In this document: piece by piece, positions 1 through 26,528 of the stretch | How the letters are laid out: each line of letters opens with the position of its first letter | Position numbering within the stretch: the stretch's first letter is position 1 | Origin: a virus | Lineage: Duplodnaviria; Heunggongvirae; Uroviricota; Caudoviricetes | Reading direction: 5' to 3' (one strand) | Virus record (IMG/VR): IMGVR_UViG_2563366972_000005 | Coordinates: 1 to 26,528 of that record | DNA: 26,528 bases | Notes under the pieces: model-generated | The model's database searches: none | The model's input: only the letters and a program-made list of their open reading frames with translations | Told to the model about the DNA's origin: nothing | Program-made: the position numbers and the translations under genes

Positions 1-1020
1 CTACTTACTGACCACAAGCGGCAAATCCAGTGTTGGCGTGATTTTGGTTTTACGATCGTAAATCAACACCTGATTTTCTGTTTTGTGTCCACTGAAAATT
101 TGTTTGTCGCGACTGCTGCCTTCGTAATCTGAAATCCCTTTGGCTTTTATGTCATGGAAGTTGCACCCAAACGGAACGCCGGCTTTTTGCTCGGCTGCAC
201 GTTTAGCCTGATTCCACCAGTTGTTCAGCGTCTTGGCTATTACCTTCCCGCCTTTGGTTGTGTTGATCACATACTCGCATGTGCCGGAAGATACATTTCG
301 GGCTAACTGGATCGCCGTACGTAATCGCGGAGACCATTCCTTGATTTGTTTAGTGCCGGTCTTGTTTTGCTCAATGTAAATCCCTTTATCCATAATATCC
401 TGCCATTTCAGCTCGAGTACATCACCGAGCCTTGCCGCACAAAGATAGGATATCTCCATTGCAATACGTAACTGTGGAATTGCTTCCGCATATATTGCAG
501 CATACTGTTCATCGGTGATGTAAACAGTACGGGCTTTAAGTGTGAATTTTCTGACTCCTTTGCATGGATTATTTTTCACATACCCACGCTCATATCCCCA
601 TCCGTATACACGGCTCAGACTTGCCAGTTCATGGTTTGCCTGGGTCTTGCTCTCAAGTCCTCGCTTATCCATGAAAATTCTTACCTGTTCAATTTTTACA
701 TTATCAGTAAGCACTTTTCCGAATACTGCCAACAATGCCCTTTGATGTTGCCGATAATCTTTTTGGGTTCGGGGGGCCAGTTCTGTAAATGCAGGGGAGT
801 CCATAAACATGTGCCATAATTTAGCTACTGTCATTATGTTGTGGAGTTTTGCTTTTTCCAGCTCATAATTTTGCCAGACTTTAGCTACGCTGGTTTCCCG
901 CACTCTTCCGAGCCCTATAGTTCTTGTGCTTCCTTCGGGTTTCCATACGTAACTGTAACCATTCGATCTAACACGTGGTGGCAGTGCATTATCTTTTTTG
1001 TTTTTTCTTGGTCTTCCCAT
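1..1020 (-). CDS. int: Phage integrase, tyrosine recombinase family
   Basis: 339 aa ORF with basic N-terminus (MGRPRKNKK...) and C-terminal R...H..R...Y-type motifs (ARLGDVLELKWQDI, FHDIKAKG, GHKTENQVLIYDRK); overlaps the xis-like ORF as in lambdoid int-xis pairs. Stop codon sits at window position 1-3. Confidence 0.88.
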   Translation of the reverse strand: MGRPRKNKKDNALPPRVRSNGYSYVWKPEGSTRTIGLGRVRETSVAKVWQNYELEKAKLHNIMTVAKLWHMFMDSPAFTELAPRTQKDYRQHQRALLAVFGKVLTDNVKIEQVRIFMDKRGLESKTQANHELASLSRVYGWGYERGYVKNNPCKGVRKFTLKARTVYITDEQYAAIYAEAIPQLRIAMEISYLCAARLGDVLELKWQDIMDKGIYIEQNKTGTKQIKEWSPRLRTAIQLARNVSSGTCEYVINTTKGGKVIAKTLNNWWNQAKRAAEQKAGVPFGCNFHDIKAKGISDYEGSSRDKQIFSGHKTENQVLIYDRKTKITPTLDLPLVVSK

Positions 1021-1240
1021 TGTTCAGCGCCTCAAAATCGGGTTCAGCAGAAACCAGTTCAGATACTTTCGACATCGCTGTCAGCCCGTGCGGAACATCC
1101 CGGCGAAGAACTATTGGTTCGTTTTTAGGTCCGATTACAAACGGGATGCCGTGCAGCCTTAGCTGGTGTTGCTGTCTTGTGTATCGCTCGTATCTTGTGA
1201 TCTCTTGAATCTCTGCTGGCGATAGAGTTAATTCGTACAT
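989..1240 (-). CDS. xis: Excisionase-like small DNA-binding protein
   Basis: 83 aa ORF immediately upstream of int on the same strand with a 32 nt overlap; basic C-terminal tail. Assignment is by position and size. Confidence 0.55.
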   Translation of the reverse strand: MYELTLSPAEIQEITRYERYTRQQHQLRLHGIPFVIGPKNEPIVLRRDVPHGLTAMSKVSELVSAEPDFEALNNGKTKKKQKR

Positions 1241-1306
1241 GTGGTCACGTGCCTTACAGCATGACCGCCGCCAATATAATTCGGAGACGGCGATCAGGGG
1301 TGAACA

Positions 1307-3790
1307 TTAAAAATCAACCGGATTCGGGATCAGTTTTTGTATCGTGGCTGTAACGTATTTTGCCTGGTGACGGGCATCATCCAGCGCATTGTGGCGCACG
1401 CCTTCAAATGGAATAACTGTTCTGGCATCAAAGTCGATTGTTTTTCCCAGCTCAACGATTGTGCGTACATCGCGATCGTTGTAGTAGCGCCACGGGCAGG
1501 GGATGTCCAGACGTTCGTATGAGGTGCGCAAAATTGCGTTATCGAAAGTTGCACCATTACCCCATACCTGAACGAATTTTTCATCTGAGTATTCGTTGAT
1601 GAACTCCCGAAACCGCGAAAGGGCATCCTTCAGTTTTACCTGGTCTGTTAAAATGGCAGCTCTGGCTTCACTGGACTGCTTCAGCCACCATTCGATGGTT
1701 CCACCGTCAGGAACAGCCCCTGTATTCATTGCGTCAGTCAGACTGATAACGATATAAAATACTGGCCCGATTTCCCCTGTTTGTGGGTCGAAGAAAACCG
1801 CACCAATAACCACGATGGGCGCATTGGTGTTGGTTCCCATTGTTTCAAGGTCGATCATCAGGTGATACCACACTCTGCTGGTGGATGTGATAACGTGATG
1901 ACCGTTCACCGCAATTAAGGGATCTGCCGTCTCGCCAGTTTCATTATCGCTGGCGTGGTCCTGAGCGCTGCCAGCATTCTCCTTGTGTGGATGTTCAGCG
2001 CCTTCCATTTCCTTCGGATCATTTTCCTGAACTTCAACCTGATTCTCTTCATCGAATGTTTCCTGGTATGTTGCGTCGCCCATCACCGCGCCACAATCAG
2101 GGCAGTTGCCGTCGCCGGTCTGACCGCAGGCGGTGCAGACTTTTTCCGCTTCCTGTTGCGCTACTGGCTCAGGTTGTTTCGTTTCTGGCTCGTTTTGTAA
2201 CGCATTTGGGCTGTTTTGTTCCGCTTTCTGGTCGTTCTGTTCCGTTTCTTGCTGGTTCTGATTCACTGAATCGCGGGTTTCAATCCCCTTCACCCATTTC
2301 GGATCATTCGGGTCGCTAATCCCTGCAACAAATTCACCACGTGATACAGCAAGCAACTGATTGGCGTCAGGCTGGCTGATATTGGCTGCCTGCATAATTT
2401 TGTTTACTTCGTCAGCGGTAACTTTTACCGGCTCCGGTTGTGCGGTCGTGTCAGATGCACCAGTATTTTGTTGTGAACCTGAGTATGTACCGTTTTTGCG
2501 GGCAAAATATTCTTCTTTCGTGATTTCAGTAGCCCCTGTAGCCAACGCCTTATTCAGACCAGAAAGTTTGTTTGCACGACCATATTTTTCGCCATCCTTA
2601 TCGGTGAAGAGGAAGTAGAACGGCCCCTCACGCTCTACAGATGGTTCAGTTTCCAGCGCGCTTTCATTTTTTTGGGTATCAGATACTTCAGTTTCCACTG
2701 CGTCAGTTTCTGGTACTGGCGACGAGAGAGTATTAGTTGTGCCCTGATTTGTTCCTTCGTCATCTTCAAACACGCCCTTTGTAGCCAGGTATTCAGTGAT
2801 GTATTTGTTCAGTGCCATGGGATCTTTGTGAATGTCGATCGGACGTTCACGGACAAGGCCAAAAATAGTCTGGCGGCTGTAGCGAATCGCATCGGGTTGT
2901 TTGCGCATTGATGCGGAAATGCGCTTCCAGTCTTCGCGATCTTTGTCGATAACTTCATTTTTTGCCCAGCGATGGATGCTGCCGTCAATGTTTCCGGCAT
3001 TAATATCGCCAGGCCACAGAGCGTAGGCCAGTTCTTCATCCAGCGTTTTCCATGTCTGCTTGTATTCGCGACGAATGGCGGCAGTGGCGGGGTTGATTTT
3101 TCCTGCTGAGTTTTCAGTGTGCTGCCGGTTGACTCTGGCGCGGGCAAGATCAACAACAGACGTGTATTTTCCAGTCTCTTTGCGCTCTGCGTCCTGCCGT
3201 TTTTTCCAGTTACGTAATTCGGCCTGAATGTCCGGCCATTTTGCGCCAGGCTTACATTTATGTTTAACCCATCCGATAGCGAACAGTTTGCGTTCCGGAT
3301 ACATAGCGTTAATTTCTGGTGTTTTCATCAGTGCTTCAACGATATGCCCGTCGAATGTCGCCACGTCTTCCTGCAGTAACTCCTGTGCGCTAATCACCAT
3401 ATCAACGGTGATGTTTTCGCATGTACCGAACTTAACCAGGACTGCGTTCTGCACTTCAGGGGACAGCTTGTCAAAATTGACGTTCATCGGATCGGATTCT
3501 GGTTCGACCGGGACAAAAGAGGCTGACTCTTCATCCCAGCGGTTTTCCTGCATATATTCGGTATCCCATGAGTCGATAGCAGGGCGGGGCATGCCGGGTT
3601 TATCCTCGCAGACAAGAAATTTATAAGCGCAGTCCTGAGCAGCCGGATATTGCTCCAGGAATTGCCAGGTAAATTTGGCACGGGCGCGGCGTTCGTCACC
3701 GGCTTCAATGGCAGTGGCTACAGCGACTGCACCTTCTTCCTTTATTGCCTGTTCGTCCGGAATGGCGGCGCAAATAAAGACTTTACTCAT
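1307..3790 (-). CDS. Large early-region protein with C-terminal DEDDh-type 3'-5' exonuclease domain (of the kind often annotated exodeoxyribonuclease VIII in prophages)
   Basis: 827 aa ORF; C-terminal ~190 aa carry exonuclease motifs (MIDLETMG..., ...HNALDDA...); central CxxC...CxxC zinc-ribbon-like motif (CTACGQTGDGNCPDCG); acidic/Gln-rich low-complexity linker; start preceded by GAGG. Confidence 0.8.
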   Translation of the reverse strand: MSKVFICAAIPDEQAIKEEGAVAVATAIEAGDERRARAKFTWQFLEQYPAAQDCAYKFLVCEDKPGMPRPAIDSWDTEYMQENRWDEESASFVPVEPESDPMNVNFDKLSPEVQNAVLVKFGTCENITVDMVISAQELLQEDVATFDGHIVEALMKTPEINAMYPERKLFAIGWVKHKCKPGAKWPDIQAELRNWKKRQDAERKETGKYTSVVDLARARVNRQHTENSAGKINPATAAIRREYKQTWKTLDEELAYALWPGDINAGNIDGSIHRWAKNEVIDKDREDWKRISASMRKQPDAIRYSRQTIFGLVRERPIDIHKDPMALNKYITEYLATKGVFEDDEGTNQGTTNTLSSPVPETDAVETEVSDTQKNESALETEPSVEREGPFYFLFTDKDGEKYGRANKLSGLNKALATGATEITKEEYFARKNGTYSGSQQNTGASDTTAQPEPVKVTADEVNKIMQAANISQPDANQLLAVSRGEFVAGISDPNDPKWVKGIETRDSVNQNQQETEQNDQKAEQNSPNALQNEPETKQPEPVAQQEAEKVCTACGQTGDGNCPDCGAVMGDATYQETFDEENQVEVQENDPKEMEGAEHPHKENAGSAQDHASDNETGETADPLIAVNGHHVITSTSRVWYHLMIDLETMGTNTNAPIVVIGAVFFDPQTGEIGPVFYIVISLTDAMNTGAVPDGGTIEWWLKQSSEARAAILTDQVKLKDALSRFREFINEYSDEKFVQVWGNGATFDNAILRTSYERLDIPCPWRYYNDRDVRTIVELGKTIDFDARTVIPFEGVRHNALDDARHQAKYVTATIQKLIPNPVDF

Positions 3791-3883
3791 TTTGTTTTAA
3801 CCTCATTACAGATTTAAGGGTGAACAAATCCCTGCCATTGCTGGCATATAAAAATAAAACCGGATATTAATTACGGTGCTGTT

Positions 3884-4075
3884 TTAAAGTCCTGCCGGTA
3901 TTTCGTTATTATTAGTGTGAGTAGCTTTATCTACCGGATAACAGTTACCGGGAATTTTTTGTTCTGCTGCGGCAGCCATGCATTCTTTCATTGAACCGTA
4001 TAAGCCAGTCACCAGCTCAAGAGATTCGCCGGAAACAAGATAAACTGTCAGAACGAGTGCAAATGTTGTATTCAT
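3884..4075 (-). CDS. Small hypothetical protein with hydrophobic N-terminus (signal-peptide-like)
   Basis: 63 aa ORF, stop/start abutting neighbouring ORFs in the leftward operon. Confidence 0.45.
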   Translation of the reverse strand: MNTTFALVLTVYLVSGESLELVTGLYGSMKECMAAAAEQKIPGNCYPVDKATHTNNNEIPAGL

Positions 4076-4356
4076 TGTTTATATCCTTTTAGCAGCAGGT
4101 CCAGACGAGCCAGCATTGAAGGAATGCATACTTCATTTAACAGGTCATGCTCGAGTTTTCTCTGCTTAATGGCGTCTTCAATAAATGTTTTGTCTCCAGT
4201 GATAACGCCAATTTCGAAACGAAGTTCAGACGTACTGGCATTGCATGATAACTTTTCCATTATCGCGTCCTCAACAATGAATTTTGTGATGCGGTGCCTG
4301 GTGCCTCCAGGTGACGTTAACCAGTTAACAATTAACGCCGGATACAGAGAACCCAC
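4072..4356 (-). CDS. Kil-like small protein (possible host cell-division inhibitor); likely true start is the ATG at 4260 (62 aa)
   Basis: Motif FEIGVITGDKTFIEDAI resembles the lambda Kil core as I remember it; internal ATG at 4260 is preceded by GAGGA with 7 nt spacing; the long ORF begins with GTG. Confidence 0.4.
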   Translation of the reverse strand: MGSLYPALIVNWLTSPGGTRHRITKFIVEDAIMEKLSCNASTSELRFEIGVITGDKTFIEDAIKQRKLEHDLLNEVCIPSMLARLDLLLKGYKQ

Positions 4357-4834
4357 CCATAAGAACCAATACGGAAGTCAACTGGCCTTTTTAACTGTTC
4401 CGCGTGCGCTGAGCCGCATTCACCGCATCACAAAATTCACTTTAAAAAGGGCGGGTATCACAAGGGAAAACAAAAAACGGATACCCGCCAAAAGGTAATC
4501 AACATGGGTTGTTGCAGCGGGGTTGTCACTTAAGCGTATGGTCAACCTGACAACCTGGTGTCCTCAACGGGGAAGGAATAACCCCGCCATACTTACCGCC
4601 GCGCCATTTCGCGGATTGCCACAACCGGAAGCGCACGGTCGACGAAAATTTAACGACAGGCTATCTATGAACCAGCTACCTCGCCGTGCGCTTTCGCGTT
4701 ATGGTCTGACTTTTCATGGAAATATCCTTTCAGTAAACTGTCAGTGCCGGATGCTCACCCGTGTCCGGCGCACGCACTCCACCTCACCCGTGGAGAACTC
4801 CTTAATTACCAACCTTAGCTTCGTTGGTTAGCTA

Positions 4835-5053
4835 TTAACGCGGGTATGTAATCATTCTGGCAATGCTTAATGCCGCTGCTTTTTCCAGCCTGGTGATATC
4901 CTGCTCCAGAGCGGACAGATTTTCAGCCTGCTTAGCCCTGGCTTCATTGGCCCATTTCAGATCCTGCGCTGCATTAATTTTCTGGCGCATCCACTCATAA
5001 AGTTCATCATCGGTATAGTCTGGCGCGATGATGACGGGTTCTCGTTTCTGCAT
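4835..5053 (-). CDS. Hypothetical early-left protein
   Basis: 72 aa ORF with GAGGAA Shine-Dalgarno 6 nt upstream of ATG; co-oriented with the early-left operon. Confidence 0.5.
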   Translation of the reverse strand: MQKREPVIIAPDYTDDELYEWMRQKINAAQDLKWANEARAKQAENLSALEQDITRLEKAAALSIARMITYPR

Positions 5054-5082
5054 ACTGATTCCTCGCGGTGCTGTTTCGCTTA

Positions 5083-5211
5083 TCAGCCGTTAGATTTTGC
5101 CGAACTGGAAAGCGCCTGTTTAAATTCGCTGAAGCTGAGAGTTTCTTCGCCTTCGGCAAGGCCTTCGAAGTATTCTTCGTAAGCCTTTTTCATGATTGTG
5201 TCGAAATCCAT
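5083..5211 (-). CDS. Small acidic hypothetical protein (42 aa, MDFDTIMKKAYEEYFEGLAEGEETLSFSEFKQALSSSAKSNG); not in the supplied ORF track (below its size cut-off)
   Basis: Hand-translated; AGGTGA Shine-Dalgarno 5 nt upstream of ATG and embedded in the stop region of the upstream ORF (translational coupling); size and position recall Rac ydaG. Confidence 0.35.
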   Translation of the reverse strand: MDFDTIMKKAYEEYFEGLAEGEETLSFSEFKQALSSSAKSNG

Positions 5212-5212
5212 A

Positions 5213-5449
5213 TCACTCACCTGAGTTTCTTTCCAGCCAGCGACGGGCACCATTTTCGGTTTTAAACGTTTTGCTTTTGGTATACGTCATCGCGGTGAAT
5301 GTGCCGTCCTGGTTGGGAAACACGCCGTACACCAGAGATTCGTTGTTGCCAAGATCGATAGTATCCATGTTGACCTCATTTCCCCTTAACGCCGGGGTAG
5401 CGGAACAAAAACCTGCTGCATAGTTATTAAAGTTGAACCCTGCCGTCAT
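5213..5449 (-). CDS. Hypothetical protein, possibly YdaF-like; alternative start at 5368 gives 51 aa
   Basis: 78 aa ORF; internal ATG at 5368 preceded by GAGGT; sits directly leftward of the repressor, as ydaF/ydaG do in Rac. Confidence 0.45.
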   Translation of the reverse strand: MTAGFNFNNYAAGFCSATPALRGNEVNMDTIDLGNNESLVYGVFPNQDGTFTAMTYTKSKTFKTENGARRWLERNSGE

Positions 5450-5575
5450 GTTCTTACGCCTCGGGCTGGCTACTTAACCCCTGACCACTGCCTGGTAACT
5501 CGAAGTATTGCCCTGCATTCTGTGGGGTGGGGTGAGGGAATGAATGAAGTTTAGAAAAATGAACTTTTCAGGTCA

Positions 5576-5594
5576 ATGTTTTTTATCAAAACAT
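5576..5594. promoter_or_regulatory. oL-like operator: perfect inverted repeat ATGTTTT-N5-AAAACAT
   Basis: Palindrome read directly from sequence downstream of the repressor gene; same half-site (GTTTTGAT / ATGTTTT) recurs in the cI-cro intergenic region. Confidence 0.45.
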
Positions 5595-5659
5595 TTTAAG
5601 CAGGCAGCTGTTAAGCCATCACCACGATGGCATACAGTTAATCAAATAGATGAGGTTGG

Positions 5660-6298
5660 TTAAATATCTTGTTGAATTTTAAAGCATACGCCCAATATGC
5701 AAGATAGATCATCCAGCATAATTGAAGGGTAGCGAGGATTCGTGGGGACTAAAAGAATATCCGGCCCTTCTATCTCCAGTTTACGAATGACAGGTGTTGT
5801 GGTCCCTTTGGGTAAGGCAAGGACAATATTTCCTGGTTGTACGGTTCGATCGGGATCAACAAAAACTGTTGAACCATTTGGGATGGAAACTCCCCCACCA
5901 GATGTTGACATACTGTCACTCTCTAGAACAACTGCAAAGGTATTGGCCGGGATTTCTCCGACAAGCTGCACACAAGAGGTTATTGAGGAATTTTTCATAT
6001 AATCACTCCAGCTTGCTGCCTGCTGAAGTGATAGTAGCGGAACCGTTTTTATCGGCGGTAAAGATAGATCAAGCGAATCACCTGTATTTAACTCTCCTCC
6101 ATTAAGAAGCCAATTTTCGTTTACTTTCAATATCTTTGCCAGTGAACTTATGTAACGCGAGGACGGCGCTCCTCCACCGTTCATCCATTGACTTACGGAG
6201 CCTTTTGATGCGCCAGTGGCATTGACAAGGTCTTTGCCTTTCAGGTTTAGCGCATGCATACGTTGGGTTATGCGTTCAGATATTGTTTGCTTGCTCAT
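5660..6298 (-). CDS. CI-like repressor (N-terminal HTH plus C-terminal S24/LexA-like autopeptidase domain)
   Basis: 212 aa; N-terminal HTH-like segment (RMHALNLKGKDLVNATGASKGSVSQW) and C-terminal S24-like segment; divergently oriented from the cro-like gene. Confidence 0.88.
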   Translation of the reverse strand: MSKQTISERITQRMHALNLKGKDLVNATGASKGSVSQWMNGGGAPSSRYISSLAKILKVNENWLLNGGELNTGDSLDLSLPPIKTVPLLSLQQAASWSDYMKNSSITSCVQLVGEIPANTFAVVLESDSMSTSGGGVSIPNGSTVFVDPDRTVQPGNIVLALPKGTTTPVIRKLEIEGPDILLVPTNPRYPSIMLDDLSCILGVCFKIQQDI

Positions 6299-6361
6299 GT
6301 TTTGATTTTAAAACACAGATGGTTTTGTTTCTTGACTTTCTTTGGTTTTGATTATTAAACT
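6297..6361. promoter_or_regulatory. oR-like operator/promoter region with three GTTTTGAT-containing repeats between the repressor and cro-like genes
   Basis: Repeats ATGTTTTGATTTTAAAACAC (overlapping the repressor start codon), GGTTTTGTTTCTTGAC and GGTTTTGATTATTAAAC read from sequence; TTGACT -35-like element within. Confidence 0.5.
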
Positions 6362-6389
6362 TTTGGCGTTCAGTTTTATGGAGCGACTC

Positions 6390-6620
6390 ATGAAAAAATC
6401 AGAAGTATTAGGCTATTTTGGCGGAGTTGTTAAAACAGCCGCAGCTCTAGGAACGTCAAAAACCACAGTCAGCATGTGGGGGGAAGAGGTTCCGTGGAAA
6501 TGGGCGTTGCTAATTCAGGCAGTCACTGCTGGGGCGCTCAAATATGAGTTACACATACCGACGGTTGTCATTCCCGGTTCTGATCATAATCCGCCTTCTA
6601 ACCAAGGGGGGGATTCATGA
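6390..6620 (+). CDS. Cro/YdaS-like small HTH regulator
   Basis: 76 aa from ATG at 6390 (GGAG 5 nt upstream); HTH-like segment VVKTAAALGTSKTTVSMW; first gene rightward of the repressor; stop overlaps next start (ATGA). Confidence 0.72.
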   Translation: MKKSEVLGYFGGVVKTAAALGTSKTTVSMWGEEVPWKWALLIQAVTAGALKYELHIPTVVIPGSDHNPPSNQGGDS

Positions 6621-7042
6621 AAATCAAGCATGAACACATCCGCATGGCGATGAATGCCTGGGCGCGTCCTGATGGCGAAAAAGTTCCAGCAGCTGGAATA
6701 ACCCAGGCTTATTTTGAGTTGGGTATGACGTTTCCTGAACTGTATGACGACAGCCATCCGGAAGCCCTGGCTCGCAATACCCAGAAAATTTTCCGCTGGG
6801 TAGAGAAAGACACCCCTGATGCAGTTGAAAAAATTCAGGCGTTGTTACCAGCGATCGAAAAGGCAATGCCACCTTTGCTGGTGGCCAGAATGCGCAGCCA
6901 CAGTTCAGCTTATTTTCGGGACCTGGTGGAGACGCGGGAGCGATTGGTGAGAGACGCTGATGATTTTGTCGCAGTGGCAATCGCCGGCTTCAATCAGATG
7001 AACCGTGGTGGTCCGGCAGGAAATGCTGTGGCGGTACATTGA
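6617..7042 (+). CDS. YdaT-like protein (CII-like functional equivalent in Rac/CP-933P-type immunity regions)
   Basis: 141 aa starting MKIKHEHI, matching the YdaT N-terminus as I remember it; position directly after the cro/ydaS-like gene; strong AAGGGGGGG Shine-Dalgarno. Confidence 0.65.
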   Translation: MKIKHEHIRMAMNAWARPDGEKVPAAGITQAYFELGMTFPELYDDSHPEALARNTQKIFRWVEKDTPDAVEKIQALLPAIEKAMPPLLVARMRSHSSAYFRDLVETRERLVRDADDFVAVAIAGFNQMNRGGPAGNAVAVH

Positions 7043-7113
7043 CTGACAATATTCATACCGGATCGCTTCCGGAAACTCGTGAGTAAAAAGATTCGGTATC
7101 AGAAGAGGTGAGT

Positions 7114-8154
7114 ATGGCCAACGCCTGGCTCAGATTATGGCATGACATGCCAAATGACCCTAAGTGGCGAACAATTTCAAGGGTGTCAGGACAGCCGATT
7201 GCAACAGTGATGGCGGTGTATATCCACCTTCTGGTTAGCGCGTCACGAAATGTCACGACATGTCACGGCGTGTCACTACGGGGTCACATTGATGTCACGA
7301 CGGAAGATTTAGCAAGTGCGCTTGATGTGACGGAAGACGTAATTGATTCAATTTTGCAAGCAATGCAGGGGCGGGTGCTTGATGGAGATTTAATCACTGG
7401 ATGGGAAAAACGCCAGGTACTGAAAGAGGACAACGGTAACGTTTCTCAAACCGCGAAATCCCCGGCAGAGCGCAAGAGAGCGCAGCGTGAGAGGGAAAAA
7501 TTACGAAAACAGAATGAGGAATGTCACGACGAGTCACGCATATGTCACGACATGTCACGACGAGTCACGACAGATACAGATACAGATAAAGAATTAAACC
7601 CCACACATAGCGCGCGCGTGCGCGAGATCGCTCCGACCAGTGAGTCGAATGGCGCGCCGTTGCAGGCAGCGGAACCTGATTACCTGGAAGGTCTGAGCGA
7701 ACCCATCGGAAAATTTCCGATGACCGACGGCTGGAATCCGTCGCCCGATTTCCGACAACGGGCTGCACTGTGGGGAGTGGCTCTGCCGGAGCCGGAATTT
7801 ACACCTGCTGAACTTGCCGCCTTCCGGGACTACTGGGCAGCGGAGGGGAAAGTTTTCACGCAGGTTCAGTGGGAGCAGAAATTCGCCCGTCACGTAAATC
7901 ACGTCAGGGCGCAGGTTAAACCAGTCAGCAAGGGGGTGAGCCATGCAGCAACGCCAGGTGGCACCGCATCACGGGCAGTTCAGGAAATTCGGGCAGCACG
8001 TGAGCAGTGGGAACGTGAAAACGGATTTATCAGCGACGGAAACGGCGTGGAAGCTGTGGGAACTCATGGGGGAGGTTTATTCGAACCGCTGGACTCAGAA
8101 GAACGGGGCCGCACCTTCGAAGCTCTGGATTGCACAGATTGGCGCGATGACTGA
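7114..8154 (+). CDS. Replication initiation protein, O-like, with embedded iteron origin
   Basis: 347 aa from ATG 7114 (GAGG 5 nt upstream); two clusters of 10-bp-phased GTCACG iterons inside the coding sequence; immediately upstream of a lambda-P-like gene. Confidence 0.7.
   Translation: MANAWLRLWHDMPNDPKWRTISRVSGQPIATVMAVYIHLLVSASRNVTTCHGVSLRGHIDVTTEDLASALDVTEDVIDSILQAMQGRVLDGDLITGWEKRQVLKEDNGNVSQTAKSPAERKRAQREREKLRKQNEECHDESRICHDMSRRVTTDTDTDKELNPTHSARVREIAPTSESNGAPLQAAEPDYLEGLSEPIGKFPMTDGWNPSPDFRQRAALWGVALPEPEFTPAELAAFRDYWAAEGKVFTQVQWEQKFARHVNHVRAQVKPVSKGVSHAATPGGTASRAVQEIRAAREQWERENGFISDGNGVEAVGTHGGGLFEPLDSEERGRTFEALDCTDWRDD
7241..7300. repeat. Iteron cluster 1: six GTCAC(G) repeats at ~10-11 bp spacing inside the O-like gene
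   Basis: Direct repeats cGTCACGaaa tGTCACGaca tGTCACGgcg tGTCACtacg ggGTCACatt gatGTCACGa read from sequence. Confidence 0.7.
7521..7600. repeat. Iteron cluster 2 (five (T/A)GTCACGAC repeats) followed by a CAGATA x3 tandem and an AT-rich tract; putative origin of replication
   Basis: Repeats at 7523, 7533, 7544, 7554, 7564 with 10-11 bp phasing, then cagatacagatacagataaagaattaaacc; mirrors the lambda ori architecture (iterons plus AT-rich region inside O). Confidence 0.65.
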
Positions 8155-8608
8155 GCAGCAAATCCGGCAGGTCTGCCGCCAGTGCATGGAGCGTTGTCGG
8201 GCGGGTGAAACATGGCCTCCTGACCTGGCAGAGTTTGTGGCGTTGATTTCGGAAAGTGGGGCAAATCCGTTTGGTTTGACTGTGGATGCCGTGATGGAGG
8301 AGTACCGCCGCTGGCGCAACGAGTCCTGGCGATACGACGGAAGCGATAAATACCCGTGGTCTCAGCCTGTGCTGTATCACATTTGCCTCGAGATGCGTTC
8401 AAAGGGGATTGAGCGCCAGATGACCGAAGGGGAGTTAAAACGACTTGCAGAACGGCAACTGGCGAAATGGGCAAAGCATGTTGGTGACGGCTTCAGTGTT
8501 CCGCCCGTACGGCGGCAACTGGCTGCACCAGAACGCCCGTCGGGGCCAACTCCAATTGAGTTGCTGAAACAGGAATATGAACGCCGGAAAGCGGCTGGGT
8601 TTGTTTGA
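7943..8608 (+). CDS. Replication protein P-like (DnaB helicase loader)
   Basis: 221 aa; segments ...[12 protein letters not shown]... and ...[17 protein letters not shown]... parallel lambda P (...LPSPGQFVAWC..., ...ESYPWKSNAHYWL...); AGGGGG Shine-Dalgarno 6 nt before ATG 7943. Start uncertain: in-frame ATGs also at 8066 and 8147. Confidence 0.75.
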
Positions 8609-8642
8609 GTTGAGAAGTAATTTTTACCGGGAGGAAATTTTA

Positions 8643-9389
8643 ATGGAGACCGTTTTTGACGCACTGAAAGCAATGGGAAAAGCCACGTCGGTAGAACTGG
8701 CAGCGCGACTTGATATCAGTCGTGAAGAAGTGCTGAACGAGCTGTGGGAACTGAAAAAGGCTGGCTTCGTTGATAGAAGCGTATACACCTGGCGTGTGGC
8801 TGATAACAACGTTCAGCAGGGACAGCCAGCACAGGCAGTACTGCCGGAAGAAACCACTACGGCAACAGTGACGAAAATTTCGGAGAGCGATTTAACTTCG
8901 ACGATTGAACAACGTGGCCCACAAACGGCGGATGAACTGGCTACGCTGTTCGGTACAACATCCCGCAAAGTGGCTTCAACGCTGGCAATGGCAATCAGCA
9001 AAGGTCGTCTGATTCGCGTAAACCAGAACGGTAAAATTCGTTACTGCATACCAGGTGATAATTTACCAGCAGAGCCGAAAGTTGAATCGGTAGCGGAAAC
9101 CGATGGTAAAGCCTTTCCTCAGCCAGCCGGTGTTGCGTTACCGGTACAGAAAGATGCAACACAGGAAGATATTAAAACAGAAACTGTGGCGGACATTGTG
9201 CAGTCGCTGCCATCGTTTACTGCAACGCGAGAAGATGATTTGATTTTGCCATCGCTGCATATGGCAAATCGCGAACTGCGTAGGGCGAAGAATCATGTCC
9301 AGAAGTGGGAGCGAGTCTGCGCCGCGCTGCGGGAGCTGAACAAGCACCGGGATATGGTTGCCGGGATTTGTCGGAAGTCCGGGCAATGA
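8643..9389 (+). CDS. Hypothetical protein with two tandem winged-helix-like DNA-binding segments and a charged C-terminal helix
   Basis: 248 aa from ATG 8643 (GGGAGG upstream); wHTH-like segments [28 protein letters not shown] and [28 protein letters not shown]. Confidence 0.6.
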
Positions 9390-9518
9390 GCGGATGGTGC
9401 AGGCCTGAAATCATGATACTAACAATGAAGGTAAAATGCATCGGCTGTCTGATTGGTCGTAGTGAGGCGGCGGTCAGGATGAAAGCCCGGGTTAAGGGAA
9501 TAAGCCTGATTCTGCGGG

Positions 9519-9830
9519 GTGATTTTCACCAGTCAACAAAATATCCGTAGCGCGATAACGGTCAAAAATCATGGCGCTGACACTTTTGTGCCGCTGGAGA
9601 TGACTGTACCTAAGTTCAGGGGAGAAGAACACGTCCGGTGGGATGGTCGGGCCAGATTTAAAGGGCAGGTCATGGCTCCAGCCTGTACGCTGGCAATGGA
9701 GGCTGCCTGGCGGGAAATTGATATGGGAACCACGCCACTCAGGGATTTACTGCCGGTCCAGAGAATAAATCCCTGTTACGGTTACACCACTGTGATCTTG
9801 CAAGTGCAGGAAAGTAGGTCTACACGGTAA
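9519..9830 (+). CDS. Hypothetical ORF, possibly a fragment of a decayed gene
   Basis: 103 aa ORF with no convincing RBS; protein-like sequence continues in other frames on both sides (9386-9550 and 9818-9996). Confidence 0.25.
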   Translation: MIFTSQQNIRSAITVKNHGADTFVPLEMTVPKFRGEEHVRWDGRARFKGQVMAPACTLAMEAAWREIDMGTTPLRDLLPVQRINPCYGYTTVILQVQESRSTR

Positions 9831-10056
9831 CGCGAGTGCGTGTAACTTTTGATGTCATTCCCGTAGAAACACCGGACAAATTTTCGCTGACAGGTCATGC
9901 TGAAGGTATAAATCTGCAGATTATGGACAATTACGGATATCCGGCAAGAGCCGGAAAAAGCATGCCGCCTTTAATTCTCAGTGGAAGATGGACTTGATTA
10001 TACTCATTGCATTGTCAGAAATAGTTATCCATTAAAGGCTGGCTATTCCAAACAGG

Positions 10057-10084
10057 ATGTTGATTACAAAAATGTAATCAACAT
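10057..10084. promoter_or_regulatory. Perfect 12-bp inverted repeat ATGTTGATTACA-N4-TGTAATCAACAT upstream of the ModA-like gene; candidate operator
   Basis: Read directly from sequence; lies ~25 bp upstream of a TATAAT hexamer (10111-10116) in a 420 bp AT-rich intergenic region. Confidence 0.4.
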
Positions 10085-10248
10085 GTAAGGTTTATACTCT
10101 TCAACATGCGTATAATTTTCCTTATTTTGTTAACTTTAAATAACAAGCTATGCACGAGGTAAAGTCGGATAAGTCTATCTGGATATAATATATATTATTT
10201 GTAGTGTTTATAACTTTATTTCATGATAACCAATAAAAGGAGTTTTTT

Positions 10249-11007
10249 ATGAGGAACATAATGGCTGGTTTTTTAATATTCCTGTCTTCTGCTGCTTATG
10301 CTGATATCAATCTGTATGGTCCTGGTGGCCCGCATACAGCCTTGCTTGATGCAGCCAAACTTTACACCAAAAAAACAGGTATTATAGTGAACGTTCATTA
10401 CGGCCCACAGAACAAATGGAATGAAGATGCAAAAAAAAATGCAGATATCTTGTTTGGCGCATCAGAACAATCTGCTCTGGCTATCATTCGGGACCATAAA
10501 GACAGCTTCAGTGAAAAAGATATTCAGCCTCTTTATCTGCGAAAAAGTATTTTACTGGTAAAGAAAGGTAATCCTAAAAATATCCGGAGTATTGACGACC
10601 TGACCAGACCCGGGATTGGCATAATTGTTAATGATGGTGGTGGTACCAGTAATACATCAGGCACTGGCGTCTGGGAAGATATTGCCGGACGTAAAGGGAA
10701 TATAGAAACTGTCGCCGCAATCCGAAAAAATATTATTTTATATGCGCCCAATAGCGGAACTGCACGTAAGGCTCTTGAGAATCAGCCTGAAGCAGATGTC
10801 TGGATAACCTGGGCTGACTGGGCAGCCAGTAATCCAGGAATTGGTGATGTCGTGGAAATAGCGCCAGACTACGTGATATGGCGTGATATGAACATTACAG
10901 TACGTCAGGATGCAAATGATGAAACCCGTCGATTTGCAGAATGGCTACAAACCGATGAAGCGGCGCCTGCATTCAAAAAATATGGCTGGACCAGGAAAGG
11001 CACTTGA
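10249..11007 (+). CDS. Solitary periplasmic substrate-binding protein, ModA/WtpA-like (type 2 PBP fold), with signal peptide
   Basis: 252 aa; N-terminal signal peptide (MAGFLIFLSSAAYA); ModA-like landmarks (INLYGPGG...ALLDAAKLYTKKTGIIVNVHYG, ADILFGASEQ, C-terminal FKKYGWTRKG versus ModA FKRYGFT); AAAGGAG Shine-Dalgarno; AT-rich; no permease or ATPase partner nearby. Confidence 0.7.
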   Translation: MRNIMAGFLIFLSSAAYADINLYGPGGPHTALLDAAKLYTKKTGIIVNVHYGPQNKWNEDAKKNADILFGASEQSALAIIRDHKDSFSEKDIQPLYLRKSILLVKKGNPKNIRSIDDLTRPGIGIIVNDGGGTSNTSGTGVWEDIAGRKGNIETVAAIRKNIILYAPNSGTARKALENQPEADVWITWADWAASNPGIGDVVEIAPDYVIWRDMNITVRQDANDETRRFAEWLQTDEAAPAFKKYGWTRKGT

Positions 11008-11012
11008 CATCC

Positions 11013-11045
11013 ATCCACGTCCTTCAGGACGTGGATTCTTTTTCC
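11013..11045 (+). terminator. Rho-independent terminator after the ModA-like gene
   Basis: Perfect 10-bp stem ATCCACGTCC/GGACGTGGAT with TTCA loop followed by TCTTTTTCC. Confidence 0.7.
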
Positions 11046-11130
11046 GGATGCCGCGCCAGCGGCATGTAGGGGCAGCTCACAAAACGGAAAAAATTGTACG
11101 CTAAGCCTCGCCAGGTGAACTGAATTCATT

Positions 11131-11154
11131 CCGATATGGGAATTCCCATATCGG
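11131..11154. repeat. Perfect 24-bp palindrome CCGATATGGGAATTCCCATATCGG
   Basis: Read directly; centred on GAATTC; lies in the structured leader region upstream of hok. Confidence 0.5.
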
Positions 11155-11346
11155 GCGAAAACGGTTTGCTGTAACGGCAGAGTTAAGTAGAATTGCTGCG
11201 GGTGCTTGAGGCTATCTGCCTCGGGCATGAACACCAACGGCAGATAGATAAAAGCCCCACCCGACTATAAATCGAAGTGAGGCCCCTATATGCTCGTCAC
11301 ATATAGATTGCCTCTTACGGACCGAAAGGTCAAGGAGAAGCAGGCT

Positions 11347-11502
11347 ATGAAGCAGCAAAAGGCGATGTTAATCGCCCTGATCGTCATCTGTTTAACCGTC
11401 ATAGTGACGGCACTGGTAACGAGGAAAGACCTCTGCGAGGTACGAATCCGAACCGGCCAGACGGAGGTCGCTGTCTTCACAGCTTACGAACCTGAGGAGT
11501 AA
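11347..11502 (+). CDS. hok: Hok/Gef-family type I toxin (small membrane-depolarising peptide)
   Basis: 51 aa MKQQKAMLIALIVICLTVIVTALVTRKDLCEVRIRTGQTEVAVFTAYEPEE; close match to the Hok signature (...LTRKSLCEIR...REVAAFMAYE...); single TM helix; highly structured upstream leader. Confidence 0.85.
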   Translation: MKQQKAMLIALIVICLTVIVTALVTRKDLCEVRIRTGQTEVAVFTAYEPEE

Positions 11503-11572
11503 GAGACCTGGCGGGGGAGAAATCCCTCGCCACCTCTGATGTGTCAGGCATCCTCAACGCACCCGCACTTAA

Positions 11573-11599
11573 CCCGCTTCGGCGGGTTTTGTTTTTTCC
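11573..11599 (+). terminator. Rho-independent terminator downstream of hok
   Basis: CCCGC-TTCG-GCGGG hairpin followed by TTTTGTTTTTT. Confidence 0.6.
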
Positions 11600-11669
11600 T
11601 GGCATTCTGGTTTACAATTCGCACGCCAGCCTGAACAACTGGCACCTGCTGCGCCAGCAGAGACAACCG

Positions 11670-11948
11670 ATGGCGCACGATACCAAATTACACAATTCTG
11701 ATGATTCTGCCGTCTTTGCCAGCAGGTGCGGACGGCGTTTTCATGCATTCAAATCGGACTGGTTCCAGCATCCACCATGCACTGAAGAGCAGGCTGAATG
11801 GATAATTCAGTGTTACCGCAGGCGCGGATACGAGGTTAAAAAAGCCCTCAGCCTCGACTACCGTCACTGGATAATCTCCGTCAGGCTTCCTTACTCCGAA
11901 CGCCCACCGCGTCCGTCCCGCACATTCCAGCAACGCATCTGGAGGTAA
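11670..11948 (+). CDS. Hypothetical nin-region protein
   Basis: 92 aa from ATG 11670; stop TAA lies 1 nt before the GTG start of the downstream gene (coupling); weak RBS. Confidence 0.4.
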   Translation: MAHDTKLHNSDDSAVFASRCGRRFHAFKSDWFQHPPCTEEQAEWIIQCYRRRGYEVKKALSLDYRHWIISVRLPYSERPPRPSRTFQQRIWR

Positions 11949-11949
11949 C

Positions 11950-12999
11950 GTGCGGGTATTACTTCGACCTGTTCTGGTACCGGAACTCGGGCTGGTGATC
12001 GTTAAGCCGGGCCGTGAATCCATGCCGGTATTCCACAATACCCGGGTACTGGTGGAGCCGGAACCGAAAAGCATGCGTAATCTGCCGTCCGGGGTCGTTC
12101 CTGCCGTTCGCCAGCCGCTGGCGGAGGATAAATCATTACTGCCGTTTTTCAGCGACGAACGAGTGATTCGTGCTGCTGGTGGCGCTGGCGCATTGTCTGA
12201 CTGGTTACTGCGCCATGTTAAATCCTGCCAGTGGCCACACGGCGATTATCACCACAGTGAAACCGTCATTCACCGTTATGGTACCGGCGCAATGGTGTTG
12301 TGCTGGCACTGCGACAACCAGCTGCGTGACCAGACATCCGAATCACTCGAGCAACTTGCTCATCAAAACCTGTCAGCATGGATGATTGACGTCATCGGTC
12401 ACGCAATAAGCGGTACGCAGGAGCGTGAATTATCTCTGGCTGAATTATCCTGGTGGGCGGTCCGCAATCAGGTGGCGGACGCGCTACCGGAAGCTGTATT
12501 ACGTCGTTCACTGGGGTTGCGTGCGGAAAAAATTCGCTCGGTGTACCGCGAAAGCGACATCGTACCGGGAGAGCAGACCGCCACCAGCATACTGAAGCAG
12601 CGCACAAAAAATCTTGCGCCGTTGCTTCACACCCACCAGCCACAGAACCCAGCACAGGAAAAGGCGGTGGTCAGCATTGCCGTTGATCCGGAGTCTCCGG
12701 AATCTTTCATGAGGCGACCTAAACGTCGCCGTTGGGTAAATGAGAAATATACGCGCTGGGTGAAGACACAGCCGTGTGCGTGTTGTGGTCAGCCAGCCGA
12801 CGATCCCCATCACCTGATTGGTCACGGTCAGGGAGGGATGGGAACAAAGGCCCACGATATTTTCACGCTACCGCTGTGTCGGGAGCATCACAACGAGCTT
12901 CATGTGGATCCGCTGGCGTTCGAAGAAAAGCATGGTTCCCAGGTTGATTTAATTTTTCGTTTTCTTGATCACGCCTTTGCAACCGGCGTGCTCGGGTAA
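11950..12999 (+). CDS. DUF968-like prophage protein with C-terminal HNH-like Cys/His motif (CACCGQPADDPHHL...GHGQGG...LCREHHNELH)
   Basis: 349 aa; GGAGGT Shine-Dalgarno before GTG start; C-terminal Cys/His cluster typical of the DUF968 family found between replication and Q genes in Qin-like prophages. Confidence 0.75.
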   Translation: MRVLLRPVLVPELGLVIVKPGRESMPVFHNTRVLVEPEPKSMRNLPSGVVPAVRQPLAEDKSLLPFFSDERVIRAAGGAGALSDWLLRHVKSCQWPHGDYHHSETVIHRYGTGAMVLCWHCDNQLRDQTSESLEQLAHQNLSAWMIDVIGHAISGTQERELSLAELSWWAVRNQVADALPEAVLRRSLGLRAEKIRSVYRESDIVPGEQTATSILKQRTKNLAPLLHTHQPQNPAQEKAVVSIAVDPESPESFMRRPKRRRWVNEKYTRWVKTQPCACCGQPADDPHHLIGHGQGGMGTKAHDIFTLPLCREHHNELHVDPLAFEEKHGSQVDLIFRFLDHAFATGVLG

Positions 13000-13011
13000 A
13001 AGAGGTTACTG

Positions 13012-13386
13012 ATGCGTATAGAGTTTGTTTTGCCTTACCCGCCGACGGTGAACACCTACTGGCGTCGTCGTGGCAGTACATATTTTGTATCAAAAGCCGG
13101 TGAGCGTTATCGCCGGGATGTGGCACTTATTGTTCGCCAGCAGCGACTGAAATTAAACCTGTCCGGAAGGCTGGCGATAAAGATTATTGCAGAGCCACCG
13201 GATAAGCGCCGTCGTGACCTGGACAATATTCTGAAAGCTCCACTGGATGCACTGACGCATGCGGGACTACTCATAGACGACGAGCAGTTTGATGAAATTA
13301 ATATTGTGCGCGGTCAGCTCGTTCCAGGTGGGCGGCTGGGCGTGAAGATTTACGAAATAATGCATGACGGGCAGGTCCAAAAATGA
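13012..13386 (+). CDS. rusA: RusA Holliday-junction resolvase (crossover junction endodeoxyribonuclease)
   Basis: 124 aa; YPPTVNTYWRRRG...RRRDLDN...LIDDEQ... parallels E. coli RusA (WPPSNNRYYR...RRRDLDN...WLDDAQ). Confidence 0.9.
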   Translation: MRIEFVLPYPPTVNTYWRRRGSTYFVSKAGERYRRDVALIVRQQRLKLNLSGRLAIKIIAEPPDKRRRDLDNILKAPLDALTHAGLLIDDEQFDEINIVRGQLVPGGRLGVKIYEIMHDGQVQK

Positions 13387-14204
13387 AACTGGAAGATTTA
13401 CCGAAATACTATTCTCCAAAATCGCCAGGCCTGACTGATGCGCCCATCTCGACGTCAAAAGATGCGCTGAGTATCACTGATGTAATGGCTGCGCAGGGTA
13501 TGACACAGAACCGGGCTGAGATGGGATTTTCCGCGTTCCTGGGAAAAATGGGCATTAGTATGAATGACAGGATGCGGGCAACAGAATTACTGGCAGATTA
13601 TGCATTAAGTCGGTGCGATCGCGTCGCGGCGTTAAGGAAACTCCCGGCAGAAATAAAACCGGCAGTGATGCGCATTATGGCTTCGTATGCTTTTGAGGAT
13701 TATGCCCGTAGTGCAGCGAGCAAAAAGCAGTGTCCTTGTTGCCGTGGGGAAAAATTTATTGAAAGCGAAGTTTTTACAAACAAGGTTCTGTATCCGGATG
13801 GTAAGCCGCCAGTATGGGCAAAGTGTACAAAAGGGGTGTATCCGTCTTACTGGGAAGAATGGAAAAAAATCCGGGAGGTGGTGAAAGTTTTCTGTCCTGA
13901 ATGTAAAGGGAAGGGGGAGATTTCGACCGCCTGTAAAGACTGCCGTGGGCGTGGTGTTGCCATTCATCGTGAAGAGTCGGAAAAACGGGGTATGCCTGTA
14001 ATCAGGAACTGCCAGCGTTGTGGCGGTCGGGGCTATGAAAGACTACCATCAACGGAGGCATTTAATGCCATACGCAAAGTGACGAGTGCTATCACGCTTG
14101 ATACGTGGAAAAAATCAGTGAAACGCTTTTACGATACGTTGGTGGTTCGGTTTGACATTGAAGAGGCATGGGCGGAGCGGCAGTTAAAGAGGGTAACGCG
14201 ATAG
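13383..14204 (+). CDS. Late-gene antiterminator Q-like protein with DnaJ-type CxxCxGxG zinc-finger repeats
   Basis: 273 aa; start overlaps rusA stop (ATGA); four CxxC motifs (CPCCRGEKF, CPECKGKGE, CKDCRGRGV, CQRCGGRGY); immediately upstream of a pR'-like promoter and tR'-like terminator. Confidence 0.65.
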   Translation: MKLEDLPKYYSPKSPGLTDAPISTSKDALSITDVMAAQGMTQNRAEMGFSAFLGKMGISMNDRMRATELLADYALSRCDRVAALRKLPAEIKPAVMRIMASYAFEDYARSAASKKQCPCCRGEKFIESEVFTNKVLYPDGKPPVWAKCTKGVYPSYWEEWKKIREVVKVFCPECKGKGEISTACKDCRGRGVAIHREESEKRGMPVIRNCQRCGGRGYERLPSTEAFNAIRKVTSAITLDTWKKSVKRFYDTLVVRFDIEEAWAERQLKRVTR

Positions 14205-14209
14205 TGTTG

Positions 14210-14237
14210 TTGATTTTTCCCGAATCTGTGGTAAATT
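14210..14237 (+). promoter_or_regulatory. pR'-like late promoter (TTGATT -16 bp- TAAATT)
   Basis: -35/-10 hexamers read from sequence just downstream of the Q-like gene; followed ~50 nt later by an intrinsic terminator, as for lambda pR'-qut-tR'. Confidence 0.45.
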
Positions 14238-14286
14238 TGCTCTAACGATGGGCGTTTTATGCCTGACGTTAGAAGAATTTTTACAG

Positions 14287-14308
14287 CCCGCCATCGAGCG
14301 GGTTTTTT
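14287..14308 (+). terminator. tR'-like intrinsic terminator (short 6S-like transcript end)
   Basis: CCCGC-CATCGA-GCGGG hairpin followed by TTTTTT. Confidence 0.65.
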
Positions 14309-14443
14309 ATATCTGGAAAGCGGTGCATAACGTTAAACGTGATGGCGATTGCGCAATGAGTTTCTCCTGCTCTGAAGTCTCTTGACTGCATGGAATCTCC
14401 TTTGTTATGTAAGGTGAGTTGATGTTTTAAAATTGTTAGAGAG

Positions 14444-15163
14444 ATGGGTATGGATGACAGCACTCTGCTGAGGAACTCTTCACTTTTTATTGCTTATATG
14501 GGCTGTCTTGGATGGGGAAGCGCTTATTTCTATGGATGGGGGACTTCCTTTTACTATGGCTTTCCATGGTGGATCGTCGGGGCTGGCGTTGATGATGTGG
14601 CTCGAAGTTTGTTTTATGCTGTGAGCGTTATCGTTATATTCCTTACTGGATGGGGAGTAGGTATTGTTTTCTTTTTAGGCATAAAACAAAAAAACAATAT
14701 ACAGAATTTGAGTTTTATCAGACTTTTTCTGGCAATATTGCTGCTTTTTATTCCGCCTGTTCTGGAGTTTTCGGTAATTCATCAGCACGTTGAGCCAGAT
14801 GTGCTGTTTTTTTGTGTTATTGCTGCCTTTACAATTACGCTTTTTGTCAGGTCAGGAAGAAGACTTATTTCAGTCAAATGTTTTTCGGAAGTGTCTTTTA
14901 TTCGCCATCACCGAATTGAGTTTATTATGGCTGGATTCATGATTTATTTCTGGACATTCTCTCTTATTGCCGGTTGGTATAAACCCCAGTTTAAGAGGGA
15001 ATATCAGACGATCCACTATGAGAATACCTGGTATTACGTTCTTGCACGCTATGATGATCGTCTGGTTTTATCGAAATCGTACAGTAATGGGAGTTCTGCA
15101 TTCGTTATACTTAATAGCGGGCAGATTGATGACTTTGAAATTAATGTAGTCAGAGTTCGTTAA
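14444..15163 (+). CDS. AT-rich integral membrane protein (about 5 predicted TM helices plus ~60 aa soluble C-terminal domain), function unknown; first gene of the late operon
   Basis: 239 aa; hydrophobic segments SLFIAYMGCLGWGSAYFYGW, LFYAVSVIVIFLTGWGVGIVFFLGI, FIRLFLAILLLFIPPVLEFSVI, VLFFCVIAAFTITLFV, FIMAGFMIYFWTFSLIAGWY; markedly lower GC than flanking phage genes. Confidence 0.65.
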   Translation: MGMDDSTLLRNSSLFIAYMGCLGWGSAYFYGWGTSFYYGFPWWIVGAGVDDVARSLFYAVSVIVIFLTGWGVGIVFFLGIKQKNNIQNLSFIRLFLAILLLFIPPVLEFSVIHQHVEPDVLFFCVIAAFTITLFVRSGRRLISVKCFSEVSFIRHHRIEFIMAGFMIYFWTFSLIAGWYKPQFKREYQTIHYENTWYYVLARYDDRLVLSKSYSNGSSAFVILNSGQIDDFEINVVRVR

Positions 15164-15285
15164 TATTGCCTGAGTAACTTTCTGTTGACCGCTCAGATTC
15201 TTTTATCATGTGTAGGCCAATATGCAGGATTTAATCAGGGTAGGGTATTGCAGAGCTAAACTGGCATAAGTATTATTCCGCATAT

Positions 15286-15361
15286 GGCCCTTTAGCTCAG
15301 TGGTGAGAGCGAGCGACTCATAATCGCCAGGTCGCTGGTTCAAATCCAGCAAGGGCCACCA
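15286..15361 (+). tRNA. tRNA-Ile2 (anticodon CAU, lysidine-type, reads AUA), ileX-like
   Basis: Cloverleaf folded by hand: acceptor GGCCCTT/AAGGGCC, anticodon loop CTCATAA, T-loop TTCAAAT, encoded CCA; near-identical to E. coli tRNA-Ile2. Confidence 0.88.
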
Positions 15362-15362
15362 A

Positions 15363-15439
15363 CCGCCACTAGCTCATCAGGAAAGAGCGTCAACCCTTTA
15401 AGTTGAGAGTGCGAGGTTCGAGTCCCCGGTGGCGGTCCA
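15363..15439 (+). tRNA. Noncanonical tRNA-like gene (anticodon loop CCTTTAA: UUU at 34-36 but C at position 33; A.C mismatch in T-stem)
   Basis: Acceptor CCGCCAC/GTGGCGG, U8, D-arm GCTC/GAGC, T-loop TTCGAGT, encoded CCA; anticodon stem TCAAC/GTTGA. Confidence 0.55.
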
Positions 15440-15441
15440 GT

Positions 15442-15517
<76 letters not shown>

Positions 15518-15520
15518 TAT

Positions 15521-15595
<75 letters not shown>

Positions 15596-16147
15596 GCATT
15601 TGAAACAAGCCTTATTGTATCGTGGCACTGGCGTATTTTTTATTACGTGGAGGTTGTTTTAAAAAGACATTCTGTTCTCTGGCTATGATTGGAGGTCGGT
15701 TGTAGTCACAGTGCTGATTTTTTACAGCAGCAGAATGGTGCATTATCGGTGGAGATTTTGTATTTCCTGGCAGGGTCGGTGATGCATCATTCTGGTGTTG
15801 TAAACACGTTGCAGAGGCGTTCCTCAGGGCGAAGGTAATTAAGAGTTGGTTTAGTGGGAAATCACAGTATCCATACAGGACGGAATACTTCGGGAGGTGC
15901 TCGACGCCCAGGTTTTATAACAATCAAAAAATTCATCTCTTGCATTGACCAACCTTCTTCATGGCGGTTTTTTTTGGTAATTGATTGAATTGCATACTGA
16001 ATAATCATTGCATCGTTAAAATTATAACTAATTCCGAATATGCTGTGCTTGCTTATTGTTAGTTTGCTTACATTTCTGTATCTTGCTGCACCGCAGGATT
16101 CCCCTGTAACGACGATTGTATGATGAATCATTTAAACTTTGTAATTT

Positions 16148-16179
16148 GCCAGCCAGTCTCTGGTGGCTGGTTTTTTTTT
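16148..16179 (+). terminator. Rho-independent terminator (CCAGCCA...TGGCTGG hairpin plus T9)
   Basis: Read from sequence; terminates rightward transcription of the unexplained region after the tRNA cluster. Confidence 0.6.
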
Positions 16180-16232
16180 GCAAGGTGTTCCAGTAATTCT
16201 GTCGTCAGGCTGGATTCCCACAGAACAAAAAA

Positions 16233-16314
16233 CCGTCACTAACTCATCGGGTAAGAGTGCATAACGCGTATTGTTGTTTTGTGGTGCGGGGTTCGAGTCC
16301 CCGGTGACGGTCCA
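16233..16314 (+). tRNA. tRNA-like gene / probable pseudo-tRNA, paralogous to the gene at 15363, with expanded noncanonical anticodon region
   Basis: Intact acceptor (CCGTCAC/GTGACGG), D-arm (ACTC/GAGT), T-arm (CGGGG-TTCGAGT-CCCCG) and CCA, but 28 nt between D- and T-stems instead of 23; best anticodon stem ATAAC/GTTGT gives loop GCGTATT. Confidence 0.45.
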
Positions 16315-16342
16315 TTTGTAACGGTAAATATACTTTTAACAG

Positions 16343-16363
16343 GCTCGCTTCGGCGAGCTTTTT
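16343..16363 (+). terminator. Rho-independent terminator after the tRNA-like gene
   Basis: GCTCGC-TTCG-GCGAGC hairpin followed by TTTTT. Confidence 0.6.
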
Positions 16364-16683
16364 GTATGAGTTCAACCCGGTTTATATTGGAGAAAAAAGG
16401 GCGCGGCTGTCGGATTAAAGCCGCGGGACAAAGTCCATGAAGAAGAATAAGTATTGGCCCCCTTCTGGGGACATGTTCATATTACTAAGCATTAAAAATG
16501 GTTTAAATCCTCAGATTAACTTTAATTTCAGATAAGCTTTATTTCATTTCTTCGCGCCACGCCCGGCGCATATCAAAAACCACAGAGCCTTTCAGGGGTG
16601 AGCTTACGGGATGGTCAGTGTGACTTTCTCTGTGGGCTGGTCACCCCCGTGCGGAGGCTCATCCACCAAAAGGAAAAGTCACG

Positions 16684-17109
16684 ATGTTTGGTATTTTCAA
16701 AAAGAAAACCCGCAAGGCCATTACTGAAGTGAAGAAAATGGAGAATCGCGATGCGGTGGAGGCAACCGTCTGGGGTGCGTATTCCATTGCATACGCTGAC
16801 GGCACCTGTGACGCGAAAGAAATCGCGGTACTGGAGAAAACCATTGCAGCACTTCCTTCTTTTGCGCCGTTCTCCGGTGAGATTGCCCAGATGAGTGCCA
16901 ATATCCGCGCCCGTTATGAAGCGTCACCGCGTTCTGCCAATGCCGAAGCTCTTCGTCAGCTGGCTGATGTCGCCGGTACTGATGACGCGGTGAATGTGCT
17001 GTGCCTGTGTCTGGATATCGCTGACCAGGACGGCATTGGTCCGGATGAAGAAGCACAGCTCAAGAAAATTGCACAGGCGTTGCAGTTGCCGCTGGAGCAG
17101 TACCTGTGA
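16684..17109 (+). CDS. TerB-like protein (tellurite-resistance TerB family fold)
   Basis: 141 aa; pattern resembles E. coli TerB throughout (N-terminal AVEATVWGAYSIAYADG..., C-terminal DGIGPDEEAQLKKIAQALQLP versus TerB DGNFDDDEKSAVREIARSLGFDP); AAGGAAAAG RBS. Confidence 0.7.
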   Translation: MFGIFKKKTRKAITEVKKMENRDAVEATVWGAYSIAYADGTCDAKEIAVLEKTIAALPSFAPFSGEIAQMSANIRARYEASPRSANAEALRQLADVAGTDDAVNVLCLCLDIADQDGIGPDEEAQLKKIAQALQLPLEQYL

Positions 17110-17258
17110 AAAGTGCGCGCCTTGTGCTGGCTGCCATCCTGCTGTTTCTGGTAGTGGCGGTGGATTTCACCGGACGGCTGATGTCGGTGCTGGCAGATGG
17201 TGTGCTGGTGGCGATGGCGCTGGTTGTGCTCCGACCTTTACTGCGCAAATCTGAATAA
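17106..17258 (+). CDS. Small membrane peptide (50 aa, VKSARLVLAAILLFLVVAVDFTGRLMSVLADGVLVAMALVVLRPLLRKSE); not in the ORF track
   Basis: Hand-translated; GTG start overlaps the TerB-like stop (GTGA); two hydrophobic segments; followed by tandem hairpin terminators. Confidence 0.3.
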   Translation: MKSARLVLAAILLFLVVAVDFTGRLMSVLADGVLVAMALVVLRPLLRKSE

Positions 17259-17310
17259 CACCACACAAAAGGCATCTGCGGGTGCCTTTGACGGGGTGTT
17301 GTTTTTTTAC

Positions 17311-17334
17311 GGGCCGCTGGTGGCCCTTTTTTCT
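17311..17334 (+). terminator. Rho-independent terminator (GGGCC-GCTGGT-GGCCC plus TTTTTTCTTT), preceded by a second hairpin at 17271-17290
   Basis: Read from sequence; separates the TerB-like pair from the lysis cassette. Confidence 0.6.
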
Positions 17335-17350
17335 TTACAGGAGAAAATGT

Positions 17351-17743
17351 ATGTCTGAACCCTTATCCGGTTCTGGTACAGCCGCTGCGCTCGGCGGGGC
17401 GACGGTATTCGGACTGTTTACCGGGACGGATTTCGGGATTGTGTTTGGGGCGTTCGCCGGAGCGTTGTTTGTGGCAACGATGCCGCAGGCGCTTTCAGCC
17501 TGGCGGGTGGCGGCACATTTTCTGGTGTCGTTCATTGTCGGCGTGCTGGGAGCGCGCGTGCTGTCAGCCTGGATTGCAGCAAAAACAGGTTATGACGGTA
17601 CATCGGCGGATGCACTGTGTGCGGTGCTGGTATCGGTGGTGTCGGTAAAGATTCTGTCGTTTATCCACCAACAGGATATCGCATCACTGGTGTCCGGCCT
17701 GTTCTCCCGCTTGCGTGGCGGAGGAGGCGGCAATGTTAAGTAA
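17351..17743 (+). CDS. Holin-like membrane protein
   Basis: 130 aa from ATG 17351 (AGGAG 7 nt upstream); Gly/Ala-rich TM helices (GATVFGLFTGTDFGIVFGAFAGALFVA...); first gene of the lysis cassette. Confidence 0.65.
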   Translation: MSEPLSGSGTAAALGGATVFGLFTGTDFGIVFGAFAGALFVATMPQALSAWRVAAHFLVSFIVGVLGARVLSAWIAAKTGYDGTSADALCAVLVSVVSVKILSFIHQQDIASLVSGLFSRLRGGGGGNVK

Positions 17744-18008
17744 CCTTCCCGGATTGCTGAATGTGGCGTTATGCACGGTTATCGTGCTGACGCTCTTTTT
17801 TTATCGCCGTCGTGATTCCAGACATAAACCGCTGATGTCATGGCTGGCCTGGCTGTTGATGTTGCTTTATGCCTTAACGCCTCTCAGCTATCTGTGTGGT
17901 CGCCCGTTAGCAACGGGCTGGCTGGAAGTGTTTTTTAATCTGTTGTTCTGCGTGCTGGTAATACGTGCTCGCGGGAACGTTTCAAAAATCCTTTCATCCC
18001 GGAGGTGA
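17733..18008 (+). CDS. Second lysis-cassette membrane protein (holin/antiholin-like)
   Basis: 91 aa from ATG 17733 (GGAGG upstream); 2-3 hydrophobic helices; lies between holin and endolysin. Confidence 0.55.
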   Translation: MLSNLPGLLNVALCTVIVLTLFFYRRRDSRHKPLMSWLAWLLMLLYALTPLSYLCGRPLATGWLEVFFNLLFCVLVIRARGNVSKILSSRR

Positions 18009-18010
18009 AC

Positions 18011-18388
18011 ATGTCGGGTAAATTCAGATTCAGTCGTCGGAGCGAGAAAAATCTGGAGGGCGTCAAACCACAACTGGTTGCCGTGGTTCGCCGTGCGCTG
18101 GAACTGACGGAGGTTGATTTCGGTATTACGGAAGGCCTGCGCAGTAAGTATCGCCAGAAACAGCTGGTCGCGGAAGGGAAAAGCCAGACCATGAACAGCC
18201 GCCACCTGACCGGTGATGCGGTGGATGTTGTGGCCTACATTGGTAGCCAGGTGTCATGGGACTGGCCTCTGTACGAGAAAATCGCGCAGGCATTTAAGCA
18301 GGCTGCCGCAGAGCTGGGGACTGCCATCGAATGGGGCGGGGACTGGAAAACACTGAAAGACGGACCTCACTTTCAGTTGAAACGCTGA
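18011..18388 (+). CDS. Endolysin, peptidase M15 family (L-alanyl-D-glutamate / D-Ala-D-Ala peptidase fold)
   Basis: 125 aa from ATG 18011 (GGAGGTGA upstream); motifs GITEGLRS...Q...G.S...SRHLTGDAVDV and WGGDW are typical of M15 peptidase endolysins. Confidence 0.82.
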   Translation: MSGKFRFSRRSEKNLEGVKPQLVAVVRRALELTEVDFGITEGLRSKYRQKQLVAEGKSQTMNSRHLTGDAVDVVAYIGSQVSWDWPLYEKIAQAFKQAAAELGTAIEWGGDWKTLKDGPHFQLKR

Positions 18389-18402
18389 TAACCAGGTGTG
18401 TT

Positions 18403-18585
18403 ATGAGCAGAAAACACTGGACACACAGAATGCCGCGAACGGCGGCGAAATGGGCACTGGTAGCGATACTGGTGCCTTTTTTATTGGTGGGATGCGTCAG
18501 CCTGGATAAGGCGAGCCGGCTTTTCGATACCGCGTCTCAGGTCTGCCAGCTTATTGATGACGTTCGACGGTGTACGCAGAACTGA
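18403..18585 (+). CDS. Small lipoprotein (lipobox LLVGC), possibly lysis-associated
   Basis: 60 aa from ATG 18403 (AGGTG upstream); signal peptide plus lipobox; sits where Rz/Rz1 would be expected but lacks a proline-rich Rz1-like mature region. Confidence 0.5.
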   Translation: MSRKHWTHRMPRTAAKWALVAILVPFLLVGCVSLDKASRLFDTASQVCQLIDDVRRCTQN

Positions 18586-18759
18586 TCGCCGGTAAGAGCA
18601 GAACATTTTTCTGAAAAATGAAGGGTGTGCCTGCGTGTAGAAAGCATGAAATTCTGTGTTTATGGTTATTCAATAAAATAAATTCTTTCTTTCGCCGCGA
18701 ATACTCAAATGTTGATCAGCGCCTGGTGCGGCGACGGGCTTCGATATCAGGAGACGATG

Positions 18760-19056
18760 ATGGAAAAAACAGAAAACAAACCGATTGTAATTGGTGCTGA
18801 TGCTGCTCCGTTTAAGTTTGAGTTGTCTCAACTGGTGGAGATGCGCATCAGTGATGAATGGGGTGAGGTTAAAGCCCGCGCGCAGTATGCGGATGGCGAA
18901 AACCAGTACTTAATCCACTACAAAGCAGCTGATGGTCGCGCCACGACAGAGTGGTTTGGTGAGTCAATGCTGGAAGCAACAGAAGATGATCGCCATCCGG
19001 GCTGTCCGGTATTTGCCGGTATGAAATTACCGGAAGGCGCAGTCGTGACTGAATAA
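18760..19056 (+). CDS. Hypothetical acidic protein
   Basis: 98 aa from ATG 18760 (AGGAGA 5 nt upstream). Confidence 0.5.
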   Translation: MEKTENKPIVIGADAAPFKFELSQLVEMRISDEWGEVKARAQYADGENQYLIHYKAADGRATTEWFGESMLEATEDDRHPGCPVFAGMKLPEGAVVTE

Positions 19057-19149
19057 CAGGTATTACAGCAGTTCTTCGGTGATGGGCTGCTGTAATGCAG
19101 GTGTTAGAGTGTGTGTAAATGATGATTGCTCCCATTTTCACGGGTCCTT

Positions 19150-19330
19150 TCCAGAACCTGAAACACCGGGGGGATGCGGACGCGCAGAAATCGCCAAATT
19201 TTTGCATTTTCATTCGTCATCATCATCTTGTTAACTACATGATATTTATTGTTAATTTATTTCTTCTATGTCGAAATTGGTGTTTTTTTATTCGACAACA
19301 TAAAACTCGTCGTGACCTTGGTTTTTTATG
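19150..19330. other. Putative cos region (cosN/cosB-like) upstream of the terminase small subunit
   Basis: GC-rich element CCGGGGGGATGCGGACGCGC followed by AT-rich segment containing TTCGTCAT (also in lambda cosB R3) and the inverted repeat GTCGAA...TTCGAC; same position as lambda cos. Confidence 0.35.
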
Positions 19331-19343
19331 TGTCTGGTGAATT

Positions 19344-19841
19344 ATGGATCGTGAACTGAAGAATCTTGCACTCAACATCAGTCAGGTAGCTGCTCTGTCT
19401 GGGTTACACCGACAAACGGTGTCTGAAAGGTTAAAAAAAATTAAAACCACGGGTGGGCACGACAAACTTAAGTTGTACAAACTCACTGATATTCTGGCTG
19501 AGTTATTGAAGTTGCCACCGCCGGTCGCTGAAGGGGAAATGGATCCCCATGACCGAAAAGCCTGGTATCAGTCAGAACGGGAACGTCTGAAATTCGAACA
19601 GGAGGTCGGAGAACTGATCCCTGCGTCTGATGTCGCCCGTGAATTTGCTGAAATGGCAAAGGCTATGGTGCAGGTTCTGGAAACCCTCCCCGATATTCTT
19701 GAACGCGATTGCGCTCTTGAGCCTTCGGCTGTCATGCGGGTGCAAAGCATTATTGATGATCTGCGTGACGAAATTGCGCGGCGGGTGGCAGATGACAGCA
19801 AACAGGAAGATACAGAGGAGGAAAATCAGGAGGACGAATAA
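19344..19841 (+). CDS. Terminase small subunit (Nu1-like)
   Basis: 165 aa; N-terminal HTH-like segment (LALNISQVAALSGLHRQTVSERLKK), acidic C-terminus; stop overlaps TerL start (TAATG). Confidence 0.72.
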   Translation: MDRELKNLALNISQVAALSGLHRQTVSERLKKIKTTGGHDKLKLYKLTDILAELLKLPPPVAEGEMDPHDRKAWYQSERERLKFEQEVGELIPASDVAREFAEMAKAMVQVLETLPDILERDCALEPSAVMRVQSIIDDLRDEIARRVADDSKQEDTEEENQEDE

Positions 19842-21958
19842 TGCCTGTGCAGGCGACCGCCAGATCGTTGAAACTGGATACAGGCCAGTTAATTAAAGCG
19901 CCGCGCAGAATGCCTGTTGCCGAAGCGGTACAAAAATTTATGCGAGTCCCTACATCTGGTGGCAACTCTGTTCCGTGGGATCCGATGGTTGCGCCGTATG
20001 TGATTGACCCCATGAACTGCCTGTCGTCCCGTGAGTTTGATGCGGTTGTTTTTGTTGGCCCTGCCCGTACGGGTAAGACTAACGGCCTGATTGATGGCTG
20101 GGTGGTTTATAACATTGTCTGCGATCCGTCGGACTTTTTGCTGGTGCAGATGACGCAGGATAAGGCGCAGGAGCACTCCAAAAAGCGCCTGGCAAGAACA
20201 TTTCGTTGCAGCCCGGAGGTCAGAAAACGCCTCAGCCCACGCCGTAACGATAACAACGTTCATGACAAATATTTTCTGTCAGGCAGCTTCCTGAAAATCG
20301 GCTGGCCTTCCATCAATGTCATGTCATCCTCTGATTTTAAATGTGTTGCGCTGACTGATTACGACCGATTTCCTGAAGATATCAATGGCGAAGGTGATGG
20401 TTTCTCTCTGGCTTCAAAACGTACCACCACATTTATGTCAGCTGGTATGACGCTGGTGGAGAGTTCCCCTGGGCGTGAGATCACAAACAGCAAATGGCGC
20501 AGAACGTCACCGCATGAAGCCCCGCCCACCACGGGGATCCTTTCTCTGTATAACCGTGGCGATCGTCGTCGCTGGTACTGGCCCTGTCCTGATTGTGGTG
20601 ATTATTTTCAGCCATCAATGGAGGCTATGACGGGATATCGTGACAATCCTGATCCTGTAAAAGCCAGTGAATCGGCTCATATATTGTGTCCGCATTGTGG
20701 CAGTCAAATCACTGCAGATATGAAACGTGAACTGAATGGTCGCGGCGTCTGGTTGCGTGAAGGTGAGCAGATTGACAGAGAAGGGAATGTTACCGGAACG
20801 CCACGTCATTCAAGGATAGCCAGCTTCTGGATGGAAGGGCCGGCTGCTGCGTATCAGACCTGGGCGCAACTGGTTTACAAACTACTGACTGCTGAGCAGG
20901 AATATGAAGCCACAGGCAGTGAGGAAACGCTGAAGGCGGTGATTAACACCGACTGGGGATTACCTTATTTGCCTCGTTCCGCAATGGAGTTGCGCAGTGC
21001 AGATGTTCTGATGCAGCGGGCTGAGGATTACGGTAAGCGTCTGGTACCGCCGAAAGTGCGTTTTCTTATTGCGGCGGTGGACGTGCAGGGCGGGAAGAAC
21101 CGACGGTTTGTGGTGCAGATTATTGGTTATGGCGAGGACGGTGAACGCTGGCTGGTGGACCGTTATAACATCCGACAGTCATTGCGCTGCGATGAAAATG
21201 GCGAAGCATTACCTGTGCATCCCGGGGCTTATCCTGAAGACTGGCAGTTGCTGGTCACCGATGTACTGGAGAAAACGTATCCGCTCCAGTCCGATCCGGC
21301 CCGCAGAATGCCTGTACTGGCAATGGCGGTGGACAGTGGTGGTGAAGACGGGGTGACGGATAACGCCTATAAATTCTGGCGAAAATGTCGTCAGGATGGA
21401 CTGGGGCGACGGGTTTTTCTGGTAAAGGGAGACAGCACGAAACGCCAGAAAATTATCACCATCACACACCCGGATAATACCGGGCGAAGCGATCGCCGTG
21501 CGGATGCTCAGGGAAAGGTGCCGGTATATCTCCTGCAGACAGACCTGCTGAAAGATCAACTAAGCAATAACCTGCAACGTGAAATGCCCGGACCGGGCTA
21601 CATTCATTTTCCTGACTGGCTCGGGGAGTGGTTTTATGAAGAGTTGACCTATGAGGAACGCGGTGCTGACGGGAAATGGCGCAAGCCGGGAAAAGGGAAT
21701 AACGAAGCGTTTGACCTTTTTTGCTATGCCCATGCCGTCGCCATTCTGCGTGGCTATGAAAAAATCCGTGACTGGAGCAACCCTCCCCAGTGGGCAAGAG
21801 GGCAGGATGCTGACGCGGGTGCTTCGGCAGACAGACGTTCTTCCGGCACAGTGGACAAGAAAAACGTTGCCGGAAGAGATGAGCGGCAAAAAGCAGCGTC
21901 GCCGGAAGCGTTATCCGGAAACTGGTTATCACTACCCCGAAACGGAGGATGGTTGTGA
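19841..21958 (+). CDS. Terminase large subunit, lambda gpA-like
   Basis: 705 aa; Walker A-like VGPARTGKT; size and position match lambda A. Confidence 0.88.
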   Translation: MPVQATARSLKLDTGQLIKAPRRMPVAEAVQKFMRVPTSGGNSVPWDPMVAPYVIDPMNCLSSREFDAVVFVGPARTGKTNGLIDGWVVYNIVCDPSDFLLVQMTQDKAQEHSKKRLARTFRCSPEVRKRLSPRRNDNNVHDKYFLSGSFLKIGWPSINVMSSSDFKCVALTDYDRFPEDINGEGDGFSLASKRTTTFMSAGMTLVESSPGREITNSKWRRTSPHEAPPTTGILSLYNRGDRRRWYWPCPDCGDYFQPSMEAMTGYRDNPDPVKASESAHILCPHCGSQITADMKRELNGRGVWLREGEQIDREGNVTGTPRHSRIASFWMEGPAAAYQTWAQLVYKLLTAEQEYEATGSEETLKAVINTDWGLPYLPRSAMELRSADVLMQRAEDYGKRLVPPKVRFLIAAVDVQGGKNRRFVVQIIGYGEDGERWLVDRYNIRQSLRCDENGEALPVHPGAYPEDWQLLVTDVLEKTYPLQSDPARRMPVLAMAVDSGGEDGVTDNAYKFWRKCRQDGLGRRVFLVKGDSTKRQKIITITHPDNTGRSDRRADAQGKVPVYLLQTDLLKDQLSNNLQREMPGPGYIHFPDWLGEWFYEELTYEERGADGKWRKPGKGNNEAFDLFCYAHAVAILRGYEKIRDWSNPPQWARGQDADAGASADRRSSGTVDKKNVAGRDERQKAASPEALSGNWLSLPRNGGWL

Positions 21959-22173
21959 AAAAAGATGAGATTTTCCAGATGCTGGTTATCGTGCGTCAGG
22001 CATACAGGGATTCCCTGGATGGTAAAAGTGTGTCTTTTACCGGGGTGAATGGCAGGGCGATCACCAACCATGATCCTGTTGCATTGCGCAGGGAGCTTGA
22101 ATACTGGGAAAAACGCTGGGCGGCGGCCTGCCAGCCCACAAGGAAACCGTACAAACTCGCCCGTTTCTCCTGA
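21949..22173 (+). CDS. Head-tail joining protein, gpW-like
   Basis: ~72 aa; position between terminase and portal and size match lambda W; probable GTG start at 21955 with GGAGG 6 nt upstream. Confidence 0.65.
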   Translation: MVVKKDEIFQMLVIVRQAYRDSLDGKSVSFTGVNGRAITNHDPVALRRELEYWEKRWAAACQPTRKPYKLARFS

Positions 22174-22181
22174 GGTTTTTT

Positions 22182-23693
22182 ATGGGTTTTTTTGATAAAG
22201 CACTTGGCGCAATTGCGCCAGGGTGGGCGGTTTCGCGCGCCAGAAACAAAATGCTGCTGAGAGCTTATGAGGCGGCGCAGCCTTCACGCCTGAATAAAGC
22301 CCGGCGCGAGAGTCGCTCTGCCGAGACTGCGGTTTTTTCTGCCGGTACCTCGTTAAGGGAGCAGGCCAGGGCACTGGATGAAGATCACGATATCGTGATT
22401 GGTCTGCTGGATAAGCTGGAAGAGCGGGTTATTGGTGCGCAGGGGATCCAGGTTGAACCACAACCACTGAGAAGCGATGGCACCCTGCATGAATCGCTGG
22501 CAGAGCAGATCTCGGCATTGTGGTCTGAATGGTCTGTTCGCCCTGAGGTCACGGGGATGTTCACCCGCCCGGAGGCTGAACGGATGGCGTTGCGGTCTGC
22601 TTTGCGCGATGGTGAGATGTTCGTACAACTGGTGCGTGGTCCTGTCGCCGGTCTGAATCATTCCACTGTGGTGCCATTATCTCTGGAACTGCTCGAAGCA
22701 GATTTTGTTCCGGTCAGTCTGAACACGAATGCGGGTCAGCAAGTCCGTCAGGGCATTATTCTTAACAACTGGGGACGACCCGTAGGGTATCGGGTTTATA
22801 AATACCATCCTGCAAATATGCGCGGATTCAGCGCCGATCTCAAAACTGTTCACGCAGACAGCATGCTTCATCTGGCGATGCGGAAACGGCTTCATCAGGT
22901 GAGAGGTGTCAGCCTGTTACATGGTGTGATTCGCCGGATTGCTGACCTGAAAGATTACGAAGAATCAGAGCGTGTGGCTGCCCGTATTGCTGCCGCGCTG
23001 GGTTTCTACATTAAGCGTGGTGATGCCGCCAGCTTTCCGACGGATAACGACTGGACACCCACAGAACAAAAACCCCGGTACTTTGATATTTCACCGGGCA
23101 TGATTTTTGACGAACTGGCCCCCGGTGAAGATCTGGGGATGGTGGAGTCGAATCGTCCGAATGTTCATCTTTATGAATTCCGGAACGGGCAGTTGCGTGC
23201 TGTGGCTGCCGGAACCCGTGGCAGTTATTCCAGTATTGCCCGTGACTATAACGGTTCCTACAGTTCGCAGCGCCAGGAGCTGGTGGAAAGTTACGAAGGC
23301 TACGGGGTTTTACAGCAGTGGTTTGTCGGTCAGTACAGTCGCCCGGTGTACCGGGCATGGCTGGAGCAGGCAATACCTTTTCTTGATATTCCTCCTGATG
23401 TGGATATGTCCACACTTTTCAATGCCACTTATCTTGGGCCAGTGATGCCGTGGATTGATCCGGTGAAGGAGGCTGCAGCATGGCGGGCCATTCTTCGCGG
23501 TGGTGCCGGGACGGAGGCCGAGTGGATACGTGCCCGTGGGCAGTCACCGCAGGAGGTCAAACGTCAGCGACTGCGTGAAACTGAATTTAACCGGGAAAAC
23601 GGGCTGGTGTTCGATTCTGACGCCGCTAACGATAAAGGAGCGATCCCTGATGCAGCAAATGATAACCCCGCGTCTTCGCGGGACGATGATTAA
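22182..23693 (+). CDS. Portal protein, lambda gpB-like
   Basis: 503 aa; size and position after the W-like gene; acidic C-terminus. Confidence 0.85.
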   Translation: MGFFDKALGAIAPGWAVSRARNKMLLRAYEAAQPSRLNKARRESRSAETAVFSAGTSLREQARALDEDHDIVIGLLDKLEERVIGAQGIQVEPQPLRSDGTLHESLAEQISALWSEWSVRPEVTGMFTRPEAERMALRSALRDGEMFVQLVRGPVAGLNHSTVVPLSLELLEADFVPVSLNTNAGQQVRQGIILNNWGRPVGYRVYKYHPANMRGFSADLKTVHADSMLHLAMRKRLHQVRGVSLLHGVIRRIADLKDYEESERVAARIAAALGFYIKRGDAASFPTDNDWTPTEQKPRYFDISPGMIFDELAPGEDLGMVESNRPNVHLYEFRNGQLRAVAAGTRGSYSSIARDYNGSYSSQRQELVESYEGYGVLQQWFVGQYSRPVYRAWLEQAIPFLDIPPDVDMSTLFNATYLGPVMPWIDPVKEAAAWRAILRGGAGTEAEWIRARGQSPQEVKRQRLRETEFNRENGLVFDSDAANDKGAIPDAANDNPASSRDDD

Positions 23694-25740
23694 TCCCCGC
23701 GCCAGCCTTGCGGGGGTGGATGCCGCTAATGGTCAGTGCTGGTATGAAATCCGTGCACAGGCTGCCTGGCGGGTGGAAATTTACCTCTATGACGTGATTG
23801 GCGGATGGGGCATCACCGCGCAGCAGTTTATTGCTGACTGTAAGGATGCGGGGGTGTTTGAGGCCAGCGCTATTGATCTGCATATCCACAGCCCGGGCGG
23901 TGATGTGATGCAGGGGTTTGCCATCTTTAACACGCTGTCACGGCTGAAAGCGAAGGTGGATATCTGGGTGGATGGTGTTGCAGCCAGCATGGCCTCCATG
24001 ATTGTCTGCCTGCCTGGCGCCACAGTGCATATGCCTGAAAATTCCTGGCTGATGGTGCACAAGCCGTGGGGCGGGATCGCCGGTGATTCCGATGATATGC
24101 GTGATTATGCCGACTGGCTGGATCGCAATGAGCAGCTGATGCTGTCAGCCTACATGAATAAAACCGGACTCGGGCAGGAGGAGCTGGAAGCCATGCTGAA
24201 AGCAGAAACCTGGATGAACGGTGCAGAAGCCGTGGAAAAAGGCTTCGCTGATACGCTTGAACCTGAATTACAGGCTGCGGCCTGTGTGAATCAAAATAAA
24301 CTGAAGGATTACCATAATATGCCAGAACAGCTTAACGCGCTTTTTGCTCCGCGTGCAGAAACGACGAACGGACAGCAGCAGGAACCGAAAACAGCCCCGC
24401 AAAATGCACAACAGACAACTGCTCAGCAGGTGCCATCAACCGGAAATGTGGATATCAGCGCAATTGCTTCGCAAGTTCAGCAACAACTGATGGCAGCCAA
24501 TGCGGAACGTGTGCAGGCTGTAACTGCAATCTTTGCCTCTTTCCCGTCTTATGCCGACCTGAAAGCGGAGTGCCTGAACGACATGACCTGTACGGAAGCA
24601 CAGGCCCGTGAAAAACTGTTGCAGGCGCTGGCAGCCGGAACGACACCAAGTGCAGGTCCGGGAGCCATTCATATTCATGCCGGGAACGGTAATCTGGTTG
24701 GCGATTCTATTCGTGCGGCTGTCATGGCGCGCGCCGGATATGCTGAAGCAGAAAAAGACAATGCCTATAACGGCTTTACACTGCGTGAACTGGCGCGTGC
24801 CTCGCTGGTTGATCGTGGCATCGGTATTTCCGGACATTCCGCGCCCATGGCGATGGTCGGGCTGGCATTTACCCACAGCAGCAGCGATTTCGGCAATATC
24901 CTGATGGATGTGGCTCATAAAGCTGCGTTGCAGGGCTGGGATGATGCCAGCGAAAATTTTGACAAATGGACCCGCAAGGGAACGCTGACTGATTTTAAAA
25001 CCGCGCATCGTGTCGGGCTGGAAATTTTCCCGACGCTACGAAAAGTATTGCCGGGGGCTGAATATAAATATGTGACCCTGAAAGATCGTGGCGAACCGAT
25101 TGCACTGGCGACTTATGGTGAATTGTTCAGCATTGATCGCCAGACCATCATCAATGATGACCTGGATATGCTGACCCGTATTCCGATGGCAATGGGGGCG
25201 GCAGCGCGTACTACCGTGGGTGATCTGGTCTGGGCCGTGTTGACCAGTAATCCGAAAATGTCGGATGGCAAACCGCTGTTCCATGCAGATCATGGCAACC
25301 TTGTGACTGCCGATTTGTCTATTGAGGGGCTGGATTCCGGGCGTAAAGCCATGCTGCTCCAGAAATCGGGTGACCGTCGCCTGAACATTCGTCCTGCTTT
25401 TATGTTGACGCCTGTTGCCATTGAGTCACGTGCCAATCAACTGATTAAGTCTGCCAGCGTGCCCGGTGCAGATGCGAACAGCGGCATTATTAACCCGATT
25501 CAGAATTTTGCCACGGTTCTGTCAGAGGCCCGTCTTGATGACAGCAGCCCGACGGATTATTACCTGGTGGCAGCGCAGGGGCGTGACACGATTGAAGTGG
25601 CTTATCTCGACGGTATTGATACGCCGTATCTGGAGCAGCAACAGGGCTTTACGGTTGATGGCGCAGCATTCAAGGTGCGCATTGATGCCGGAGTGGCACC
25701 GCTTGACTGGCGTGGCATGGTCAAAGTGAAAAAACAATAA
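23650..25740 (+). CDS. Single ORF encoding ClpP-like (S14) prohead protease, Gln/Ala-rich scaffold-like linker and C-terminal major capsid protein domain
   Basis: 696 aa from ATG 23650 (AAAGGAG 9 nt upstream); ClpP landmarks HIHSPGGDVMQG, GVAASMASMI (Ser), MVHKPWGG (His); low-complexity linker; ~340 aa C-terminal domain; no separate capsid gene follows. Confidence 0.8.
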   Translation: MQQMITPRLRGTMINPRASLAGVDAANGQCWYEIRAQAAWRVEIYLYDVIGGWGITAQQFIADCKDAGVFEASAIDLHIHSPGGDVMQGFAIFNTLSRLKAKVDIWVDGVAASMASMIVCLPGATVHMPENSWLMVHKPWGGIAGDSDDMRDYADWLDRNEQLMLSAYMNKTGLGQEELEAMLKAETWMNGAEAVEKGFADTLEPELQAAACVNQNKLKDYHNMPEQLNALFAPRAETTNGQQQEPKTAPQNAQQTTAQQVPSTGNVDISAIASQVQQQLMAANAERVQAVTAIFASFPSYADLKAECLNDMTCTEAQAREKLLQALAAGTTPSAGPGAIHIHAGNGNLVGDSIRAAVMARAGYAEAEKDNAYNGFTLRELARASLVDRGIGISGHSAPMAMVGLAFTHSSSDFGNILMDVAHKAALQGWDDASENFDKWTRKGTLTDFKTAHRVGLEIFPTLRKVLPGAEYKYVTLKDRGEPIALATYGELFSIDRQTIINDDLDMLTRIPMAMGAAARTTVGDLVWAVLTSNPKMSDGKPLFHADHGNLVTADLSIEGLDSGRKAMLLQKSGDRRLNIRPAFMLTPVAIESRANQLIKSASVPGADANSGIINPIQNFATVLSEARLDDSSPTDYYLVAAQGRDTIEVAYLDGIDTPYLEQQQGFTVDGAAFKVRIDAGVAPLDWRGMVKVKKQ

Positions 25741-25812
25741 ATAACCGCCGGGCAGGGCGGTTTTTTTATGGCTGAAGCGGCGCACCGGGCGCCGCATTTA
25801 CCGGAGAAGAAA

Positions 25813-26142
25813 ATGTCAAAAAATTATGTTCAGGACGGAAAAAACGTCGACTGGCTGAATGGGACCGGAAAGGCGGTGTCATCTGGCGATCTGGTTGTTC
25901 AGGATAATCTTGTTGGTGTTGCTCACGCTGATATTCCGGACGGGGAGGCTGGCATTTTGCATACGACGGGGGTTTTCTCTTTACCTAAAGAAGCAGAAGC
26001 GCTGACGCAAGGCAAGCTGGTGTATTTCAAAGCGGATACGGCAACACTGACTGCAACGAAATCAGGTAATACGCTGGTGGGTACGGTATGGATCACAGCT
26101 GACACTGGTGATGCTACCGTGTGCGTACGTCTGGGGCACTGA
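25813..26142 (+). CDS. Small head protein (DUF2190-like; candidate decoration/cement protein)
   Basis: 109 aa from ATG 25813 (GGAGAAG upstream); occupies the lambda D position. Confidence 0.5.
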   Translation: MSKNYVQDGKNVDWLNGTGKAVSSGDLVVQDNLVGVAHADIPDGEAGILHTTGVFSLPKEAEALTQGKLVYFKADTATLTATKSGNTLVGTVWITADTGDATVCVRLGH

Positions 26143-26528
26143 TGAACAGGTTTCGACGCCTGCTTACAAACGCGGATGCCCGGATAACCCGGGCATTTGC
26201 TGAAGAGGTACCTGCATATCTGTTTCTTCAGGGAGGAGAAAAACGGCCTGTAATGGTGATATTCGAATCGCCGGATGCAACCGTCGGGATCCGTGACGGC
26301 GGTGAAATTAATGATCATGCACCAGCCTTCAGTGCTATGACAGCAGATATTTCCGGGTTAATGAAACGTGATCAGGTGGAAATTAATGCTGATGTTTTTC
26401 ATGTGACGCATATTGGCGCTGATGAGGAAGGGCGTACACGGGTTACTCTCGCGCGGGGAGAACCCGGAAGAAGTACACCTGCTGCACCGGAACGACCGAG
26501 TAAACGTTATGGCAGTCAGAGAGCATGA
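26142..26528 (+). CDS. Head-tail connector protein, lambda FII-like
   Basis: 128 aa; start overlaps upstream stop (TGATG); pattern ADARITRAF...VIFESPD...MKRDQVEI...V parallels lambda FII (ADETIRGYMG...GVFDDPE...LRRGDTLTI...V); stop codon at window end. Confidence 0.55.
   Translation: MNRFRRLLTNADARITRAFAEEVPAYLFLQGGEKRPVMVIFESPDATVGIRDGGEINDHAPAFSAMTADISGLMKRDQVEINADVFHVTHIGADEEGRTRVTLARGEPGRSTPAAPERPSKRYGSQRA

Follow-up and report, generated by a model that had tools for sequence, protein, structure and literature searches.

YdfE/ExoO of lambdoid prophages as a predicted RecE paralogue that carries a DexA-type nuclease head and has no neighbouring annealase gene

Introduction

The closest described relative of the protein studied here is RecE of the Rac prophage (exodeoxyribonuclease VIII), which works with RecT and is encoded upstream of xis and int. 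In RecE, a large N-terminal scaffold is joined through a flexible linker to a C-terminal nuclease head of the PD-(D/E)XK class with 5'-3' polarity (RecE residues 564-866; DUF3799-like in Pfam). In linear-linear recombineering, full-length RecE performs better than its isolated nuclease domain. The N-terminal scaffold of RecE is, however, without an assigned role (PMC11611040).

Other nucleases to be considered are those of the Rv2179c/DexA family. DexA, the exonuclease A of bacteriophage T4, is a stand-alone protein of 227 aa with solved structures (8KEL and 8KEN). Its stand-alone homologue of Escherichia coli, EcD ('HREX'; HAK9828821.1), is reported to degrade the DNA of T4 and to protect cells from this phage (PMC12153337). 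The founding member of the corresponding Pfam family is Rv2179c of Mycobacterium tuberculosis, which is described as a single-domain bacterial RNA exonuclease without phage context and is set apart by this description from the protein reported here.

The gene itself belongs to a known family, ydfE/exoO, which is already catalogued and widespread. Its K-12 representative, ydfE (b1577), is a pseudogene of the Qin prophage, and in the uropathogenic strain UTI89 exoO is listed beside dicB (PMC6206680). In the literature on ydfE/exoO, HREX, the Rv2179c-like family and DEDDh nucleases of lambdoid prophages, no functional study of the protein was found.

Genomic context and distribution

The window analysed, a stretch of 26,528 nucleotides of the IMG/VR record IMGVR_UViG_2563366972_000005 (Caudoviricetes), contains on its minus strand an open reading frame running from ATG to the stop codon and encoding a protein of 827 aa (Table 1). 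The full-length match of this ORF with PHROG 2082 (aa 1-827 on profile positions 1-823 of 823), together with the dN/dS pattern given below, indicates that it is not a product of chance. The original prediction had placed the gene in the recE or exo-bet slot, and it does belong to the early-left operon and has the cI-like repressor gene on one side and xis/int on the other, a slot that it shares with Rac recE. The gene order dicB-ydfD-exo-xis-int is that of Qin in K-12, and the dicF-region sRNA locus belongs to the same operon. Among 80 related viral loci, ydfD was a neighbour of the gene in 78 and dicB in 77. A scan for promoters and terminators around the exonuclease gene did not give more sites than shuffled sequence.

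YdfE of K-12 shares 86% identity with aa 1-256 of the ORF and has the same neighbourhood (dicB-ydfD-ydfE-(IS2)-int). However, in K-12 an IS2 element cuts the protein short at about residue 256, and both the linker and the nuclease are missing, whereas the copy of the window is complete. By these comparisons, the gene of the window is the intact orthologue of the Qin pseudogene. Of 5426 complete E. coli genomes, 3462 carried a full-length copy, and the gene is among the commonest prophage genes of this species; the search gave about 10,600 places in E. coli. The annotation of the nearest chromosomal copy (H26) gives a frameshift, and many database entries of the family are partial; the reading frame is intact in the plaque-forming or inducible phages Evi, mEp460, Tritos and HannyBb.

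Table 1. Location of the exonuclease gene, its predicted domains and its neighbours in the window.
Feature	Position	Strand	Evidence
Whole ORF, YdfE/ExoO-type exonuclease	1307..3790	-	PHROG 2082; 86% identity to K-12 ydfE fragment, aa 1-256
N-terminal alpha/beta domain (aa 1-100) and helical domain (aa 105-210)	3131..3790 (aa 1-220)	-	
Second helical domain (aa 240-345), homologous to RecE aa ~278-367	2756..3073	-	Block-mean pLDDT 92-97; hhalign
Acidic disordered linker 1 (aa 346-385)	2636..2755	-	pLDDT <50; net charge -7; dN/dS 0.5-1.1
Small beta-beta-alpha domain (aa 386-435)	2486..2635	-	pLDDT ~95; dN/dS 0.07-0.14
Module common to Rac RecE (aa 475-625), ending at the nuclease-head junction	1916..2368	-	73% aa identity, BLASTP E=7e-66
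Zinc-ribbon-like CxxC-x7-CxxC (aa 552-566)	2093..2137	-	Cysteine motif; conserved in Rac RecE
Strongly acidic linker 2 (aa 571-640)	1871..2080	-	Net charge -14
Predicted DEDDh 3'-5' exonuclease domain, Rv2179c/DexA family (aa 641-827)	1310..1870	-	PF16473; D647, E649, D750, H800, D805
Excisionase gene (xis), directly downstream of the exonuclease gene	989..1240	-	PHROG 1266
Tyrosine integrase gene, last of the early-left operon and at the prophage end	1..1020	-	ORF; orthologous locus annotated as tyrosine-type recombinase
ydfD homologue, directly upstream of the exonuclease gene	3884-4075	-	Same gene order as K-12 Qin
dicB homologue, upstream of ydfD	4072-4356	-	Same gene order as K-12 Qin

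C-terminal nuclease domain

The C-terminal region had been read as a DnaQ-like nuclease of the DEDDh class and not as a RecE or lambda Exo fold, and the domain searches bore this out. The Pfam family PF16473 (Rv2179c-like 3'-5' exoribonuclease domain) matched aa 643-815 over profile positions 2-175 of 177 (E=6e-68; 228.4 bits, cut-off 27). The nuclease head was matched by PF00929 (RNase_T) as well, and the Pfam search of the ORF gave no PD-(D/E)XK match. All five catalytic residues are present, as D647, E649, D750, H800 and D805 align with D7, E9, D119, H186 and D191 of T4 DexA, and the HNALDDA motif corresponds to aa 800-806. The DexA structures were the sole sequence matches in the PDB (E=7e-9), with 31% identity over about 190 residues. 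DexA and EcD are stand-alone proteins, whereas in the window this domain is the C-terminal quarter of a much larger protein. In other lambdoid phages this operon position is taken by stand-alone 190-aa versions of the DexA-type head, which indicates that the head can work without the scaffold.

N-terminal scaffold and relation to RecE

The original prediction left the N-terminal region unassigned. In fact, this region is covered by YdfE_N (PF27430) and YdfE_C (PF27432), two newer Pfam families that are also carried by close relatives of the ORF, and it is homologous to the N-terminus of RecE. Comparison of the profile of aa ~51-345 with Rac RecE aa 46-410 gave an hhalign probability of 99.95% (E=2.6e-38, 320 columns). 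The NCBIfam model PRK09709 matched only aa 219-627, with a score over this aligned part of 274 bits versus an equivalog cut-off of 1269. Modelling of the whole protein with AlphaFold from the single sequence produced a mean pLDDT of 36 and the model was unusable; the three N-terminal domains were modelled with confidence but did not match known folds. The small beta-beta-alpha domain is also found in relatives bearing other C-terminal heads.

Closer to the nuclease, aa 475-625, which include the zinc ribbon and acidic linker, share 73% identity with RecE 471-614, and part of this module has about 86% nucleotide identity to the recE gene of Rac-SA53 (megablast, hit H25). Altogether, about three quarters of the ORF are RecE-like. 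BLASTP of the full ORF against the full 1048-aa RecE of Rac-SA53 gave no significant alignment to the C-terminal nuclease region. By the homology of both the N-terminal part and the module, the ORF is a paralogue of RecE in which the nuclease head has been exchanged, and not an unrelated occupant of the slot. Rac RecE and this protein have in common the plan of large scaffold, flexible linker and C-terminal nuclease, and they differ in the head, which in RecE is a PD-(D/E)XK nuclease acting 5'-3' and in the ORF is of the DEDDh 3'-5' type.

A zinc ribbon and an acidic linker had also been proposed. The four cysteines are indeed present (C552-x2-C555-x7-C563-x2-C566), although Pfam zinc-ribbon models gave only sub-threshold matches (E 0.09-0.76), and three acidic stretches were found: linker 1 (net charge -7), aa 511-548 (-6) and linker 2 (-14). 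The zinc ribbon was nevertheless rejected as a core feature of the family and is lineage-specific, since of 26 divergent relatives checked 25 lack it.

Comparison with the orthologues of phages Evi and Tritos gave dN/dS values of 0.05-0.19 in the folded domains and of 0.5-1.1 in the linkers. For linker 2, the comparison with Tritos and that between Evi and Tritos both gave a dN/dS of about 0.9, and the value against Evi was undefined (dS 0). The folded domains are under purifying selection and the linkers are near-neutral.

Partner genes and alternative heads

In the Rac prophage recE has recT as its partner, whereas the exonuclease gene of the window is directly followed by xis. The claim that no RecT- or Bet-like annealase gene follows was sustained by every search: tblastn of Rac RecT against the whole window gave no match, the annealase PHROGs did not match any early ORF of the window at PHROG sensitivity, and neither RecT, Bet, lambda Exo, Gam nor Sak queries detected anything in the 80 related viral loci. 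Clear full-length homology to characterized RecE with a partner annealase had been named as the finding that would overturn the original prediction; homology to RecE was found, but it ends at the nuclease head, and no annealase was detected.

Inspection of relatives showed that the same scaffold carries four alternative C-termini: the DexA type, the PD-(D/E)XK head of the RecE type and two other types without annotation. The latter correspond to aa 455-734 of P0182 and to aa ~490-702 of P0125. None of these relatives combines a RecE-type with a DexA-type head. In three divergent proteins (P0256, P0242 and P0122) the Pfam family Exonuc_VIII, corresponding to the RecE N-terminus, is joined to the Rv2179c-like domain, and no annealase was found next to their genes. 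Xis/int come directly after the DexA-head genes of the window, of phages Evi and Tritos and of these three relatives, while recT follows the gene in both RecE-head relatives checked (P0193 and P0129). These results suggest that the partner gene tracks the head, PD-(D/E)XK heads going with RecT and DexA-type heads without an annealase.

The idea, suggested by a motif, that a third type of head (phrog_2489/7838, as in P0182) might be a Rad52/Sak-like annealase was unsupported. Pfam, a PDB profile search and PHROGs provided no significant support for it, and hhalign against Sak of ul36 gave a probability of 0.13%.

Discussion

Recombination, anti-defence and RNA processing had been named in the original prediction as possible functions. 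The most probable role of the protein, to which we give a probability of about 0.55 on the basis of sequence and gene order, is that of a 3'-5' exonuclease which attacks DNA ends in early lytic growth, with no annealase and on a RecE-type scaffold. Judging from gene order, the gene would be transcribed with the early-left (pL-type) operon upon induction or infection. The tethered head would then, like DexA, take nucleotides off free DNA 3' ends, and this removal would trim or degrade linear DNA ends and gaps in early phage DNA metabolism. The N-terminal scaffold may give the same targeting, oligomerization or partner binding as in RecE, and the enzyme could act alone or alongside host recombination functions. 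As its polarity is the reverse of that of RecE and a partner of the RecT, Bet or Sak type was not found, the classical single-strand-annealing pathway of an exonuclease plus an annealase is not expected here. 3' tails are the normal substrate of recombination and would be destroyed by a 3'-5' exonuclease, so a role in favour of recombination is less obvious.

Since Pfam describes Rv2179c as an exoribonuclease, sequence alone does not distinguish a DNA from an RNA substrate. The protein could process or degrade transcripts or sRNAs from their 3' ends, or it could serve anti-defence by breaking down nucleotide-based immune signals. The name of the best Pfam match, a weak match to oligoribonuclease (E=0.0035) and the operon shared with the dicF-region sRNA locus are in favour of this. 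However, the sequence search of solved structures led only to a DNA exonuclease, DexA, the scaffold is common to the DNA enzyme RecE, the genomic context has nothing specific to RNA and no match to known anti-defence proteins was obtained, so that we regard activity on RNA as improbable. That the gene is a decaying recE remnant, a fusion without current function that persists as a fossil and passive passenger of defective prophages, is disfavoured and very improbable indeed. The IS2-truncated fragment of K-12, the frameshifted H26 copy and the many partial entries would fit with it, but the frame is intact in the window and in four phages, strong purifying selection acts on every folded domain while linkers are near-neutral, the catalytic residues are all intact and the same architecture recurs in the divergent lineages of P0256, P0242 and P0122.

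Somewhat less improbable than activity on RNA, although still unlikely, is a function in defence or in phage-phage competition, in which the DexA-type head would degrade the DNA of superinfecting phages, for instance the 5hmC-modified DNA of T-even phages. EcD is a precedent for this, the head is homologous to DexA, and prophage-borne genes as frequent as this one are typically of advantage to the lysogen; nevertheless, the EcD claim comes from a single paper. The features by which 5hmC-only homologues were selected in that paper (PMC12153337) were not seen in a simple alignment of three sequences. Of the 5hmC-recognition residues reported for DexA, W152 aligns with Y770 and D169 provisionally with F787, which is flanked by D786 and D788 and lies in an indel loop of uncertain alignment. 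D90 of DexA, which forms the tetramer and is Ala in EcD, is kept as D722. In addition, expression in the lysogen would not be expected from a repressor-controlled early-left operon, and PADLOC gave only a generic DEDDh match (E=2.7e-5). A search of viral contigs with the 20-mer EcD primers of that paper's supplement gave one exact match, which was unrelated.

These results correct a widespread annotation, as the gene is often labelled 'exodeoxyribonuclease VIII' despite the opposite polarity class of its nuclease and the lack of a RecT partner. They also present the N-terminal region of RecE as a conserved and selected scaffold that is naturally combined with several heads. Tentatively, the RecE/YdfE scaffold could be a modular delivery platform on which lambdoid phages swap DNA-processing heads, the partner changing with the head, although we hold this to be distinctly less probable than the proposed activity on DNA ends. 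If true, the DexA-head form would represent an undescribed, annealase-independent route of DNA-end processing in temperate phages of E. coli, and the natural head swaps would make the role of the RecE N-terminus directly accessible to experiment.

Architecture of the exonuclease

The 827-codon ORF of the originally described protein is uninterrupted, and PHROG 2082 matches its product over the full length. Comparison with the orthologues of phages Evi and Tritos gave dN/dS values of 0.05-0.19 in all folded domains and of 0.5-1.1, indicating near-neutral evolution, in the linkers. The full-length PHROG match and the low dN/dS in the folded domains confirm that this ORF is a real gene. Its C-terminal part (aa 643-815) contains the Rv2179c-like 3'-5' exonuclease domain of Pfam (PF16473; E=6e-68; 228 bits against a cut-off of 27), and residues D647, E649, D750, H800 and D805 align with the catalytic residues of the T4 exonuclease DexA, the last two within the HNALDDA motif. 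Both observations bear out the DEDDh exonuclease that this motif had suggested. A search by sequence found no solved structures other than those of T4 DexA (8KEL and 8KEN; E=7e-9), which is 31% identical to the head, as we call the C-terminal nuclease, over ~190 residues. The DexA tetramer residue D90 is kept as D722, W152 aligns with Y770, and D169 with F787, the latter in a loop of uncertain alignment.

The predicted zinc ribbon and acidic linkers were also found. The ribbon has four cysteines (C552-x2-C555-x7-C563-x2-C566) and gave only sub-threshold matches to the Pfam zinc-ribbon models, and three stretches are strongly acidic (see table). Apart from Rac RecE, only the E. coli cluster has the ribbon; since it is missing from 25 of 26 divergent relatives, it was ruled out as a core feature of the family and is regarded as an accessory of the linker module.

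The N-terminal region had been described as unassigned. However, it is not an orphan, being homologous to the RecE N-terminus and covered in newer Pfam releases by YdfE_N (PF27430) and YdfE_C (PF27432), the RecE N-terminus itself being Exonuc_VIII (PF06630). An exhaustive search over 1.84 billion representative proteins gave just 198 matches at E<=0.001, and a profile built from 69 N-terminal relatives found in this way aligned with RecE aa 46-410 with an hhalign probability of 99.95% (E=2.6e-38). The NCBIfam RecE model aligned just to aa 219-627, well under its cut-off. By BLASTP, aa 475-625, which contain the zinc ribbon and the second acidic linker, are 73% identical to residues 471-614 of Rac-SA53 RecE (1048 aa), part of this stretch showing ~86% nucleotide identity to recE by megablast; the similarity stops at the junction with the head. 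The AlphaFold2 model obtained with the alignment of relatives was confident (mean pLDDT 84.7), its N-terminal domains being separated by disordered linkers. No structural relatives of these domains were found in PDB at E<1 with Foldseek, nor in BFVD at E<=0.001. The RecE N-terminal domain is likewise without known function according to a 2023 review (PMC11611040).

Synonymous divergence between modules of the gene differs more than 10-fold. In the comparison with Tritos, dS ranged from ~0 for the zinc-ribbon segment and ~0.12 for the linker next to it (linker 2) up to 1.2 for the head; in that with Evi, aa 101-220 gave 0.77 and the head 0.05. Such unevenness points to frequent intragenic mosaic recombination.

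Features of the exonuclease, its operon and the heads of its relatives (P numbers label relative proteins)
Feature	Position	Strand	Remarks
Tyrosine integrase	1-1020	minus	
Excisionase	989-1240	minus	
Exonuclease (ydfE/exoO-type)	1307..3790	minus	
ydfD homologue	3884-4075	minus	
dicB homologue	4072-4356	minus	
cI-like repressor	5660-6298	minus	
Alpha/beta domain	aa 1-100		AlphaFold2 model
Helical domain 1	aa ~105-210		AlphaFold2 model
Helical domain 2	aa ~245-345		AlphaFold2 model
Small beta-beta-alpha domain	aa ~390-435		AlphaFold2 model
Acidic linker stretch	aa 346-385		net charge -7
Acidic linker stretch	aa 511-548		net charge -6
Acidic linker stretch	aa 571-640		net charge -14
DexA/Rv2179c-type head			P0121, P0122, P0142, P0242, P0251, P0256
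RecE-type PD-(D/E)XK head			P0129, P0178, P0193, P0210, P0244, P0259, P0266, P0176
Third head type			PHROG 2489/7838; no Pfam match; P0128, P0130, P0131, P0138, P0150, P0166, P0171, P0182
Fourth head type			PHROG 26058; no Pfam match; P0125, P0192

Operon context and distribution

Leftwards on the minus strand, the cI-like repressor is followed by five small ORFs (including the dicB and ydfD homologues), the exonuclease, the excisionase and the integrase; the genes to the right are cro-, cII-, O- and P-like, followed in the list by a DUF968/YdfU-like gene, rusA and Q. The K-12 prophage Qin has the same organisation (dicA-ydfABC-dicF-dicB-ydfD-ydfE-IS2-intQ), and its ydfE pseudogene product is 86% identical to the exonuclease over aa 1-256. 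This shared order and identity identify the gene as an intact ydfE orthologue, whereas the K-12 copy is truncated by IS2 at ~aa 256. In UPEC UTI89 the ydfE-type gene is named exoO (PMC6206680).

Copies covering at least 80% of the gene are present in 3462 of 5426 complete E. coli genomes, annotated as 'exonuclease', '3'-5' exonuclease' or '3'-5' exoribonuclease domain-containing protein'. Among sequenced phages, Evi, mEp460, Tritos, HannyBb and the PPompW group carry the gene as well, and there it is often annotated as 'exodeoxyribonuclease VIII', a misleading label. The exonuclease is a further member of a catalogued and very common family (PHROG 2082; YdfE_N and YdfE_C plus Rv2179c-like; PGAP name '3'-5' exonuclease').

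Some neighbouring regions showed features of their own. The dicB ORF encodes 94 aa from a GTG start, of which PHROG 1251 (DicB, 62 aa) covers only residues 33-94, and the true start is probably the internal ATG. The ydfC-dicB intergenic region (~4440-4500, minus strand, within 4260-4834) is 89% identical to K-12, with a divergent, indel-bearing segment between near-identical flanks in place of the 53-nt DicF sRNA core; Rfam detected no DicF there even at E<=1, and the region may hold a variant DicF allele or have lost the sRNA. At 10001-11000 the GC content falls to 0.40 from ~0.50-0.54 on both sides; the dip spans an ORF (10249-11007, plus strand, 252 aa, PHROG 11834, no assigned function) which looks like an inserted moron separating the replication genes from the ydfU/rusA/Q block.

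Exchange of heads and partner genes

Four kinds of C-terminus occur on the common RecE-like scaffold among the long relatives. In P0256, P0242 and P0122, Pfam Exonuc_VIII and Rv2179c-like are joined in one protein, so the swap is seen with the canonical RecE N-terminus too. Which gene lies next door depends on the head type. Downstream of the RecE-head genes of P0193 and P0129 lies recT (46 and 39% identity of the products to Rac RecT, the former being Pfam RecT), and xis/int directly follow the DexA-head genes of the window, Evi, Tritos, P0256, P0242 and P0122. As had been predicted, no RecT/Bet-like annealase follows the exonuclease: no annealase PHROG was matched among the early ORFs of the window, nor RecT in its six frames. 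RecT, lambda Bet, lambda Exo, Gam, ul36 Sak and the RecE nuclease were not found by tblastn in 80 related IMG/VR loci, which as close relatives are no independent lineages. Other lambdoid phages have stand-alone heads of 190 aa at the corresponding place in the operon, the PhiR47_1 copy being 63% identical.

The third head is a conserved C-terminal domain of ~270 aa on a YdfE-type scaffold (e.g., 6001-8205 of locus L009, where a Sipho_Gp157 gene follows); PHROG 7838 is labelled 'exonuclease', and the domain has no sequence match in Pfam or PDB. Its invariant motif KKSLTDA..K.LS.LGF.AD is similar to the signature of Rad52/Sak annealases; it was exactly this motif that hhalign placed on ul36 Sak, but at a probability of 0.13%. 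The fourth head, the C-terminal ~200 aa of P0125 and P0192 (5001-7013 of loci L017 and L018), matched nothing in Pfam or in the PHROG annotation; downstream of its genes come an ORF of 67 aa and xis/int, in this order.

Possible role of the exonuclease

In the exonuclease, a flexible acidic tether connects a scaffold of RecE type to an intact DexA-family DEDDh site; the protein lacks an annealase partner and is under purifying selection. Its polarity is opposite to that of RecE and, as there is also no annealase, the classical exonuclease-plus-annealase pathway is impossible for it. We propose that it would be expressed with the early-left operon, that the tethered head would trim or degrade free 3' DNA ends in early phage DNA metabolism independently of an annealase, and that the scaffold may provide the same targeting or assembly function as in RecE. 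We give this whole explanation a probability of about 0.55; the molecular identity alone is highly probable, and far less confidence attaches to the biological role.

The stand-alone E. coli DexA homologue EcD, termed 'HREX', is reported to digest 5hmC-containing T4 DNA and to protect cells (PMC12153337), and the exonuclease could be a defence or competition nuclease of this kind. We regard this as rather unlikely: the features by which that paper picked such homologues, at the DexA positions W152, D169 and D90 compared above, are not evident in the head of the exonuclease, and PADLOC gave a generic DEDDh match only. An RNA 3'-end exonuclease or an anti-defence enzyme seems less likely still, and a functionless remnant, disfavoured by the dN/dS data, is very improbable.

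In the searched literature, most subscription journals being outside the search, there was no explicit description of a head-swapped RecE without RecT and no functional study of the exonuclease, an absence that is only weak evidence for that reason. The finding of a head-swapped RecE is real, yet largely ordinary. What interest it retains, besides the misleading label, is that head swaps found in nature give access to the N-terminal region of RecE, so far unexplained.

Follow-up and report, generated by a model that had tools for sequence, protein, structure and literature searches.

An untranslated RNA leader from the ydfC-dicB interval of a Qin-type prophage, with a conserved junction RNA and a variant hairpin in the position of DicF

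The stretch between ydfC and dicB is, as judged from its sequence, an untranslated RNA leader of a Qin-type lambdoid prophage, located in its early-left operon, and at the place where Escherichia coli K-12 encodes DicF it carries a different hairpin. The window is the whole stretch of DNA that was analysed (26,528 nucleotides). DicF is a textbook prophage small RNA that blocks cell division, rewires metabolism and controls virulence in EHEC. The operon and its RNA-processing logic are already known and the allele described here appears to be new; the published survey compared dicF copies that were more than 99% identical only (PMC5069750). Taken as a whole, we consider it likely that the region is a dicBF-type leader with a leaky hairpin, from which a small RNA other than DicF would be produced and dicB would be reached by read-through.

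A Pfam scan of the open reading frames placed the stretch within a repressor-proximal operon on the minus strand, bearing out the location in an early-left operon given in the preliminary description. In the direction of transcription, the order is repressor, YdfA-like ORF, ydfC, gap, dicB, YdfD-like ORF, exonuclease and integrase, and the operon is under control of the LexA/S24-type repressor:

5660-6298, minus strand, S24/LexA-type repressor (Pfam scan)
Between ydfC and the repressor, minus strand, DUF1391 (YdfA-like) ORF (Pfam scan)
4835-5053, minus strand, ydfC coding sequence, 72 aa, upstream flank ('protein YdfC' in RefSeq E. coli at the matching DNA; intact in 43 of 45 relatives)
4072-4260, minus strand, dicB coding sequence, downstream flank (full-length PF05358; intact in 45 of 45 relatives)
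3884-4075, minus strand, DUF1482 (YdfD-like) ORF (Pfam scan)
1307-3790, minus strand, exonuclease (Pfam scan)
1-1020, minus strand, integrase (Pfam scan)

The gap had been described as non-coding and about 480 bp long (4357-4834), of which the first part stood and the extent did not. The Pfam DicB model (PF05358) fitted the 62-aa protein of the ATG-start ORF at 4072-4260 end to end (E = 1e-37, residues 1-62 of 62), and the gap therefore begins at 4261 and not at 4357; the 94-aa entry at 4072-4356 in the ORF list is a GTG-start extension of the dicB ORF. The untranslated gap thus covers 4261-4834 (574 nt), with the minus strand as sense strand.

Alignment to ydfC-dicF-dicB of K-12 Qin showed near-identity throughout except over the body of DicF, and a 601-nt query spanning the gap region had a match in 4735 of the 5426 complete E. 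coli genomes, where the DNA beneath it bears a ydfC annotation. The layout is the same in K-12 Qin and in thousands of E. coli prophages, and dicF of K-12 is known to sit in a long untranslated region of the operon (PMC5069750). As the alignment with K-12 Qin holds nearly base for base, nothing is missing from the gap, and the deletion scar that had been suggested was abandoned. The apparent loss of sieB, N or ral went back to a misread prophage type, as the operon is of the Qin/dicBF type and these genes are not expected here; to our knowledge, operons of this type (ydfA, ydfC, RNA leader, dicB, ydfD) never carry them at the leader position. A lambda-type nut site, which had also been considered and for which a boxA, a boxB hairpin and an N gene were taken as criterion, was rejected because both boxA and N are absent: no boxA (CGCUCUUA-like, at most one mismatch) occurs inside 4261-4834, with a window-wide count at the level of chance, and no N-type ORF was found among the early-left ORFs scanned against Pfam.

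To assess coding potential, 46 distinct ydfC-to-dicB stretches (the window and 45 others) were obtained from fetched loci, and the candidate ORFs were projected onto their alignment. A conserved small ORF, the alternative raised earlier, did not emerge, as none of the gap ORFs is conserved in the relatives; the values for ydfC (43 of 45) and dicB (45 of 45) come from the same comparison:

4420-4545, minus strand, 41-aa gap ORF, intact in 0 of 45 relatives
4526-4636, minus strand, 36-aa gap ORF, intact in 23 of 45 relatives
4523-4831, plus strand, 102-aa gap ORF, intact in 20 of 45 relatives
4262-4498, plus strand, part of a 124-aa ORF, intact in 0 of 45 relatives

The gap is non-coding. That it codes for one or more small proteins, e.g., from the minus-strand ORFs of 41 and 36 aa or from the plus-strand ORF of 102 aa, is highly improbable, even though ORFs of 36-124 aa are mechanically present, 'hypothetical proteins' have been annotated over homologous DNA in some phage records and a TAAGGAG motif is located at about 4796-4802 on the minus strand. 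The gap ORFs are frameshifted or stopped in 22-45 of the 45 relatives, the relatives differ by single-nucleotide indels, and substitutions keep base pairs and not codons; in addition, the Pfam scan, which among the gap ORFs covered the two largest on the plus strand, gave no match for them. Over the 46 operons, conservation per 25-nt bin reached 95-100% in the gap compared to 48-83% in the dicB coding sequence and was interrupted by two hypervariable cassettes at about 4454-4528 and at 4354-4403. The whole gap folds better as RNA than its shuffled versions (z = -4.6), and the following elements were distinguished in the order of transcription:

4808-4828, minus strand, small hairpin just past the ydfC stop (ACCAAC/GUUGGU, 6 bp, 9-nt loop), present in the minimum-free-energy fold
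4626-4806, minus strand, module A, conserved untranslated leader with several hairpins (95-98% column identity in 46 operons)
4511-4625, minus strand, module B, structured RNA of 115 nt with a four-way junction (alignments A2 and A3, single-sequence fold)
4490-4510, minus strand, A/U-rich single-stranded linker (ACAACCCAUGUUGAUUACCUUUU), predicted 5' cut site (position matches the K-12 stretch with the RNase E-made 5' end of DicF)
4444-4489, minus strand, candidate small-RNA body and intrinsic terminator (stem 4480-4489/4450-4459, 20-nt U-rich loop, UUUUU 4444-4448; aligned to K-12 dicF)
4268-4448, minus strand, module D, long hairpin (19-nt perfect arms 4421-4439/4278-4296, branched interior, hypervariable apex 4354-4403)

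The hairpin in the DicF position had been reported as a 9-bp stem at about 4420-4470; it is real, but its stem comprises 10 bp and lies at 4450-4459/4480-4489. The arms GGCGGGTATC (4450-4459) and GATACCCGCC (i.e., GATACCCGC plus C; 4480-4489) are 100% complementary across a 20-nt loop, and the T-run noted after the hairpin on the minus strand was confirmed in the tail CUUUUUAAAG (CUUUUU, U-run 4444-4448). The RNA folds at -20 kcal/mol (z = -4.5), and as none of 200 shuffles was as stable, the structure is beyond chance. A simple terminator scan picked up just a sub-hairpin of it, and with its 20-nt loop and five U residues it is probably an atypical, leaky terminator. The earlier suggestion of a terminator-type hairpin was upheld, and the element is best read as a small RNA. 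The A/U-rich linker and a U-rich stretch are visible before the stem, and by analogy with K-12, the linker at 4490-4510 would be the site of the 5' cut that releases the small RNA.

Using the conserved flanks as anchors, the corresponding position was extracted from 134 loci and yielded 29 distinct sequences. These are of two 5' types, the DicF type (...AUUUUCUGGUGACGUUUGGCGG...) and that of the window (AACCCAUGUUGAUUACCUUUUGGCGG...), the latter without the 5' seed of DicF, and each type occurs with several terminator hairpins; at least ten hairpin alleles follow module B. Compared across these loci, the DicF position presents itself as a cassette slot with interchangeable hairpins. Canonical DicF is found at 6700 places in 3975 complete E. 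coli genomes, the window allele at 170 places in 158 of 5426 and a bR120-type allele at 115 places in 92. The window allele is carried by O55:H7 (e.g., RM12579), O121 (e.g., RM8352) and ETEC strains, among others, and sub-alleles of it are distinguished by indels in the loop. Such loop indels are odd for a conserved seed.

By location, the window hairpin corresponds to DicF, as it is positioned between ydfC and dicB with flanks that align with K-12. A hairpin with UUUUU and the conserved long duplex downstream are visible in the DNA as putative places of a 3' end made by termination or by RNase III. However, the Rfam model of DicF (RF00039) gave no match in the window at its gathering score (48 bits) and none at E<=10 in a 1.1-kb search; the K-12 positive control reached 76.7 bits and other slot alleles 43.5, 34.7 and 34.1 bits. 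Complementarity to ftsZ was determined by RNAduplex against its 40-nt start region (-28..+12), as full-length duplexes with a 120-nt ftsZ segment did not discriminate. K-12 DicF yielded -30.7 kcal/mol (z = -2.6, reached by 1.4% of shuffles) and the window allele -20.2 kcal/mol (z = 0.08) in this crude test without an accessibility term, and among the alleles tested K-12 DicF alone performed better than shuffles. The slot RNA was therefore rejected as a DicF, having neither a covariance-model match nor better-than-random ftsZ complementarity, and was filed as a slot variant, since position, flanks and terminator design are shared.

In its operon, slot and flanks, the U-rich stretch, the GGCGG...CCGCC hairpin, the CUUUUUAAAG tail and the RNase III-type long hairpin downstream, the window allele resembles K-12 DicF; it differs by a body without the UUUCUGGUGACG 5' seed, by another loop and by its minority status (158 versus 3975 genomes). 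As canonical dicF is itself unannotated in many RefSeq records, the missing annotation says nothing. The proposed biogenesis, by termination within an operon and a 5' cut by RNase E, is similar to that of SroC-like intra-operonic or 3'UTR small RNAs (PMC9438474); however, in the slot the body can be exchanged as a cassette while the structured flanks are ultra-conserved, and no such description was found for those RNAs in the literature searched.

The prophage location, the blindness of the Rfam DicF model to the window allele and the absence of the DicF 5' seed and of ftsZ complementarity might also be expected of a decayed dicF remnant that has no function of its own in a defective prophage. 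We regard this as distinctly unlikely, because the stem is perfect at 10 of 10 pairs and has been kept so in the sub-allele L122 despite its loop indels, which counts against simple decay. In addition, unrelated serotypes and hosts share the very same 67-nt allele (82 records at >=99%), other alleles also form perfect hairpins with U-runs, and both flanks are very strongly conserved.

Downstream of the slot, module D has a stem of about 28 bp built around the 19-nt repeat, which encloses three smaller hairpins and the variable apex and whose base overlaps the terminator U-run and the dicB Shine-Dalgarno sequence GAGGA (4268-4272). It folds at -72.5 kcal/mol, and its 65 pairs are 99.4% canonical across the 46 operons, with changes that are wobble-compatible and one that is compensatory. 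In K-12, RNase III processing 3' of DicF gives rise to an alternative 72-nt end of DicF (PMC5069750; PMC9438474), and module D corresponds to this processed region. In phage P1, the arms of module D sit just upstream of tciA. A scan of the gap against Rfam, suggested as a check in the preliminary description and run at the gathering scores and at E<=10, returned STnc100 (RF02076) as sole match, which fell on module D with 33.7 bits (4283-4437, minus strand, model positions 21-154 of 206). As this is below the gathering score of 47, module D is not an STnc100 member by the Rfam criterion; on the K-12, P1 and other module D copies, the model scored 31-37 bits. Unlike module D in the dicB leader, the STnc100/PasD loci described so far lie in the late (Q/lysis) prophage region (bioRxiv 10.64898/2026.05.13.724894).

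Upstream of the slot and the linker, module B folds into an arrangement of helices closed by a loop-loop pseudoknot:

4618-4625/4511-4518, minus strand, outer helix P1
4610-4614/4599-4603, minus strand, helix P2
4595-4598/4556-4559, minus strand, helix P2b
4582-4586/4568-4572, minus strand, helix P3
4548-4555/4521-4528, minus strand, helix P4
4587-4592 with 4536-4541, minus strand, loop-loop pseudoknot of GUAUGG with CCAUAC in the P4 loop

In alignment A2, which consists of 91 distinct module B copies and from which the structure was read, 94.4% of the cells are paired compared to 32-57% when the partners were slid by 1-3 columns, and the covariation score was reached by none of 500 shuffles. 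A fourth internal helix (CGGU/ACCG), in which one lineage has a compensatory C-G, emerged from RNAalifold and makes the element a four-way junction. The model-based alignment A3 of 15 representatives, which was fitted to the model, had 95.4% of its cells paired and eight pairs changed on both sides versus 3.6 +/- 1.3 in shuffles (0/500). One pseudoknot pair, U-A, has changed to C-G in the phage P1-type copies, and the Qin-type copy L157 shows this change independently; the phage P1-type variant L229 has U-A at this place once more, and L228, from Salmonella, has U.G. When the window copy was folded as a single sequence, the same junction resulted, with a weak stability signal (z = -1.2), and the junction and loop nucleotides are invariant. 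According to these alignments, the module B fold is both conserved and covarying, within a small number of lineages (Qin-type, Stx2c/Salmonella-type, phage P1-type and single variants); the phage P1-type copies lack a recognisable outer helix P1. A pattern scan with a purine at pseudoknot position 2 had 0 matches and one with a purine in P4 a single sequence, a plain mismatch, and these near-empty scans indicate that the accessible diversity of module B is limited to few lineages.

No family of Rfam 15 matches module B. It was also rejected as a tRNA or tRNA-like gene, as ARAGORN predicted 0 genes in 4200-4900 and no Rfam tRNA match occurred there; in the same window, Rfam identified four true tRNAs at 15286-15592. 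Further copies were not found in the window or the loci, each locus having one and the early-right operon none.

In phage genomes, individual parts of the gap were found to occur separately. Stx2c phages, Ayreon and others contain only the 119 nt directly upstream of the slot (91% identity), which P1-like phages also have at 76%, and among the module B copies with enough downstream sequence, 225 of 227 are followed by a hairpin with a T-run 22-43 nt after P4. In the Stx2c phage, the order is S24 repressor, its terminator, a sigma-70 promoter (TTGACA-16-CATAAT, 11/12 match), 285 nt, module B, hairpin and T-run, about 140 nt and the first ORF. Ayreon, which infects K-12, has the Stx2c-type layout with another annotated terminator within the early-left operon and no annotated N. 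In a Salmonella element, module B is flanked by the repressor and rdgC and has a hairpin allele of 85 nt, and in phage P1 module B starts about 40 nt past the C1-controlled ban promoters (Pban), with tRNAs, tciABC and ban downstream. Its place at the starts of the Stx2c, Ayreon, Salmonella and P1 early operons marks module B as a leader element of repressor-controlled early operons. The 'dicF-like region' of phage P1 (AF234173, 68472-68573) is the same element and extends over the 3' half of module B plus the hairpin and T-run behind it; the likeness resides in module B and not in the body of DicF, and the P1 hairpin (GCCCAUCUUCGGGUGGGC) is another slot allele. The P1 record gives just this label. 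It shows that the similarity was noticed earlier. In the literature searched, neither the cassette nature of the slot nor module B as an RNA in its own right with covariation is described, although an earlier description is possible.

In K-12, the 3' end of DicF is made by termination or RNase III and the 5' end by RNase E (PMC5069750; PMC9438474). Following this scheme, transcripts from the repressor-proximal promoter would cross ydfA-ydfC, module A, module B, the A/U-rich linker and the GC-rich hairpin with its five U residues, where part of the polymerases would stop. A cut in the linker would then leave a small RNA of about 55 nt from the DicF slot with another body and, owing to this body, presumably with different targets. 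Polymerases reading through would transcribe module D, an RNase III substrate as described in K-12, and as the base of module D covers the dicB ribosome-binding site, its processing may be coupled to dicB expression. That termination at the window hairpin is partial, that RNase E makes the cut and that the resulting RNA has the predicted ends, depends on Hfq and acts in trans on targets is inferred by analogy with DicF. The slot hairpins in general probably have different targets and are set between flanks whose conservation exceeds that of the adjacent protein gene; should the variants be active, their carriers (O55:H7, O121, ETEC and others) hold an unrecognised regulator.

Module B presumably acts in cis. 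The reading we rank first is that it may be a scaffold that fixes folding and processing (the 5' cut) of the adjoining RNA and possibly aids read-through of the leaky terminator. A primary function as a cis-acting processive antiterminator like put of HK022 and HK639 is possible but somewhat doubtful. The nascent RNA would in that case modify the polymerase and allow read-through of the adjacent hairpin and of later terminators in an operon without N, the hairpin would mainly be a terminator or checkpoint, and the small RNA would be a by-product. In the Stx2c phage, Ayreon and P1, module B occupies the put-type position in leaders of repressor-controlled early operons, between the early promoter and terminators, and the annotated putL-like RNA of HK639 occupies an equivalent place. 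Both are RNAs of about 115-125 nt upstream of terminators with no evident N, the activity of module B being a prediction. A hairpin with a T-run follows within about 40 nt of module B in the 225 of 227 scorable copies, the window operon has no N-type ORF or boxA, and the untranslated leaders of 574-595 nt would otherwise be open to Rho. However, module B resembles neither HK022 nor HK639 put in sequence or by covariance model: a blastn comparison of the gap with the early region of HK022 gave chance matches only, and the module B model reached at most 8 bits on HK022 and HK639, including the annotated putL; looking for putL/putR in HK022 by their inverted repeats was uninformative. The put RNAs are described as two stem-loops and not a four-way junction. 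Neither a junction nor a pseudoknot is mentioned in PMC9378689; module B has both, together with a terminator directly after it. In the window it is located downstream of the repressor-proximal promoter region but mid-operon, about 1 kb from the promoter, past ydfA-C and just before the hairpin terminator. It is further present in a single copy per locus and missing from the early-right operon, and K-12 DicF is made partly by termination at this place (PMC5069750), so that any suppression of termination is incomplete.

Module B and the hairpin might instead form an attenuator that senses a ligand or factor in a riboswitch-like manner, with the junction and pseudoknot as sensor and the hairpin as expression platform. 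The layout resembles a conserved aptamer followed by a freely evolving intrinsic terminator, the junction and loop nucleotides are invariant, the element has a 5' leader position in P1, the Stx2c phage and Ayreon, and in the fold an upstream CCAUAAC can compete with the 3' strand of helix P1 for GGUUGUGG. We nevertheless consider an attenuator unlikely, as inspection by eye showed no conserved alternative pairing or switching helix from module B to the 5' arms of the terminators, no Rfam riboswitch matched and an association with metabolic genes was not seen, the genes downstream being dicB, recombination genes, tRNAs and ban. Broader than these readings, and proposed by us tentatively as a rather doubtful one, is that module B represents an uncharacterised class of phage cis-regulatory RNA in N-less lambdoid and P1-like phages, which would fold co-transcriptionally and set the fate of the polymerase at the terminator, by put-like antitermination or sensed attenuation, and at the same time serve as an invariable 5' platform for a small-RNA cassette that can be exchanged. 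If true, DicF would merely be the best-known cargo of a general device of a leader RNA and a swappable small RNA. P1 and functional temperate phages carry module B right where their early operons begin, which makes it a candidate for how operons without N handle terminators and long untranslated leaders.

Further upstream, module A contains a 13-nt inverted repeat (4626-4638/4684-4696), and a part of it (about 4733-4805) was found alone in phage phi367. Its single-sequence fold had a z of -0.5, and its hairpins are therefore just predicted. Next to ydfC, the 7-bp inverted repeat described at 4809-4830 turned out to have just six perfect pairs (4808-4813/4823-4828), so that it was unlisted at a 7-nt minimum; on its own it is unremarkable and not beyond chance. 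In STEC308, a 630-bp insertion with two ORFs is located exactly in the loop of this hairpin at 4808-4828.

In phage P1 (L134 3842-3961), the arms of module D, the long RNase III-type hairpin that in the window ends at the dicB Shine-Dalgarno sequence, are located 1.3 kb downstream of module B, the four-way-junction RNA, and immediately ahead of tciA; the leader modules thus recombine independently of one another. The tciA product is a TerB-like protein with a putative cell-division or tellurite function. In deletion variants (L009 1634-1760 and L213 7283-7410), a repeated CGCGAAA forms the junction at which module A, the conserved untranslated leader, is fused to module B; these variants lack the 5' half of P1, the outer helix of module B, and retain the remainder of this module together with the DicF slot. 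Comparison among relatives and with STEC308 (L003) identified two further sites of variation:

Window 4354-4403, minus strand: hypervariable cassette, the second in the gap, forming the apex of the long RNase III-type hairpin (comparison among relatives)
Window 4808-4828: small hairpin past the ydfC stop codon, with the STEC308 insertion site in its loop (comparison with L003)

One version of the apex cassette is common to the window, bR120 and STEC308, and a shorter version is present in K-12; the cassette version appears to be linked to which small-RNA allele type is present. As a 630-bp insertion with two hypothetical genes in STEC308 (L003 3529-4147) interrupts precisely the loop of this small hairpin, the results suggest that the hairpin is a marker of a site where genes insert.

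When the gap is folded as a whole, the CCAUAAC stretch in module A (window 4699-4706, minus strand) pairs with GGUUGUGG (4618-4625, minus strand), the 5' strand of helix P1, and this predicted pairing may represent a structure competing with the outer helix of module B. In addition, TCTGGTGACGTT, identical to the K-12 DicF 5' seed, is located upstream of module B in the Stx2c-phage leader (L135 about 2293-2304), and AACGUCACC in module D of the window (about 4307-4319, minus strand) is complementary to this seed. The DicF seed might pair in cis with the downstream leader. Among the E. coli genome matches, many RefSeq records carry no annotated feature for canonical dicF, and therefore 'unannotated' is uninformative on novelty at this locus.

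Rfam matches identified further RNA genes within the prophage and next to the dicB region of relatives:

L001 2717-2902 and L135 38-226, minus strand: C4 antisense RNA and isrK side by side, adjoining the dicB region (60-80 bits)
Window 11200-11349, plus strand: sok antitoxin RNA (RF01794; strong match, 103.9 bits)
Window 15286-15592, plus strand: four tandem tRNA genes (45-74 bits)

The C4 antisense RNA/isrK pair is a P1/P7 immI-like module, and L001 has an inserted Rha-family gene that separates the long hairpin from dicB. Within the prophage, window 11200-11349 is a hok/sok-type toxin-antitoxin locus. In lambdoid prophages, tandem tRNA genes often precede the late region or toxin genes.

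Follow-up and report, generated by a model that had tools for sequence, protein, structure and literature searches.

Switches comparable to the one described here belong to two Escherichia coli prophages. The switch of CP-933P (E. coli O157:H7) comprises PaaR2, YdaS, and YdaT (Jurenas et al. 2021, PMC8630535; Prolic-Kalinsek et al. 2023, PMC9986795), and its paaR2 mRNA is leaderless by experiment, with 5′ RACE placing the +1 at the ATG and N-terminal sequencing in agreement (PMC8630535; PMC9986795). The switch of Rac (E. coli K-12) comprises RacR, YdaS, and YdaT, with the operator (T/A)TAGGC-N3-GCCTA(T/A); the stretch between repressor and cro holds three operators, one of which (O3) overlaps the initiating ATG of racR, and the strongest racR promoter yields a leaderless transcript (PMC9638921).

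Our analysis of a viral sequence of 26,528 nucleotides (the window) suggests, with a probability of about 0.7, that positions 5548-6620 are the immunity module of a Rac-like lambdoid prophage, working by the mechanism proposed below. An earlier note on this DNA had likened the repeats on either side of a CI-like gene to oL and oR; the HTH_3 and Peptidase_S24 domains of the gene product, the divergent P22_Cro-family gene, and the placement of the repeats over pR and pL all agree with that reading.

Repressor, Cro-like protein, and probable operator sites

The repressor (minus strand) and cro (plus strand) are divergent, with start codons 91 bp apart, as in lambdoid switches (Table 1). The repressor matches the Pfam families Peptidase_S24 (2e-13) and HTH_3, and its best match among solved structures (PDB) is full-length lambda CI; the 434 repressor and P22 C2 were also matched, the latter with ~28% identity over nearly the full length and similar N-terminal domains. 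Residues Ser129 (SDSM) and Lys173 (RKL) align with S149 and K192 of lambda CI, so the Ser/Lys dyad is present. By alignment, the Ala-Gly self-cleavage site appears to be missing from the repressor: lambda VQA/GMF stands against QQA/ASW; among relatives the scissile position is A-E, A-V, or A-A, and A-G is kept only in a distant lineage (L332). The start codon is placed at 6298-6296 because an in-frame TAA lies four codons upstream and codons 2-13 are kept at the protein level in a relative from Symbiopectobacterium (L007; 48% identical); the TAA also leaves no room for an N-terminal extension. In one RefSeq record the annotation is confined to the last 112 codons (C-terminal) of the intact 212-codon gene, perhaps because the true start lacks a Shine-Dalgarno sequence. 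The truncated repressor that this annotation suggested for O157:H7 was rejected, as translation gives the intact 212-aa open reading frame.

Table 1. Features of the putative immunity module (window coordinates)
Feature	Position	Strand	Description
pL-like promoter	5548-5576	-	TTGACC, 17 nt, TAAACT; consensus scan; reads leftward into DUF1391, DicB, and exonuclease genes
Possible weak operator, OL1-like	5549-5564		GTTTAGAAAAATGAAC; overlaps pL -10
Operator OL2	5575-5595		core GTTTTGATAAAAAAC (minus strand, 5578-5592); 15 bp here, 16 bp in most relatives
CI-like repressor gene	5660-6298	-	212 aa; HTH N-terminal, S24 peptidase domain C-terminal
Operator site A (OR3-like)	6299-6314		GTTTTGATTTTAAAAC; -16 to -1 of repressor ATG; holds putative pRM -10
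Putative pRM -10	6305-6310	-	TAAAAT, then CAAAAC (6 nt), then A of ATG at 6298 as proposed +1; read from sequence
Operator site B (OR2-like half dyad)	6322-6337		GTTTTGTTTCTTGACT; good half GTTTT, other half is pR -35 TTGACT (6332-6337)
pR-like promoter for cro	6332-6361	+	TTGACT, 18 nt, TAAACT; sigma-70-like consensus scan
Operator site C (OR1-like)	6345-6360		GTTTTGATTATTAAAC; overlaps pR -10 TAAACT (6356-6361)
Cro-like gene	6390-6620	+	76 aa; P22_Cro family (Pfam PF14549, 9e-16); PDB match 1rzs (P22 Cro)

Three repeats had been reported at 6297-6361, and a palindrome with an N5 spacing on the other side of the gene. The repeats are real and their coordinates hold, with start-to-start steps of 23 and 23 bp; two of the three are GTTTTGAT (6299-6306 and 6345-6352) and the middle one is GTTTTGTT (6322-6329). 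They are best read, however, as 16-bp dyads of the form GTTT(T/A)-N6-(A/T)AAAC, and the middle one is a half dyad only. These dyads are very probably operators for the repressor and Cro. Related dyads lie on the pR hexamers and on the putative pRM -10, and further related sites lie at pL, as expected of a lambdoid switch. The first repeat adjoins the repressor start codon, since the ATG ends at 6298 and the repeat runs from 6299; an extended form, ATGTTTT...AAAACAC (6297-6316), takes in two bases of the ATG.

To the left of the repressor gene, the palindrome ATGTTTT-N5-AAAACAT was found exactly where the earlier note placed it (5576-5594), within a perfect 8-5-8 inverted repeat, AATGTTTT-TTATC-AAAACATT, that constitutes OL2. 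The OL2 core lies just upstream of the pL -35, which the whole palindrome overlaps by 2 bp, and the reverse complement of GTTTTGAT is also found in it (5585-5592). OL2 is nearly invariant among relatives save for the length of an A-run, and the adjacent pL spacer is hypervariable. The window's N5 spacing is a minority allele with an A-run 1 bp shorter than usual (seven A in 110 IMG/VR contigs, the window's six A in 4); the usual form has N6, as at sites A and C. The N5 spacer would put the two half-sites 1 bp out of register, a point that counts against the proposed mechanism.

The proposal that sites are shared by both sides of the repressor gene stands, although its list missed a possible weaker site, OL1-like, on the pL -10. 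A strong dyad occupies the equivalent place in three other lineages (L007, L285, and L205); the left half of the window's site (GTTCA) varies among close relatives, which counts against it. The element at the pL position, TTGACx-(~16-17 nt)-TAAACT, is also found in CP-933P and in L007, where the spacer is 17 nt. Two candidate terminators were considered. The left palindrome was rejected as one, since it is A/T-only, lies upstream of pL, forms an ssDNA hairpin of just -4.9 kcal/mol, and varies in spacer length by allele; a GCCATC-N5-GATGGC hairpin (5612-5634), as a strong terminator of the repressor mRNA, lacks statistical support (z = -1.4) and has no T-run.

Conservation of the sites

Simple word counts were discarded as evidence, the words being weakly enriched when taken alone. 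GTTTTGAT has four matches against 1.45 expected, a number reached in 6 of 100 shuffles (not significant); GTTTT-N6-AAAAC with at most one mismatch has five against 1.47 expected, reached in 5 of 100. Perfect palindromes with 8-nt arms and loops of 4-6 nt have nine matches at six places in the whole window (shuffle mean, 1.37); such palindromes are over-represented across the window, and the left one is non-random yet not unique. Its DNA fold has z = -5.0 relative to shuffles.

The convincing evidence for operators is comparative. Among sequenced phages no relatives at intermediate distance were found: a tblastn search of 50,697 phage records with the repressor returned matches of at least 99% or at most ~46% identity and none between, the full-length matches below the upper class having ~30% identity or less. 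A protein search gave 12 close homologs only, and a scan of GTDB species representatives gave a single relative, L007, which belongs to another genus. A matrix was made solely from the sites of L007 and applied to the ~26,500 positions of the window; its top three matches, at 6299 (19.3 bits), 6345 (19.0 bits), and 5549 (16.6 bits), all fall in the two intergenic regions that flank the repressor gene, and the reciprocal matrix recovers the L007 sites. Site B received no full-site score with the L007-only matrix; an equivalent half dyad, GATCAA...AAAAC, occupies its position in L007, L285, L205, and L280.

What the comparison shows directly is that the sites exist, are conserved, and keep fixed positions. 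Among relatives, 1 of 48 OR columns is variable inside the sites and 17 of 43 outside them (Fisher p = 6e-6); the one variable column is among the 16 of site A, and sites B and C are invariant. Five lineages, with repressors 39-100% identical, have a dyad exactly at -16 to -1 of the ATG, another at -61 or -62, a half dyad between, and two to three dyads beyond the 3′ end of the gene; their repressors keep SKG(S/A)VSQW, a motif of the recognition helix. The expectation that the repeats should be conserved in phages with homologous repressors is therefore borne out, since spacers vary and the repeats are kept at the same offsets down to 39% identity. The sites also overlap promoter hexamers, and promoters alone could explain part of the conservation.

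The repressor transcript and a proposed mechanism

No purine-rich Shine-Dalgarno sequence was found in the 25 nt upstream of the repressor ATG (ACCATCTGTGTTTTAAAATCAAAAC), whereas cro has GGAG at 6380-6383; an upstream start codon for the repressor is excluded. With TAAAAT placed 6 nt upstream of the ATG and the Shine-Dalgarno sequence absent, an mRNA starting at the A of the ATG appears the most likely product, and we consider it probable that the repressor transcript is leaderless. Such a transcript is plausible here: it agrees with the spacing of the elements and has been demonstrated by experiment in the sibling prophages CP-933P and Rac. The -35 candidate of pRM is poor (AAGAAA, 3/6), pRM was not called by the consensus promoter scan, and the -35 hexamers of pR and pRM overlap (6332-6337 and 6328-6333). 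Counted from 6298 as the proposed +1, site B covers -24 to -39 and is centered at about -31.5 rather than at the pRM-activating position (about -42). Given this position and the overlapping -35 hexamers, lambda-style activation of pRM from a middle site does not fit, and it was ruled out on geometry. In lineage L280 the bases before the ATG (AAAGGTGAAC) include AGG 5 nt ahead of it and could serve as a short Shine-Dalgarno sequence; some members of the clade may therefore not make a leaderless transcript.

In the mechanism that we propose, the CI-type repressor (presumably a dimer) and the divergent P22-Cro-type protein would both recognize the 16-bp dyads. The identity of the binding protein, the order in which the sites are filled, cooperativity, and the transcription start are all predictions. 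Half-site B, on the pR -35, would probably be filled cooperatively and, together with C on the pR -10, would silence cro, ydaT, and the genes for replication. Site A would cover the -10 and start point of the repressor promoter, so that excess repressor, or Cro, bound there would switch repressor synthesis off. OL2, which borders the pL -35 on its upstream side, would act with the weak OL1-like site over the pL -10 to repress leftward early transcription. The repressor mRNA would begin at the A of its ATG, and pRM would more likely be favored because blocking of pR lifts the competition between the two promoters, a speculative step. No site matches the symmetric consensus better than site A; tightest binding there would make the repressor shut off its own synthesis first, which is awkward for maintaining lysogeny.

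An operator at -16 to -1 of a leaderless transcript, combined with overlapping -35 hexamers, would imply promoter competition and pure negative autoregulation. Likewise, replacement of Ala-Gly by Ala-Ala, Ala-Glu, or Ala-Val with retention of the Ser/Lys dyad would imply that induction is not by canonical RecA-stimulated self-cleavage. We consider less likely, and offer only tentatively, the broader idea that this clade of S24 repressors departs from lambda CI on both counts, having lost Ala-Gly and being maintained by competition and negative autoregulation instead of activation from OR2.

The alternative to which we give most weight, although we consider it unlikely, accepts the operators and has the repressor mRNA come from a promoter further upstream, for example a YdaT-dependent, pRE-like promoter located in cro or where cro meets ydaT, or from a start inside B or C. 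Translation would then proceed without a Shine-Dalgarno sequence through an A/U-rich leader, and site A would act as a roadblock or a promoter-proximal operator. The weak pRM -35 and the failure of the scan to call pRM are in keeping with this, as are a leftward promoter-like TTAACA-18-AATACT inside cro (6433-6404), the YdaT-controlled PRE directed at the repressor in CP-933P, and the AGG of L280. Against it are the position of TAAAAT, exactly -12 to -7 of the ATG, the missing Shine-Dalgarno sequence, and the leaderless repressor mRNAs made from the equivalent promoter in lambda, CP-933P, and Rac; moreover, pRE-type and leaderless pRM transcripts can coexist, as in lambda, so the two accounts are partly complementary.

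Binding of the repeats by some other protein in place of the repressor, whether Cro alone or the CII analog YdaT, is very improbable. CP-933P YdaT recognizes TTGATT-N6-AATCAA, the window's YdaT is ~83% identical to it, and the published half-site TTGATT lies inside GTTTTGATT of sites A and C (6301-6306 and 6347-6352). YdaT was nevertheless rejected as the binder of the GTTTTGATT repeats: A and C lack the second half-site at N6 and match only with three mismatches, the OR dyads of L007, L285, and L205 keep GTTT...AAAC without TTGATT, and an OM-type YdaT site is present where expected, at the cro/ydaT junction (6610-6627). The sites track the repressor lineage, whose recognition helix is conserved, and binding by Cro alongside the repressor is expected in any case, so that Cro is no rival. 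A chance likeness of A/T-rich promoter regions, without dedicated operators, is strongly disfavored; the region is indeed A/T-rich, the pL and pR hexamers are themselves alike, and GTTTTGAT alone is not significantly enriched, but this reading is at odds with the cross-lineage matrix ranking, the offsets fixed across 39-100% identity, the contrast between sites and spacers, and the fold of the palindrome.

Distribution and comparison with known switches

Of 5426 complete E. coli genomes, 1042 (~19%) carry the immunity type, O157:H7 and O103:H2 among them. The analysis supplies a likely operator, GTTT(T/A)-N6-(A/T)AAAC, and a promoter layout for an uncharacterized immunity type, which should aid the prediction of homo-immunity among Rac-like prophages. 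Within this prophage family, leaderless repressor genes with an operator on or beside the start codon seem to be a recurring design, shared by the unrelated CI-type, PaaR2, and RacR repressors; as the arrangement is already shown by experiment in the sibling prophages, it is ordinary yet well supported, and the current understanding of phage switches is unchanged.

With CP-933P, the window shares membership of one prophage family, with common flanking modules: YdaT is ~83% identical, and the pL leader and the DUF1391/DicB side are shared. The intergenic regions are similarly short (97 bp in CP-933P, 91 bp in the window), the layout GATAAT-TACCAC-ATG has the same -10, N6, and ATG, and GTTTA-type palindromes are repeated at OR and PL. 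In contrast, the PaaR2 repressor lacks an S24 domain and has a toxin-antitoxin pair behind it, and YdaS shows no relation to the Cro of the window. The operators are four 18-bp palindromes with the half-site GTTTAGTAA, and IR1 is 11 bp more distant from the ATG. With Rac, the window shares three intergenic operators, one of them at the start codon, and the sequence to the left of the immunity module matches Rac; RacR, however, is unrelated to the window's repressor, lacks an S24 domain, and has a different operator. Neither prophage thus combines a homologous repressor with the same operator, and only the flanking modules are shared. The comparison with Rac and CP-933P that had been suggested earlier therefore yields a precedent for the start-codon operator and the leaderless transcript, but not a common operator sequence or repressor; because PaaR2 and RacR are unrelated to the window's repressor and their operators differ, both are analogs and not the same immunity type.

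The immC region of P22 (C2/Cro) is similar in that the window's Cro belongs to the P22_Cro family and the N-terminal domain of the repressor resembles that of C2; overall repressor identity is low, and the P22 operator sequences presumably differ from those of the window.

Lambda offers a parallel in organization. Both switches have a divergent repressor and cro, a repressor built of an HTH and an S24 domain, three OR sites ~23 bp apart over pR and pRM, and related sites at pL beyond the repressor gene; the -10, 6 nt, and ATG of the leaderless lambda cI (TAGATT-TAACGT-ATG) correspond to TAAAAT-CAAAAC-ATG in the window. The differences lie in the operators and their use. Lambda has 17-bp TATCACCGC-type sites and the window a 16-bp GTTT-N8-AAAC dyad; OR3 is at -11 to -27, whereas the window's promoter-proximal site is at -16 to -1; the middle site is at -42 of pRM in lambda but at about -31.5 in the window, where class II activation does not fit; and lambda has OL1-3, whereas the window's OL shows only a strong site and a weak one. 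In its proteins the window differs from lambda in having a P22-family Cro, YdaT as the CII analog, and a repressor in which the scissile Ala-Gly has become Ala-Ala.

Probable operators on both sides of the repressor gene

Our analysis confirms that operator-like repeats flank the repressor gene, as proposed in an earlier note on this DNA. The left palindrome is present, and the right-hand repeats are two copies of GTTTTGAT, starting at 6299 and 6345, with GTTTTGTT between them, starting at 6322. The dyad unit is 16 bp; sites A and C (the OR3- and OR1-like candidates) both match GTTT-N8-AAAC. The positions of the pR and pL hexamers predicted by consensus scan place site C on the pR -10, site B (the OR2-like half-dyad) on the pR -35, and the left palindrome (OL2) against the pL -35.

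The interpretation in that note is also supported, with two corrections on the left side. Most relatives carry GTTTTGATAAAAAAAC at the left palindrome, with seven A and the N6 spacing of sites A and C, so the N5 spacing is unusual; the window OL2 has six A (an A/T run at its centre, 5583-5588). Exact-match scans of IMG/VR found the seven-A form in 110 contigs and the six-A form in 4 (about 96% seven-A). The A-run of the window OL2 is thus contracted by 1 bp, which could reflect either a true variant that binds more weakly or a homopolymer error in sequencing. A second candidate site near pL had been overlooked; it was exposed by a matrix trained on L007 (Symbiopectobacterium purcellii). Its equivalent is a strong dyad in L007 and in two related loci (L285 and L205), and its left half varies in the E. 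coli lineage (GTTCA, GTTCG, GTTTG, and GCTCA). We rate it a candidate operator, weak or decaying.

Coordinates of features in and around the immunity region
Feature	Position	Strand or direction	Sequence or remark
Second left candidate	5549-5564		GTTTAGAAAAATGAAC; on pL -10
pL	5576-5571, 5553-5548	leftward	TTGACC, 17 nt, TAAACT; predicted
OL2	5575-5595		AATGTTTT-N5-AAAACATT
Hairpin	5612-5634		GCCATC-N5-GATGGC; directly 3' of repressor stop codon
Repressor ORF	5660-6298	minus	212 codons; HTH_3 and Peptidase_S24 domains
Site A	6299-6314	read on plus	GTTTTGATTTTAAAAC
Site B	6322-6337	read on plus	GTTTTGTTTCTTGACT; one good half, the other being the pR -35 hexamer
pR	6332-6337, 6356-6361		TTGACT, 18 nt, TAAACT; predicted
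Site C	6345-6360	read on plus	GTTTTGATTATTAAAC
cro (P22_Cro family)	6390-6620	plus	76 codons; 91 bp right of repressor ORF
Promoter-like site	6404-6433	minus	TTAACA-18-AATACT; in 5' part of cro, aimed at repressor gene
Junction site	6610-6627		GGGATTCATGAAAATCAA; cro/ydaT junction
YdaT-family gene	6617-7042		After cro; DnaT-like replication gene next
11-6-11 palindrome	10057-10084		ATGTTGATTAC-AAAAAT-GTAATCAACAT; perfect; between ORFs 9519-9830 and 10249-11007
Perfect palindrome	11014-11035		TCCACGTCCTTCAGGACGTGGA
Perfect palindrome	11132-11153		CGATATGGGAATTCCCATATCG
Perfect palindrome	22021-22041		GGTAAAAG-N5-CTTTTACC
Perfect palindrome	26176-26196		ATGCCCGG-N5-CCGGGCAT

Conservation of the probable operators among relatives

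Word counts of the repeats are by themselves weak evidence against chance, and relatives were therefore compared. Of 5426 complete E. coli genomes, 1042 contain the immunity region with 98% identity or above, as do many IMG/VR contigs; rarer variants encode repressors 84-85% identical. Among close relatives, 1 of 48 right-operator columns varies within sites A, B, and C versus 17 of 43 outside them (Fisher p = 6e-6), most changes falling in the cro leader and the 7-bp spacer between B and A. On the left, the palindrome is almost invariant and the neighbouring pL spacer (CTGAAAA) hypervariable.

A GTDB scan yielded a single distant relative, L007, whose repressor is 48% identical and shares the recognition-helix motif SKGSVSQW. 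A weight matrix built from four L007 dyads and nothing else, scanned across the whole 26.5-kb window, gave as its top three positions 6299 (19.3 bits), 6345 (19.0), and 5549 (16.6). Each of these falls in one of the two intergenic regions flanking the repressor, and the L007 sites were recovered when the test was run reciprocally. Additional lineages (L205, L280, L285, and L332) came from scans of IMG/VR and of metagenomes. Across the five lineages with 39-100% repressor identity, one dyad lies at exactly -16 to -1 of the repressor ATG and another begins at -61 or -62, with a half dyad, (A/G)(G/A)TCAA...AAAC, in between; these lineages also have two or three dyads 60-125 nt 3' of the stop codon. 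In L332 (37% identity) the ATG forms the centre of the proximal dyad. The repeats are thus kept with homologous repressors, at fixed offsets, and the idea survives the refutation test named in the earlier note, under which phages with homologous repressors would lack them.

Repressor start and promoter geometry

Four codons before the ATG at 6298 there is an in-frame TAA, and residues 2-13 are conserved at the protein level in L007. No Shine-Dalgarno sequence occurs in the 25 nt upstream (ACCATCTGTGTTTTAAAATCAAAAC); cro, by contrast, has GGAG six nt before its ATG. TAAAAT is found at -12 to -7, counting from the A of the repressor ATG, the same arrangement of -10, 6 nt, and ATG as in lambda (TAGATT-TAACGT-ATG, confirmed on NC_001416) and CP-933P (GATAAT-TACCAC-ATG). 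The CP-933P paaR2 transcript is leaderless by 5' RACE, N-terminal sequencing, and mass spectrometry (PMC8630535); in Rac, the transcript from the strongest racR promoter is likewise leaderless, and operator O3 overlaps the start codon of racR (PMC9638921). On this evidence a leaderless repressor transcript, suggested in the earlier note, is the likeliest reading by geometry and analogy (probability about 0.6). The candidate pRM -35 is poor, which would suit a pRE-type transcript entering from the cro/ydaT side, a possible alternative. The promoter-like site within cro could be a pRE-like promoter, an antisense promoter, or a chance match.

The 212-codon ORF is also intact at 9222-9860 of locus L088, from E. 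coli O157:H7 MB9-1 (NZ_CP040107), where RefSeq gives only a 112-codon "LexA family protein"; an internal start may have been picked because the true one has no Shine-Dalgarno sequence. Other truncated calls of this kind may be among the database entries of 178 aa and 149-175 aa.

Relative to pR the sites lie much as in lambda, the centre of C being near -15 and that of B near -38. The pR and pRM start points are about 70 bp apart, and those of lambda 83 bp. Counted from the proposed pRM start, site A spans -1 to -16 and site B -24 to -39, and the candidate pRM -35 (6328-6333) overlaps that of pR. Repressor at B therefore could not activate pRM in the way that lambda CI, placed at -42, does. 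In the simplest model that we infer, repressor at C (plus B) would displace RNA polymerase from the strong pR, thereby freeing the overlapping weak pRM, which Cro, or high-level repressor, would shut off at A.

The repressor, its neighbours, and sibling prophage switches

The best solved relatives of the repressor are full-length lambda CI, 434 repressor, and the P22 C2 N-terminal domain. Ala-Ala (A94-A95; 6013-6018, minus strand) aligns with the scissile Ala111-Gly112 of lambda CI; related lineages (L001, L004, L007, L205, L280, and L285) have Ala-Glu, Ala-Val, or Ala-Ala, and only L332, the most distant, retains Ala-Gly. Catalytic Ser129 and Lys173 are retained. This pattern suggests that the clade may not be inducible via canonical RecA-stimulated self-cleavage; the absent Ala-Gly site and the non-lambda promoter geometry are the side observations most deserving follow-up. 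In the phage database no characterised phage has this repressor; the close matches are three near-identical induced prophages, the rest being at most about 46% identical.

The hairpin has conserved stems and a variable loop among relatives; its fold is unexceptional (z = -1.4) and it lacks the T-run of a terminator-like hairpin at the equivalent place in L007. Perfect palindromes with arms of at least 8 nt give 9 hits in the window versus 1.4 expected; the 11-6-11 palindrome includes the YdaT-type half-sites TTGATT and AATCAA, spaced N10 rather than N6. The junction site corresponds to TTGATTCATGAAAATCAA, the YdaT OM site of CP-933P, which was footprinted by experiment. In the window copy, the immunity cassette meets the shared ydaT module at a mosaic boundary within the site, so that the right half-site alone is intact.

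To the left of the repressor lie DUF1391, small ORFs, and a large exonuclease gene, and thousands of E. coli prophages, K-12 Rac included, match the first ~100 nt to the left of pL. The window YdaT is ~83% identical to that of CP-933P (PDB 8bt1). The module flanks are thus common to the window, Rac, and CP-933P, but the cassettes differ: CP-933P has PaaR2, a YdaS unrelated to the window Cro, and GTTTAGTAA half-sites, and Rac has RacR and the operator TAGGC-N3-GCCTA. By sequence comparison, the window repressor, Cro, and operators form a cassette distinct from both, a classic case of lambdoid mosaicism. The region adds an immunity type to a prophage family in which experiments have already shown the same architecture.

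Follow-up and report, generated by a model that had tools for sequence, protein, structure and literature searches.

Positions 6390-7042 of the window, by which the whole 26,528-nt stretch of viral DNA analysed here is meant, are taken up exactly by two co-oriented open reading frames, a cro-type gene and ydaT, the second of which is the 141-aa ORF with the N-terminus MKIKHEHI that the preliminary description had placed after a cro-like ORF. The cro-type gene starts with an ATG at 6390, with a GGAG 6 nt to its 5′ side, and opens with MKKSEVLGYFGG, and its TGA stop codon overlaps the ATG of ydaT in an ATGA arrangement. The ydaT gene is sited between the cro-type gene and the replication genes and is divergent from the repressor gene, and the presence of the replication genes directly downstream supports the order cI/cro/cII analog/O/P (Table 1). 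The three ORFs cI, cro and ydaT are all intact.

Table 1. Features of the immunity region and the adjoining replication genes in the window.
Feature	Position	Strand	Evidence
cI-type immunity repressor, 212 aa, HTH + S24	5660-6298	-	Pfam, PHROG, alignment
cI-cro intergenic control region	6299-6389		promoter scan, repeats, sequence reading
cro-type gene, 76 aa, P22-Cro family	6390-6620	+	Pfam, P22 Cro structure 1RZS, PHROG
weak PRE-like promoter candidate in cro, TTAACA-18-AATACT	6404-6433	-	promoter scan, 9/12
candidate YdaT-box GGGATT-CATGAA-AATCAA, over cro stop and ydaT start	6610-6627		pattern, alignment
ydaT, 141 aa, CII-like lysogeny-establishment factor, CP-933P/3C4R subtype	6617-7042	+	Pfam, PDB, PHROG
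replication initiator, 348 aa, DnaT-type domain	7108-8154	+	Pfam DnaT 66 bits; PHROG replication initiation protein
lambda-P-like helicase loader, 221 aa	7943-8608	+	Phage_lambda_P 61 bits; PHROG P-like helicase loader

The surroundings of the locus are those of a lambdoid prophage, with integrase (int) and exonuclease (exo) genes, a dicB-like region, hok/sok, DUF968, Q, a tRNA cluster and a lysis region, and with genes for a terminase of the gpA type, a portal of the lambda type and a protease-capsid fusion. A sok antitoxin RNA at 11200-11349 on the plus strand (Rfam RF01794, 104 bits) indicates a hok/sok type I toxin-antitoxin locus in the nin-like region. The tRNA cluster lies 3′ of Q (15286-15595 and 16233-16314, plus strand) and comprises a tRNA with a CAT anticodon, which is annotated as Ile in a related genome, together with Lys-TTT, Thr-TGT and Gly-TCC; an 82-nt tRNA-Val(AAC) also predicted by ARAGORN is without Rfam support at the gathering score. 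Among the early-right genes, a 252-aa periplasmic solute-binding protein is encoded at 10249-11007 on the plus strand (SBP_bac_11, 121 bits), apparently as a cargo ("moron") gene. Between the dicB-like gene and ydfC (4283-4437, minus strand), where related phages such as Tritos have an annotated DicF, no DicF match was found at E ≤ 1, and the sole match in this interval is the sRNA STnc100 at a sub-threshold 33.7 bits (gathering score 47).

The repressor and the cI-cro control region

The 212-aa repressor contains Peptidase_S24 (50.5 bits) and HTH_3 (22 bits) domains according to Pfam and matches PHROG 4, "transcriptional repressor", with 140 bits over residues 2-211. Lambda CI aligns with it over residues 13-204, the 434 and P22 C2 repressors align through their N-terminal domains, and BLASTP detects no similarity to RacR, in agreement with the earlier proposal of a CI-like S24 repressor in place of RacR. 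The Ser-Lys dyad is intact, with Ser129 (ESDSMS) aligning with the serine of the lambda GNSM motif and Lys173 (IRKL) with lambda K192, and self-cleavage of the protein is plausible from the alignment. The lambda Ala111-Gly112 bond aligns with Ala94-Ala95 (QQA/ASW; codons 6015-6020, minus strand), and since Ala-Ala is found here instead of Ala-Gly, the SOS inducibility of the window repressor must be considered uncertain. The same grading applies to the unrelated S24 repressor of 606R7, which also has no Gly at the aligned cleavage site and in which a Thr aligns with the catalytic Ser; 606R7, like 640R1 and 813R8 below, is a prophage prediction from a clinical-isolate genome and not an induced particle.

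In the intergenic region, the promoter scan identified a PR-like promoter, TTGACT-18-TAAACT, at 6332-6361 on the plus strand, and three 16-bp repeats of the GTTTTG type are located at 6299, 6322 and 6345 with a period of 23 bp. By their likeness to lambda and CP-933P, the repeats are candidates for OR3, OR2 and OR1, respectively. On the far side of the repressor gene, a PL-like promoter, TTGACC-17-TAAACT, is found on the minus strand at 5576-5548 and is adjoined by sequences related to the OR repeats (5548-5594). The two sets of repeats, at 6299-6361 and 5548-5594, are probably the OR and OL operators of the immunity type represented by the window. The ATG of cI is not preceded by a Shine-Dalgarno sequence, and a TAAAAT hexamer is located 6 nt to its 5′ side on the minus strand, which suggests a candidate PRM giving rise to a leaderless cI mRNA, for which lambda cI and paaR2 provide precedents (PMC8630535). 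Strain 165 has the same DNA as the window over the entire 212-aa HTH and S24 ORF, but in its RefSeq/PGAP annotation the repressor is reduced to its C-terminal 112 aa, a "LexA family protein" (locus L001, 9061-9399), likely because the start is leaderless and has no Shine-Dalgarno sequence. The truncated form, the S24 half of the repressor, is also what the PHROG 8558 profile represents.

The Cro-type partner and the YdaT protein

The preliminary description had taken the gene pair for a YdaS/YdaT-type module, which is correct for YdaT and incorrect for YdaS. The 76-aa Cro is of the P22-Cro type and belongs to another family than YdaS. It scores 57.8 bits against PF14549 (P22_Cro; cut-off 30.2), matches the P22 Cro structure 1RZS at E = 2.3e-8 and falls into PHROG 409, "transcriptional regulator". 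Against the YdaS model PF15943 it reaches 15.1 bits at a cut-off of 30, the K-12 YdaS as a control giving 107.7 bits with the same model, and its identity to the K-12 YdaS is 24% across 58 aa. The DicC model NF007282 (NCBIfam) is likewise failed, with 31.5 bits at a cut-off of 130, so that the "DicC" label in record ON470612 is a loose one; the protein should carry neither the YdaS nor the DicC name.

The 3′ end of cro contains a homopolymer of seven G residues (6603-6609) which doubles as the ribosome-binding site of ydaT. In record 640R1 the run is of six residues, resulting in an 80-aa Cro that reaches 17 nt into ydaT, and with the seven residues present in the window and in strain 165 a 76-aa Cro closes at the ATGA overlap, a version that PGAP tags as "frameshifted". 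The effect of the difference is confined to a few residues at the C-terminus of Cro, outside the HTH domain.

The identity of the 141-aa protein as YdaT, also put forward in the preliminary description, is confirmed by the Pfam family PF06254 (39.4 bits, cut-off 21) and by a match of 154.5 bits to PHROG 163, "CII-like transcriptional activator". Its sole matches in the PDB at E ≤ 1 are 3C4R, with approximately 95% identity over all 141 residues (E = 1.8e-88), and 8BT1, the YdaT of CP-933P, with approximately 84% identity likewise over all 141 residues (E = 1e-78). The alignment to the YdaT of the K-12 prophage Rac extends over the full length with 33% identity (BLASTP, E = 3e-16), which agrees with the 31% published for the CP-933P and Rac proteins (PMC8630535). 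Six aligned YdaT sequences, that of Rac among them, all have Arg60 and Trp61 in the recognition helix, and Arg60 (CP-933P numbering) has been described as the one residue of helix α-3 that is fully conserved (PMC9986795). From the high identity to 3C4R and 8BT1 we infer that the window protein likewise has a POU-like HTH domain and a long C-terminal helix and forms a tetramer. No Pfam family other than PF06254, and thus not the lambda CII sequence family, was matched by the protein at E ≤ 0.01. YdaT has been established as a functional equivalent of lambda CII in the literature (PMC8630535, PMC9986795, PMC11879457), as had been noted previously for this gene, and the window protein is a functional analog only, outside the CII sequence family.

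With respect to the consensus of its subtype, the window YdaT departs at four positions, H17R, K27G, K30Q and E103D. The first three sit in the loop and helix α-2, which in the published model of the CP-933P protein are placed against the DNA backbone (PMC9986795), and hence belong to a region that contacts the backbone according to that model. They originate from a divergent 70-nt patch in ydaT (6666-6736), which accounts for 19 of the 36 nucleotides at which the window and record 640R1 differ and looks like a small within-gene recombinant patch. A co-variation of the R17/G27/Q30 allele with the GGGATT half-site of the operator described below was considered and rejected, as 640R1 combines the consensus protein with GGGATT.

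The names in the databases point to a rather different function, as the Pfam family is called "YdaT_toxin" and the RefSeq label is "toxin YdaT family protein", which would make the two genes a type II toxin-antitoxin pair with a YdaS antitoxin and a YdaT toxin. Overexpression of the Rac YdaT indeed leads to filamentation and death (PMC11879457), however, the same study traces the toxicity to transcriptional effects such as the activation of rcsA and not to a toxin activity. The link to toxicity made in the preliminary description derives from the allele of Rac, with no more than 33% identity, and is not supported for the window, since the much closer CP-933P YdaT (84% identity) showed no toxic effect and the CP-933P pair was shown not to be a toxin-antitoxin module (PMC8630535). 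Furthermore, the gene upstream of ydaT is outside the YdaS family, the structure of YdaT is that of a DNA-binding POU-like HTH tetramer (PMC9986795), and ydaT occupies the position of cII. The "toxin" name itself goes back to a computational prediction from 2007 that has been both argued and tested against (PMC5917428, PMC8630535). By analogy with these systems a toxin-antitoxin function of the window pair appears highly improbable, and the database name is misleading for the YdaT subtype of the window.

The predicted YdaT operator and the proposed switch

The YdaT of CP-933P has been footprinted on an inverted repeat, TTGATT-N6-AATCAA, designated operator OM, and the supplementary oligonucleotides of that study show OM lying precisely across the stop codon of ydaS and the start codon of ydaT (PMC9986795). 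In Rac, the sequence ATGATTCATGAAAATCAA, of the form ATGATT-N6-AATCAA, likewise covers the ydaT start codon and was given the name YdaT-box; the Rac and CP-933P proteins cross-bind each other's boxes (PMC11879457). In the window, the corresponding sequence GGGATTCATGAAAATCAA at 6610-6627 has 16 of its 18 bases in common with OM, with two mismatches, and its alignment to the published CP-933P operator oligonucleotides and to Rac places it at the homologous position over the ydaT start. The core GATTCATGAAAATCAA is the same in the window, CP-933P and Rac, and the 22-nt block GATTCATGAAAATCAAGCATGA is invariant across six aligned sequences. The count of the bare pattern at up to two mismatches is not above chance, with two boxes in the window against 1.8 expected, so that the case for the box rests on its positional homology with the footprinted sites. 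The segment 6610-6627 is accordingly a predicted YdaT operator and the positional homolog of OM and the Rac YdaT-box. A search for further boxes near int, Q or elsewhere in the window, which might correspond to lambda PI and PaQ, returned only 9519-9536, a chance-level match with two mismatches.

The left half-site of the box reads GGGATT in the window and TTGATT in CP-933P, and the G at its second position is a T in all other loci examined; in the window type, the run of seven G residues that constitutes the ydaT Shine-Dalgarno sequence reaches into the first two positions of this half-site. The right half-site AATCAA encodes codons 2-4 of ydaT (K-I-K), which explains why the N-terminus MKIKHEHI is common to proteins with only 33% overall identity.

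Taken together, the segment 5660-7042 very probably controls the choice between lysis and lysogeny in a lambdoid prophage of E. coli and is organized as cI/cro/ydaT/replication genes with YdaT replacing lambda CII, a reading consistent with the gene identities, the gene order, the presence of the box and the conservation of the DNA-contact residues that are seen in the window. In the proposed mechanism, cro, ydaT and the replication genes would be transcribed from PR (6332-6361), and YdaT would be an early product of this transcript, its translation coupled to that of cro via the ATGA overlap. The protein would then tetramerize through its long C-terminal helix and bind the inverted repeat over its own start codon, and the box-bound YdaT would turn on an otherwise silent leftward promoter with transcription running back across cro and into cI, the additional repressor favoring lysogeny. 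The P22-Cro-type Cro and the S24-type CI would compete at the three operators between cI and cro. The tetramer, its binding to the box and the activated reverse promoter are modeled after the homologs from CP-933P (84% identity) and Rac (33%), of which the former is a tetramer (PMC9986795) and activates the promoter PRE933P (PMC8630535), and the latter activates a reverse promoter within ydaS 29-fold in a box-dependent manner, with increased racR expression (PMC11879457).

The YdaT-dependent promoter is placed differently in the two studied systems, at the box in CP-933P (PMC8630535) and approximately 190 bp from it in Rac (PMC11879457). A minus-strand consensus scan for a leftward PRE-like promoter within cro of the window gave just the sequence at 6433-6404, which is at chance level with 9 of 12 consensus positions and an overall frequency of three matches against 2.1 expected. 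Its distance to the centre of the YdaT-box is approximately 188 bp, and by analogy with Rac it may be regarded as a weak candidate for the PRE-like promoter. At the box itself, the consensus scan found no leftward promoter in the window, CP-933P or Rac, and it also missed the experimentally supported Rac promoter PracR4, hence the scan is uninformative here. A search over ydaT for an OOP-like antisense RNA or any Rfam family yielded only a spurious eukaryotic lncRNA model (E = 0.11).

Frequency, module exchange and comparison with known systems

Among 5426 complete E. coli genomes, and at a coverage of at least 80% of the query, the whole cI-cro-ydaT block (window 5600-7100) occurs in 1035 genomes (approximately 19%), the cI-cro part alone in 1042 and the ydaT part alone in 2929, the last at up to seven places per genome. 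The first two counts imply that the cI-cro type of the window is practically always joined to this ydaT subtype, and the subtype itself is also joined to other cI-cro types in approximately two thirds of the genomes with this ydaT. The repressor and Cro genes found in front of ydaT comprise a 139-aa CI without an S24 domain and a 108-aa Cro in phage Tritos, a different 214-aa S24 repressor and a 75-aa Cro in 606R7, PaaR2-PaaA2-ParE2 with a 100-aa YdaS-like Cro in CP-933P, and RacR with YdaS in Rac. The term mosaic immunity region, used in the preliminary description, therefore applies in the generic lambdoid sense, however not as a peculiarity of the window, in which the three genes represent a fixed and common block.

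The best whole-block matches are 99.3% identical, and the block is conserved at 98-100% in most of the approximately 1040 carrying genomes. The deposited prophage records with this block label its genes as cI, DicC and activator protein cII. The records 640R1, 813R8 and 606R7 are predictions only and thus no proof of a working module in a live phage. Both YdaT systems that have been studied, Rac and CP-933P, reside in cryptic prophages. The latter circumstance could be taken to mean that the module is an inactive relic without a role in the lysis/lysogeny decision, or that YdaT is mainly a host regulator, as in the relation of the Rac YdaT to rcsA, and the deviating left half-site of the box, the Ala-Ala at the aligned cI cleavage site and the "frameshifted" flag of cro would fit such a view. 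On the other hand, the intact ORFs of all three genes, the conservation of the block, the full set of replication, Q, lysis, terminase, portal and capsid genes in the window and the confinement of the G-run difference to the last Cro residues all speak against it, and we consider a relic or a predominantly host-directed regulator unlikely.

The homology between modules of different type is concentrated at the cro/ydaT joint. The 22 nt around the ydaT start are 86-100% identical across 12 loci, with the exception of the locus of Klebsiella phage Kp4882 (68-82%), whereas the flanks (243 nt upstream and 385 nt downstream) drop to approximately 50%, the level of unrelated sequences, wherever the modules differ. 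Between the window and Rac the identity is 54% upstream, 91% in the box and 55% downstream; between the window and Tritos, which have related ydaT flanks, the values are 51%, 91% and 94%, and between Tritos and record 673R7, in which the upstream parts correspond, 98%, 100% and 56%. The phage matches that share just ydaT with the window start at 6612, and the crossovers of the cro/ydaT modules map to the 22-nt island (window 6606-6631; loci L002-L021). The contrast between flanks and box and the onset of the matches at 6612 thus place the box exactly at the joint of cro/ydaT reassortment, and the recognition of the YdaT-box as a conserved island at the module joint is the one modest addition made here to the published picture. 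The box could therefore serve as an operator and a recombination linker at once, and also provide a route of cross-talk between heteroimmune prophages. As the box is shared and the YdaT proteins cross-bind, YdaT could act on co-resident or incoming heteroimmune phages; the full proposal, in which the island is both the operator and the recombination joint of cI-cro and ydaT and YdaT cross-activates the repressor-establishment promoters of heteroimmune lambdoid phages, is put forward tentatively and appears to us somewhat doubtful.

A retrieval with the MKIKHEH peptide pattern gave nine loci from species representatives, which is no census of the family, and the box was confirmed in Shigella, E. 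albertii and E. ruysiae. Two loci with E. coli-type ydaT, L007 and L014, come from short contigs binned into metagenome-assembled genomes of Collinsella sp. and Candidatus Nanosynbacter. The YdaT of L007 is 96% identical to the window protein, the box flank of L014 equals that of K-12 Rac, and both are almost certainly mis-binned contigs of Enterobacteriaceae prophages.

The arrangement as such is already known, as the function, structure and operator of YdaT have been published and the block is common in E. coli, and nothing in the window switch would surprise a specialist. The overall plan is that of lambda, with the same gene order, divergent PRM and PR promoters, three operators, which in the window are candidates, a repressor of the S24 autocleavage type and a CII-type activator gene between cro and the replication genes. 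A CIII analog was not identified in the window. Lambda CII binds the direct repeat TTGC-N6-TTGC, unlike YdaT, the site of which is an inverted repeat and the fold of which combines a POU-like HTH domain with a four-helix-bundle tetramer.

The closest characterised relative is the cryptic prophage CP-933P/Sp12 of E. coli O157:H7, in which ydaT likewise follows a cro-type gene with an ATGA overlap and a box over its start, and in which the recognition helix of YdaT is almost identical to that of the window protein, with Arg53 and Arg60 kept. PDB entry 3C4R is an uncharacterised prophage protein of the same subtype. CP-933P and the window differ in the Cro protein, which is a 100-aa YdaS-like protein in CP-933P and of the 76-aa P22-Cro type in the window, and in the repressor, as CP-933P has PaaR2 without an S24 domain, followed by the paaA2-parE2 toxin-antitoxin pair (PMC8630535), in place of the 212-aa S24-type CI. 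Rac of K-12 follows the same logic, in that a tetrameric HTH protein, with its box over the ydaT start, activates a reverse promoter toward the repressor gene (PMC11879457), and both the N-terminus MKIKHEHI and the 22-nt block at the box are common to Rac and the window. However, the window repressor has no relationship to RacR, YdaS, unlike the window Cro, is a genuine member of PF15943, ydaS and ydaT are 22 nt apart instead of overlapping, and toxicity and control of rcsA have been demonstrated for the Rac allele only. The window pairs YdaT with an S24-type, potentially SOS-cleavable repressor, whereas the repressors of Rac and CP-933P are without an S24 domain, and a prophage of the window type would thus be a more lambda-like model for the role of YdaT in lysogeny.

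Follow-up and report, generated by a model that had tools for sequence, protein, structure and literature searches.

The window analysed here, a 26,528-nt stretch of DNA from a Rac-like E. coli prophage, carries two replication genes on its plus strand. The first, an O-like replication initiator gene (7114..8154), encodes 346 aa from the ATG at 7114, the equivalent of which is also the start of the RefSeq homologue; its ORF opens at a GTG at 7108 (348 aa), and the product is named 'DnaT-like ssDNA-binding domain-containing protein / phage replisome organizer'. The second, a helicase-loader gene of the lambda P family (7943..8608; hereafter P), was assigned from Pfam, homologues, an AF2 model and Foldseek, and encodes 221 aa at full length. 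Both ORFs (7108/7114..8154 and 7943..8608) are present and, as claimed in the initial annotation, overlap out of frame by 212 nt (7943..8154, plus strand), the initiator frame staying open to its TGA at 8152..8154, which is made up of the third base of P Thr70 and the GA of Glu71. Relative to the initiator, P lies in the +1 frame, and the 212 shared bases, examined through the ORF list, homologous loci and open-frame and SNP analyses, are at once the initiator's 70 C-terminal codons and the predicted loader's 70 N-terminal codons. Part A of the overlap (7946..8044, plus strand) encodes a conserved helix and a Gly-rich linker of the initiator together with the variable P aa 2-34, which are predicted to be disordered and are equivalent to lambda P domain I. 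In part B (8045..8151, plus strand) the conserved P helices of aa 35-70, with the motif AWxLWExMxEIYSNRWTxKNGxxPSxLWIAQIG, lie over the predicted-disordered acidic end of the initiator. The ordered or conserved segment of each protein sits over the variable, disordered segment of the other, and constraint is partitioned between the two.

The initiator contains a DnaT-like DNA-binding domain (7714..7914, plus strand; Pfam PF17948, aa 203-269 of the 348-aa ORF, E=1.8e-18), modelled by AF2 with a pLDDT of ~90; the NCBIfam DnaT match is confined to aa 194-271. PF17948 was the only Pfam match on this protein, with none to Phage_rep_O (PF04492), and in a related locus (L022) PF04492 is found together with the same tail. 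By its predicted domain content the initiator is O-like in role but outside the Pfam Phage_rep_O family. Two clusters of putative iterons lie inside its own gene, as in initiators of the lambda O type. Cluster 1 (7240..7300) consists of (A/G)TGTCACG(A/G)C repeats of families D1-D3 and cluster 2 (7521..7571) of the same repeat (families D1, D2 and D5), followed by ACAGAT repeats at 7570-7592; both TGTCACG clusters are phased at 10 bp and are candidate binding sites. A mosaic junction was located at 7575..7593, where megablast matches split (query 573-593): different phage sets match the part to its left (N-terminal domain and iterons) and the part to its right (DnaT domain, tail and P). The protein ends in a tail of ~65 aa made up of an amphipathic helix, a Gly-rich linker and an acidic end (EPLDxEER...LDxxDWxDD), for which the AF2 model is of low confidence (pLDDT 40-63, with aa 306-346 below 50). 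A profile of the tail gave nothing significant against the PDB, and profile comparison with lambda O revealed no counterpart of the tail, the sole match being the pre-tail FWxxNxLxPxKLRDKW from L023/L043-type initiators.

The P protein is matched by Phage_lambda_P (PF06992) at aa 56-188 (E=2e-16; 60.7 bits vs a cut-off of 26), which places it in that family, and shows a weak direct match to the lambda P chains 8v9t/8v9s. Homologues of 212-225 aa occur in many genera; in their alignment aa 35-68 are conserved, and W39, W50, K53, N54, G55, P58 and W62 are invariant. In the AF2 model aa 1-27 are disordered (pLDDT <50), helices extend from aa 26 to 181, and after a break a further helix spans aa 204-217; the helices at aa 26-46, 48-54 and 60-68 have a pLDDT of 83-86. 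The best Foldseek matches of the model were to lambda P in the DnaB complex 9oa1 (probability 1.0, 193-220 columns). Set against the published domain limits of lambda P (PMC12661323), it shows the same four-part architecture of N-terminal lasso, two helical domains and C-terminal lasso. Domain I of lambda P (aa 1-29) is the disordered N-terminal lasso, for which a contact with lambda O has been speculated upon (PMC12661323). The earlier suggestion that the N-terminal 68 residues are needed for P to match lambda P agrees with the model, which matches the full-length protein.

Translation of P from the ATG at 7943 is predicted to be directed by the Shine-Dalgarno (SD) sequence AAGGGGGTGA (7930..7939, plus strand), situated inside the initiator coding sequence 3 nt 5' of the ATG; an in-frame TGA at 7937-7939 sets the upstream limit of the P ORF. 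The predicted anti-SD duplex of AAGGGGGTGA (-11.8 kcal/mol) is stronger than the 1st percentile (-10.0) calculated over every position of both genes, and the median over 34 loci is -10.25 kcal/mol at the P start vs a background median of -2.7. A GGAGG or GGGGG is kept 5-9 nt 5' of the P ATG in diverged loci. The strong SD noticed before ATG 7943 in the initial annotation is thus both confirmed and conserved in relatives, and provides P with an independent start signal inside the initiator gene, as looked for in dual coding. Folding of 7895-7995 gave no indication of an RNA structure masking this start (z=0.66).

Of 45 loci drawn from ~20 genera, 41 have the same architecture, as do four Vibrio-phage loci and 78 of the 79 close relatives in IMG/VR; the overlaps measure 149-230 nt (194-230 nt in the Vibrio phages). 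From Escherichia to Serratia, Pectobacterium, Yersinia and Erwinia, the P SD and ATG precede the initiator stop by 149-227 nt in these 41 of 45 loci, and the alignment of homologues, proposed earlier as a check on the overlap, hence came out in its favour both here and in the conservation of P residues 35-68. Relative to the P KNG motif, the initiator stop falls at +56 to +59 nt in most loci (range +20 to +92), and in three lineages it comes 33-36 nt before the usual place. The tail motif is kept out to Vibrio phages at ~28% P identity; the Vibrio proteins and the P of the window have the N-terminal domain alone in common. The first IMG/VR scan returned close E. coli relatives only and was used for the SNP check, not for diversity, and the second, with a Vibrio query, yielded one locus.

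Both frames are open in all 34 non-redundant loci, which represent 16 lineages below 70% nucleotide identity. Stops in the alternative frame are absent from the overlap in all 41 intact loci, whereas outside it their density per codon is 4.3% and 5.2%; when synonymous codons were resampled, the initiator frame remained open in a median of 3.7% of the trials at each locus, compared with 27% for the P frame. The two frames have therefore been kept open beyond chance across diverged relatives, as expected of dual coding.

Codon-position periodicity, also proposed as a check, followed the initiator in part A and P in part B. In part A the third position of initiator codons, equivalent to P position 2, varied most (0.58 vs 0.44 at position 2; Wilcoxon p=2e-4), and amino-acid divergence reached 0.76 in P vs 0.55-0.62 in the initiator. 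Because P aa 2-34 are without amino-acid-level constraint, P codon position 2 being the most variable, the evidence for their translation consists of the conserved SD and ATG and the open frame. In part B, variation at the three P codon positions was 0.33/0.26/0.50, with position 3 exceeding position 2 (p=2e-5), and initiator synonymous diversity dropped from 0.53 to 0.15 (p=5e-11). P-synonymous diversity showed no significant overall drop in part B (0.53 vs 0.57, p=0.20), and as a test of the initiator frame there it was replaced by open-frame resampling and site-specific codon counts. These counts revealed site-specific fixation of codons by which Glu/Gly residues of the initiator are retained and stops in its frame are avoided: P K53 is encoded by AAG in 31 of the 34 loci vs a background of 39% (p=3e-9), and a third-base G at P codons 43, 47 and 52 preserves initiator Glu/Gly. 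SNPs among the 79 close IMG/VR relatives display the same selection pattern. Purifying selection is detectable in both frames of the overlap, again as expected of dual coding, and acts on the initiator frame in 7946-8044 and on the P frame in 8045-8152. In part B selection on the initiator frame is limited to a few sites, and much of the conservation of that frame is forced by the conserved P sequence. Start signals, open frames and selection in both frames together favour a true gene overlap, one of the options left by the initial annotation; as far as such sequence patterns can indicate, the two genes do overlap, and selection maintains the arrangement.

The other options included a later start of P. 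One candidate is the internal Met42 codon (8066..8068, plus strand), which would give a protein of 180 aa and an overlap of 89 nt; alternatively, 8066 or 8147 might produce a shorter second isoform beside the 221-aa protein. RefSeq starts the Citrobacter, Klebsiella and Salmonella homologues here (180-181 aa), P aa 2-34 are not conserved, and the codon is ATG in 31 of 34 loci; the SD duplex before it has a mean of -6.2 kcal/mol and is moderate in several lineages, down to -9.6. The codon is CTG in three lineages, however, and Met42 falls in the middle of the predicted helix 26-46, just downstream of W36, L38, W39 and E40, which are conserved by P-frame selection at positions where the initiator residues vary between V, L and M. 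The far ATG has a much stronger and conserved SD, and orphan P genes, which have no initiator upstream, nonetheless begin before the Met42 equivalent. A start at 8066 was thus not borne out: it is not the primary start of P, and the reading as a whole, second isoform included, is unlikely.

Another option was that the tail of the initiator is an unused extension, translated as functionless read-through, and that only P matters in the overlap. This would fit with a part B initiator frame mostly dictated by P, with the nearly normal P-synonymous diversity, with a tail predicted to be largely disordered and with the three lineages that stop 33-36 nt earlier. Yet random P-synonymous codons would close the initiator frame in ~96% of trials per locus, and it is closed in none of the 16 lineages; the codon preferences at P codons 43, 47, 52 and 53 act in favour of initiator residues, the tail motif persists out to the Vibrio phages, part A evolves as initiator coding sequence and, as described below, the tail travels as a module. 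A functionless tail is, in our estimate, very improbable.

In the RefSeq model, P starts at the internal Met69 codon (8147..8149, plus strand), giving 153 aa and an 8-nt ATGACTGA overlap that would couple P to the initiator stop, and the upstream P-frame ORF is a chance by-product. This start was annotated by PGAP in E. coli and by the Rac-SA53 authors, the 153-aa form is present on at least 1000 contigs, and ATGA-type coupling is used by lambda itself. Against it, the position is variable (ATG, CTG, TTC, TGC or CTC, with 10 of 34 loci non-ATG), the SD before it is at background (mean -2.6 kcal/mol), i.e. absent, and the Pfam match begins 13 aa further upstream. Starting at 8147 would also remove residues 35-68, which are among the most conserved of the protein and form three confidently predicted helices, and in other genera RefSeq itself chooses 180-181 aa or 215 aa. 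These results speak against a start at 8147, and the chance of its being correct is very small indeed. The two frames might instead be joined by programmed ribosomal frameshifting, producing a fusion of initiator and P or a P-initiator hybrid, without independent initiation. Such shifts are known elsewhere in phages (lambda G/GT) and would suit two frames overlapping by 212 nt on the same strand, but this reading is hardly credible here, with no X XXY YYZ slippery heptamer in any frame of 7900-8160, non-significant RNA structure around the P start (the z=0.66 given above) and a conserved SD and ATG that account for P expression without a shift.

The overlap is hidden in public annotation by a loader start that is placed too late, and this annotation error is widespread. 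In RefSeq the loader is truncated by 40-68 residues, and the chosen start differs between genera. No NCBIfam model matches the P protein, and the RefSeq start is therefore not driven by a curated family model that could be inspected. Some part of the 1.7-kb two-gene region is matched in 3238 of 5426 complete E. coli genomes, and at least 80% of it in 658. The module is carried by E. coli SA53, and an O157:H7 strain has a copy of 88% identity; cloning of the annotated ORF would lose three conserved helices together with the N-terminal lasso.

The initiator tail is a module that moves between proteins: at least five unrelated initiator bodies carry it (Phage_rep_O, HTH_36/DnaD_N, DUF1376, DnaT-type and unclassified), always over this P N-terminal module. 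Initiators of lambda, phi80 and the tail-less DnaT type have instead a C-terminus of the form LDxxNTDWxxG(V), are paired with lambda-type P N-termini and overlap them by only 4-29 nt; phi80 keeps this pairing despite the window-type C-terminal half of its gp14. Tail type co-varies with the type of P N-module in lambda, phi80, L129-L132 and more than 40 tail-type loci. Swapping of origin-binding domains is seen at about 7575-7593 in the window and in the five or more bodies found across genera.

Taken together, these results very probably reflect a genuine overlap of two genes of a lambda-like replication module, out of frame on the same strand and maintained by selection. The loader gene would start at ATG 7943 from its own strong SD while the initiator is read on to the TGA at 8152-8154, and in the +1 frame the same 212 bases would encode the loader's disordered N-terminus and the three helices with which its N-terminal compact domain begins. 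From the co-occurrence of the two types we infer that the tail may be an adaptor with which the initiator, bound to the origin, recruits loaders of this type or their complex with DnaB, and that the N-terminal module of the loader may be the partner of the tail. Origin-binding domains could then be exchanged by recombination, while tail and matching loader, being encoded by the same bases, presumably cannot be parted by it. The internal start may in addition affect how much P is made relative to the initiator, as ribosomes on the initiator gene pass across the site where P translation would begin.

A further step, to which we would give a little less than even weight, is that the ~210 bp form an 'interface cassette', whose two frames encode both contact surfaces of initiator and loader and which, moved as an indivisible unit, would keep the partners matched. 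It is conceivable, if just short of probable, that the unit has travelled in this way between at least five unrelated initiator families and onto two different loader C-terminal halves, in Enterobacterales prophages as well as Vibrio phages. [quoted passage not shown] Co-variation here points to two short segments for this recruitment, initiator aa ~284-348 and P aa 1-80, and the overlap suggests how mosaic phages keep interacting proteins matched. To our knowledge, it is rare in dsDNA phages and bacteria for overlaps of more than 150 nt to come with evidence that both frames are under selection; the present overlap, kept from Escherichia through to Vibrio phages, follows the classic pattern in which an ordered segment of one protein is paired with a disordered segment of the other.

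The initiator/loader pair is a variant of the lambda O/P module. It shares with lambda O/P and phi80 gp15/gp14 the gene order and the iterons inside the initiator gene; its loader, like that of lambda, belongs to PF06992 and in the model matches the lambda P fold; and the initiator is a mosaic of an origin-specific N-terminal part and a C-terminal part that may be loader-specific, lambda-type and window-type initiators both ending in a short LDxxDW-like motif. In lambda and phi80, however, the overlap is 4 nt (ATGA), whereas here it is 212 nt in two frames. Unlike lambda O, the initiator body is DnaT-type without a Phage_rep_O match, and its ~65-aa tail has no counterpart in lambda O; the N-terminal ~80 aa of P are another module than that of lambda, BLAST against lambda-like P aligning only aa 82-221. 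The Rac prophage of K-12 (ydaU-ydaV-ydaW) has the same neighbourhood, with dicA/dicC-like regulators, a ydaT-like gene, an initiator, a second replication gene and a DUF1627 ydaW-like gene, but the annotation of the second gene (ydaV) in K-12-type Rac is that of a DnaC-like ATP-binding protein and not of a P-family loader, and the match to the window is confined to the ydaW end.

VdhL1 and VdhL2 of the Vibrionaceae are virus-derived helicase loaders with a conserved upstream lambda-O-like gene (PMC11087808). Remotely similar to lambda P, they resemble the P described here in being accompanied by an initiator-like gene upstream. An overlap between VdhL and that gene is not mentioned in PMC11087808; the Vibrio-phage relatives found here have the same overlap of tail over N-terminus. 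No description of the overlap reported here was found in the literature searched.

A parallel outside replication is offered by the spanins Rz and Rz1 of lambda, two proteins that interact and whose genes use different frames of one stretch of DNA, with Rz1 wholly within Rz. Both pairs come from lambdoid phages, overlap on the same strand in the +1 frame and have products proposed to bind each other, and co-encoding would keep recombination from separating the partners. Rz and Rz1 are envelope proteins, whereas the overlap here is between replication proteins and confined to their termini, and it is the co-occurrence of tail and loader module that suggests their binding.

The replication region of the window is Rac-like and lambdoid, as judged from its ORF list and Pfam matches. 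It carries a cI-like repressor (5660..6298, minus strand) and a YdaT-like gene (6617..7042) with a small cro-like ORF between them, the initiator ORF (7108..8154), the lambda-P-family ORF encoding the helicase loader (7943..8608), and a DUF1627 (ydaW-like) gene after it. The two replication ORFs overlap out of frame by 212 nt (7943..8154), with P at +1 relative to the initiator, exactly as the initial annotation had described. P opens one codon past an in-frame TGA at 7937-7939, with AAGGGGGTGA (7930-7939) upstream. The initiator ORF opens at GTG 7108, and ATG 7114, which sits behind GAGGTGAGT, is used as the RefSeq start in homologues; a length of 346 aa is more likely than 348 aa. Opening the DUF1627 ORF at ATG 8577 would give a 32-nt overlap with the P end (window 8577-8643); RefSeq homologues use the equivalent of ATG 8643, after GGGAGGAAATTTTA, and this overlap is probably not real.

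Two clusters of TGTCACG-type repeats, (A/G)TGTCACG(A/G)C with 10-bp phasing, lie within the initiator gene (7240-7300 and 7521-7571, ~270 bp between them) and are probably origin iterons; read in the initiator frame, they give an odd peptide rich in Cys/His/Asp (..CHDESRICHDMSRRVTT..). The initiator is a mosaic, its junction (~7575-7593) falling directly past the iterons. An ACAGAT repeat at 7570-7593, coding for TDTDTDKE, coincides with a switch in similarity between phage sets, and D/T/K-rich linkers occupy the same place in other initiators (DTDTDTDTDTDKELKDK in the DUF1376-type locus L025, KDKD..KELNPTH in others); this site could be a hotspot of recombination or a flexible linker.

The start of P was examined in an alignment of homologues at 45-80% identity from Enterobacter, Klebsiella, Citrobacter, Pectobacterium, Serratia, Salmonella and others. 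Residues 35-68 (AWxLWExMxEIYSNRWTxKNGxxPSxLWIAQIG), all encoded upstream of 8147, rank among the most conserved of the protein and include the invariant W39, W50, K53, N54, G55, P58 and W62. In an AlphaFold model of P (mean pLDDT 75.7), residues 1-27 are disordered and helices 26-46, 48-54 and 60-68 are predicted at pLDDT 83-86. In lambda P, as described in PMC12661323, a disordered lasso at the N-terminus (domain I, aa 1-29) is followed by two compact domains and by a second lasso at the C-terminus; the modelled layout of the window P is the same. The predicted anti-Shine-Dalgarno duplex upstream of the far ATG had a median of -10.25 kcal/mol and fell below the 5th percentile in 29 of 34 loci, against a background, taken over all positions in these genes, with a median of -2.7 and a 1st percentile of -10.0 kcal/mol. 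This favours ATG 7943, whose strong Shine-Dalgarno the initial annotation had noted. Of the later starts it had also considered, Met42 (8066) has a mean anti-Shine-Dalgarno energy of -6.2 kcal/mol; the position is CTG in three lineages, and a start there would, on the model, cut into the first helix. The equivalent of 8147 averages only -2.6 kcal/mol, its codon is often no start codon at all, and its use would remove domain I, three modelled helices and the conserved residues 35-68.

Related loci were collected from a one-genome-per-species scan (38 loci in ~20 genera, P identity 44-91%), to which the window and six annotated records were added. The same architecture was found in 41 of these 45: the upstream gene, invariably in frame -1 relative to P, has its stop 149-227 nt beyond an ATG that follows GGAGG, GGGGG or GAGG. 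Two exceptions look like decaying copies: L040 (Leclercia adecarboxylata), where what appears to be a frameshift interrupts the P frame ahead of the conserved SNRW motif, and L044 (Symbiopectobacterium), a pseudogene with an in-frame stop in P. The other two, L032 (2992-3618) and L041 (2974-3543), are orphan P-family genes with no upstream initiator, the former adjoining a non-phage gene read from its sequence as TtcA-like and the latter beside a non-phage PTS-transporter-like ORF; they are probably what remains of Rac-like prophages that have decayed, and nonetheless start upstream of the Met42 equivalent. Among close IMG/VR relatives (L049-L128) the overlap was exactly 212 nt in 78 of 79; in the remaining one the initiator frame is open 428 nt past the P start, its stop codon appearing to have been lost.

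No stop was found in either frame within the overlap of the 41 loci; outside it, in the other gene's non-overlapping part, stops occur at 4.3% per codon in the P frame and 5.2% in the initiator frame. When one protein was held fixed and its synonymous codons were resampled, the other frame stayed open with a median per-locus chance of 27% (P) and 3.7% (initiator), values which, as the lineages share ancestry, are not simply multipliable. Both frames were open in 34/34 non-redundant loci, representing 16 lineages that share less than 70% nucleotide identity across the overlap, and at such divergence this cannot be inertia.

The two parts of the overlap evolve differently. In part A (7946-8044) pairwise variation peaks at 0.58 at the third codon position of the initiator (the second of P) and is least, 0.44, at the initiator's second position (Wilcoxon p=2e-4); amino-acid divergence is 0.76 for P vs 0.55-0.62 for the initiator. 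Part A thus evolves as initiator coding sequence, which argues against the suggestion that the initiator tail is an unused extension, and the P N-terminus over it is free to vary, as expected of a disordered lasso. In part B (8045-8152) the pattern is reversed: P positions vary by 0.33/0.26/0.50 (P3>P2, p=2e-5) and initiator-synonymous diversity drops from 0.53 to 0.15 (p=5e-11). The overall P-synonymous diversity of part B, 0.53, is slightly but not significantly below the 0.57 of the P-only part. Some third positions of P codons hardly vary there: AAG is the codon of invariant Lys53 in 31/34 loci vs a 39% background (p=3e-9), and codons 43, 47 and 52 end in G in 26-28/34 loci, giving the initiator Gly/Glu and not Arg/Lys/stop. 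Selection therefore acts on both frames, each prevailing where the protein it encodes is ordered or conserved, and SNPs among close relatives display this bias too. Taken together, the data demonstrate two genuine coding frames with a conserved internal start and partitioned selection.

The annotation consequence is concrete. Close relatives of the region occur in thousands of E. coli chromosomes, in Rac-SA53 and in the 'PPompW' prophages found in Stx-converting strains. The P start is placed at the 8147 equivalent (153 aa, 8-nt ATGACTGA overlap) by RefSeq/PGAP and by the Rac-SA53 authors, and later still (140 aa) in the PPompW records. Elsewhere among genera P is annotated at 180-181 aa (Met42-equivalent start), 187-192 aa or 212-225 aa, so that at least four mutually incompatible 'resolutions' of the overlap coexist in databases; the 221-aa form exists in some GenBank records (P0002/P0003). 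Among RefSeq homologues (loci L003-L006; proteins P0023, P0025, P0026, P0031 and P0044), PGAP gives lengths of 153 aa (E. coli), 180-181 aa (Citrobacter, Klebsiella and Salmonella) and 215 aa (Symbiopectobacterium), its choice following whichever internal Met gives least overlap.

The upstream initiators are not one family. By Pfam, a DnaT-like domain is present in the window and L011, Phage_rep_O in L022, HTH_36/DnaD_N in L023 and DUF1376 in L025 and L026; several others had no Pfam match. All these bodies carry, over the P start, a common tail of ~65 residues (S.A.QQIRAARE.WER ... G..G ... L.EPLD.EE[RW] ... LD..DW.D[DE]), which is a portable module inherited modularly with this loader type. 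AlphaFold models the DnaT domain confidently, and the tail as a single helix of low confidence that leads into an acidic, disordered end.

Other pairings differ at this junction. Lambda O ends ...LDLTNTDWIYGVDL and phi80 gp15 ends ...LDFNNTDWAYGVIR; both are followed by a lambda-type P N-terminus with a 4-nt overlap, unlike the 212 nt of the window. The phi80 loader gp14 (L134, 1298-1987) is a mosaic whose C-terminal half is window-type (49% identical to the window P), yet it has the lambda-type N-terminus and 4-nt overlap, indicating that P-family loaders recombine near residue 90-110. Tail-less DnaT-type initiators (P0163, P0185) end ...LDWNNTDWIEG... and overlap by just 4-29 nt a 258-260-aa P-family protein, which matches lambda P at 39% identity over its N-terminal half and has only aa 82-221 in common with the window P. 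Conversely, in four Vibrio-phage loci the loaders (~28% identical) have only their N-terminal domain in common with the window P, yet arrangement, frame offset and tail pattern match, with overlaps of 194-230 nt. Judged from these pairings, the initiator C-terminus and the loader N-terminal ~80 residues change together, whatever the initiator body and whatever the loader C-terminal half, as would be expected if the two segments contact each other; this agrees with the published speculation that the N-terminal lassoes of lambda P engage lambda O (PMC12661323). An LDxx(N)xDW-like end is common to both initiator types (LDLTNTDW in lambda, LDFNNTDW in phi80, LDCTDW in the window, LDNGDW in Vibrio); the resemblance could be coincidental, or the end could be a functional peptide that the two types share. 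In the window type, part of the motif is fixed by the P sequence LWIAQIG.

One possible mechanism is that the initiator tail recruits the loader or a loader-DnaB complex, and there is perhaps an even chance that co-encoding keeps recombination from mismatching the partners. Ribosomes translating the initiator and passing over the P start could also modulate P synthesis. No RNA structure was found at the P start, nor any frameshift signal. A literature search found no paper mentioning this long dual-coding junction. The module is of the same functional type as lambda O/P, with a loader in PF06992 and an initiator that works like O but without the Phage_rep_O domain, and its long, conserved dual-coding junction sets it apart from every described relative.

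Follow-up and report, generated by a model that had tools for sequence, protein, structure and literature searches.

A prophage-borne paa/adfO cargo gene with a predicted CusR/HprR-type, copper- or oxidant-inducible promoter

The promoters of cusC and hiuH in Escherichia coli K-12 and of the LciR-dependent lciE gene in Legionella share an architecture in which an inverted-repeat box is followed by a proximal element and lies at a fixed distance from the -10 hexamer, without a -35 element (PMC9302797, PMC6989116). [quoted passage not shown] Copper induction requires ATTACAAnnTTGTAAT together with short proximal elements, and E. coli CusRS drives that element (PMC6989116). A second set of relatives is defined by protein family. 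AcfC of Vibrio cholerae and PEB3 of Campylobacter jejuni (PDB 2hxw, 3fir, 3fj7, 3fjg, 3fjm) are colonisation-associated periplasmic proteins without a transporter partner, AcfC having been localised to the periplasm by fractionation (PMC5976639), and the published phenotypes of the family comprise adherence, chemotaxis towards mucin and binding of sulfated glycans (PMC5976639, PMC8565820). The ligands of these relatives are small anions or sulfated glycans.

The locus described here resembles both sets. In the window, the 26,528-nucleotide stretch of DNA that was analysed, a lambdoid prophage carries the gene paa/adfO, whose product is a full-length homologue of AcfC and PEB3 and has in common with them the lack of a transporter partner and an SNTSGTGVWED loop; a periplasmic location is predicted for it. 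Its upstream region has the inverted-repeat box, proximal element and fixed -10 distance of the cusC, hiuH and lciE promoters, likewise without a -35 element. We propose, at a probability of roughly 0.7, that this cargo gene is under a CusR/HprR-type activator promoter and would be inducible by copper or oxidants. As with lciE, this would be a horizontally acquired, virulence-related gene under a copper-sensing system, in the case of paa a predicted one. The acfC gene follows that of the chemoreceptor AcfB in an operon controlled by ToxR/ToxT (PMC5976639), whereas paa is predicted to be monocistronic behind a copper box.

The paa/adfO gene and its prophage cassette

The coding sequence at 10249-11007 (plus strand, as are the pseudogene, promoter and terminator features given below) encodes a 252-residue protein that belongs to the AcfC/PEB3 family of periplasmic binding proteins. 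Judged by its sequence, the gene is paa/adfO, already known and virulence-associated in pathogenic E. coli; it is said to have been first described in porcine E. coli, in an original description reportedly of 2003. The DNA is 99.2% identical to loci annotated paa (98-99% across 577 complete genomes), the protein shows few amino-acid differences from cluster P0001 (98% identity), near-identical loci carry the RefSeq name 'AcfC family adhesin Paa', as does that cluster, and the same gene is labelled 'Paa/adherence factor' in PPompW phages. Relative to the annotated paa loci, the window has one private promoter-spacer change, C instead of T at 10105, and otherwise differs in nothing material. Z2053 of EHEC O-island 57 is the same gene at the same prophage position, and the EHEC locus has the same hok-type killer gene downstream, named 'ckf' (PMC8565820). 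In that source paa/adfO is treated as an O-island 57 virulence factor, and the phenotypes of Paa and AdfO are summarised (PMC8565820).

The profile search that the earlier note had proposed returned strong matches to AcfC and PEB3, for which structures are solved, and placed the protein in the SBP_bac_11 fold. Paa matches Pfam SBP_bac_11 with E = 1e-34, and PDB phmmer aligned residues 16-248 with AcfC (4jb7, E = 4e-82) and residues 11-248 with PEB3 (E = 3e-81). The N-terminus reads MRNIMAGFLIFLSSAAYA followed by DINLYGPGG, a layout in which we recognise by eye the n, h and c regions and the AYA/D cleavage motif of a predicted Sec signal peptide at 10249-10302, and the first residue of the mature PEB3 crystal chain 2hxw_A aligns to Paa D19 (PDB phmmer). 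The N-glycosylation sequon DFNVS of PEB3 is not kept in Paa, which has DSFSEK there. A description of the protein as ModA-like holds for the type-2 periplasmic binding-protein superfamily (Pfam SBP_bac_11), which ModA and Paa have in common, but not for the family, which is that of AcfC, PEB3 and Paa: unlike ModA, Paa has no modBC partner and fails every modA equivalog model, with 19.9 bits against TIGR01256 (cut-off 62.5), 12.3 against NF007958 (cut-off 253) and 14.8 against NF002918 (cut-off 288).

The gene is solitary. No permease or ATPase gene lies beside the paa homologue in this prophage or in 11 other genomic contexts, which together cover the prophage, IncF plasmids, Edwardsiella, Raoultella, Salmonella, Yersinia, Citrobacter and Enterobacter (seven genera), and the idea that paa is a fragment of a transporter operon was rejected because it stands alone in every one of them. 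The earlier note's view of a lone type-2 binding protein with a signal peptide is borne out, and Paa is an AcfC/PEB3-family binding protein, predicted to be Sec-exported, without an ABC-transporter partner. It is improbable, in our assessment, that Paa instead serves as an orphan substrate-binding protein that docks on a chromosomal ABC importer for sulfate/thiosulfate or molybdate and functions in oxyanion uptake and not in adhesion or signalling. The SBP_bac_11 fold would suit such a role, as would the weak local similarity that models of sulfate, thiosulfate and molybdate binding proteins and solved sulfate-binding structures show to Paa, and an Enterobacter homologue that follows an ABC operon after a gap of about 690 nt; however, that operon already has its own binding protein, the modA, sulfate and thiosulfate models all remain far under their cut-offs, the remaining contexts have no adjacent permease or ATPase, and the published family phenotypes cited above are of a different kind.

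The position of paa within the prophage is that of inserted cargo. Upstream lie DnaT-like, lambda-P-like and DUF1627 genes, and downstream hokD, DUF968, RusA and antiterminator Q genes, with a GC content of 0.33-0.38 over 9800-10600 compared with about 0.5-0.57 in the flanks. Base composition and gene order agree with the earlier description of an AT-rich insertion between replication and nin genes, which in this lambdoid prophage places the cargo between the replication region and the nin/Q region. Not all of the interval flagged earlier, 9831-11045, belongs to the paa module: its left part (9831-10042) is contributed by a frameshifted, decayed fimbrial-subunit pseudogene remnant (9555-10042), which reaches into the interval with its 3' end and lies outside the paa cassette. 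This remnant is represented by broken ORFs at 9519-9830, 9836-9997 and 9981-10088, and RefSeq annotates the equivalent position of locus L001 as 'fimbrial protein, frameshifted; internal stop'. RefSeq ends the pseudogene at 10088, but its final ~45 nt are also present in plasmid paa cassettes without any fimbrial gene, and homology to these cassettes begins at about 10043-10063. We took the insertion borders from this plasmid comparison because a concatenated-flank query for an empty site returned no record with the flanks directly joined. Another prophage has a DUF4752 gene between the DUF1627 gene and hokD. With its own promoter and terminator, a location between phage modules, a deviant base composition and variable site occupancy, paa/adfO is a self-contained cargo gene, or 'moron', of a lambdoid prophage.

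The predicted copper box and promoter of paa

Upstream of the gene is a perfect inverted repeat with 12-bp arms, ATGTTGATTACA at 10057-10068 and TGTAATCAACAT at 10073-10084, which are 100% complementary and separated by a 4-nt spacer. This palindrome, a TATAAT hexamer and a terminator had been pointed out before, and all are present in the sequence, the hexamer at 10111-10116 and the terminator at 11013-11045. Positions 10063-10078 form a predicted CusR/HprR-type copper-box core, ATTACAAAAATGTAAT, with a 15/16 match to the hiuH box ATTACAAAATTGTAAT, and correspond to the inverted repeat ATTACAAnnTTGTAAT / ATGACAAnnTTGTCAT of copper-box promoters. The one difference from the published consensus is A instead of T at 10072, and the inverted repeat is therefore 6 bp rather than 7. 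Five nucleotides after the box follows the promoter-proximal half-site TGTAAGG (10084-10090), which gives the box its direction towards paa, and the -10 hexamer begins 48 nt from the box start, a distance that is 49 nt in each of the two K-12 promoters and 48-49 nt in the plasmid modules discussed below. Aligned, the promoters read ATTACAAAAATGTAAT-caaca-TGTAAGGTT ... TATAAT in paa, ATTACAAAATTGTAAT-gctgc-TGTAAGGTT ... TATCCT in hiuH and ATGACAATTTTGTCAT-ttttc-TGTCACC ... TAAAGT in cusC, so that the proximal element is TGTAAGG in both paa and hiuH and TGTCACC in cusC. A pattern built from the cusC and hiuH CusR/HprR sites of K-12 alone had a single match in the window, which spans 10063-10090 and includes 1 mismatch, and matched 0 of 100 shuffles. 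A literal sequence search of the literature for the paa version of the box gave no match.

Ahead of paa, a scan for sigma-70 promoters gave no -35/-10 pair because the -35 is missing, the hexamer at 17-nt spacing being AGGTTT (1/6 match), and a standard sigma-70 promoter for the gene was rejected on this negative scan. The transcription start is predicted near 10123, which would put the box centre about 52 nt upstream of it. The Shine-Dalgarno sequence AAGGAG lies at 10237-10242, 6 nt before the ATG, and its core AAAGG is invariant in five paa lineages. Another TATAAT, at 10184-10189, might belong to a promoter that works independently of the box. Downstream of the gene, the intrinsic terminator (11013-11045) has a 10-11-bp G+C-rich stem followed by TCTTTTT; the stem at 11013-11036 comprises 10 pairs, 6 of them G-C, and folds with -20.9 kcal/mol (z = -4.5).

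Compared with the described CusR/HprR promoters, paa departs from the consensus at one position, encodes a protein that does not handle copper, and would be regulated as predicted here from promoter sequence. Its regulator genes also differ in placement, being divergently adjacent in K-12, in Legionella and in 26 of the 73 genome loci presented below but not adjacent for paa; the window contains no response-regulator or kinase gene. The cusRS and hprRS genes of E. coli are chromosomal and would act in trans.

Conservation of the box and readings of the palindrome

Lambdoid-prophage paa is present in 577 of 5426 complete E. coli genomes (~11%), including O157:H7, O121, O145 and O111, and its 91-nt promoter shows 98.9% identity in all 577 carriers. 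When the upstream regions of five paa lineages are aligned, one of them with a protein 87% identical, the longest invariant stretch, of 14 nt, falls in the box, and the sequence has otherwise diverged. Of the 12-bp arms, the inner 6+6 bp alone are conserved among the paa lineages, three of four plasmid lineages having other bases in the outer half (6 bp) of the left arm, and the perfect 12-bp symmetry is thus incidental. The same box precedes plasmid-borne paa-like, bhsA/comC-like and DUF305 plus YncE-like genes, and the box, TGTAAGG and -10 spacing are kept together in diverged lineages, upstream of three unrelated plasmid gene sets.

The search for the palindrome in other genomes suggested in the earlier note led to copper resistance. 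With a pattern built from the paa-type plasmid and prophage copies alone, our reverse scan of 185,579 genomes found 73 loci and led to copper-resistance loci with adjacent cusR-like genes. A CusR homologue is encoded in 49 of the 73, mostly at 58-68% identity, and in 26 it starts at most 400 nt from the box. Among 50 downstream genes that were scanned, matches were to DUF411 (7), the outer-membrane efflux family (7), multicopper oxidase (5), CusF (3) and the HMA heavy-metal domain (2), and none of the 73 copper loci contains a Paa homologue. Conversely, the copper box is absent before distant Paa homologues in seven non-Escherichia contexts (from Salmonella, Yersinia, Citrobacter, Enterobacter, Edwardsiella and Raoultella). 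Copper control is not a trait of the family, and this control could itself be a passenger.

On these observations, we read the palindrome as most probably a site at which a two-component response regulator activates transcription, and not as a repressor operator. We consider it unlikely that the palindrome is instead a structural hairpin, ending read-through transcription or affecting RNA stability, or an inert relic of a copper-resistance box. Folded as RNA, the inverted repeat does reach -15 kcal/mol (z = -5.0), and it is located at the 3' terminus annotated for the fimbrial pseudogene and on the left edge of the mobile cassette carrying paa, with the box confined to the Escherichia lineage of paa. 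However, the hairpin lacks a subsequent U-tract on both strands, and the left-arm changes among lineages are uncompensated, which argues against selection for pairing. The joint retention of box, TGTAAGG and -10 spacing is the pattern expected from selection on promoter function, and the promoter is essentially invariant across the carrier genomes. That the palindrome is a dimeric-repressor operator, of phage or host, silencing the cargo gene in the lysogen, as the earlier note's word operator implied, is highly unlikely: the perfect repeat with its short spacer has the typical shape of a helix-turn-helix repressor site and the prophage encodes a CI-like repressor (5660-6298), but about 27 nt separate the site from the -10 downstream of it, its centre is near -52 and it overlaps neither the -10 nor the predicted start of this promoter without a -35, its outer arm halves are unconserved in plasmid lineages that themselves have no prophage, it occurs once in the 26.5-kb window, and what is conserved of it corresponds precisely to an activator site already known. 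Sites for Fur, Zur, FNR, TyrR, CpxR, PhoP, ArcA, EvgA, OmpR and RstA were also compared with the palindrome, and none fits both sequence and spacing.

Possible copper or oxidant control of a colonisation factor

Under the activator reading, Cu(I) or Ag(I) in the periplasm would act through CusS to phosphorylate CusR, or H2O2 or HOCl would act through HprS on HprR, and PcoR or SilR could substitute in strains with pco or sil clusters. The phosphorylated regulator would bind the box near -52 and recruit RNA polymerase to an AT-rich cassette that is probably poorly expressed otherwise, yielding a monocistronic mRNA of ~920 nt that would run from about 10123 to 11045 and stop at the intrinsic terminator. 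The palindrome would in this way tie a colonisation factor to a gut signal, either copper from feed or host or oxidants from epithelium or neutrophils. We found no report in the literature of a link between the copper box and paa, and published expression data allow a comparison. In O157:H7 EDL933 exposed to rumen content, cusC, cusF and acfC/Z2053 rise by 3.5, 4.0 and 2.4 log2 units, respectively, and in rectum content acfC/Z2053 is induced whereas cusC and cusF are not (PMC8524897 supplement). The latter result points to another input, HprR or something unrelated. EHEC adherence is reported to need HprR in an O157:H7 study whose main text does not mention paa/adfO (PMC13064566).

We regard it as possible, at slightly less than even odds, that paa/adfO and the box-bearing plasmid genes (paa-like, bhsA/comC-like, DUF305 plus YncE-like) form a mobile 'accessory CusR/HprR regulon'. 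Copper is a common feed additive. If such a regulon exists, a colonisation factor of EHEC, EPEC and porcine E. coli would be turned on directly by copper, whether supplied in the feed of pigs and cattle or through host nutritional immunity, or by host oxidants, and this would explain some of the HprR-dependent adherence that a 2026 study describes. A bolder idea is that Paa may chiefly shield the envelope from copper or oxidant stress through the binding of a small anion, with adhesion secondary. Should the link to copper prove false, what is left is a gene already described, whose promoter and terminator are ordinary. If true, the link would connect three observations: the use of copper in feed along with the first description of paa in porcine E. 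coli, the HprR-dependent adherence of EHEC (PMC13064566), and the co-induction of Z2053 with cusCF in rumen content (PMC8524897). The CusR/HprR regulon would then extend into the accessory genome by way of a virulence-associated prophage gene.

Gene identity and solitary organisation of paa

The region at 9831-11045 holds one substantial open reading frame (10249-11007, plus strand, 252 residues), closed at 11013-11045 by a terminator made of a G+C-rich hairpin and TCTTTTT. Pfam assignments identify the window as a lambdoid prophage ordered integrase, exonuclease, CI-like repressor, DnaT-like and lambda-P-like replication genes, DUF1627, the flagged region, hokD/sok, DUF968, RusA and antiterminator Q. 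Between 9800 and 10600 the GC content drops to 0.33-0.38, compared with 0.5-0.57 in the flanks, which agrees with the AT-rich insertion that the earlier note placed between the replication and nin genes.

The gene is paa/adfO, and its product belongs to the AcfC/PEB3/Paa family. Among complete E. coli genomes, 574 match 9400-11600 at no less than 80% coverage, the best at 99.2% identity, and the annotations beneath the match read 'paa: AcfC family adhesin Paa', 'fimbrial protein' (a pseudogene) and 'hokD'; in phage records (PPompW prophages, some adjoining Stx2a phages) the label is 'porcine attaching-effacing associated protein Paa/adherence factor'. A cluster of 616 members bearing the name Paa shares 98% identity with the protein, and the O157:H7 EDL933 counterpart of the gene is Z2053/adfO of O-island 57, always accompanied by the hok-like 'ckf' (PMC8565820), a companion shared with the window, where it is hokD. 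The profile search that had been proposed returned SBP_bac_11 (E = 1e-34). Two proteins of known structure, AcfC from V. cholerae (4jb7, E = 4e-82) and PEB3 from C. jejuni (E = 3e-81), align with Paa along its entire length. Scores against the modA, sulfate-binding and thiosulfate-binding models all lie far under their cut-offs, and the earlier designation 'ModA-like' therefore holds only at the superfamily level. In ELISA, AcfC attaches to mucin and sulfated glycans, and it also influences chemotaxis towards mucin (PMC5976639). Paa lacks both cysteines and Met/His-rich motifs, and so does not resemble a copper chaperone.

As the earlier note claimed, paa stands without a transporter partner. 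No permease or ATPase gene adjoins it in the prophage, nor its counterparts on IncF plasmids of E. coli and E. albertii (neighbours are replication, toxin-antitoxin, autotransporter, IS and effector genes), nor the homologues in Edwardsiella, Raoultella, Salmonella, Yersinia and Citrobacter. The Enterobacter homologue lies ~690 nt behind an ABC operon with its own binding protein, and in none of these relatives is the gene a fragment of a complete transporter operon. Paa may possibly serve a chromosomal ABC importer as an orphan binding protein, but no genomic context supports this.

Several other features surround the cassette. Directly upstream is a fimbrial-subunit gene remnant (9555-10042) with frameshifts and an internal stop. 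A perfect 24-bp palindrome without a spacer, CCGATATGGGAA/TTCCCATATCGG (11131-11154; RNA fold -20 kcal/mol, z = -3.7), lies after the paa terminator and before a Hok/Sok type I toxin-antitoxin locus (11200-11502; sok at 11200-11349, Rfam, 103.9 bits; mok/hok frame at 11290-11502, Pfam HOK_GEF, RefSeq hokD in relatives). Downstream of Q, a 239-residue frame (14444-15163) has no Pfam family and matches only PHROGs without known function (phrog_1521, E = 1e-86); it is followed by four tRNA genes (15286-15592, Rfam), compared with three in L001, the closest annotated relative.

The conserved core of the upstream palindrome

The perfect 12-bp inverted repeat (10057-10068/10073-10084, 4 nt between arms) and TATAAT hexamers (10111-10116 and 10184-10189) are present as described in the earlier note. 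Plasmid paa-like cassettes share 87-89% DNA identity with the prophage cassette, beginning at ~10043-10063, within the left arm. The outer left arm is altered in three of four plasmid lineages and compensating changes are absent, while ATTACA-AAAA-TGTAATCA followed by GTAAGG is invariant; conservation thus covers the inner 16 bp and the downstream element, not the 28-bp hairpin. These uncompensated changes, and the lack of a U-tract after the hairpin on either strand, speak against a terminator or structural hairpin. A repressor operator, the reading invited by the perfect repeat, is unlikely given the position of the site, its non-conserved outer arms and its occurrence on plasmids without the prophage. 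An inert relic is possible but less favoured, as the -10 spacing has been kept along with the box and the proximal element.

On these plasmids the same block, of ~33 bp, recurs before unrelated genes, namely an 81-residue BhsA/ComC-like protein and a DUF305 plus YncE-like pair, with a TATAAT-like hexamer 48-49 nt from the block start in each copy. Box and spacing occur in the comparison loci L011 (4260 and 5381), L014 (3001), L015 (3001), L005 (2116) and L016 (1131), all IncF plasmids of E. coli and E. albertii, and the box-preceded genes often share plasmids with paa-like genes. Together they suggest a small mobile set of genes responsive to copper or oxidants.

Similarity to copper-responsive promoters

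The palindrome had been proposed as a query for finding its regulator, and a scan of one genome per species (185,579 species) with ATKRCAAAAATGYAATCNNNNNGYMAG, a pattern built from plasmid and prophage copies only, found 73 loci, most of which belong to GC-rich Beta- and Gammaproteobacteria. The 50 downstream genes scanned included DUF411 (7), outer-membrane efflux family (7), multicopper oxidase (5), CusF (3) and HMA heavy-metal domain (2) proteins. Of the 73 loci, 49 encode a homologue of CusR/HprR, in most cases with 58-68% identity to E. coli CusR, and in 26 loci its start is within 400 nt of the motif, the classical divergent arrangement. These genes and regulators identify the motif as a CopR/CusR-type copper box. 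The exact 17-mer ATTACAAAAATGTAATC also occurs beyond Proteobacteria, in Clostridia (L042 and L078, upstream of ABC-transporter ATPase genes), Calothrix (L050, L077), Pseudopedobacter (L071) and Omnitrophota (L029).

One sequence serves as the recognition site of both HprR and CusR (PMC8249747). In Legionella, copper induction requires ATTACAAnnTTGTAAT and two short elements between it and the -10, which determine the direction of activation, and E. coli CusRS can drive that promoter (PMC6989116). The K-12 hiuH and cusC promoter sequences were fetched and aligned to paa. In paa, box ATTACAAAAATGTAAT is followed by caaca, proximal element TGTAAGGTT, an 18-nt gap and TATAAT; in hiuH, ATTACAAAATTGTAAT by gctgc, TGTAAGGTT, 19 nt and TATCCT; in cusC, ATGACAATTTTGTCAT by ttttc, TGTCACC, 21 nt and TAAAGT. 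The hiuH and paa boxes agree at 15/16 positions and their proximal elements at 9/9, and the distance between box and -10 differs by one base between the K-12 promoters and paa. A pattern drawn from the two K-12 sites alone gave a single match in the window (10063-10090, one mismatch) and none in 100 shuffles. The paa promoter has AGGTTT in place of a -35, and a sigma-70 scan called no pair, as is typical of an activator-dependent promoter.

All 577 E. coli genomes that carry the 91-nt promoter, O157:H7, O121, O145 and O111 among them, have it at 98.9% identity; the sole difference is position 10105, in the spacer between TGTAAGG and the -10 hexamer, which is C in the window and appears to be T in all 577. 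One plasmid lineage, whose protein is 87% identical to Paa and whose upstream DNA is otherwise too diverged for easy alignment, keeps the box and -10 spacing. The RefSeq pseudogene extends across the box to 10088, so public records hide the regulatory site beneath a pseudogene annotation.

Probable control by CusR or HprR

Every feature described in the earlier note is present, and its interpretation is partly supported. Control of paa by CusR/HprR is probable. CusR phosphorylated by CusS on Cu(I)/Ag(I), and/or HprR phosphorylated by HprS on H2O2/HOCl, would bind 10063-10090, with PcoR or SilR as possible substitutes where pco or sil clusters are present. The transcript would start near 10123 and end at 11045, and mature Paa, predicted to be cleaved between AYA and D, would act in the periplasm or at the cell surface. 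In O157:H7 EDL933 exposed to bovine rumen content, cusC (+3.5), cusF (+4.0) and acfC/Z2053 (+2.4 log2) rose together, and in rectum content acfC rose by +3.2 log2 with no rise in cus genes (supplement, PMC8524897). EHEC adherence needs HprR, a requirement attributed to ler and hiuH in a 2026 study whose main text does not mention paa/adfO (PMC13064566). Our literature search found no paper connecting paa/acfC/adfO to copper, CusR or HprR.

Enterobacter homologues adjoin a BvgS-like hybrid kinase and a GerE-type response regulator, and the Salmonella homologue GerE-type regulator genes only (neighbour regions L008/L009 6421-10739, L097 1-3046 and L095 613-3455), which suggests different regulatory wiring of the Paa family in other genera. 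No copper box precedes the homologues in Salmonella, Yersinia, Citrobacter, Enterobacter, Edwardsiella and Raoultella, and no Paa homologue lies within the 73 copper loci; the probable copper link would therefore have arisen by rewiring within the Escherichia lineage and not be ancestral to the family. The gene paa itself was already known; its probable control by CusR/HprR appears unreported and is directly testable.

Follow-up and report, generated by a model that had tools for sequence, protein, structure and literature searches.

We conclude with high confidence that positions 11166-11597 of the window (the whole 26,528-nt stretch of phage DNA analyzed, IMG/VR record IMGVR_UViG_2563366972_000005) form an intact type I toxin-antitoxin module, hok/mok/sok, belonging to the hokD/hokW kind. 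This is a known locus of a textbook type I system; its DNA is identical to a locus annotated as hokD in RefSeq, found next to paa in hundreds of E. coli prophages, and homologous loci carry annotations for mok, hok, and sok alike. The carrier is a lambda-like E. coli prophage (Rac/PPompW-type lambdoid), in which the module is flanked by the adhesin gene paa on one side and by the DUF968-RusA-Q genes on the other, and it is a small, self-contained cassette of the early-right (nin) region. Among 5426 complete E. coli genomes, a relative was present in 4735. On the right, the module ends at 11596, where many E. coli matches stop, and homology to the hok loci of other species and genera reaches its left limit at 11176-11203, mostly at 11185-11198. 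The elements of the module and the hairpins upstream of it are listed in Table 1.

Table 1. Positions of the hok/mok/sok elements and of the hairpins upstream of them in the window
Feature	Position	Strand	Description
paa terminator and second hairpin	11013-11065	+	Terminator 11013-11036 plus T-run; hairpin 11048-11065; paa 3' flank, not hok
24-bp perfect palindrome CCGATATGGGAATTCCCATATCGG	11131-11154	no strand	11 nt upstream of the hok -35; outside the hok transcript
hok/mok promoter	11166-11193	+	-35 TTGCTG (11166-11171), 16-nt spacer, -10 TAGAAT (11188-11193); read from sequence
Full-length hok (mok-hok) mRNA	11200-11597	+	About 398 nt; ends predicted
tac (translational activator) element	11200-11211	+	mRNA 5' end; pairs with 11552-11564 in the full-length MFE fold
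Predicted Sok antisense RNA	11298 to 11244	-	About 55 nt; aligned to annotated K-12 sokC
Anti-SD (ucb-like) box	11254-11260	+	Pairs with 11277-11283 in the MFE fold; sequesters the mok SD in the full-length RNA
mok Shine-Dalgarno (SD) GAGG	11279-11282	+	7 nt before the ATG at 11290
mok leader ORF	11290-11502	+	70 aa, in frame with hok; Mok = 19 residues + Hok
Predicted Sok promoter	11305-11333	-	-35 TTGACC (complement 11328-11333), 17-nt spacer, -10 CAATCT (complement 11305-11310), +1 at 11298
hok Shine-Dalgarno AAGGAG	11332-11337	+	Read from sequence
hok toxin ORF	11347-11502	+	51 aa; Pfam HOK_GEF; identity to K-12 HokD; RefSeq hokD
fbi (fold-back inhibition) element CCUCAACGCACCC	11552-11564	+	Pairs with the 5' end; covaries across genera
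hok mRNA intrinsic terminator	11571-11597	+	7-bp GC-rich stem 11571-11588, then T-run TTTTGTTTTTT

A first-pass annotation, made from the letters of the window without database searches, had proposed a Hok-family toxin ORF that ends in its own terminator, and both were recovered here. The peptide matched Pfam HOK_GEF (PF01848) over profile positions 1-42 of 42 with 82.9 bits (E = 1.2e-23; the cut-off is 22 bits), and 51 of its 51 residues are identical to those of E. coli K-12 HokD. With the hydrophobic stretch MLIALIVICLTVIVTALV and with Cys15 and Cys30, it fits the Hok/Gef family pattern that was tested: a length near 50 aa, a hydrophobic helix at the N-terminus, and conserved Cys residues. 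The terminator downstream of the toxin gene folds with -13.8 kcal/mol.

The same annotation had described a leader rich in hairpins and had suggested the Rfam models as a check. The structured leader holds: on the plus strand, 11200-11349 matched Rfam RF01794 with 103.9 bits, well above its gathering score of 59, over model positions 1-157 of 157. Since this match lies on the plus strand and ends on the hok AUG, the RF01794 "sok" model describes the hok mRNA leader and not the antisense RNA. The 5' end of the mRNA (near 11200) was deduced from the first RF01794 model position together with the conserved GGGUGCUUGAGG, and the 3' end from the intrinsic terminator. A consensus promoter scan of both strands of 10900-11750 found no promoter, and the promoters were therefore placed by homology. 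The hok -10 aligns with TATAAT in K-12 hokC and with TAGAAT in the phage Rac hok, and sits 6 nt before the conserved GGGTGCTTGAGG; the hok -35 is weak compared to the consensus.

Every feature described in the first pass was present within 1 nt of the position given for it, and one of the three hairpins assigned to the leader, a 9-bp stem in 11205-11250, was found inside the mRNA as 11212-11220 paired with 11239-11247. The other two do not belong there. A hairpin given as 11047-11064 exists one base further on (7-bp stem, 11048-11054/11059-11065), and the 24-bp perfect palindrome lies exactly where it had been placed, but both are upstream of the hok promoter. We therefore rejected the reading of the three hairpins as one leader, as two of them precede the transcription start and are outside the conserved module.

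The mRNA has an MFE of -169.6 kcal/mol (z = -8.0 compared to shuffles). Its fold was examined across 33 homologues, including sequences from Escherichia, Shigella, Kluyvera, Citrobacter, Photorhabdus, Erwinia, and others; 88.4% of cells were paired, compared to 41-47% with slid partners, and double changes were seen at 32 pairs, compared to 7-16 when slid. The tac/fbi helix was 92.4% paired in these homologues, with compensatory changes in 3 of its 12 pairs (U-A to C-G in Photorhabdus, for example), and the helix between the anti-SD box and the mok SD was 95% paired, with compensatory changes in 4 of 8 pairs. When the 3' 46 nt were removed from the RNA, tac was predicted to re-pair with 11252-11258, the anti-SD box, and the mok SD became weakly paired in the prediction (2 of 4 bases, in a 2-bp helix). 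This predicted refolding after 3' shortening agrees with the model described for R1 (PMC9841398).

An in-frame ATG at 11290, pointed out in the first pass as the start of a 70-aa extended product, does open such an ORF, and we reinterpret it as the start of mok. The GAGG columns of the mok SD are invariant across the 33 homologues and the mok ATG is kept in 32 of them. The ORF is in frame with hok in 19 of the 33, and K-12 mokC is annotated likewise as an in-frame extension of hok. Among the 14 homologues with mok out of frame, 9 encode an unrelated Mok of 55-69 aa, 4 a 19-aa stub, and 1 lacks the ATG. What these sequences conserve is thus the translation of the extension and not its reading frame. 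By analogy, mok is the overlapping leader ORF through which Sok would control hok.

An antisense, Sok-like RNA had also been expected on the minus strand around 11250-11340, with no promoter that could be placed by eye. Using as template K-12 sokC, whose start lies 9 nt within mokC and which extends upstream for about 50 nt, we could place a predicted Sok gene and its promoter by homology in this part of the locus. The predicted RNA covers the mok SD and start codon and has the classical form, with a 9-nt single-stranded 5' tail, one hairpin, and a UUUU tail (fold, -21.4 kcal/mol; z = -4.7). The geometry of its predicted promoter matches that of K-12 sokC. The -10, CAATCT, agrees with the consensus at 2 of 6 positions (-11 A and -7 T), and it was because of this poor match that the promoter had been missed; most homologues carry TAATCT or TAACCT, of which the window sequence lacks the first T. 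The position of this -10 is homologous to that of the mutationally tested sokW -10, and mutation of the latter, with primers YO-421/422 replacing the sense sequence TAGGTTAG, abolished antitoxin activity (PMC8621323). We infer that a Sok RNA is transcribed from the minus strand here.

Comparison with known hok loci had likewise been proposed in the first pass, and the toxin aligns to K-12 HokD and to HokC. K-12 hokD (relF), in the Qin cryptic prophage, shares with the window the complete toxin sequence, a nearly identical stretch of DNA that begins at the hok SD and includes the terminator (11333-11596), and the downstream prophage neighborhood, DUF968/YdfU and then Q. However, K-12 hokD is cut off by relBE 14 nt upstream of the hok ATG, with homology starting at 11333, and has no promoter, tac, anti-SD box, mok start, or Sok, all of which are found or, for Sok, predicted in the window. 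Since K-12 hokD keeps only 11333-11596 behind relBE, it is the window that holds the complete form, and the locus thus shows the full ancestral form of this truncated gene. The hokW-sokW locus of Sakai prophage 5, an Stx2 phage, is also a lambdoid-prophage hok/sok module and has been experimentally characterized (PMC8621323). The window contains exact matches to two hokW primers, YO-351 (its first 50 nt; 11198-11247) and YO-350 (11536-11560). HokW differs in its C-terminus (…DYESEK), hokW-type leaders (e.g., L008) have a Sok hairpin region that is 21 nt longer and a -10 of TAACCT, and Stx-phage records that include the hokW-type locus show approximately 86% nucleotide identity to the query.

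The chromosomal hokC/mokC/sokC (gef) locus of K-12 has the same layout as the window, with mok in frame, at approximately 80% nucleotide and 82% amino-acid identity, and its sokC promoter is of the same class (TTGACC, 17 nt, CAnTCT); it is flanked by IS186, whereas the window locus resides in a prophage. For the R1 hok/sok (parB) system, tac, fbi, the ucb/anti-SD box, mok, hok, and Sok all have counterparts, known or predicted, in the window, and both the predicted mRNA length (398 nt) and the logic of the predicted refolding from a closed to an open form correspond (PMC9841398). R1 hok/sok is plasmid-borne and probably more distant in sequence, and the comparison with it covered the elements, the mRNA length, and the refolding. 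With its in-frame mok, short Sok hairpin, and CAATCT -10, the window locus offers a natural variant for studies of cross-talk, given the multiple hok/sok copies per genome.

Two other readings of the locus were weighed against that of a working module with a regulatory mok. It is unlikely that the locus is a silent relic, intact in structure but with weak or absent transcription and with no killing or maintenance. Both promoters are poor matches to the consensus, neither having been picked up by the scan, the missing first T of the Sok -10 points the same way, K-12 hokD is itself a truncated relic, and chromosomal hokA, hokB, and hokC gave no post-segregational killing, as cited in the introduction of a preprint (bioRxiv 10.1101/2025.08.07.668861). 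However, every element of the module is intact, with no IS insertion and no frameshift, and compensatory changes keep the fold in different genera, implying that selection has continued. A -10 of the same variant class is furthermore found in K-12 sokC, whose annotation is that of an expressed sRNA, and the related prophage locus hokW-sokW is active (PMC8621323). We consider it quite improbable that the real product is the 70-aa, N-terminally extended Hok from 11290, in place of a regulatory mok and a 51-aa Hok. The ATG at 11290 is in frame, is preceded by the conserved GAGG, and reads through to the hok stop, but the 14 out-of-frame cases among the 33 homologues argue against this product, as does the presence of hok's own SD and ATG in every homologue aligned.

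For the module read as a working hok/mok/sok system, we propose a mechanism by homology to R1 hok/sok, its structural steps being supported in silico. What the analysis supports directly is the presence of the sequence elements, the assignment of toxin and leader to their families, the conserved, covarying fold, and the refolding as a prediction; the processing of the mRNA, its cleavage by RNase III, the toxicity, and the role of the locus in biology are what we infer by analogy. Transcription from the hok promoter would give a stable mRNA of approximately 398 nt, with the 5' tac paired to the 3' fbi. In this closed form, the upstream anti-SD box would sequester the mok SD, and both ribosomes and Sok would be unable to act. 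Slow 3' trimming would remove fbi, upon which tac would re-pair with the anti-SD box and the mok SD would become free. With the prophage present, the short, unstable Sok would pair across the mok SD and start codon, and RNase III would cleave the duplex. Once the supply of Sok stops, mok would be translated and Hok made via translational coupling, and the in-frame 70-aa Mok-Hok product could also arise here. Hok, a 51-aa inner-membrane peptide, would then collapse the membrane potential. Cleavage of the duplex by RNase III and killing upon Sok decay have been shown for R1 and partly for hokW (PMC9841398, PMC8621323). The role of R1 hok/sok is post-segregational killing of plasmid-free cells, and the role in a prophage may differ; the module could serve either prophage retention or faster lysis and phage release after induction. 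The hokW-sokW locus of Sp5 accelerates lysis and phage release after induction, and a prophage role of the window locus is likely on the basis of this one study of a related locus (PMC8621323).

The 24-bp palindrome between paa and hok is a separate matter. It occurs once in the window (0 occurrences expected by chance), where all other perfect palindromes are shorter. The spacer in which it lies (11037-11199) was found in 580 complete E. coli genomes. No T-run follows the palindrome on either strand and the terminator scan was silent, and we rejected it as an intrinsic terminator for lack of the T-run. Rfam gave no match in the window at the palindrome at the gathering threshold, nor any match at E <= 1 on the palindrome in four KilA-N loci that carry it. 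We also rejected a sequencing or adapter artefact or a chimera junction, as the palindrome is at the same place in the 580 complete E. coli genomes; the two flanks in KilA-N genes lie in one continuous ORF and symmetric variants exist, which likewise argues against an artefact.

The hairpins upstream of the hok promoter, and the palindrome especially, could be thought to serve hok regulation, as an operator or insulator or in a leader read through from paa or pR, and the arrangement has some features in its favor: 11 nt lie between the palindrome and the hok -35, a further flank context unrelated to this one (L062/L076/L087/L091) again has the palindrome ahead of a hok -10, at a distance of about 47 nt, and the paa-hok spacer folds stably (z = -5.5). 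We nevertheless regard such a role as highly unlikely. The palindrome is upstream of the conserved mRNA start, the aligned hok loci of other genera have no homology upstream of approximately 11176, and the spacer is found in 580 genomes, compared to 4735 for the hok module. Moreover, dozens of the contexts in which the palindrome is found lack a nearby hok, including KilA-N genes, Dhillonvirus intergenic DNA, the tail of a RecT-like gene, and an ORF of 70% G+C.

The palindrome recurs in viral and metagenome contigs, where its flanks are unrelated, and also within KilA-N genes. In KilA-N genes, it has one fixed position, with its center about 50 nt upstream of the QGTWVHP codons. In an unbiased sample of 79 distinct KilA-N genes, 19 (24%) showed perfect symmetry over 20 bp or more there; re-encoding of the peptides with pooled codons gave such a palindrome in 0.5%, and we thus rejected the idea that it is forced by the peptide. 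The carrying loci ranged from 36 to 64% G+C in the sample, and from 27 to 64% over all KilA-N contexts seen. Symmetry was retained through paired changes, including changes at synonymous third positions (GAT…GTA vs GAA…GTT), with a different peptide (VVQICTT, GYP), and with the site read in another frame (RYGNSHIG in place of DMGIPIS). The idea that the palindrome had entered KilA-N genes as an insertion of 24 nt was rejected, as palindrome-free homologues have the same peptide length at this place; L356, for example, encodes DMGIPIS and lacks the palindrome. A hairpin in the sense-strand mRNA was not supported, with G·U-type mismatches numbering 28 vs 28 on the two strands, and the central AATT, which stays self-complementary, likewise speaks against it. 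Outside KilA-N genes, exact copies were found in non-coding E. coli prophage DNA (including the window), in the RecT-like tail, and in the giant ORF of 70% G+C, and a copy matching at 23 of 24 nt was found in the Dhillonvirus intergenic DNA.

Tentatively, and with rather less than even confidence, we read the window palindrome as an orphan copy of a DNA-level element, as yet undescribed, that is under constraint to remain symmetric and normally resides in KilA-N genes. Such an element could be a site recognized by a protein or by its structure (e.g., an operator, a cruciform, or a replication or recombination signal), or it could be a hot spot for the exchange of phage modules; quasi-palindrome template switching could also keep it symmetric without any function. 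A literature search for the sequence, or for KilA-N together with palindrome, hairpin, or inverted repeat, returned nothing relevant, which, given its incomplete coverage, is weak evidence of novelty. The finding could matter more than the hok locus, the palindrome being fixed in a gene for a DNA-binding domain across very different phages, with orphan copies scattered at module junctions. Should the element have a function, phage genomes would have gained a new cis-element, or the recombination of phage mosaics a clue. The window copy may or may not be the remnant of a decayed KilA-N gene; no KilA-N ORF was found in the window, and the similarity of its flanks fades within approximately 12 nt. 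In the related phage L110, a KilA-N gene with a 23/24-nt copy of the palindrome lies divergent from a hok locus, about 530 nt away.

The hok region is a compact plus-strand cassette (see the table), and the locus itself is already known. Its 51-aa peptide matched the Pfam family HOK_GEF with 82.9 bits against a cut-off of 22, and was identical to E. coli K-12 HokD at 51/51 residues. The first-pass annotation, made by eye, had proposed a hok-type locus at 11046-11600; this observation was confirmed and its interpretation supported, although with corrections. A terminator belonging to hok was found, and the in-frame upstream ATG at 11290, expected to give a 70-aa product, is the start of mok, which here, as in the K-12 annotation of mokC and hokC, is an in-frame extension of the toxin gene. 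The suggested Rfam comparison returned RF01794 ('sok') with 103.9 bits, above the gathering score of 59; the hit spans the whole model and lies at 11200-11349, but on the plus strand, with the last three consensus positions, AUG, coinciding with the hok start codon. Given this strand and end point, the model represents the hok mRNA leader holding the Sok target, not the antisense RNA. A side observation concerns codon 47 of hok, a TAC whose next base is G (UACG, 11485-11488). [quoted passage not shown]

Features of the hok region and the terminator preceding it
Feature	Position	Strand	Source
Intrinsic terminator closing the upstream gene (paa)	11013-11036		terminator scan
hok promoter, left module edge	-35 TTGCTG 11166-11171, 16 nt, -10 TAGAAT 11188-11193	+	
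70-aa frame	11290-11502	+	ORF list
hok ORF, 51 aa, MKQQKAMLIALIVICLTVIVTALVTRKDLCEVRIRTGQTEVAVFTAYEPEE	internal ATG at 11347	+	ORF list
Predicted Sok, 55 nt	11298 to ~11244	-	K-12 sokC transferred through alignment
Predicted Sok promoter	-35 TTGACC = complement 11328-11333, 17 nt, -10 CAATCT = complement 11305-11310	-	
Intrinsic terminator of hok	11571-11588, then T-run	+	terminator scan

The 398-nt RNA 11200-11597 has a predicted MFE of -169.6 kcal/mol (z = -8.0). In this full-length fold, the first 12 nt of the mRNA pair with CCUCAACGCACCC at 11552-11564, i.e., the closure between the 5' element tac and the 3' element fbi, and the mok Shine-Dalgarno (SD) sequence GAGG (11279-11282) is paired with an upstream box at 11254-11260. 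One of the three hairpins assigned to the leader (11212-11220 with 11239-11247) holds as an mRNA stem-loop just 3' of tac. The fold was mapped onto the aligned sequences of 33 distinct homologues; the genera include Escherichia, Shigella, Kluyvera, Citrobacter, Pseudocitrobacter, Photorhabdus, and Erwinia. Paired cells reached 88.4%, compared to 41-47% with the partners slid by 1-3 columns, and 32 pairs were changed on both sides, compared to 7-16 when slid; the tac/fbi helix was 92% paired with three compensated pairs, and the SD/anti-SD helix 95% with four. The tested structure was derived from one aligned sequence, which somewhat favours the pairing count, but with a gap this large, and with the double changes, the conserved fold is convincing nonetheless. 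When the RNA was cut at 11551, removing fbi, the predicted partner of the 5' end switched to 11252-11258 and the mok SD became weakly paired (2/4 bases, in a 2-bp helix). This predicted refolding is the closed-to-open switch described for R1 hok, and from the same R1 literature (PMC9841398) we infer that 3' processing, RNase III cleavage, and killing would follow here as well.

The mok ATG was kept in 32/33 homologues, while its frame was the same as that of hok in 19/33 and shifted in 14/33. Among the shifted loci, nine encode an unrelated Mok of 55-69 aa ending near the hok stop, four a 19-aa stub, and one has no ATG. A kept ATG with a variable frame indicates that the act of translating mok is conserved, not its product, in agreement with R1 (PMC9841398). 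A one-base indel at 11310/11311 (TAGATT-GCC vs TAGATTAGCC) has two effects at once: mok changes frame and the Sok -10 loses its first T. Because further indels between mok and hok also contribute, the frame class does not follow this base alone.

An antisense Sok-like RNA had been expected on the minus strand, with no promoter that could be placed by eye. Its position could be assigned by homology, since the annotation of sokC in K-12 extends from 9 nt within mokC to ~50 nt upstream of the mokC ATG. In the predicted fold (-21.4 kcal/mol, z = -4.7), 9 unpaired nt at the 5' end precede a long hairpin, after which comes UUUUAUCUAU. The RNA would start 7 nt past the -10, an arrangement that repeats the geometry of sokC. 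By consensus the promoter is weak, which explains why it was missed by eye; a consensus promoter scan did not find one either. In the characterised hokW-sokW locus of Sakai prophage 5 (Sp5), sokW was inactivated by replacing the sense-strand TAGGTTAG with primers YO-421/422 (PMC8621323). That octamer is homologous to the predicted Sok -10 site here, and primers of the same study match the window exactly. Sok transcription at this locus is thus far a prediction from homology. As a separate observation, the Sok hairpin region (11255-11290, compared with loci L003, L004, L008, and L010 in columns 60-100 of the homologue alignment A2) is missing a 21-nt segment that most hokD/hokW-type copies in E. 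coli prophages have. It resembles the short form of the Photorhabdus and Citrobacter loci, yet the toxin matches the E. coli copies exactly, indicating that the hok module is mosaic; the locus possibly belongs to a different Sok specificity class, limiting cross-talk between copies.

The limits of the module were evident from where homology starts and stops. Matches in other phages start at 11158-11183 (query 159-184), those to 53 hok loci of other species by BLAST at 11176-11203 (query 27-54), and many E. coli matches end at 11596, which together delimit a module of ~11166-11597. The hok -10 aligns with TATAAT of hokC, six bases 5' of an invariant GGGTGCTTGAGG. By megablast, 4735/5426 complete E. 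coli genomes contain relatives of 11000-11650 (median, 2 places per genome). At least 80% of this query is covered in 666 genomes, and identity reaches 99% or more in 59 records, whereas the spacer 11037-11199 is present in only 580 genomes. Two elements ascribed to the hok leader, the 11048-11065 hairpin and the 24-bp palindrome (11131-11154), lie in this spacer upstream of the module edge and are therefore not part of the leader.

Annotations beneath the E. coli matches read 'hokD: type I toxin-antitoxin system toxin HokD' and 'paa: AcfC family adhesin Paa'. The best record has the order racR, ydaT-like, replication genes, DUF1627, paa, hokD, small ORF, DUF968, RusA, and Q, with four tRNAs, holin, and lysozyme 3' of Q; this neighbourhood is that of a lambdoid prophage of the Rac type. 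The window is laid out in the same way (S24/HTH repressor, YdaT, DnaT-like and lambda-P-like replication genes, DUF1627, paa, hok, DUF968, RusA, Q), and the matched segment also occurs, at 98.8% identity, in GenBank phage records named PPompW. When 1-25000 was searched, no complete E. coli genome covered at least 80% of it in one place; the best reached 68% coverage, with 91.6% identity. The prophage is therefore a mosaic that this collection does not contain in full. Directly 5' of the module, paa (AcfC-family adhesin, Pfam SBP_bac_11; 10249-11036) is cargo with its own strong terminator; in other prophages this slot holds a KilA-N gene or an IbrB-like/PAPS-reductase pair. The four-tRNA cluster downstream of Q (15286-15595) carries a CAT anticodon, Lys-TTT, Thr-TGT, and Gly-TCC, the first being tRNA-Ile per RefSeq in a similar prophage. 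A fifth, tRNA-Val at 16233-16314, is doubtful, as it was called by ARAGORN only, without an Rfam report at the gathering score. Hok peptides 96-100% identical to that of E. coli in Acinetobacter idrijaensis (L018, a 275-nt contig) and Xanthomonas pisi (L023, 431 nt) are probably contamination of those assemblies, given the tiny contigs and distant genera; an 89% nucleotide match in Actinobacillus phage vB_Apl-pPE4 (H42) is likewise unexpected for that host.

R1 hok/sok kills plasmid-free segregants. According to the introduction of a preprint (bioRxiv 10.1101/2025.08.07.668861), chromosomal hok copies tested earlier did not kill segregants; the preprint also reports hok as enriched in prophages. 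In Sp5, hokW-sokW made growth stop earlier after mitomycin C treatment and raised phage release twofold (PMC8621323). At the present locus, prophage retention and assistance to lysis are both plausible roles, and the sequence does not discriminate between them. In K-12 Qin, hokD comes after relBE, and the two loci become homologous only from the hok SD (11333) onwards, at ~99% identity up to the terminator. K-12 thus retains a 5'-truncated remnant of a locus whose complete form is in the window.

The known hok locus holds little new interest; the palindrome merits study in its own right. It is the longest perfect one of the window (CCGATATGGGAATTCCCATATCGG), and is free of stop codons in all frames. 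It recurs exactly in 51 IMG/VR and 45 metagenome contigs; ~39 viral copies have paa-hok flanks and the rest lie in at least 8 unrelated flank contexts of 27-71% G+C. The commonest context is one fixed place in KilA-N domain genes, …LS(A/S/T)-DMGIPIS-(E/G)L(V/I)Q..KGG….QGTWVHP, with exact copies or symmetric variants where the locus G+C is 27-64%. In two KilA-N genes the identical 24-mer occupies that domain position but is read in a different frame (RYGNSHIG). Orphan copies lie in non-coding DNA and other ORFs. The exact, variant, and orphan copies were noted at window 11131-11154 and in loci L073, L090, L110, L113-L155, L228-L235, and L340-L451. No Rfam family matches the palindrome, and no paper mentioning it was found in the literature searched.

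Symmetry was examined in viral contigs with only CCG, GGAATTCC, and CGG fixed, giving 75 distinct 24-mers. The free 5-nt arms were fully complementary in 14 (expected, 0.07) and matched at 4/5 in 17 (expected, ~1). In symmetric variants, amino acids changed in pairs (M/I, T/V, A/A, V/T, R/R), and a D-to-E change was coupled with a synonymous GTA-to-GTT. An unbiased sample, retrieved by the downstream QGTWVHP codons only, added 79 new distinct contexts, 19 of them with a perfect palindrome (arms of at least 10 nt) centred 44-59 nt upstream of those codons, mostly at exactly 50, in loci of 36-64% G+C; the same peptides re-encoded from pooled codons were palindromic in 0.5%. Peptide-divergent variants (VVQICTT, ETGYPVS) are still 22-24-nt palindromes, and some DMGIPIS-encoding genes have none. 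Symmetry is kept through paired changes, synonymous sites included. Mismatches show no G·U bias on either strand (28 vs 28) and the central bases stay symmetric, which points to DNA-level symmetry or the product of a mutational process rather than a sense-strand RNA hairpin. Quasi-palindrome template switching, which would keep the palindrome symmetric without any function, is a serious competing explanation.

No KilA-N gene is present in the window, and its copy is read as an orphan at a module junction. In a related phage (L110), a KilA-N gene with a 23/24-nt copy is divergent from a hok locus, and in another prophage a one-mismatch copy occupies the same genome slot with different cargo behind. 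Near copies occur in Providencia, Klebsiella, Proteus, and Hafnia phages, and 23/24 nt are found in annotated virulent Dhillonvirus phages, with the copy of Escherichia phage welsh 20 nt past the helicase/primase gene, beside iteron-like repeats. In this region of welsh (L109, 2470-2760), the copy is flanked by two ~29-nt direct repeats (AAGATTAAATTTTGCGCGCRTTGGTTGCC) and adjoins a run of GCGGGACA iteron-like repeats; the site looks like an origin region.

What the first reader, a model, noticed from the sequence alone, without database searches (positions are those of the whole stretch)
14209..15163. AT-rich 5-TM membrane protein inserted as first gene behind the pR'/tR' late promoter
Directly after the Q-like gene comes a pR'-like promoter and a tR'-like terminator, then a 239 aa multi-pass membrane protein whose base composition is far more AT-rich than the phage backbone. 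In lambdoid phages this slot carries lysogenic-conversion or exclusion cargo (stx, bor-like genes). I cannot assign it to any family from sequence, so it is a candidate uncharacterised superinfection-exclusion or abortive-infection determinant.
Basis: partly seen in the sequence, partly recalled or inferred. Interest (0 to 1): 0.65.

Follow-up and report, generated by a model that had tools for sequence, protein, structure and literature searches.

The report
TfpB/STM1630-family membrane gene behind Q
The AT-rich gene just after the prophage's late promoter is real, but it belongs to an already catalogued family of inner-membrane proteins (TfpB/STM1630) whose function is still unknown and which often sits beside toxin and virulence genes.

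Summary
A lambda-like pR' promoter and tR' terminator follow the Q gene. The first ORF behind them (14450-15163, 237 aa; 239 aa from the upstream ATG) has 39.5% GC against 49.9% for the window. It encodes a five-helix membrane protein with a small C-terminal beta domain.

The protein belongs to Pfam PF27470 "TfpB", which NCBI labels "STM1630 family protein" and PHROGs lists as phrog_1521. Relatives include the gene in the same slot of phage 434, EDL933 prophages and an Stx2j phage. Others are the ORF beside eltAB on ETEC plasmids, Salmonella STM1630 between steB and sseJ, and Moraxella tfpB inside the pilin inversion. Neisseriaceae and Pasteurellaceae carry single orphan copies.

No function is established. 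There is no match to known defence models and no significant fold match. The only experimental data concern Salmonella: induction in macrophages, co-regulation with SPI-2, and attenuation in transposon screens.

My best reading is a host-adaptation (lysogenic-conversion) envelope moron. Superinfection exclusion remains an untested rival. The gene is catalogued but uncharacterised, and of moderate-to-low interest.

The parts
13383..14204 (+). Q-type late antiterminator gene (273 aa)
   Evidence: PF03589 Antiterm, E 3.1e-50. Annotated 'antitermination protein' in the IHE3034 counterpart.
14210..14252 (+). pR'-like late promoter: -35-like TTGATT at 14210-14215, -10 TAAATT at 14232-14237, and the sigma-70 pause-type element AACGATGGG at 14244-14252
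   Evidence: Aligns with lambda pR' (GGTAAATTTGACTCAACGATGGG in lambda, GGTAAATTTGCTCTAACGATGGG in the window). The function of the lambda elements is from established knowledge, not tested here.
14285..14311 (+). tR'-like intrinsic terminator
   Evidence: Hairpin of 7 pairs (5 G-C) plus a T run. The tail GGGTTTTTTATATCTG matches lambda tR'. The hairpin is conserved in 434 and EDL933.
14379..14411 (+). Conserved promoter-like element upstream of the gene: TTGACT at 14382-14387, an 18-nt spacer, and extended -10-like TGtTATGTA at 14403-14411
   Evidence: The block is nearly identical in 434, EDL933 and Escherichia sp. MOD1, although the proteins are only about 57% identical. Homology to EDL933 begins at 14379. 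The consensus scan did not call it a promoter, so it is a candidate only.
14450..15163 (+). TfpB/STM1630-family inner-membrane protein gene (237 aa; 239 aa if started at 14444)
   Evidence: phrog_1521, E 1.3e-86. 97%-identical proteins carry the PF27470 label. AF2 model with five helices plus a beta domain. GC 39.5%.
15286..15595 (+). Cluster of four tRNA genes (CAU anticodon, annotated tRNA-Ile in RefSeq; Lys-UUU; Thr-UGU; Gly-UCC) downstream in the same late-operon cargo region
   Evidence: ARAGORN, Rfam tRNA at 45-74 bits, RefSeq annotation in IHE3034.
16684..17258 (+). TerB-domain protein (16684-17109) and DUF3927 small membrane protein (17106-17258), further cargo before the holins
   Evidence: PF05099, E 9e-8. 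PF13064, E 2.4e-14. A DUF3927 gene directly follows the tfpB homologue in 434 and EDL933.

Best explanation
Identity (confidence about 0.95). The gene encodes a member of the TfpB/STM1630 family (Pfam PF27470, phrog_1521). By the positive-inside rule it is an inner-membrane protein with the N-terminus in the cytoplasm, five transmembrane helices and a C-terminal beta domain of about 55 residues in the periplasm. The most conserved part is an aromatic and glycine-rich stretch covering helix 1, the first periplasmic loop and the start of helix 2 (AYxYGWGxSxYYGFPWW...ARSL).

Function (inferred, confidence about 0.4). It is a laterally mobile, low-GC accessory gene (a 'moron') parked in the Q-to-lysis cargo slot of lambdoid prophages. 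It is transcribed at a high level by Q-antiterminated read-through from pR' during induction, and probably also at a low level from its own promoter-like element in the lysogen. I think it benefits the bacterial host in an animal, as a lysogenic-conversion or envelope-adaptation factor, rather than serving phage growth. The likely mode of action is binding of another envelope component through the conserved periplasm-facing aromatic surface and the more variable helices 3-4 and beta domain.

Shown: family membership, architecture, slot, composition, distribution. Inferred: topology side, own promoter, host-adaptive role.
For: Family membership.
- phrog_1521, E 1.3e-86.
- PF27470 labels on 99 homologues, including 97%-identical ones.
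- A profile of the family recovers Moraxella bovis tfpB lying between inverted pilin gene halves.
- It also recovers the Salmonella gene next to sseJ, which is STM1630.
- NCBI labels a 99.6%-identical E. coli gene 'STM1630 family protein'.

Architecture. AF2 model with pLDDT 82.5. K and R residues are concentrated in loops 79-91 and 134-157. Conservation is highest in helix 1 and loop 1 (0.82-0.85) and lowest in loop 3 and helix 4 (0.26-0.36).

Cargo behaviour.
- GC 39.5% against 49.9%.
- Lambda has nothing comparable between tR' and S.
- 434, 2B8, EDL933, an Stx2j phage and Yersinia prophages carry a homologue after Q genes of different types.
- 1197 of 5426 complete E. coli genomes have a blastn match.

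Host-adaptation lean.
- The gene is retained next to virulence loci after the rest of the phage is gone: eltAB on ETEC plasmids, pINV, the foc/sfa-papX island, steB/sseJ, and a Cdt-like gene in Glaesserella.
- It recurs beside LpxR and PmrD.
- The whole family is confined to animal-associated Proteobacteria.
- STM1630 has its own transcription start and -10 box and is expressed in macrophages (PMC6785131).
- STM1630 is co-regulated with SPI-2 genes (PMC2639726).
- That paper's supplement cites attenuation of STM1630 mutants in calf and chicken transposon screens.

Own promoter. A conserved TTGAC-N17/18-TGnTATG block lies upstream of the gene.
Against: No member of the family has a demonstrated molecular function.

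- Clean deletions of STM1630 did not change growth in LB or replication in macrophages.
- The hypermotility seen in a screen was not among the phenotypes pursued in the clean-deletion study, whose authors suspect polar effects for some results of that screen.
- Neighbourhood to toxin genes may only reflect shared residence in the same phage cargo slot (hitch-hiking).
- The promoter-like element misses the consensus scan and the -10 is weak.
- No terminator follows the gene, so it is not a textbook self-contained moron.
- No fold or sequence similarity points to any mechanism.
Confidence: 0.45

Rival explanations
1. Superinfection-exclusion or abortive-infection determinant. The membrane protein blocks DNA entry of incoming phages or kills infected cells.
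For: It is a prophage-borne polytopic membrane protein in a cargo slot. It shows high allelic diversity within E. coli, 44-100% identity, with a conserved N-terminus and more variable helices 3-4 and C-terminal domain. That pattern is seen in specificity-determining proteins. The gene is widespread and mobile like defence genes.
Against: There is no credible match in PADLOC-DB (AbiC E 0.0037 over helices only). All PHROG hits are of unknown function. In Neisseriaceae and Pasteurellaceae the homologues sit alone between housekeeping genes, not in phages or defence islands. The gene lies behind tR', so its main expression would come after induction, which is late for protecting a lysogen unless the weak internal promoter is active.
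Confidence: 0.2
2. Pilin or pseudopilin accessory protein, working like TfpY/FimB. It would bind the hydrophobic N-terminal segments of pilin-type proteins in the inner membrane and modulate type IV pilus, competence-pilus or type II secretion assembly.
For: The founding member, Moraxella tfpB, lies directly among the pilin genes inside the Piv-invertible segment. The non-enterobacterial hosts (Moraxella, Neisseriaceae, Pasteurellaceae) typically make type IV or competence pili (own knowledge). The architecture parallels TfpY-like proteins: N-terminal helices plus a periplasmic beta domain, with similarity concentrated in the helices (PMC11841053).
Against: A pilin signature (GFTLIELMIV-type) is found within 5 kb only in the Moraxella loci, not in any Neisseriaceae, Pasteurellaceae or enterobacterial locus. 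TfpY-like proteins have three helices and a different, larger beta domain. The M. lacunata and M. equi copies are truncated. No pilin gene is near the window gene.
Confidence: 0.1
3. Late lytic-cycle helper. As the first protein made from the Q-antiterminated late transcript, it would condition the membrane for lysis timing, or protect progeny from adsorbing to debris.
For: In several phages, including plaque-forming phage 434, it is the first ORF downstream of pR'-tR' and upstream of the holin and endolysin genes.
Against: Lambda lacks it. It has no holin, antiholin or spanin family match. It persists on plasmids, in pathogenicity islands and in chromosomes without any lysis genes.
Confidence: 0.1
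4. Selectively neutral passenger, or a decaying remnant with no current function in this prophage.
For: Many copies are broken: frameshifted or truncated proteins (P0072, P0074, P0096), the E. coli 536 pseudogene, IS insertions in two strains, and truncated Moraxella copies.
Against: The window copy is intact. Its sequence is kept at 99.6-100% identity in dozens of genomes. Twenty-three columns are invariant across the 31 sequences of the first alignment, which are mostly enterobacterial, and the fold is predicted with confidence from co-variation. This indicates purifying selection.
Confidence: 0.05

Closest known systems
Phage 434 gene CPT_434_68 (UMO75332.1, 'putative membrane protein') and its phage 2B8 counterpart
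   Same: 57% identical over 99% of the length. Same slot: a Q-type antiterminator, a terminator, then this gene, followed by DUF3927, with the holin and endolysin further on. The tR' hairpin and the promoter-like block upstream are shared.
   Different: The Q type differs (Q82-like). No tRNA cluster follows in 434, where a SASA/NanS-p esterase lies between it and the holin. Function is unknown there too.
Salmonella Typhimurium STM1630 (source of the NCBI name 'STM1630 family protein')
   Same: Same family and length (238 aa). The S. arizonae and S. diarizonae orthologues are about 50% identical and lie next to sseJ. Low-GC single gene.
   Different: It is not in an intact prophage. It has its own mapped promoter, is expressed in macrophages, is co-regulated with SPI-2, and is reported as attenuated in calf and chicken transposon screens. 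Clean deletions gave no growth or macrophage phenotype.
Moraxella bovis / M. lacunata TfpB (source of the Pfam name PF27470)
   Same: 28% identity over residues 10-233, with the same N-terminal motif and overall length.
   Different: It lies inside the invertible type IV pilin segment next to piv, not in a phage. The M. lacunata and M. equi copies are truncated.
ORF flanking eltAB on ETEC enterotoxin plasmids (cluster P0020, WP_001424997.1)
   Same: 78% identical protein. Homology to the window spans exactly the gene plus about 50 bp upstream.
   Different: It is plasmid-borne, divergent from eltA, and flanked by IS elements. No Q, pR' or lysis genes remain.
TfpY/FimB-like pilin accessory proteins (Pseudomonas, Dichelobacter, Acinetobacter, Neisseria)
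   Same: A working analogy only: a polytopic inner-membrane N-terminus plus a periplasmic beta domain, a pilin-adjacent gene in one lineage, and similarity concentrated in the helices (PMC11841053).
   Different: Three helices rather than five, and a larger mixed beta domain. No sequence link was shown. Membership is not claimed.
Classical lambdoid conversion and exclusion genes (stx, bor, lom, rexAB, sieB, cor)
   Same: Accessory cargo of lambdoid prophages. stx occupies the same Q-to-lysis slot, and in the Stx2j phage it lies just downstream of a tfpB homologue.
   Different: No sequence or fold relationship to any of them.

Membership tests
TfpB / STM1630 family (Pfam PF27470; phrog_1521) | Significant match to the family profile | tested here: met
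   phrog_1521, E 1.3e-86 over residues 19-239. All 99 homologues, including 97%-identical P0001 and P0002, carry the precomputed PF27470 label. The label reads 'TfpB'. The local Pfam copy lacks PF27470, so the query itself was not scored against that HMM.
TfpB / STM1630 family (Pfam PF27470; phrog_1521) | Homology to the name-giving proteins (Moraxella TfpB, Salmonella STM1630) | tested here: met
   A pattern plus tblastn search with the family alignment recovers M. bovis tfpB between pilin halves (28% identity, E 4e-21) and the Salmonella gene next to sseJ (about 50% identity, E about 1e-78).
TfpB / STM1630 family (Pfam PF27470; phrog_1521) | Length of about 230-260 aa, five helices plus a C-terminal beta domain, and the N-terminal AYxYGWG...YYGxPWW...ARSL motif | tested here: met
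   AF2 model. Alignments with invariant Y26 and Y195 and near-invariant W30, G37, P39, W40, A51, S53.
Known anti-phage defence or superinfection-exclusion families | Sequence match to a described defence or exclusion protein | tested here: not met
   PADLOC-DB gives only AbiC at E 0.0037 and 14.8 bits over hydrophobic residues 56-114. PHROG hits are all 'unknown function'. NCBIfam gives none.
Known anti-phage defence or superinfection-exclusion families | Protection phenotype against phage | not testable with these tools
   Needs plaque and liquid infection assays.
Lambdoid 'moron' (Hendrix/Juhala sense) | Base composition deviating from the backbone, and presence/absence polymorphism among related phages | tested here: met
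   GC 39.5% against 49.9%. Absent from lambda, present in 434, 2B8, EDL933 and Stx2j phages.
Lambdoid 'moron' (Hendrix/Juhala sense) | Own promoter | tested here: inconclusive
   A conserved TTGACT-18-TGtTATGTA block lies upstream, but the consensus scan does not call it. The Salmonella homologue has a mapped transcription start and -10 box.
Lambdoid 'moron' (Hendrix/Juhala sense) | Own terminator | tested here: not met
   No terminator-like site lies between the stop codon at 15163 and the tRNA cluster.
TfpY/FimB-like pilin accessory proteins | Three N-terminal transmembrane helices plus a periplasmic mixed beta-sheet domain (PMC11841053) | tested here: not met
   The model has five long helices and a beta domain of about 55 residues (description of TfpY).
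TfpY/FimB-like pilin accessory proteins | Gene immediately adjacent to a major pilin gene | tested here: not met
   A pilin signature occurs only in the Moraxella loci, and none lies within 5 kb in the other loci. The window locus itself, which was not part of that scan, is flanked by Q, tRNAs, TerB and holins.
TfpY/FimB-like pilin accessory proteins | Sequence or profile homology to TfpY, TfpZ or FimB | not tested
   No TfpY or FimB sequence could be obtained. The query has no Pfam-A hit at E <= 1.
Holin / lysis proteins | Match to a holin, antiholin or spanin family | tested here: not met
   The query has no Pfam hit. The true holins lie at 17282-17743 (PF16931) and 17715-18008 (PF05449).

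The most novel reading that the evidence does not exclude
The TfpB/STM1630 family is a still-unrecognised functional class. It would be a mobile inner-membrane factor that travels with secreted toxins and effectors (Stx2j, LT-I, Cdt-like, SseJ/SteB) and with pilin genes. It would act on envelope export or assembly machinery, or alternatively be a new single-gene family of prophage-encoded phage exclusion. Either way, a gene present in about a fifth of complete E. coli genomes would gain a function.
Probability: 0.15. Interest if true: 0.6.

Novelty: already known. Interest (0 to 1): 0.33.

Why it matters
The gene itself is not new. Identical or near-identical copies are in RefSeq, and the family has Pfam, NCBI and PHROG entries. 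What remains open is its function.

The family is found in 1197 of 5426 complete E. coli genomes. It occurs in the classic phage 434, beside eltAB on ETEC plasmids, upstream of stx2j, on pINV, and between two SPI-2 effector genes in Salmonella.

Linking these scattered 'hypothetical proteins' to one family gives an inexpensive target. One cloned gene can be tested against a phage panel and in envelope-stress and colonisation assays. The linkage also suggests that the LT-I locus on ETEC plasmids retains a fragment of a lambdoid Q-to-lysis cargo region.

Tried and rejected
- Pfam-A (local copy), NCBIfam and PADLOC scans of the protein gave nothing usable. The only hit, AbiC at E 0.0037, covers hydrophobic helices and was rejected.
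- The first AF2 model, built from enterobacterial sequences only, was poor (pLDDT 59.9) and was not used. Adding distant homologues raised pLDDT to 82.5.
- Weak local Foldseek hits to SH3-like small barrels and to MscS were not treated as evidence.
- A profile search against PDB sequences found nothing.
- The afdb50 library was unavailable.
- A literature search for 'TfpB' mostly returned chemistry and anaesthesia papers, plus the unrelated Acinetobacter PilB-like motor also called TfpB.
- Searches for PF27470 and for accession numbers found nothing useful.
- The search for related loci with the widest alignment failed for lack of a conserved stretch. It worked with a narrower alignment.
- The idea that the downstream A-ending-codon tRNAs serve this AT-rich gene was checked. 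Codon counts (5 ATA of 23 Ile, 7 GGA of 17 Gly) are not distinctive enough to claim it.
- The 45-aa ORF at 14248-14385 overlaps the pR' leader and terminator and was dismissed as non-coding.
Full report
**Observation**

A GAGAG run at 14439-14443 sits too close to the first ATG and at a normal distance from the second ATG at 14450. RefSeq starts the 99.6% identical IHE3034 gene there (237 aa, WP_000342820.1).

The ORF has 39.5% GC. The window has 49.9%, Q 48.7% and the DUF968 gene 55.3%. The sliding profile falls to 0.37-0.40 across the gene.

The preceding gene (13383-14204) is a Q antiterminator (PF03589, E 3e-50). Fetching lambda and aligning it shows that window 14207-14255 matches lambda pR'. 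The match includes the -10 TAAATT (14232-14237) and the AACGATGGG element (14244-14252) that induces the sigma-70-dependent pause in lambda. The role of these elements in lambda is established knowledge and was not tested here. The hairpin at 14285-14304 with the tail TTTTTTATATCTG copies the lambda tR' tail. The leader is only about 65-70 nt.

Downstream lie four tRNA genes (15286-15595), a TerB-domain protein (16684-17109), a DUF3927 protein (17106-17258) and two holins.

**What the protein is**

The local Pfam-A copy, NCBIfam and PADLOC gave no usable hit. PHROGs gave phrog_1521 at E 1.3e-86, a family of unknown function.

The large protein search returned 99 homologues, all carrying a precomputed Pfam label PF27470. 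Later outputs name this family 'TfpB'. In RefSeq, a 99.6% identical E. coli gene is already called 'STM1630 family protein'.

I tested both names.
- A search of one genome per species with a family alignment recovered Moraxella bovis, M. lacunata, M. equi and M. oblonga loci.
- In M. bovis the 261-aa homologue lies between two inverted pilin gene halves. In M. lacunata a truncated copy lies beside a Piv-like recombinase and pilin genes. This is the classical tfpB position.
- The S. enterica arizonae homologue (about 50% identity) lies next to a GDSL-lipase protein with a Sif-type N-terminus, which is SseJ. This matches the published position of STM1630 between steB and sseJ.

An exhaustive profile search of 1.84 billion representatives found only 69 family members at E <= 0.001. 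The family is small and confined to Enterobacteriaceae, Pasteurellaceae, Neisseriaceae and Moraxella.

**Structure**

With 40 sequences including the distant members, AlphaFold2 gave pLDDT 82.5 and pTM 0.76. The model has helices at 4-36, 47-79, 84-111, 116-138 and 155-181, short amphipathic helices at 142-153, and a five-stranded beta domain at 184-235.

Lys and Arg residues cluster in loops 79-91 and 134-157. By the positive-inside rule this places the N-terminus in the cytoplasm and the beta domain in the periplasm. That topology is an inference.

Conservation is highest in helix 1 and the first periplasmic loop (0.82-0.85 among enterobacterial sequences). It is lowest in loop 3 and helix 4 (0.26-0.36). 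The aromatic and glycine-rich motif AYxYGWG...YYGFPWW...ARSL is the family signature.

**Where the family lives**

In lambdoid prophages the gene lies behind Q genes of several types.
- Phage 434 and phage 2B8: 57% identity, in the order Q82-like, terminator, gene, DUF3927.
- An EDL933 prophage: Q, gene, DUF3927, DUF6645 esterase, holin.
- Yersinia prophages.
- An Stx2j phage that is colinear with the window from DUF968 through the first tRNA at 84-86% identity, then carries stx2jAB.

In another prophage type a methyltransferase and the tRNAs come first. There the gene is followed by LpxR and PmrD.

Outside phages:
- It lies about 870 bp from eltAB on ETEC plasmids, in all eight places shown for a cluster seen in over a thousand assemblies.
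- It lies between IS elements on pINV.
- It follows focH-sfaY-papX in a UPEC island.
- It is a pseudogene near iroBC in strain 536.
- It lies beside a broken LpxR gene in Citrobacter rodentium.
- It lies next to a Cdt-like gene in Glaesserella.
- In Avibacterium, Neisseria, Pasteurella, Conchiformibius, Aggregatibacter and others it is a lone gene between housekeeping genes.

A pilin signature lies within 5 kb only in Moraxella. In distant blastn, 1197 of 5426 complete E. coli genomes have a match. The exact allele with its flanks is in 77 genomes, largely ExPEC.

**Expression**

The gene is behind tR', so Q-dependent read-through should express it strongly after induction. This is inferred from lambda biology.

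A block at 14379-14411 (TTGACT, 18 nt, TGtTATGTA) is almost invariant among the window, 434, EDL933 and Escherichia sp. MOD1, while the proteins are about 57% identical. Homology to EDL933 starts exactly there. The consensus scan does not call it a promoter, so it is a candidate only.

The Salmonella homologue has a mapped transcription start. Natural SNPs in its -10 box silence it in ST313 strains.

**Function**

Nothing is established. For STM1630 the literature reports the following.
- Expression in macrophages.
- Co-regulation with SPI-2 and other virulence genes.
- Attenuation in calf and chicken transposon screens, as cited in the supplement.
- Hypermotility in a screen, 1.72-fold swimming and 1.62-fold swarming. 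The clean-deletion follow-up study did not pursue this, and its authors suspect polar effects for some of the screen's results.
- No growth or macrophage-replication phenotype of clean deletions.

Weighing this, I favour a host-adaptive envelope moron. The family is restricted to animal-associated bacteria. It is kept beside toxin, effector and lipid A-modifying genes after the surrounding phage has decayed. In Salmonella it is under virulence-type regulation.

The toxin neighbourhood could equally be hitch-hiking within the same cargo slot. I therefore put this reading at about 0.4, against about 0.95 for the family identity.

Other readings:
It cannot be excluded without assays, and I give it 0.2.
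- A TfpY-like pilin-accessory role is suggested only by the Moraxella context and a loose architectural parallel. I give it 0.1.
- A late-lysis role is 0.1.
- A neutral passenger is 0.05.

**Novelty and verdict**

The gene and its family are already catalogued (RefSeq proteins, PF27470, the 'STM1630 family' label, phrog_1521, and the annotated phage 434 gene). It is known but uncharacterised.

The useful result is negative for the specific claim and integrative otherwise. One family unites phage 434 gp68, the ORF beside eltAB, STM1630 and Moraxella TfpB. Interest is moderate to low (0.33). It would rise if a simple phage-challenge or envelope-stress experiment gave a phenotype.

Noticed in passing
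L043 982-3709; L047-L054 1487-4214: On ETEC enterotoxin plasmids a 78%-identical tfpB homologue lies about 870 bp from eltA, divergently oriented, in every place shown. Homology to the window covers only the gene plus about 50 bp upstream. This suggests that the LT-I locus keeps a fragment of a lambdoid Q-to-lysis cargo region.
   Followed up: partly
L046 1935-5309: An Stx2j-converting prophage is colinear with the window from DUF968 through Q, the tfpB homologue and the first tRNA (84-86% identity). It then carries stx2jA/B and a SASA esterase where the window has more tRNAs and TerB/DUF3927.
   Followed up: partly
window 16233-16314: ARAGORN calls an 82-nt 'tRNA-Val(aac)'. The Rfam tRNA model does not support it at E <= 0.1. 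It shares its 3' acceptor and T-arm sequence with the tRNA-Lys at 15363-15439, and blastn matches it to a tRNA-Arg in the E. coli 536 locus. It is probably a degenerate tRNA copy.
   Followed up: partly
window 16684-17258: A TerB-domain protein and an overlapping 50-aa DUF3927 membrane protein precede the holins. A DUF3927 gene directly follows the tfpB homologue in 434 (annotated TciB) and EDL933, so these small cargo genes tend to travel together.
   Followed up: partly
window 17282-18008: Two different putative holin genes (PF16931 Phage_holin_8 and PF05449 Phage_holin_3_7) overlap by 29 bases. The IHE3034 relative has a different lysis cassette at this position (class II holin, YdfR, lysozyme).
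   Followed up: no
L055-L060 4470-6005; L004 2863-3823; L002 1166-2125: The lipid A deacylase gene lpxR, sometimes with pmrD, recurs next to or near tfpB homologues in three different arrangements: a prophage type with a methyltransferase, the Citrobacter rodentium chromosome, and phage 434.
   Followed up: no
L029 5955-6485: In Glaesserella parasuis the tfpB homologue is followed, on the opposite strand, by a gene with a cytolethal distending toxin A/C domain.
   Followed up: no
L027 and L028; L026 and L037: Aggregatibacter actinomycetemcomitans strains carry two paralogous tfpB-family genes at separate chromosomal sites.
   Followed up: no
Hits H4 and H10 (E. coli T309.Ta3, KE51): In two E. 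coli genomes the otherwise identical Q-tfpB-tRNA region is split by an IS903B or IS1 insertion.
   Followed up: no
window 15600-16680: About 1 kb of low-GC sequence without a convincing ORF lies between the tRNA cluster and the TerB gene. It contains two strong terminator-like hairpins (16148-16171, 16341-16360). Part of it (16023-16181) recurs upstream of the tfpB homologue in another prophage type (L055).
   Followed up: no
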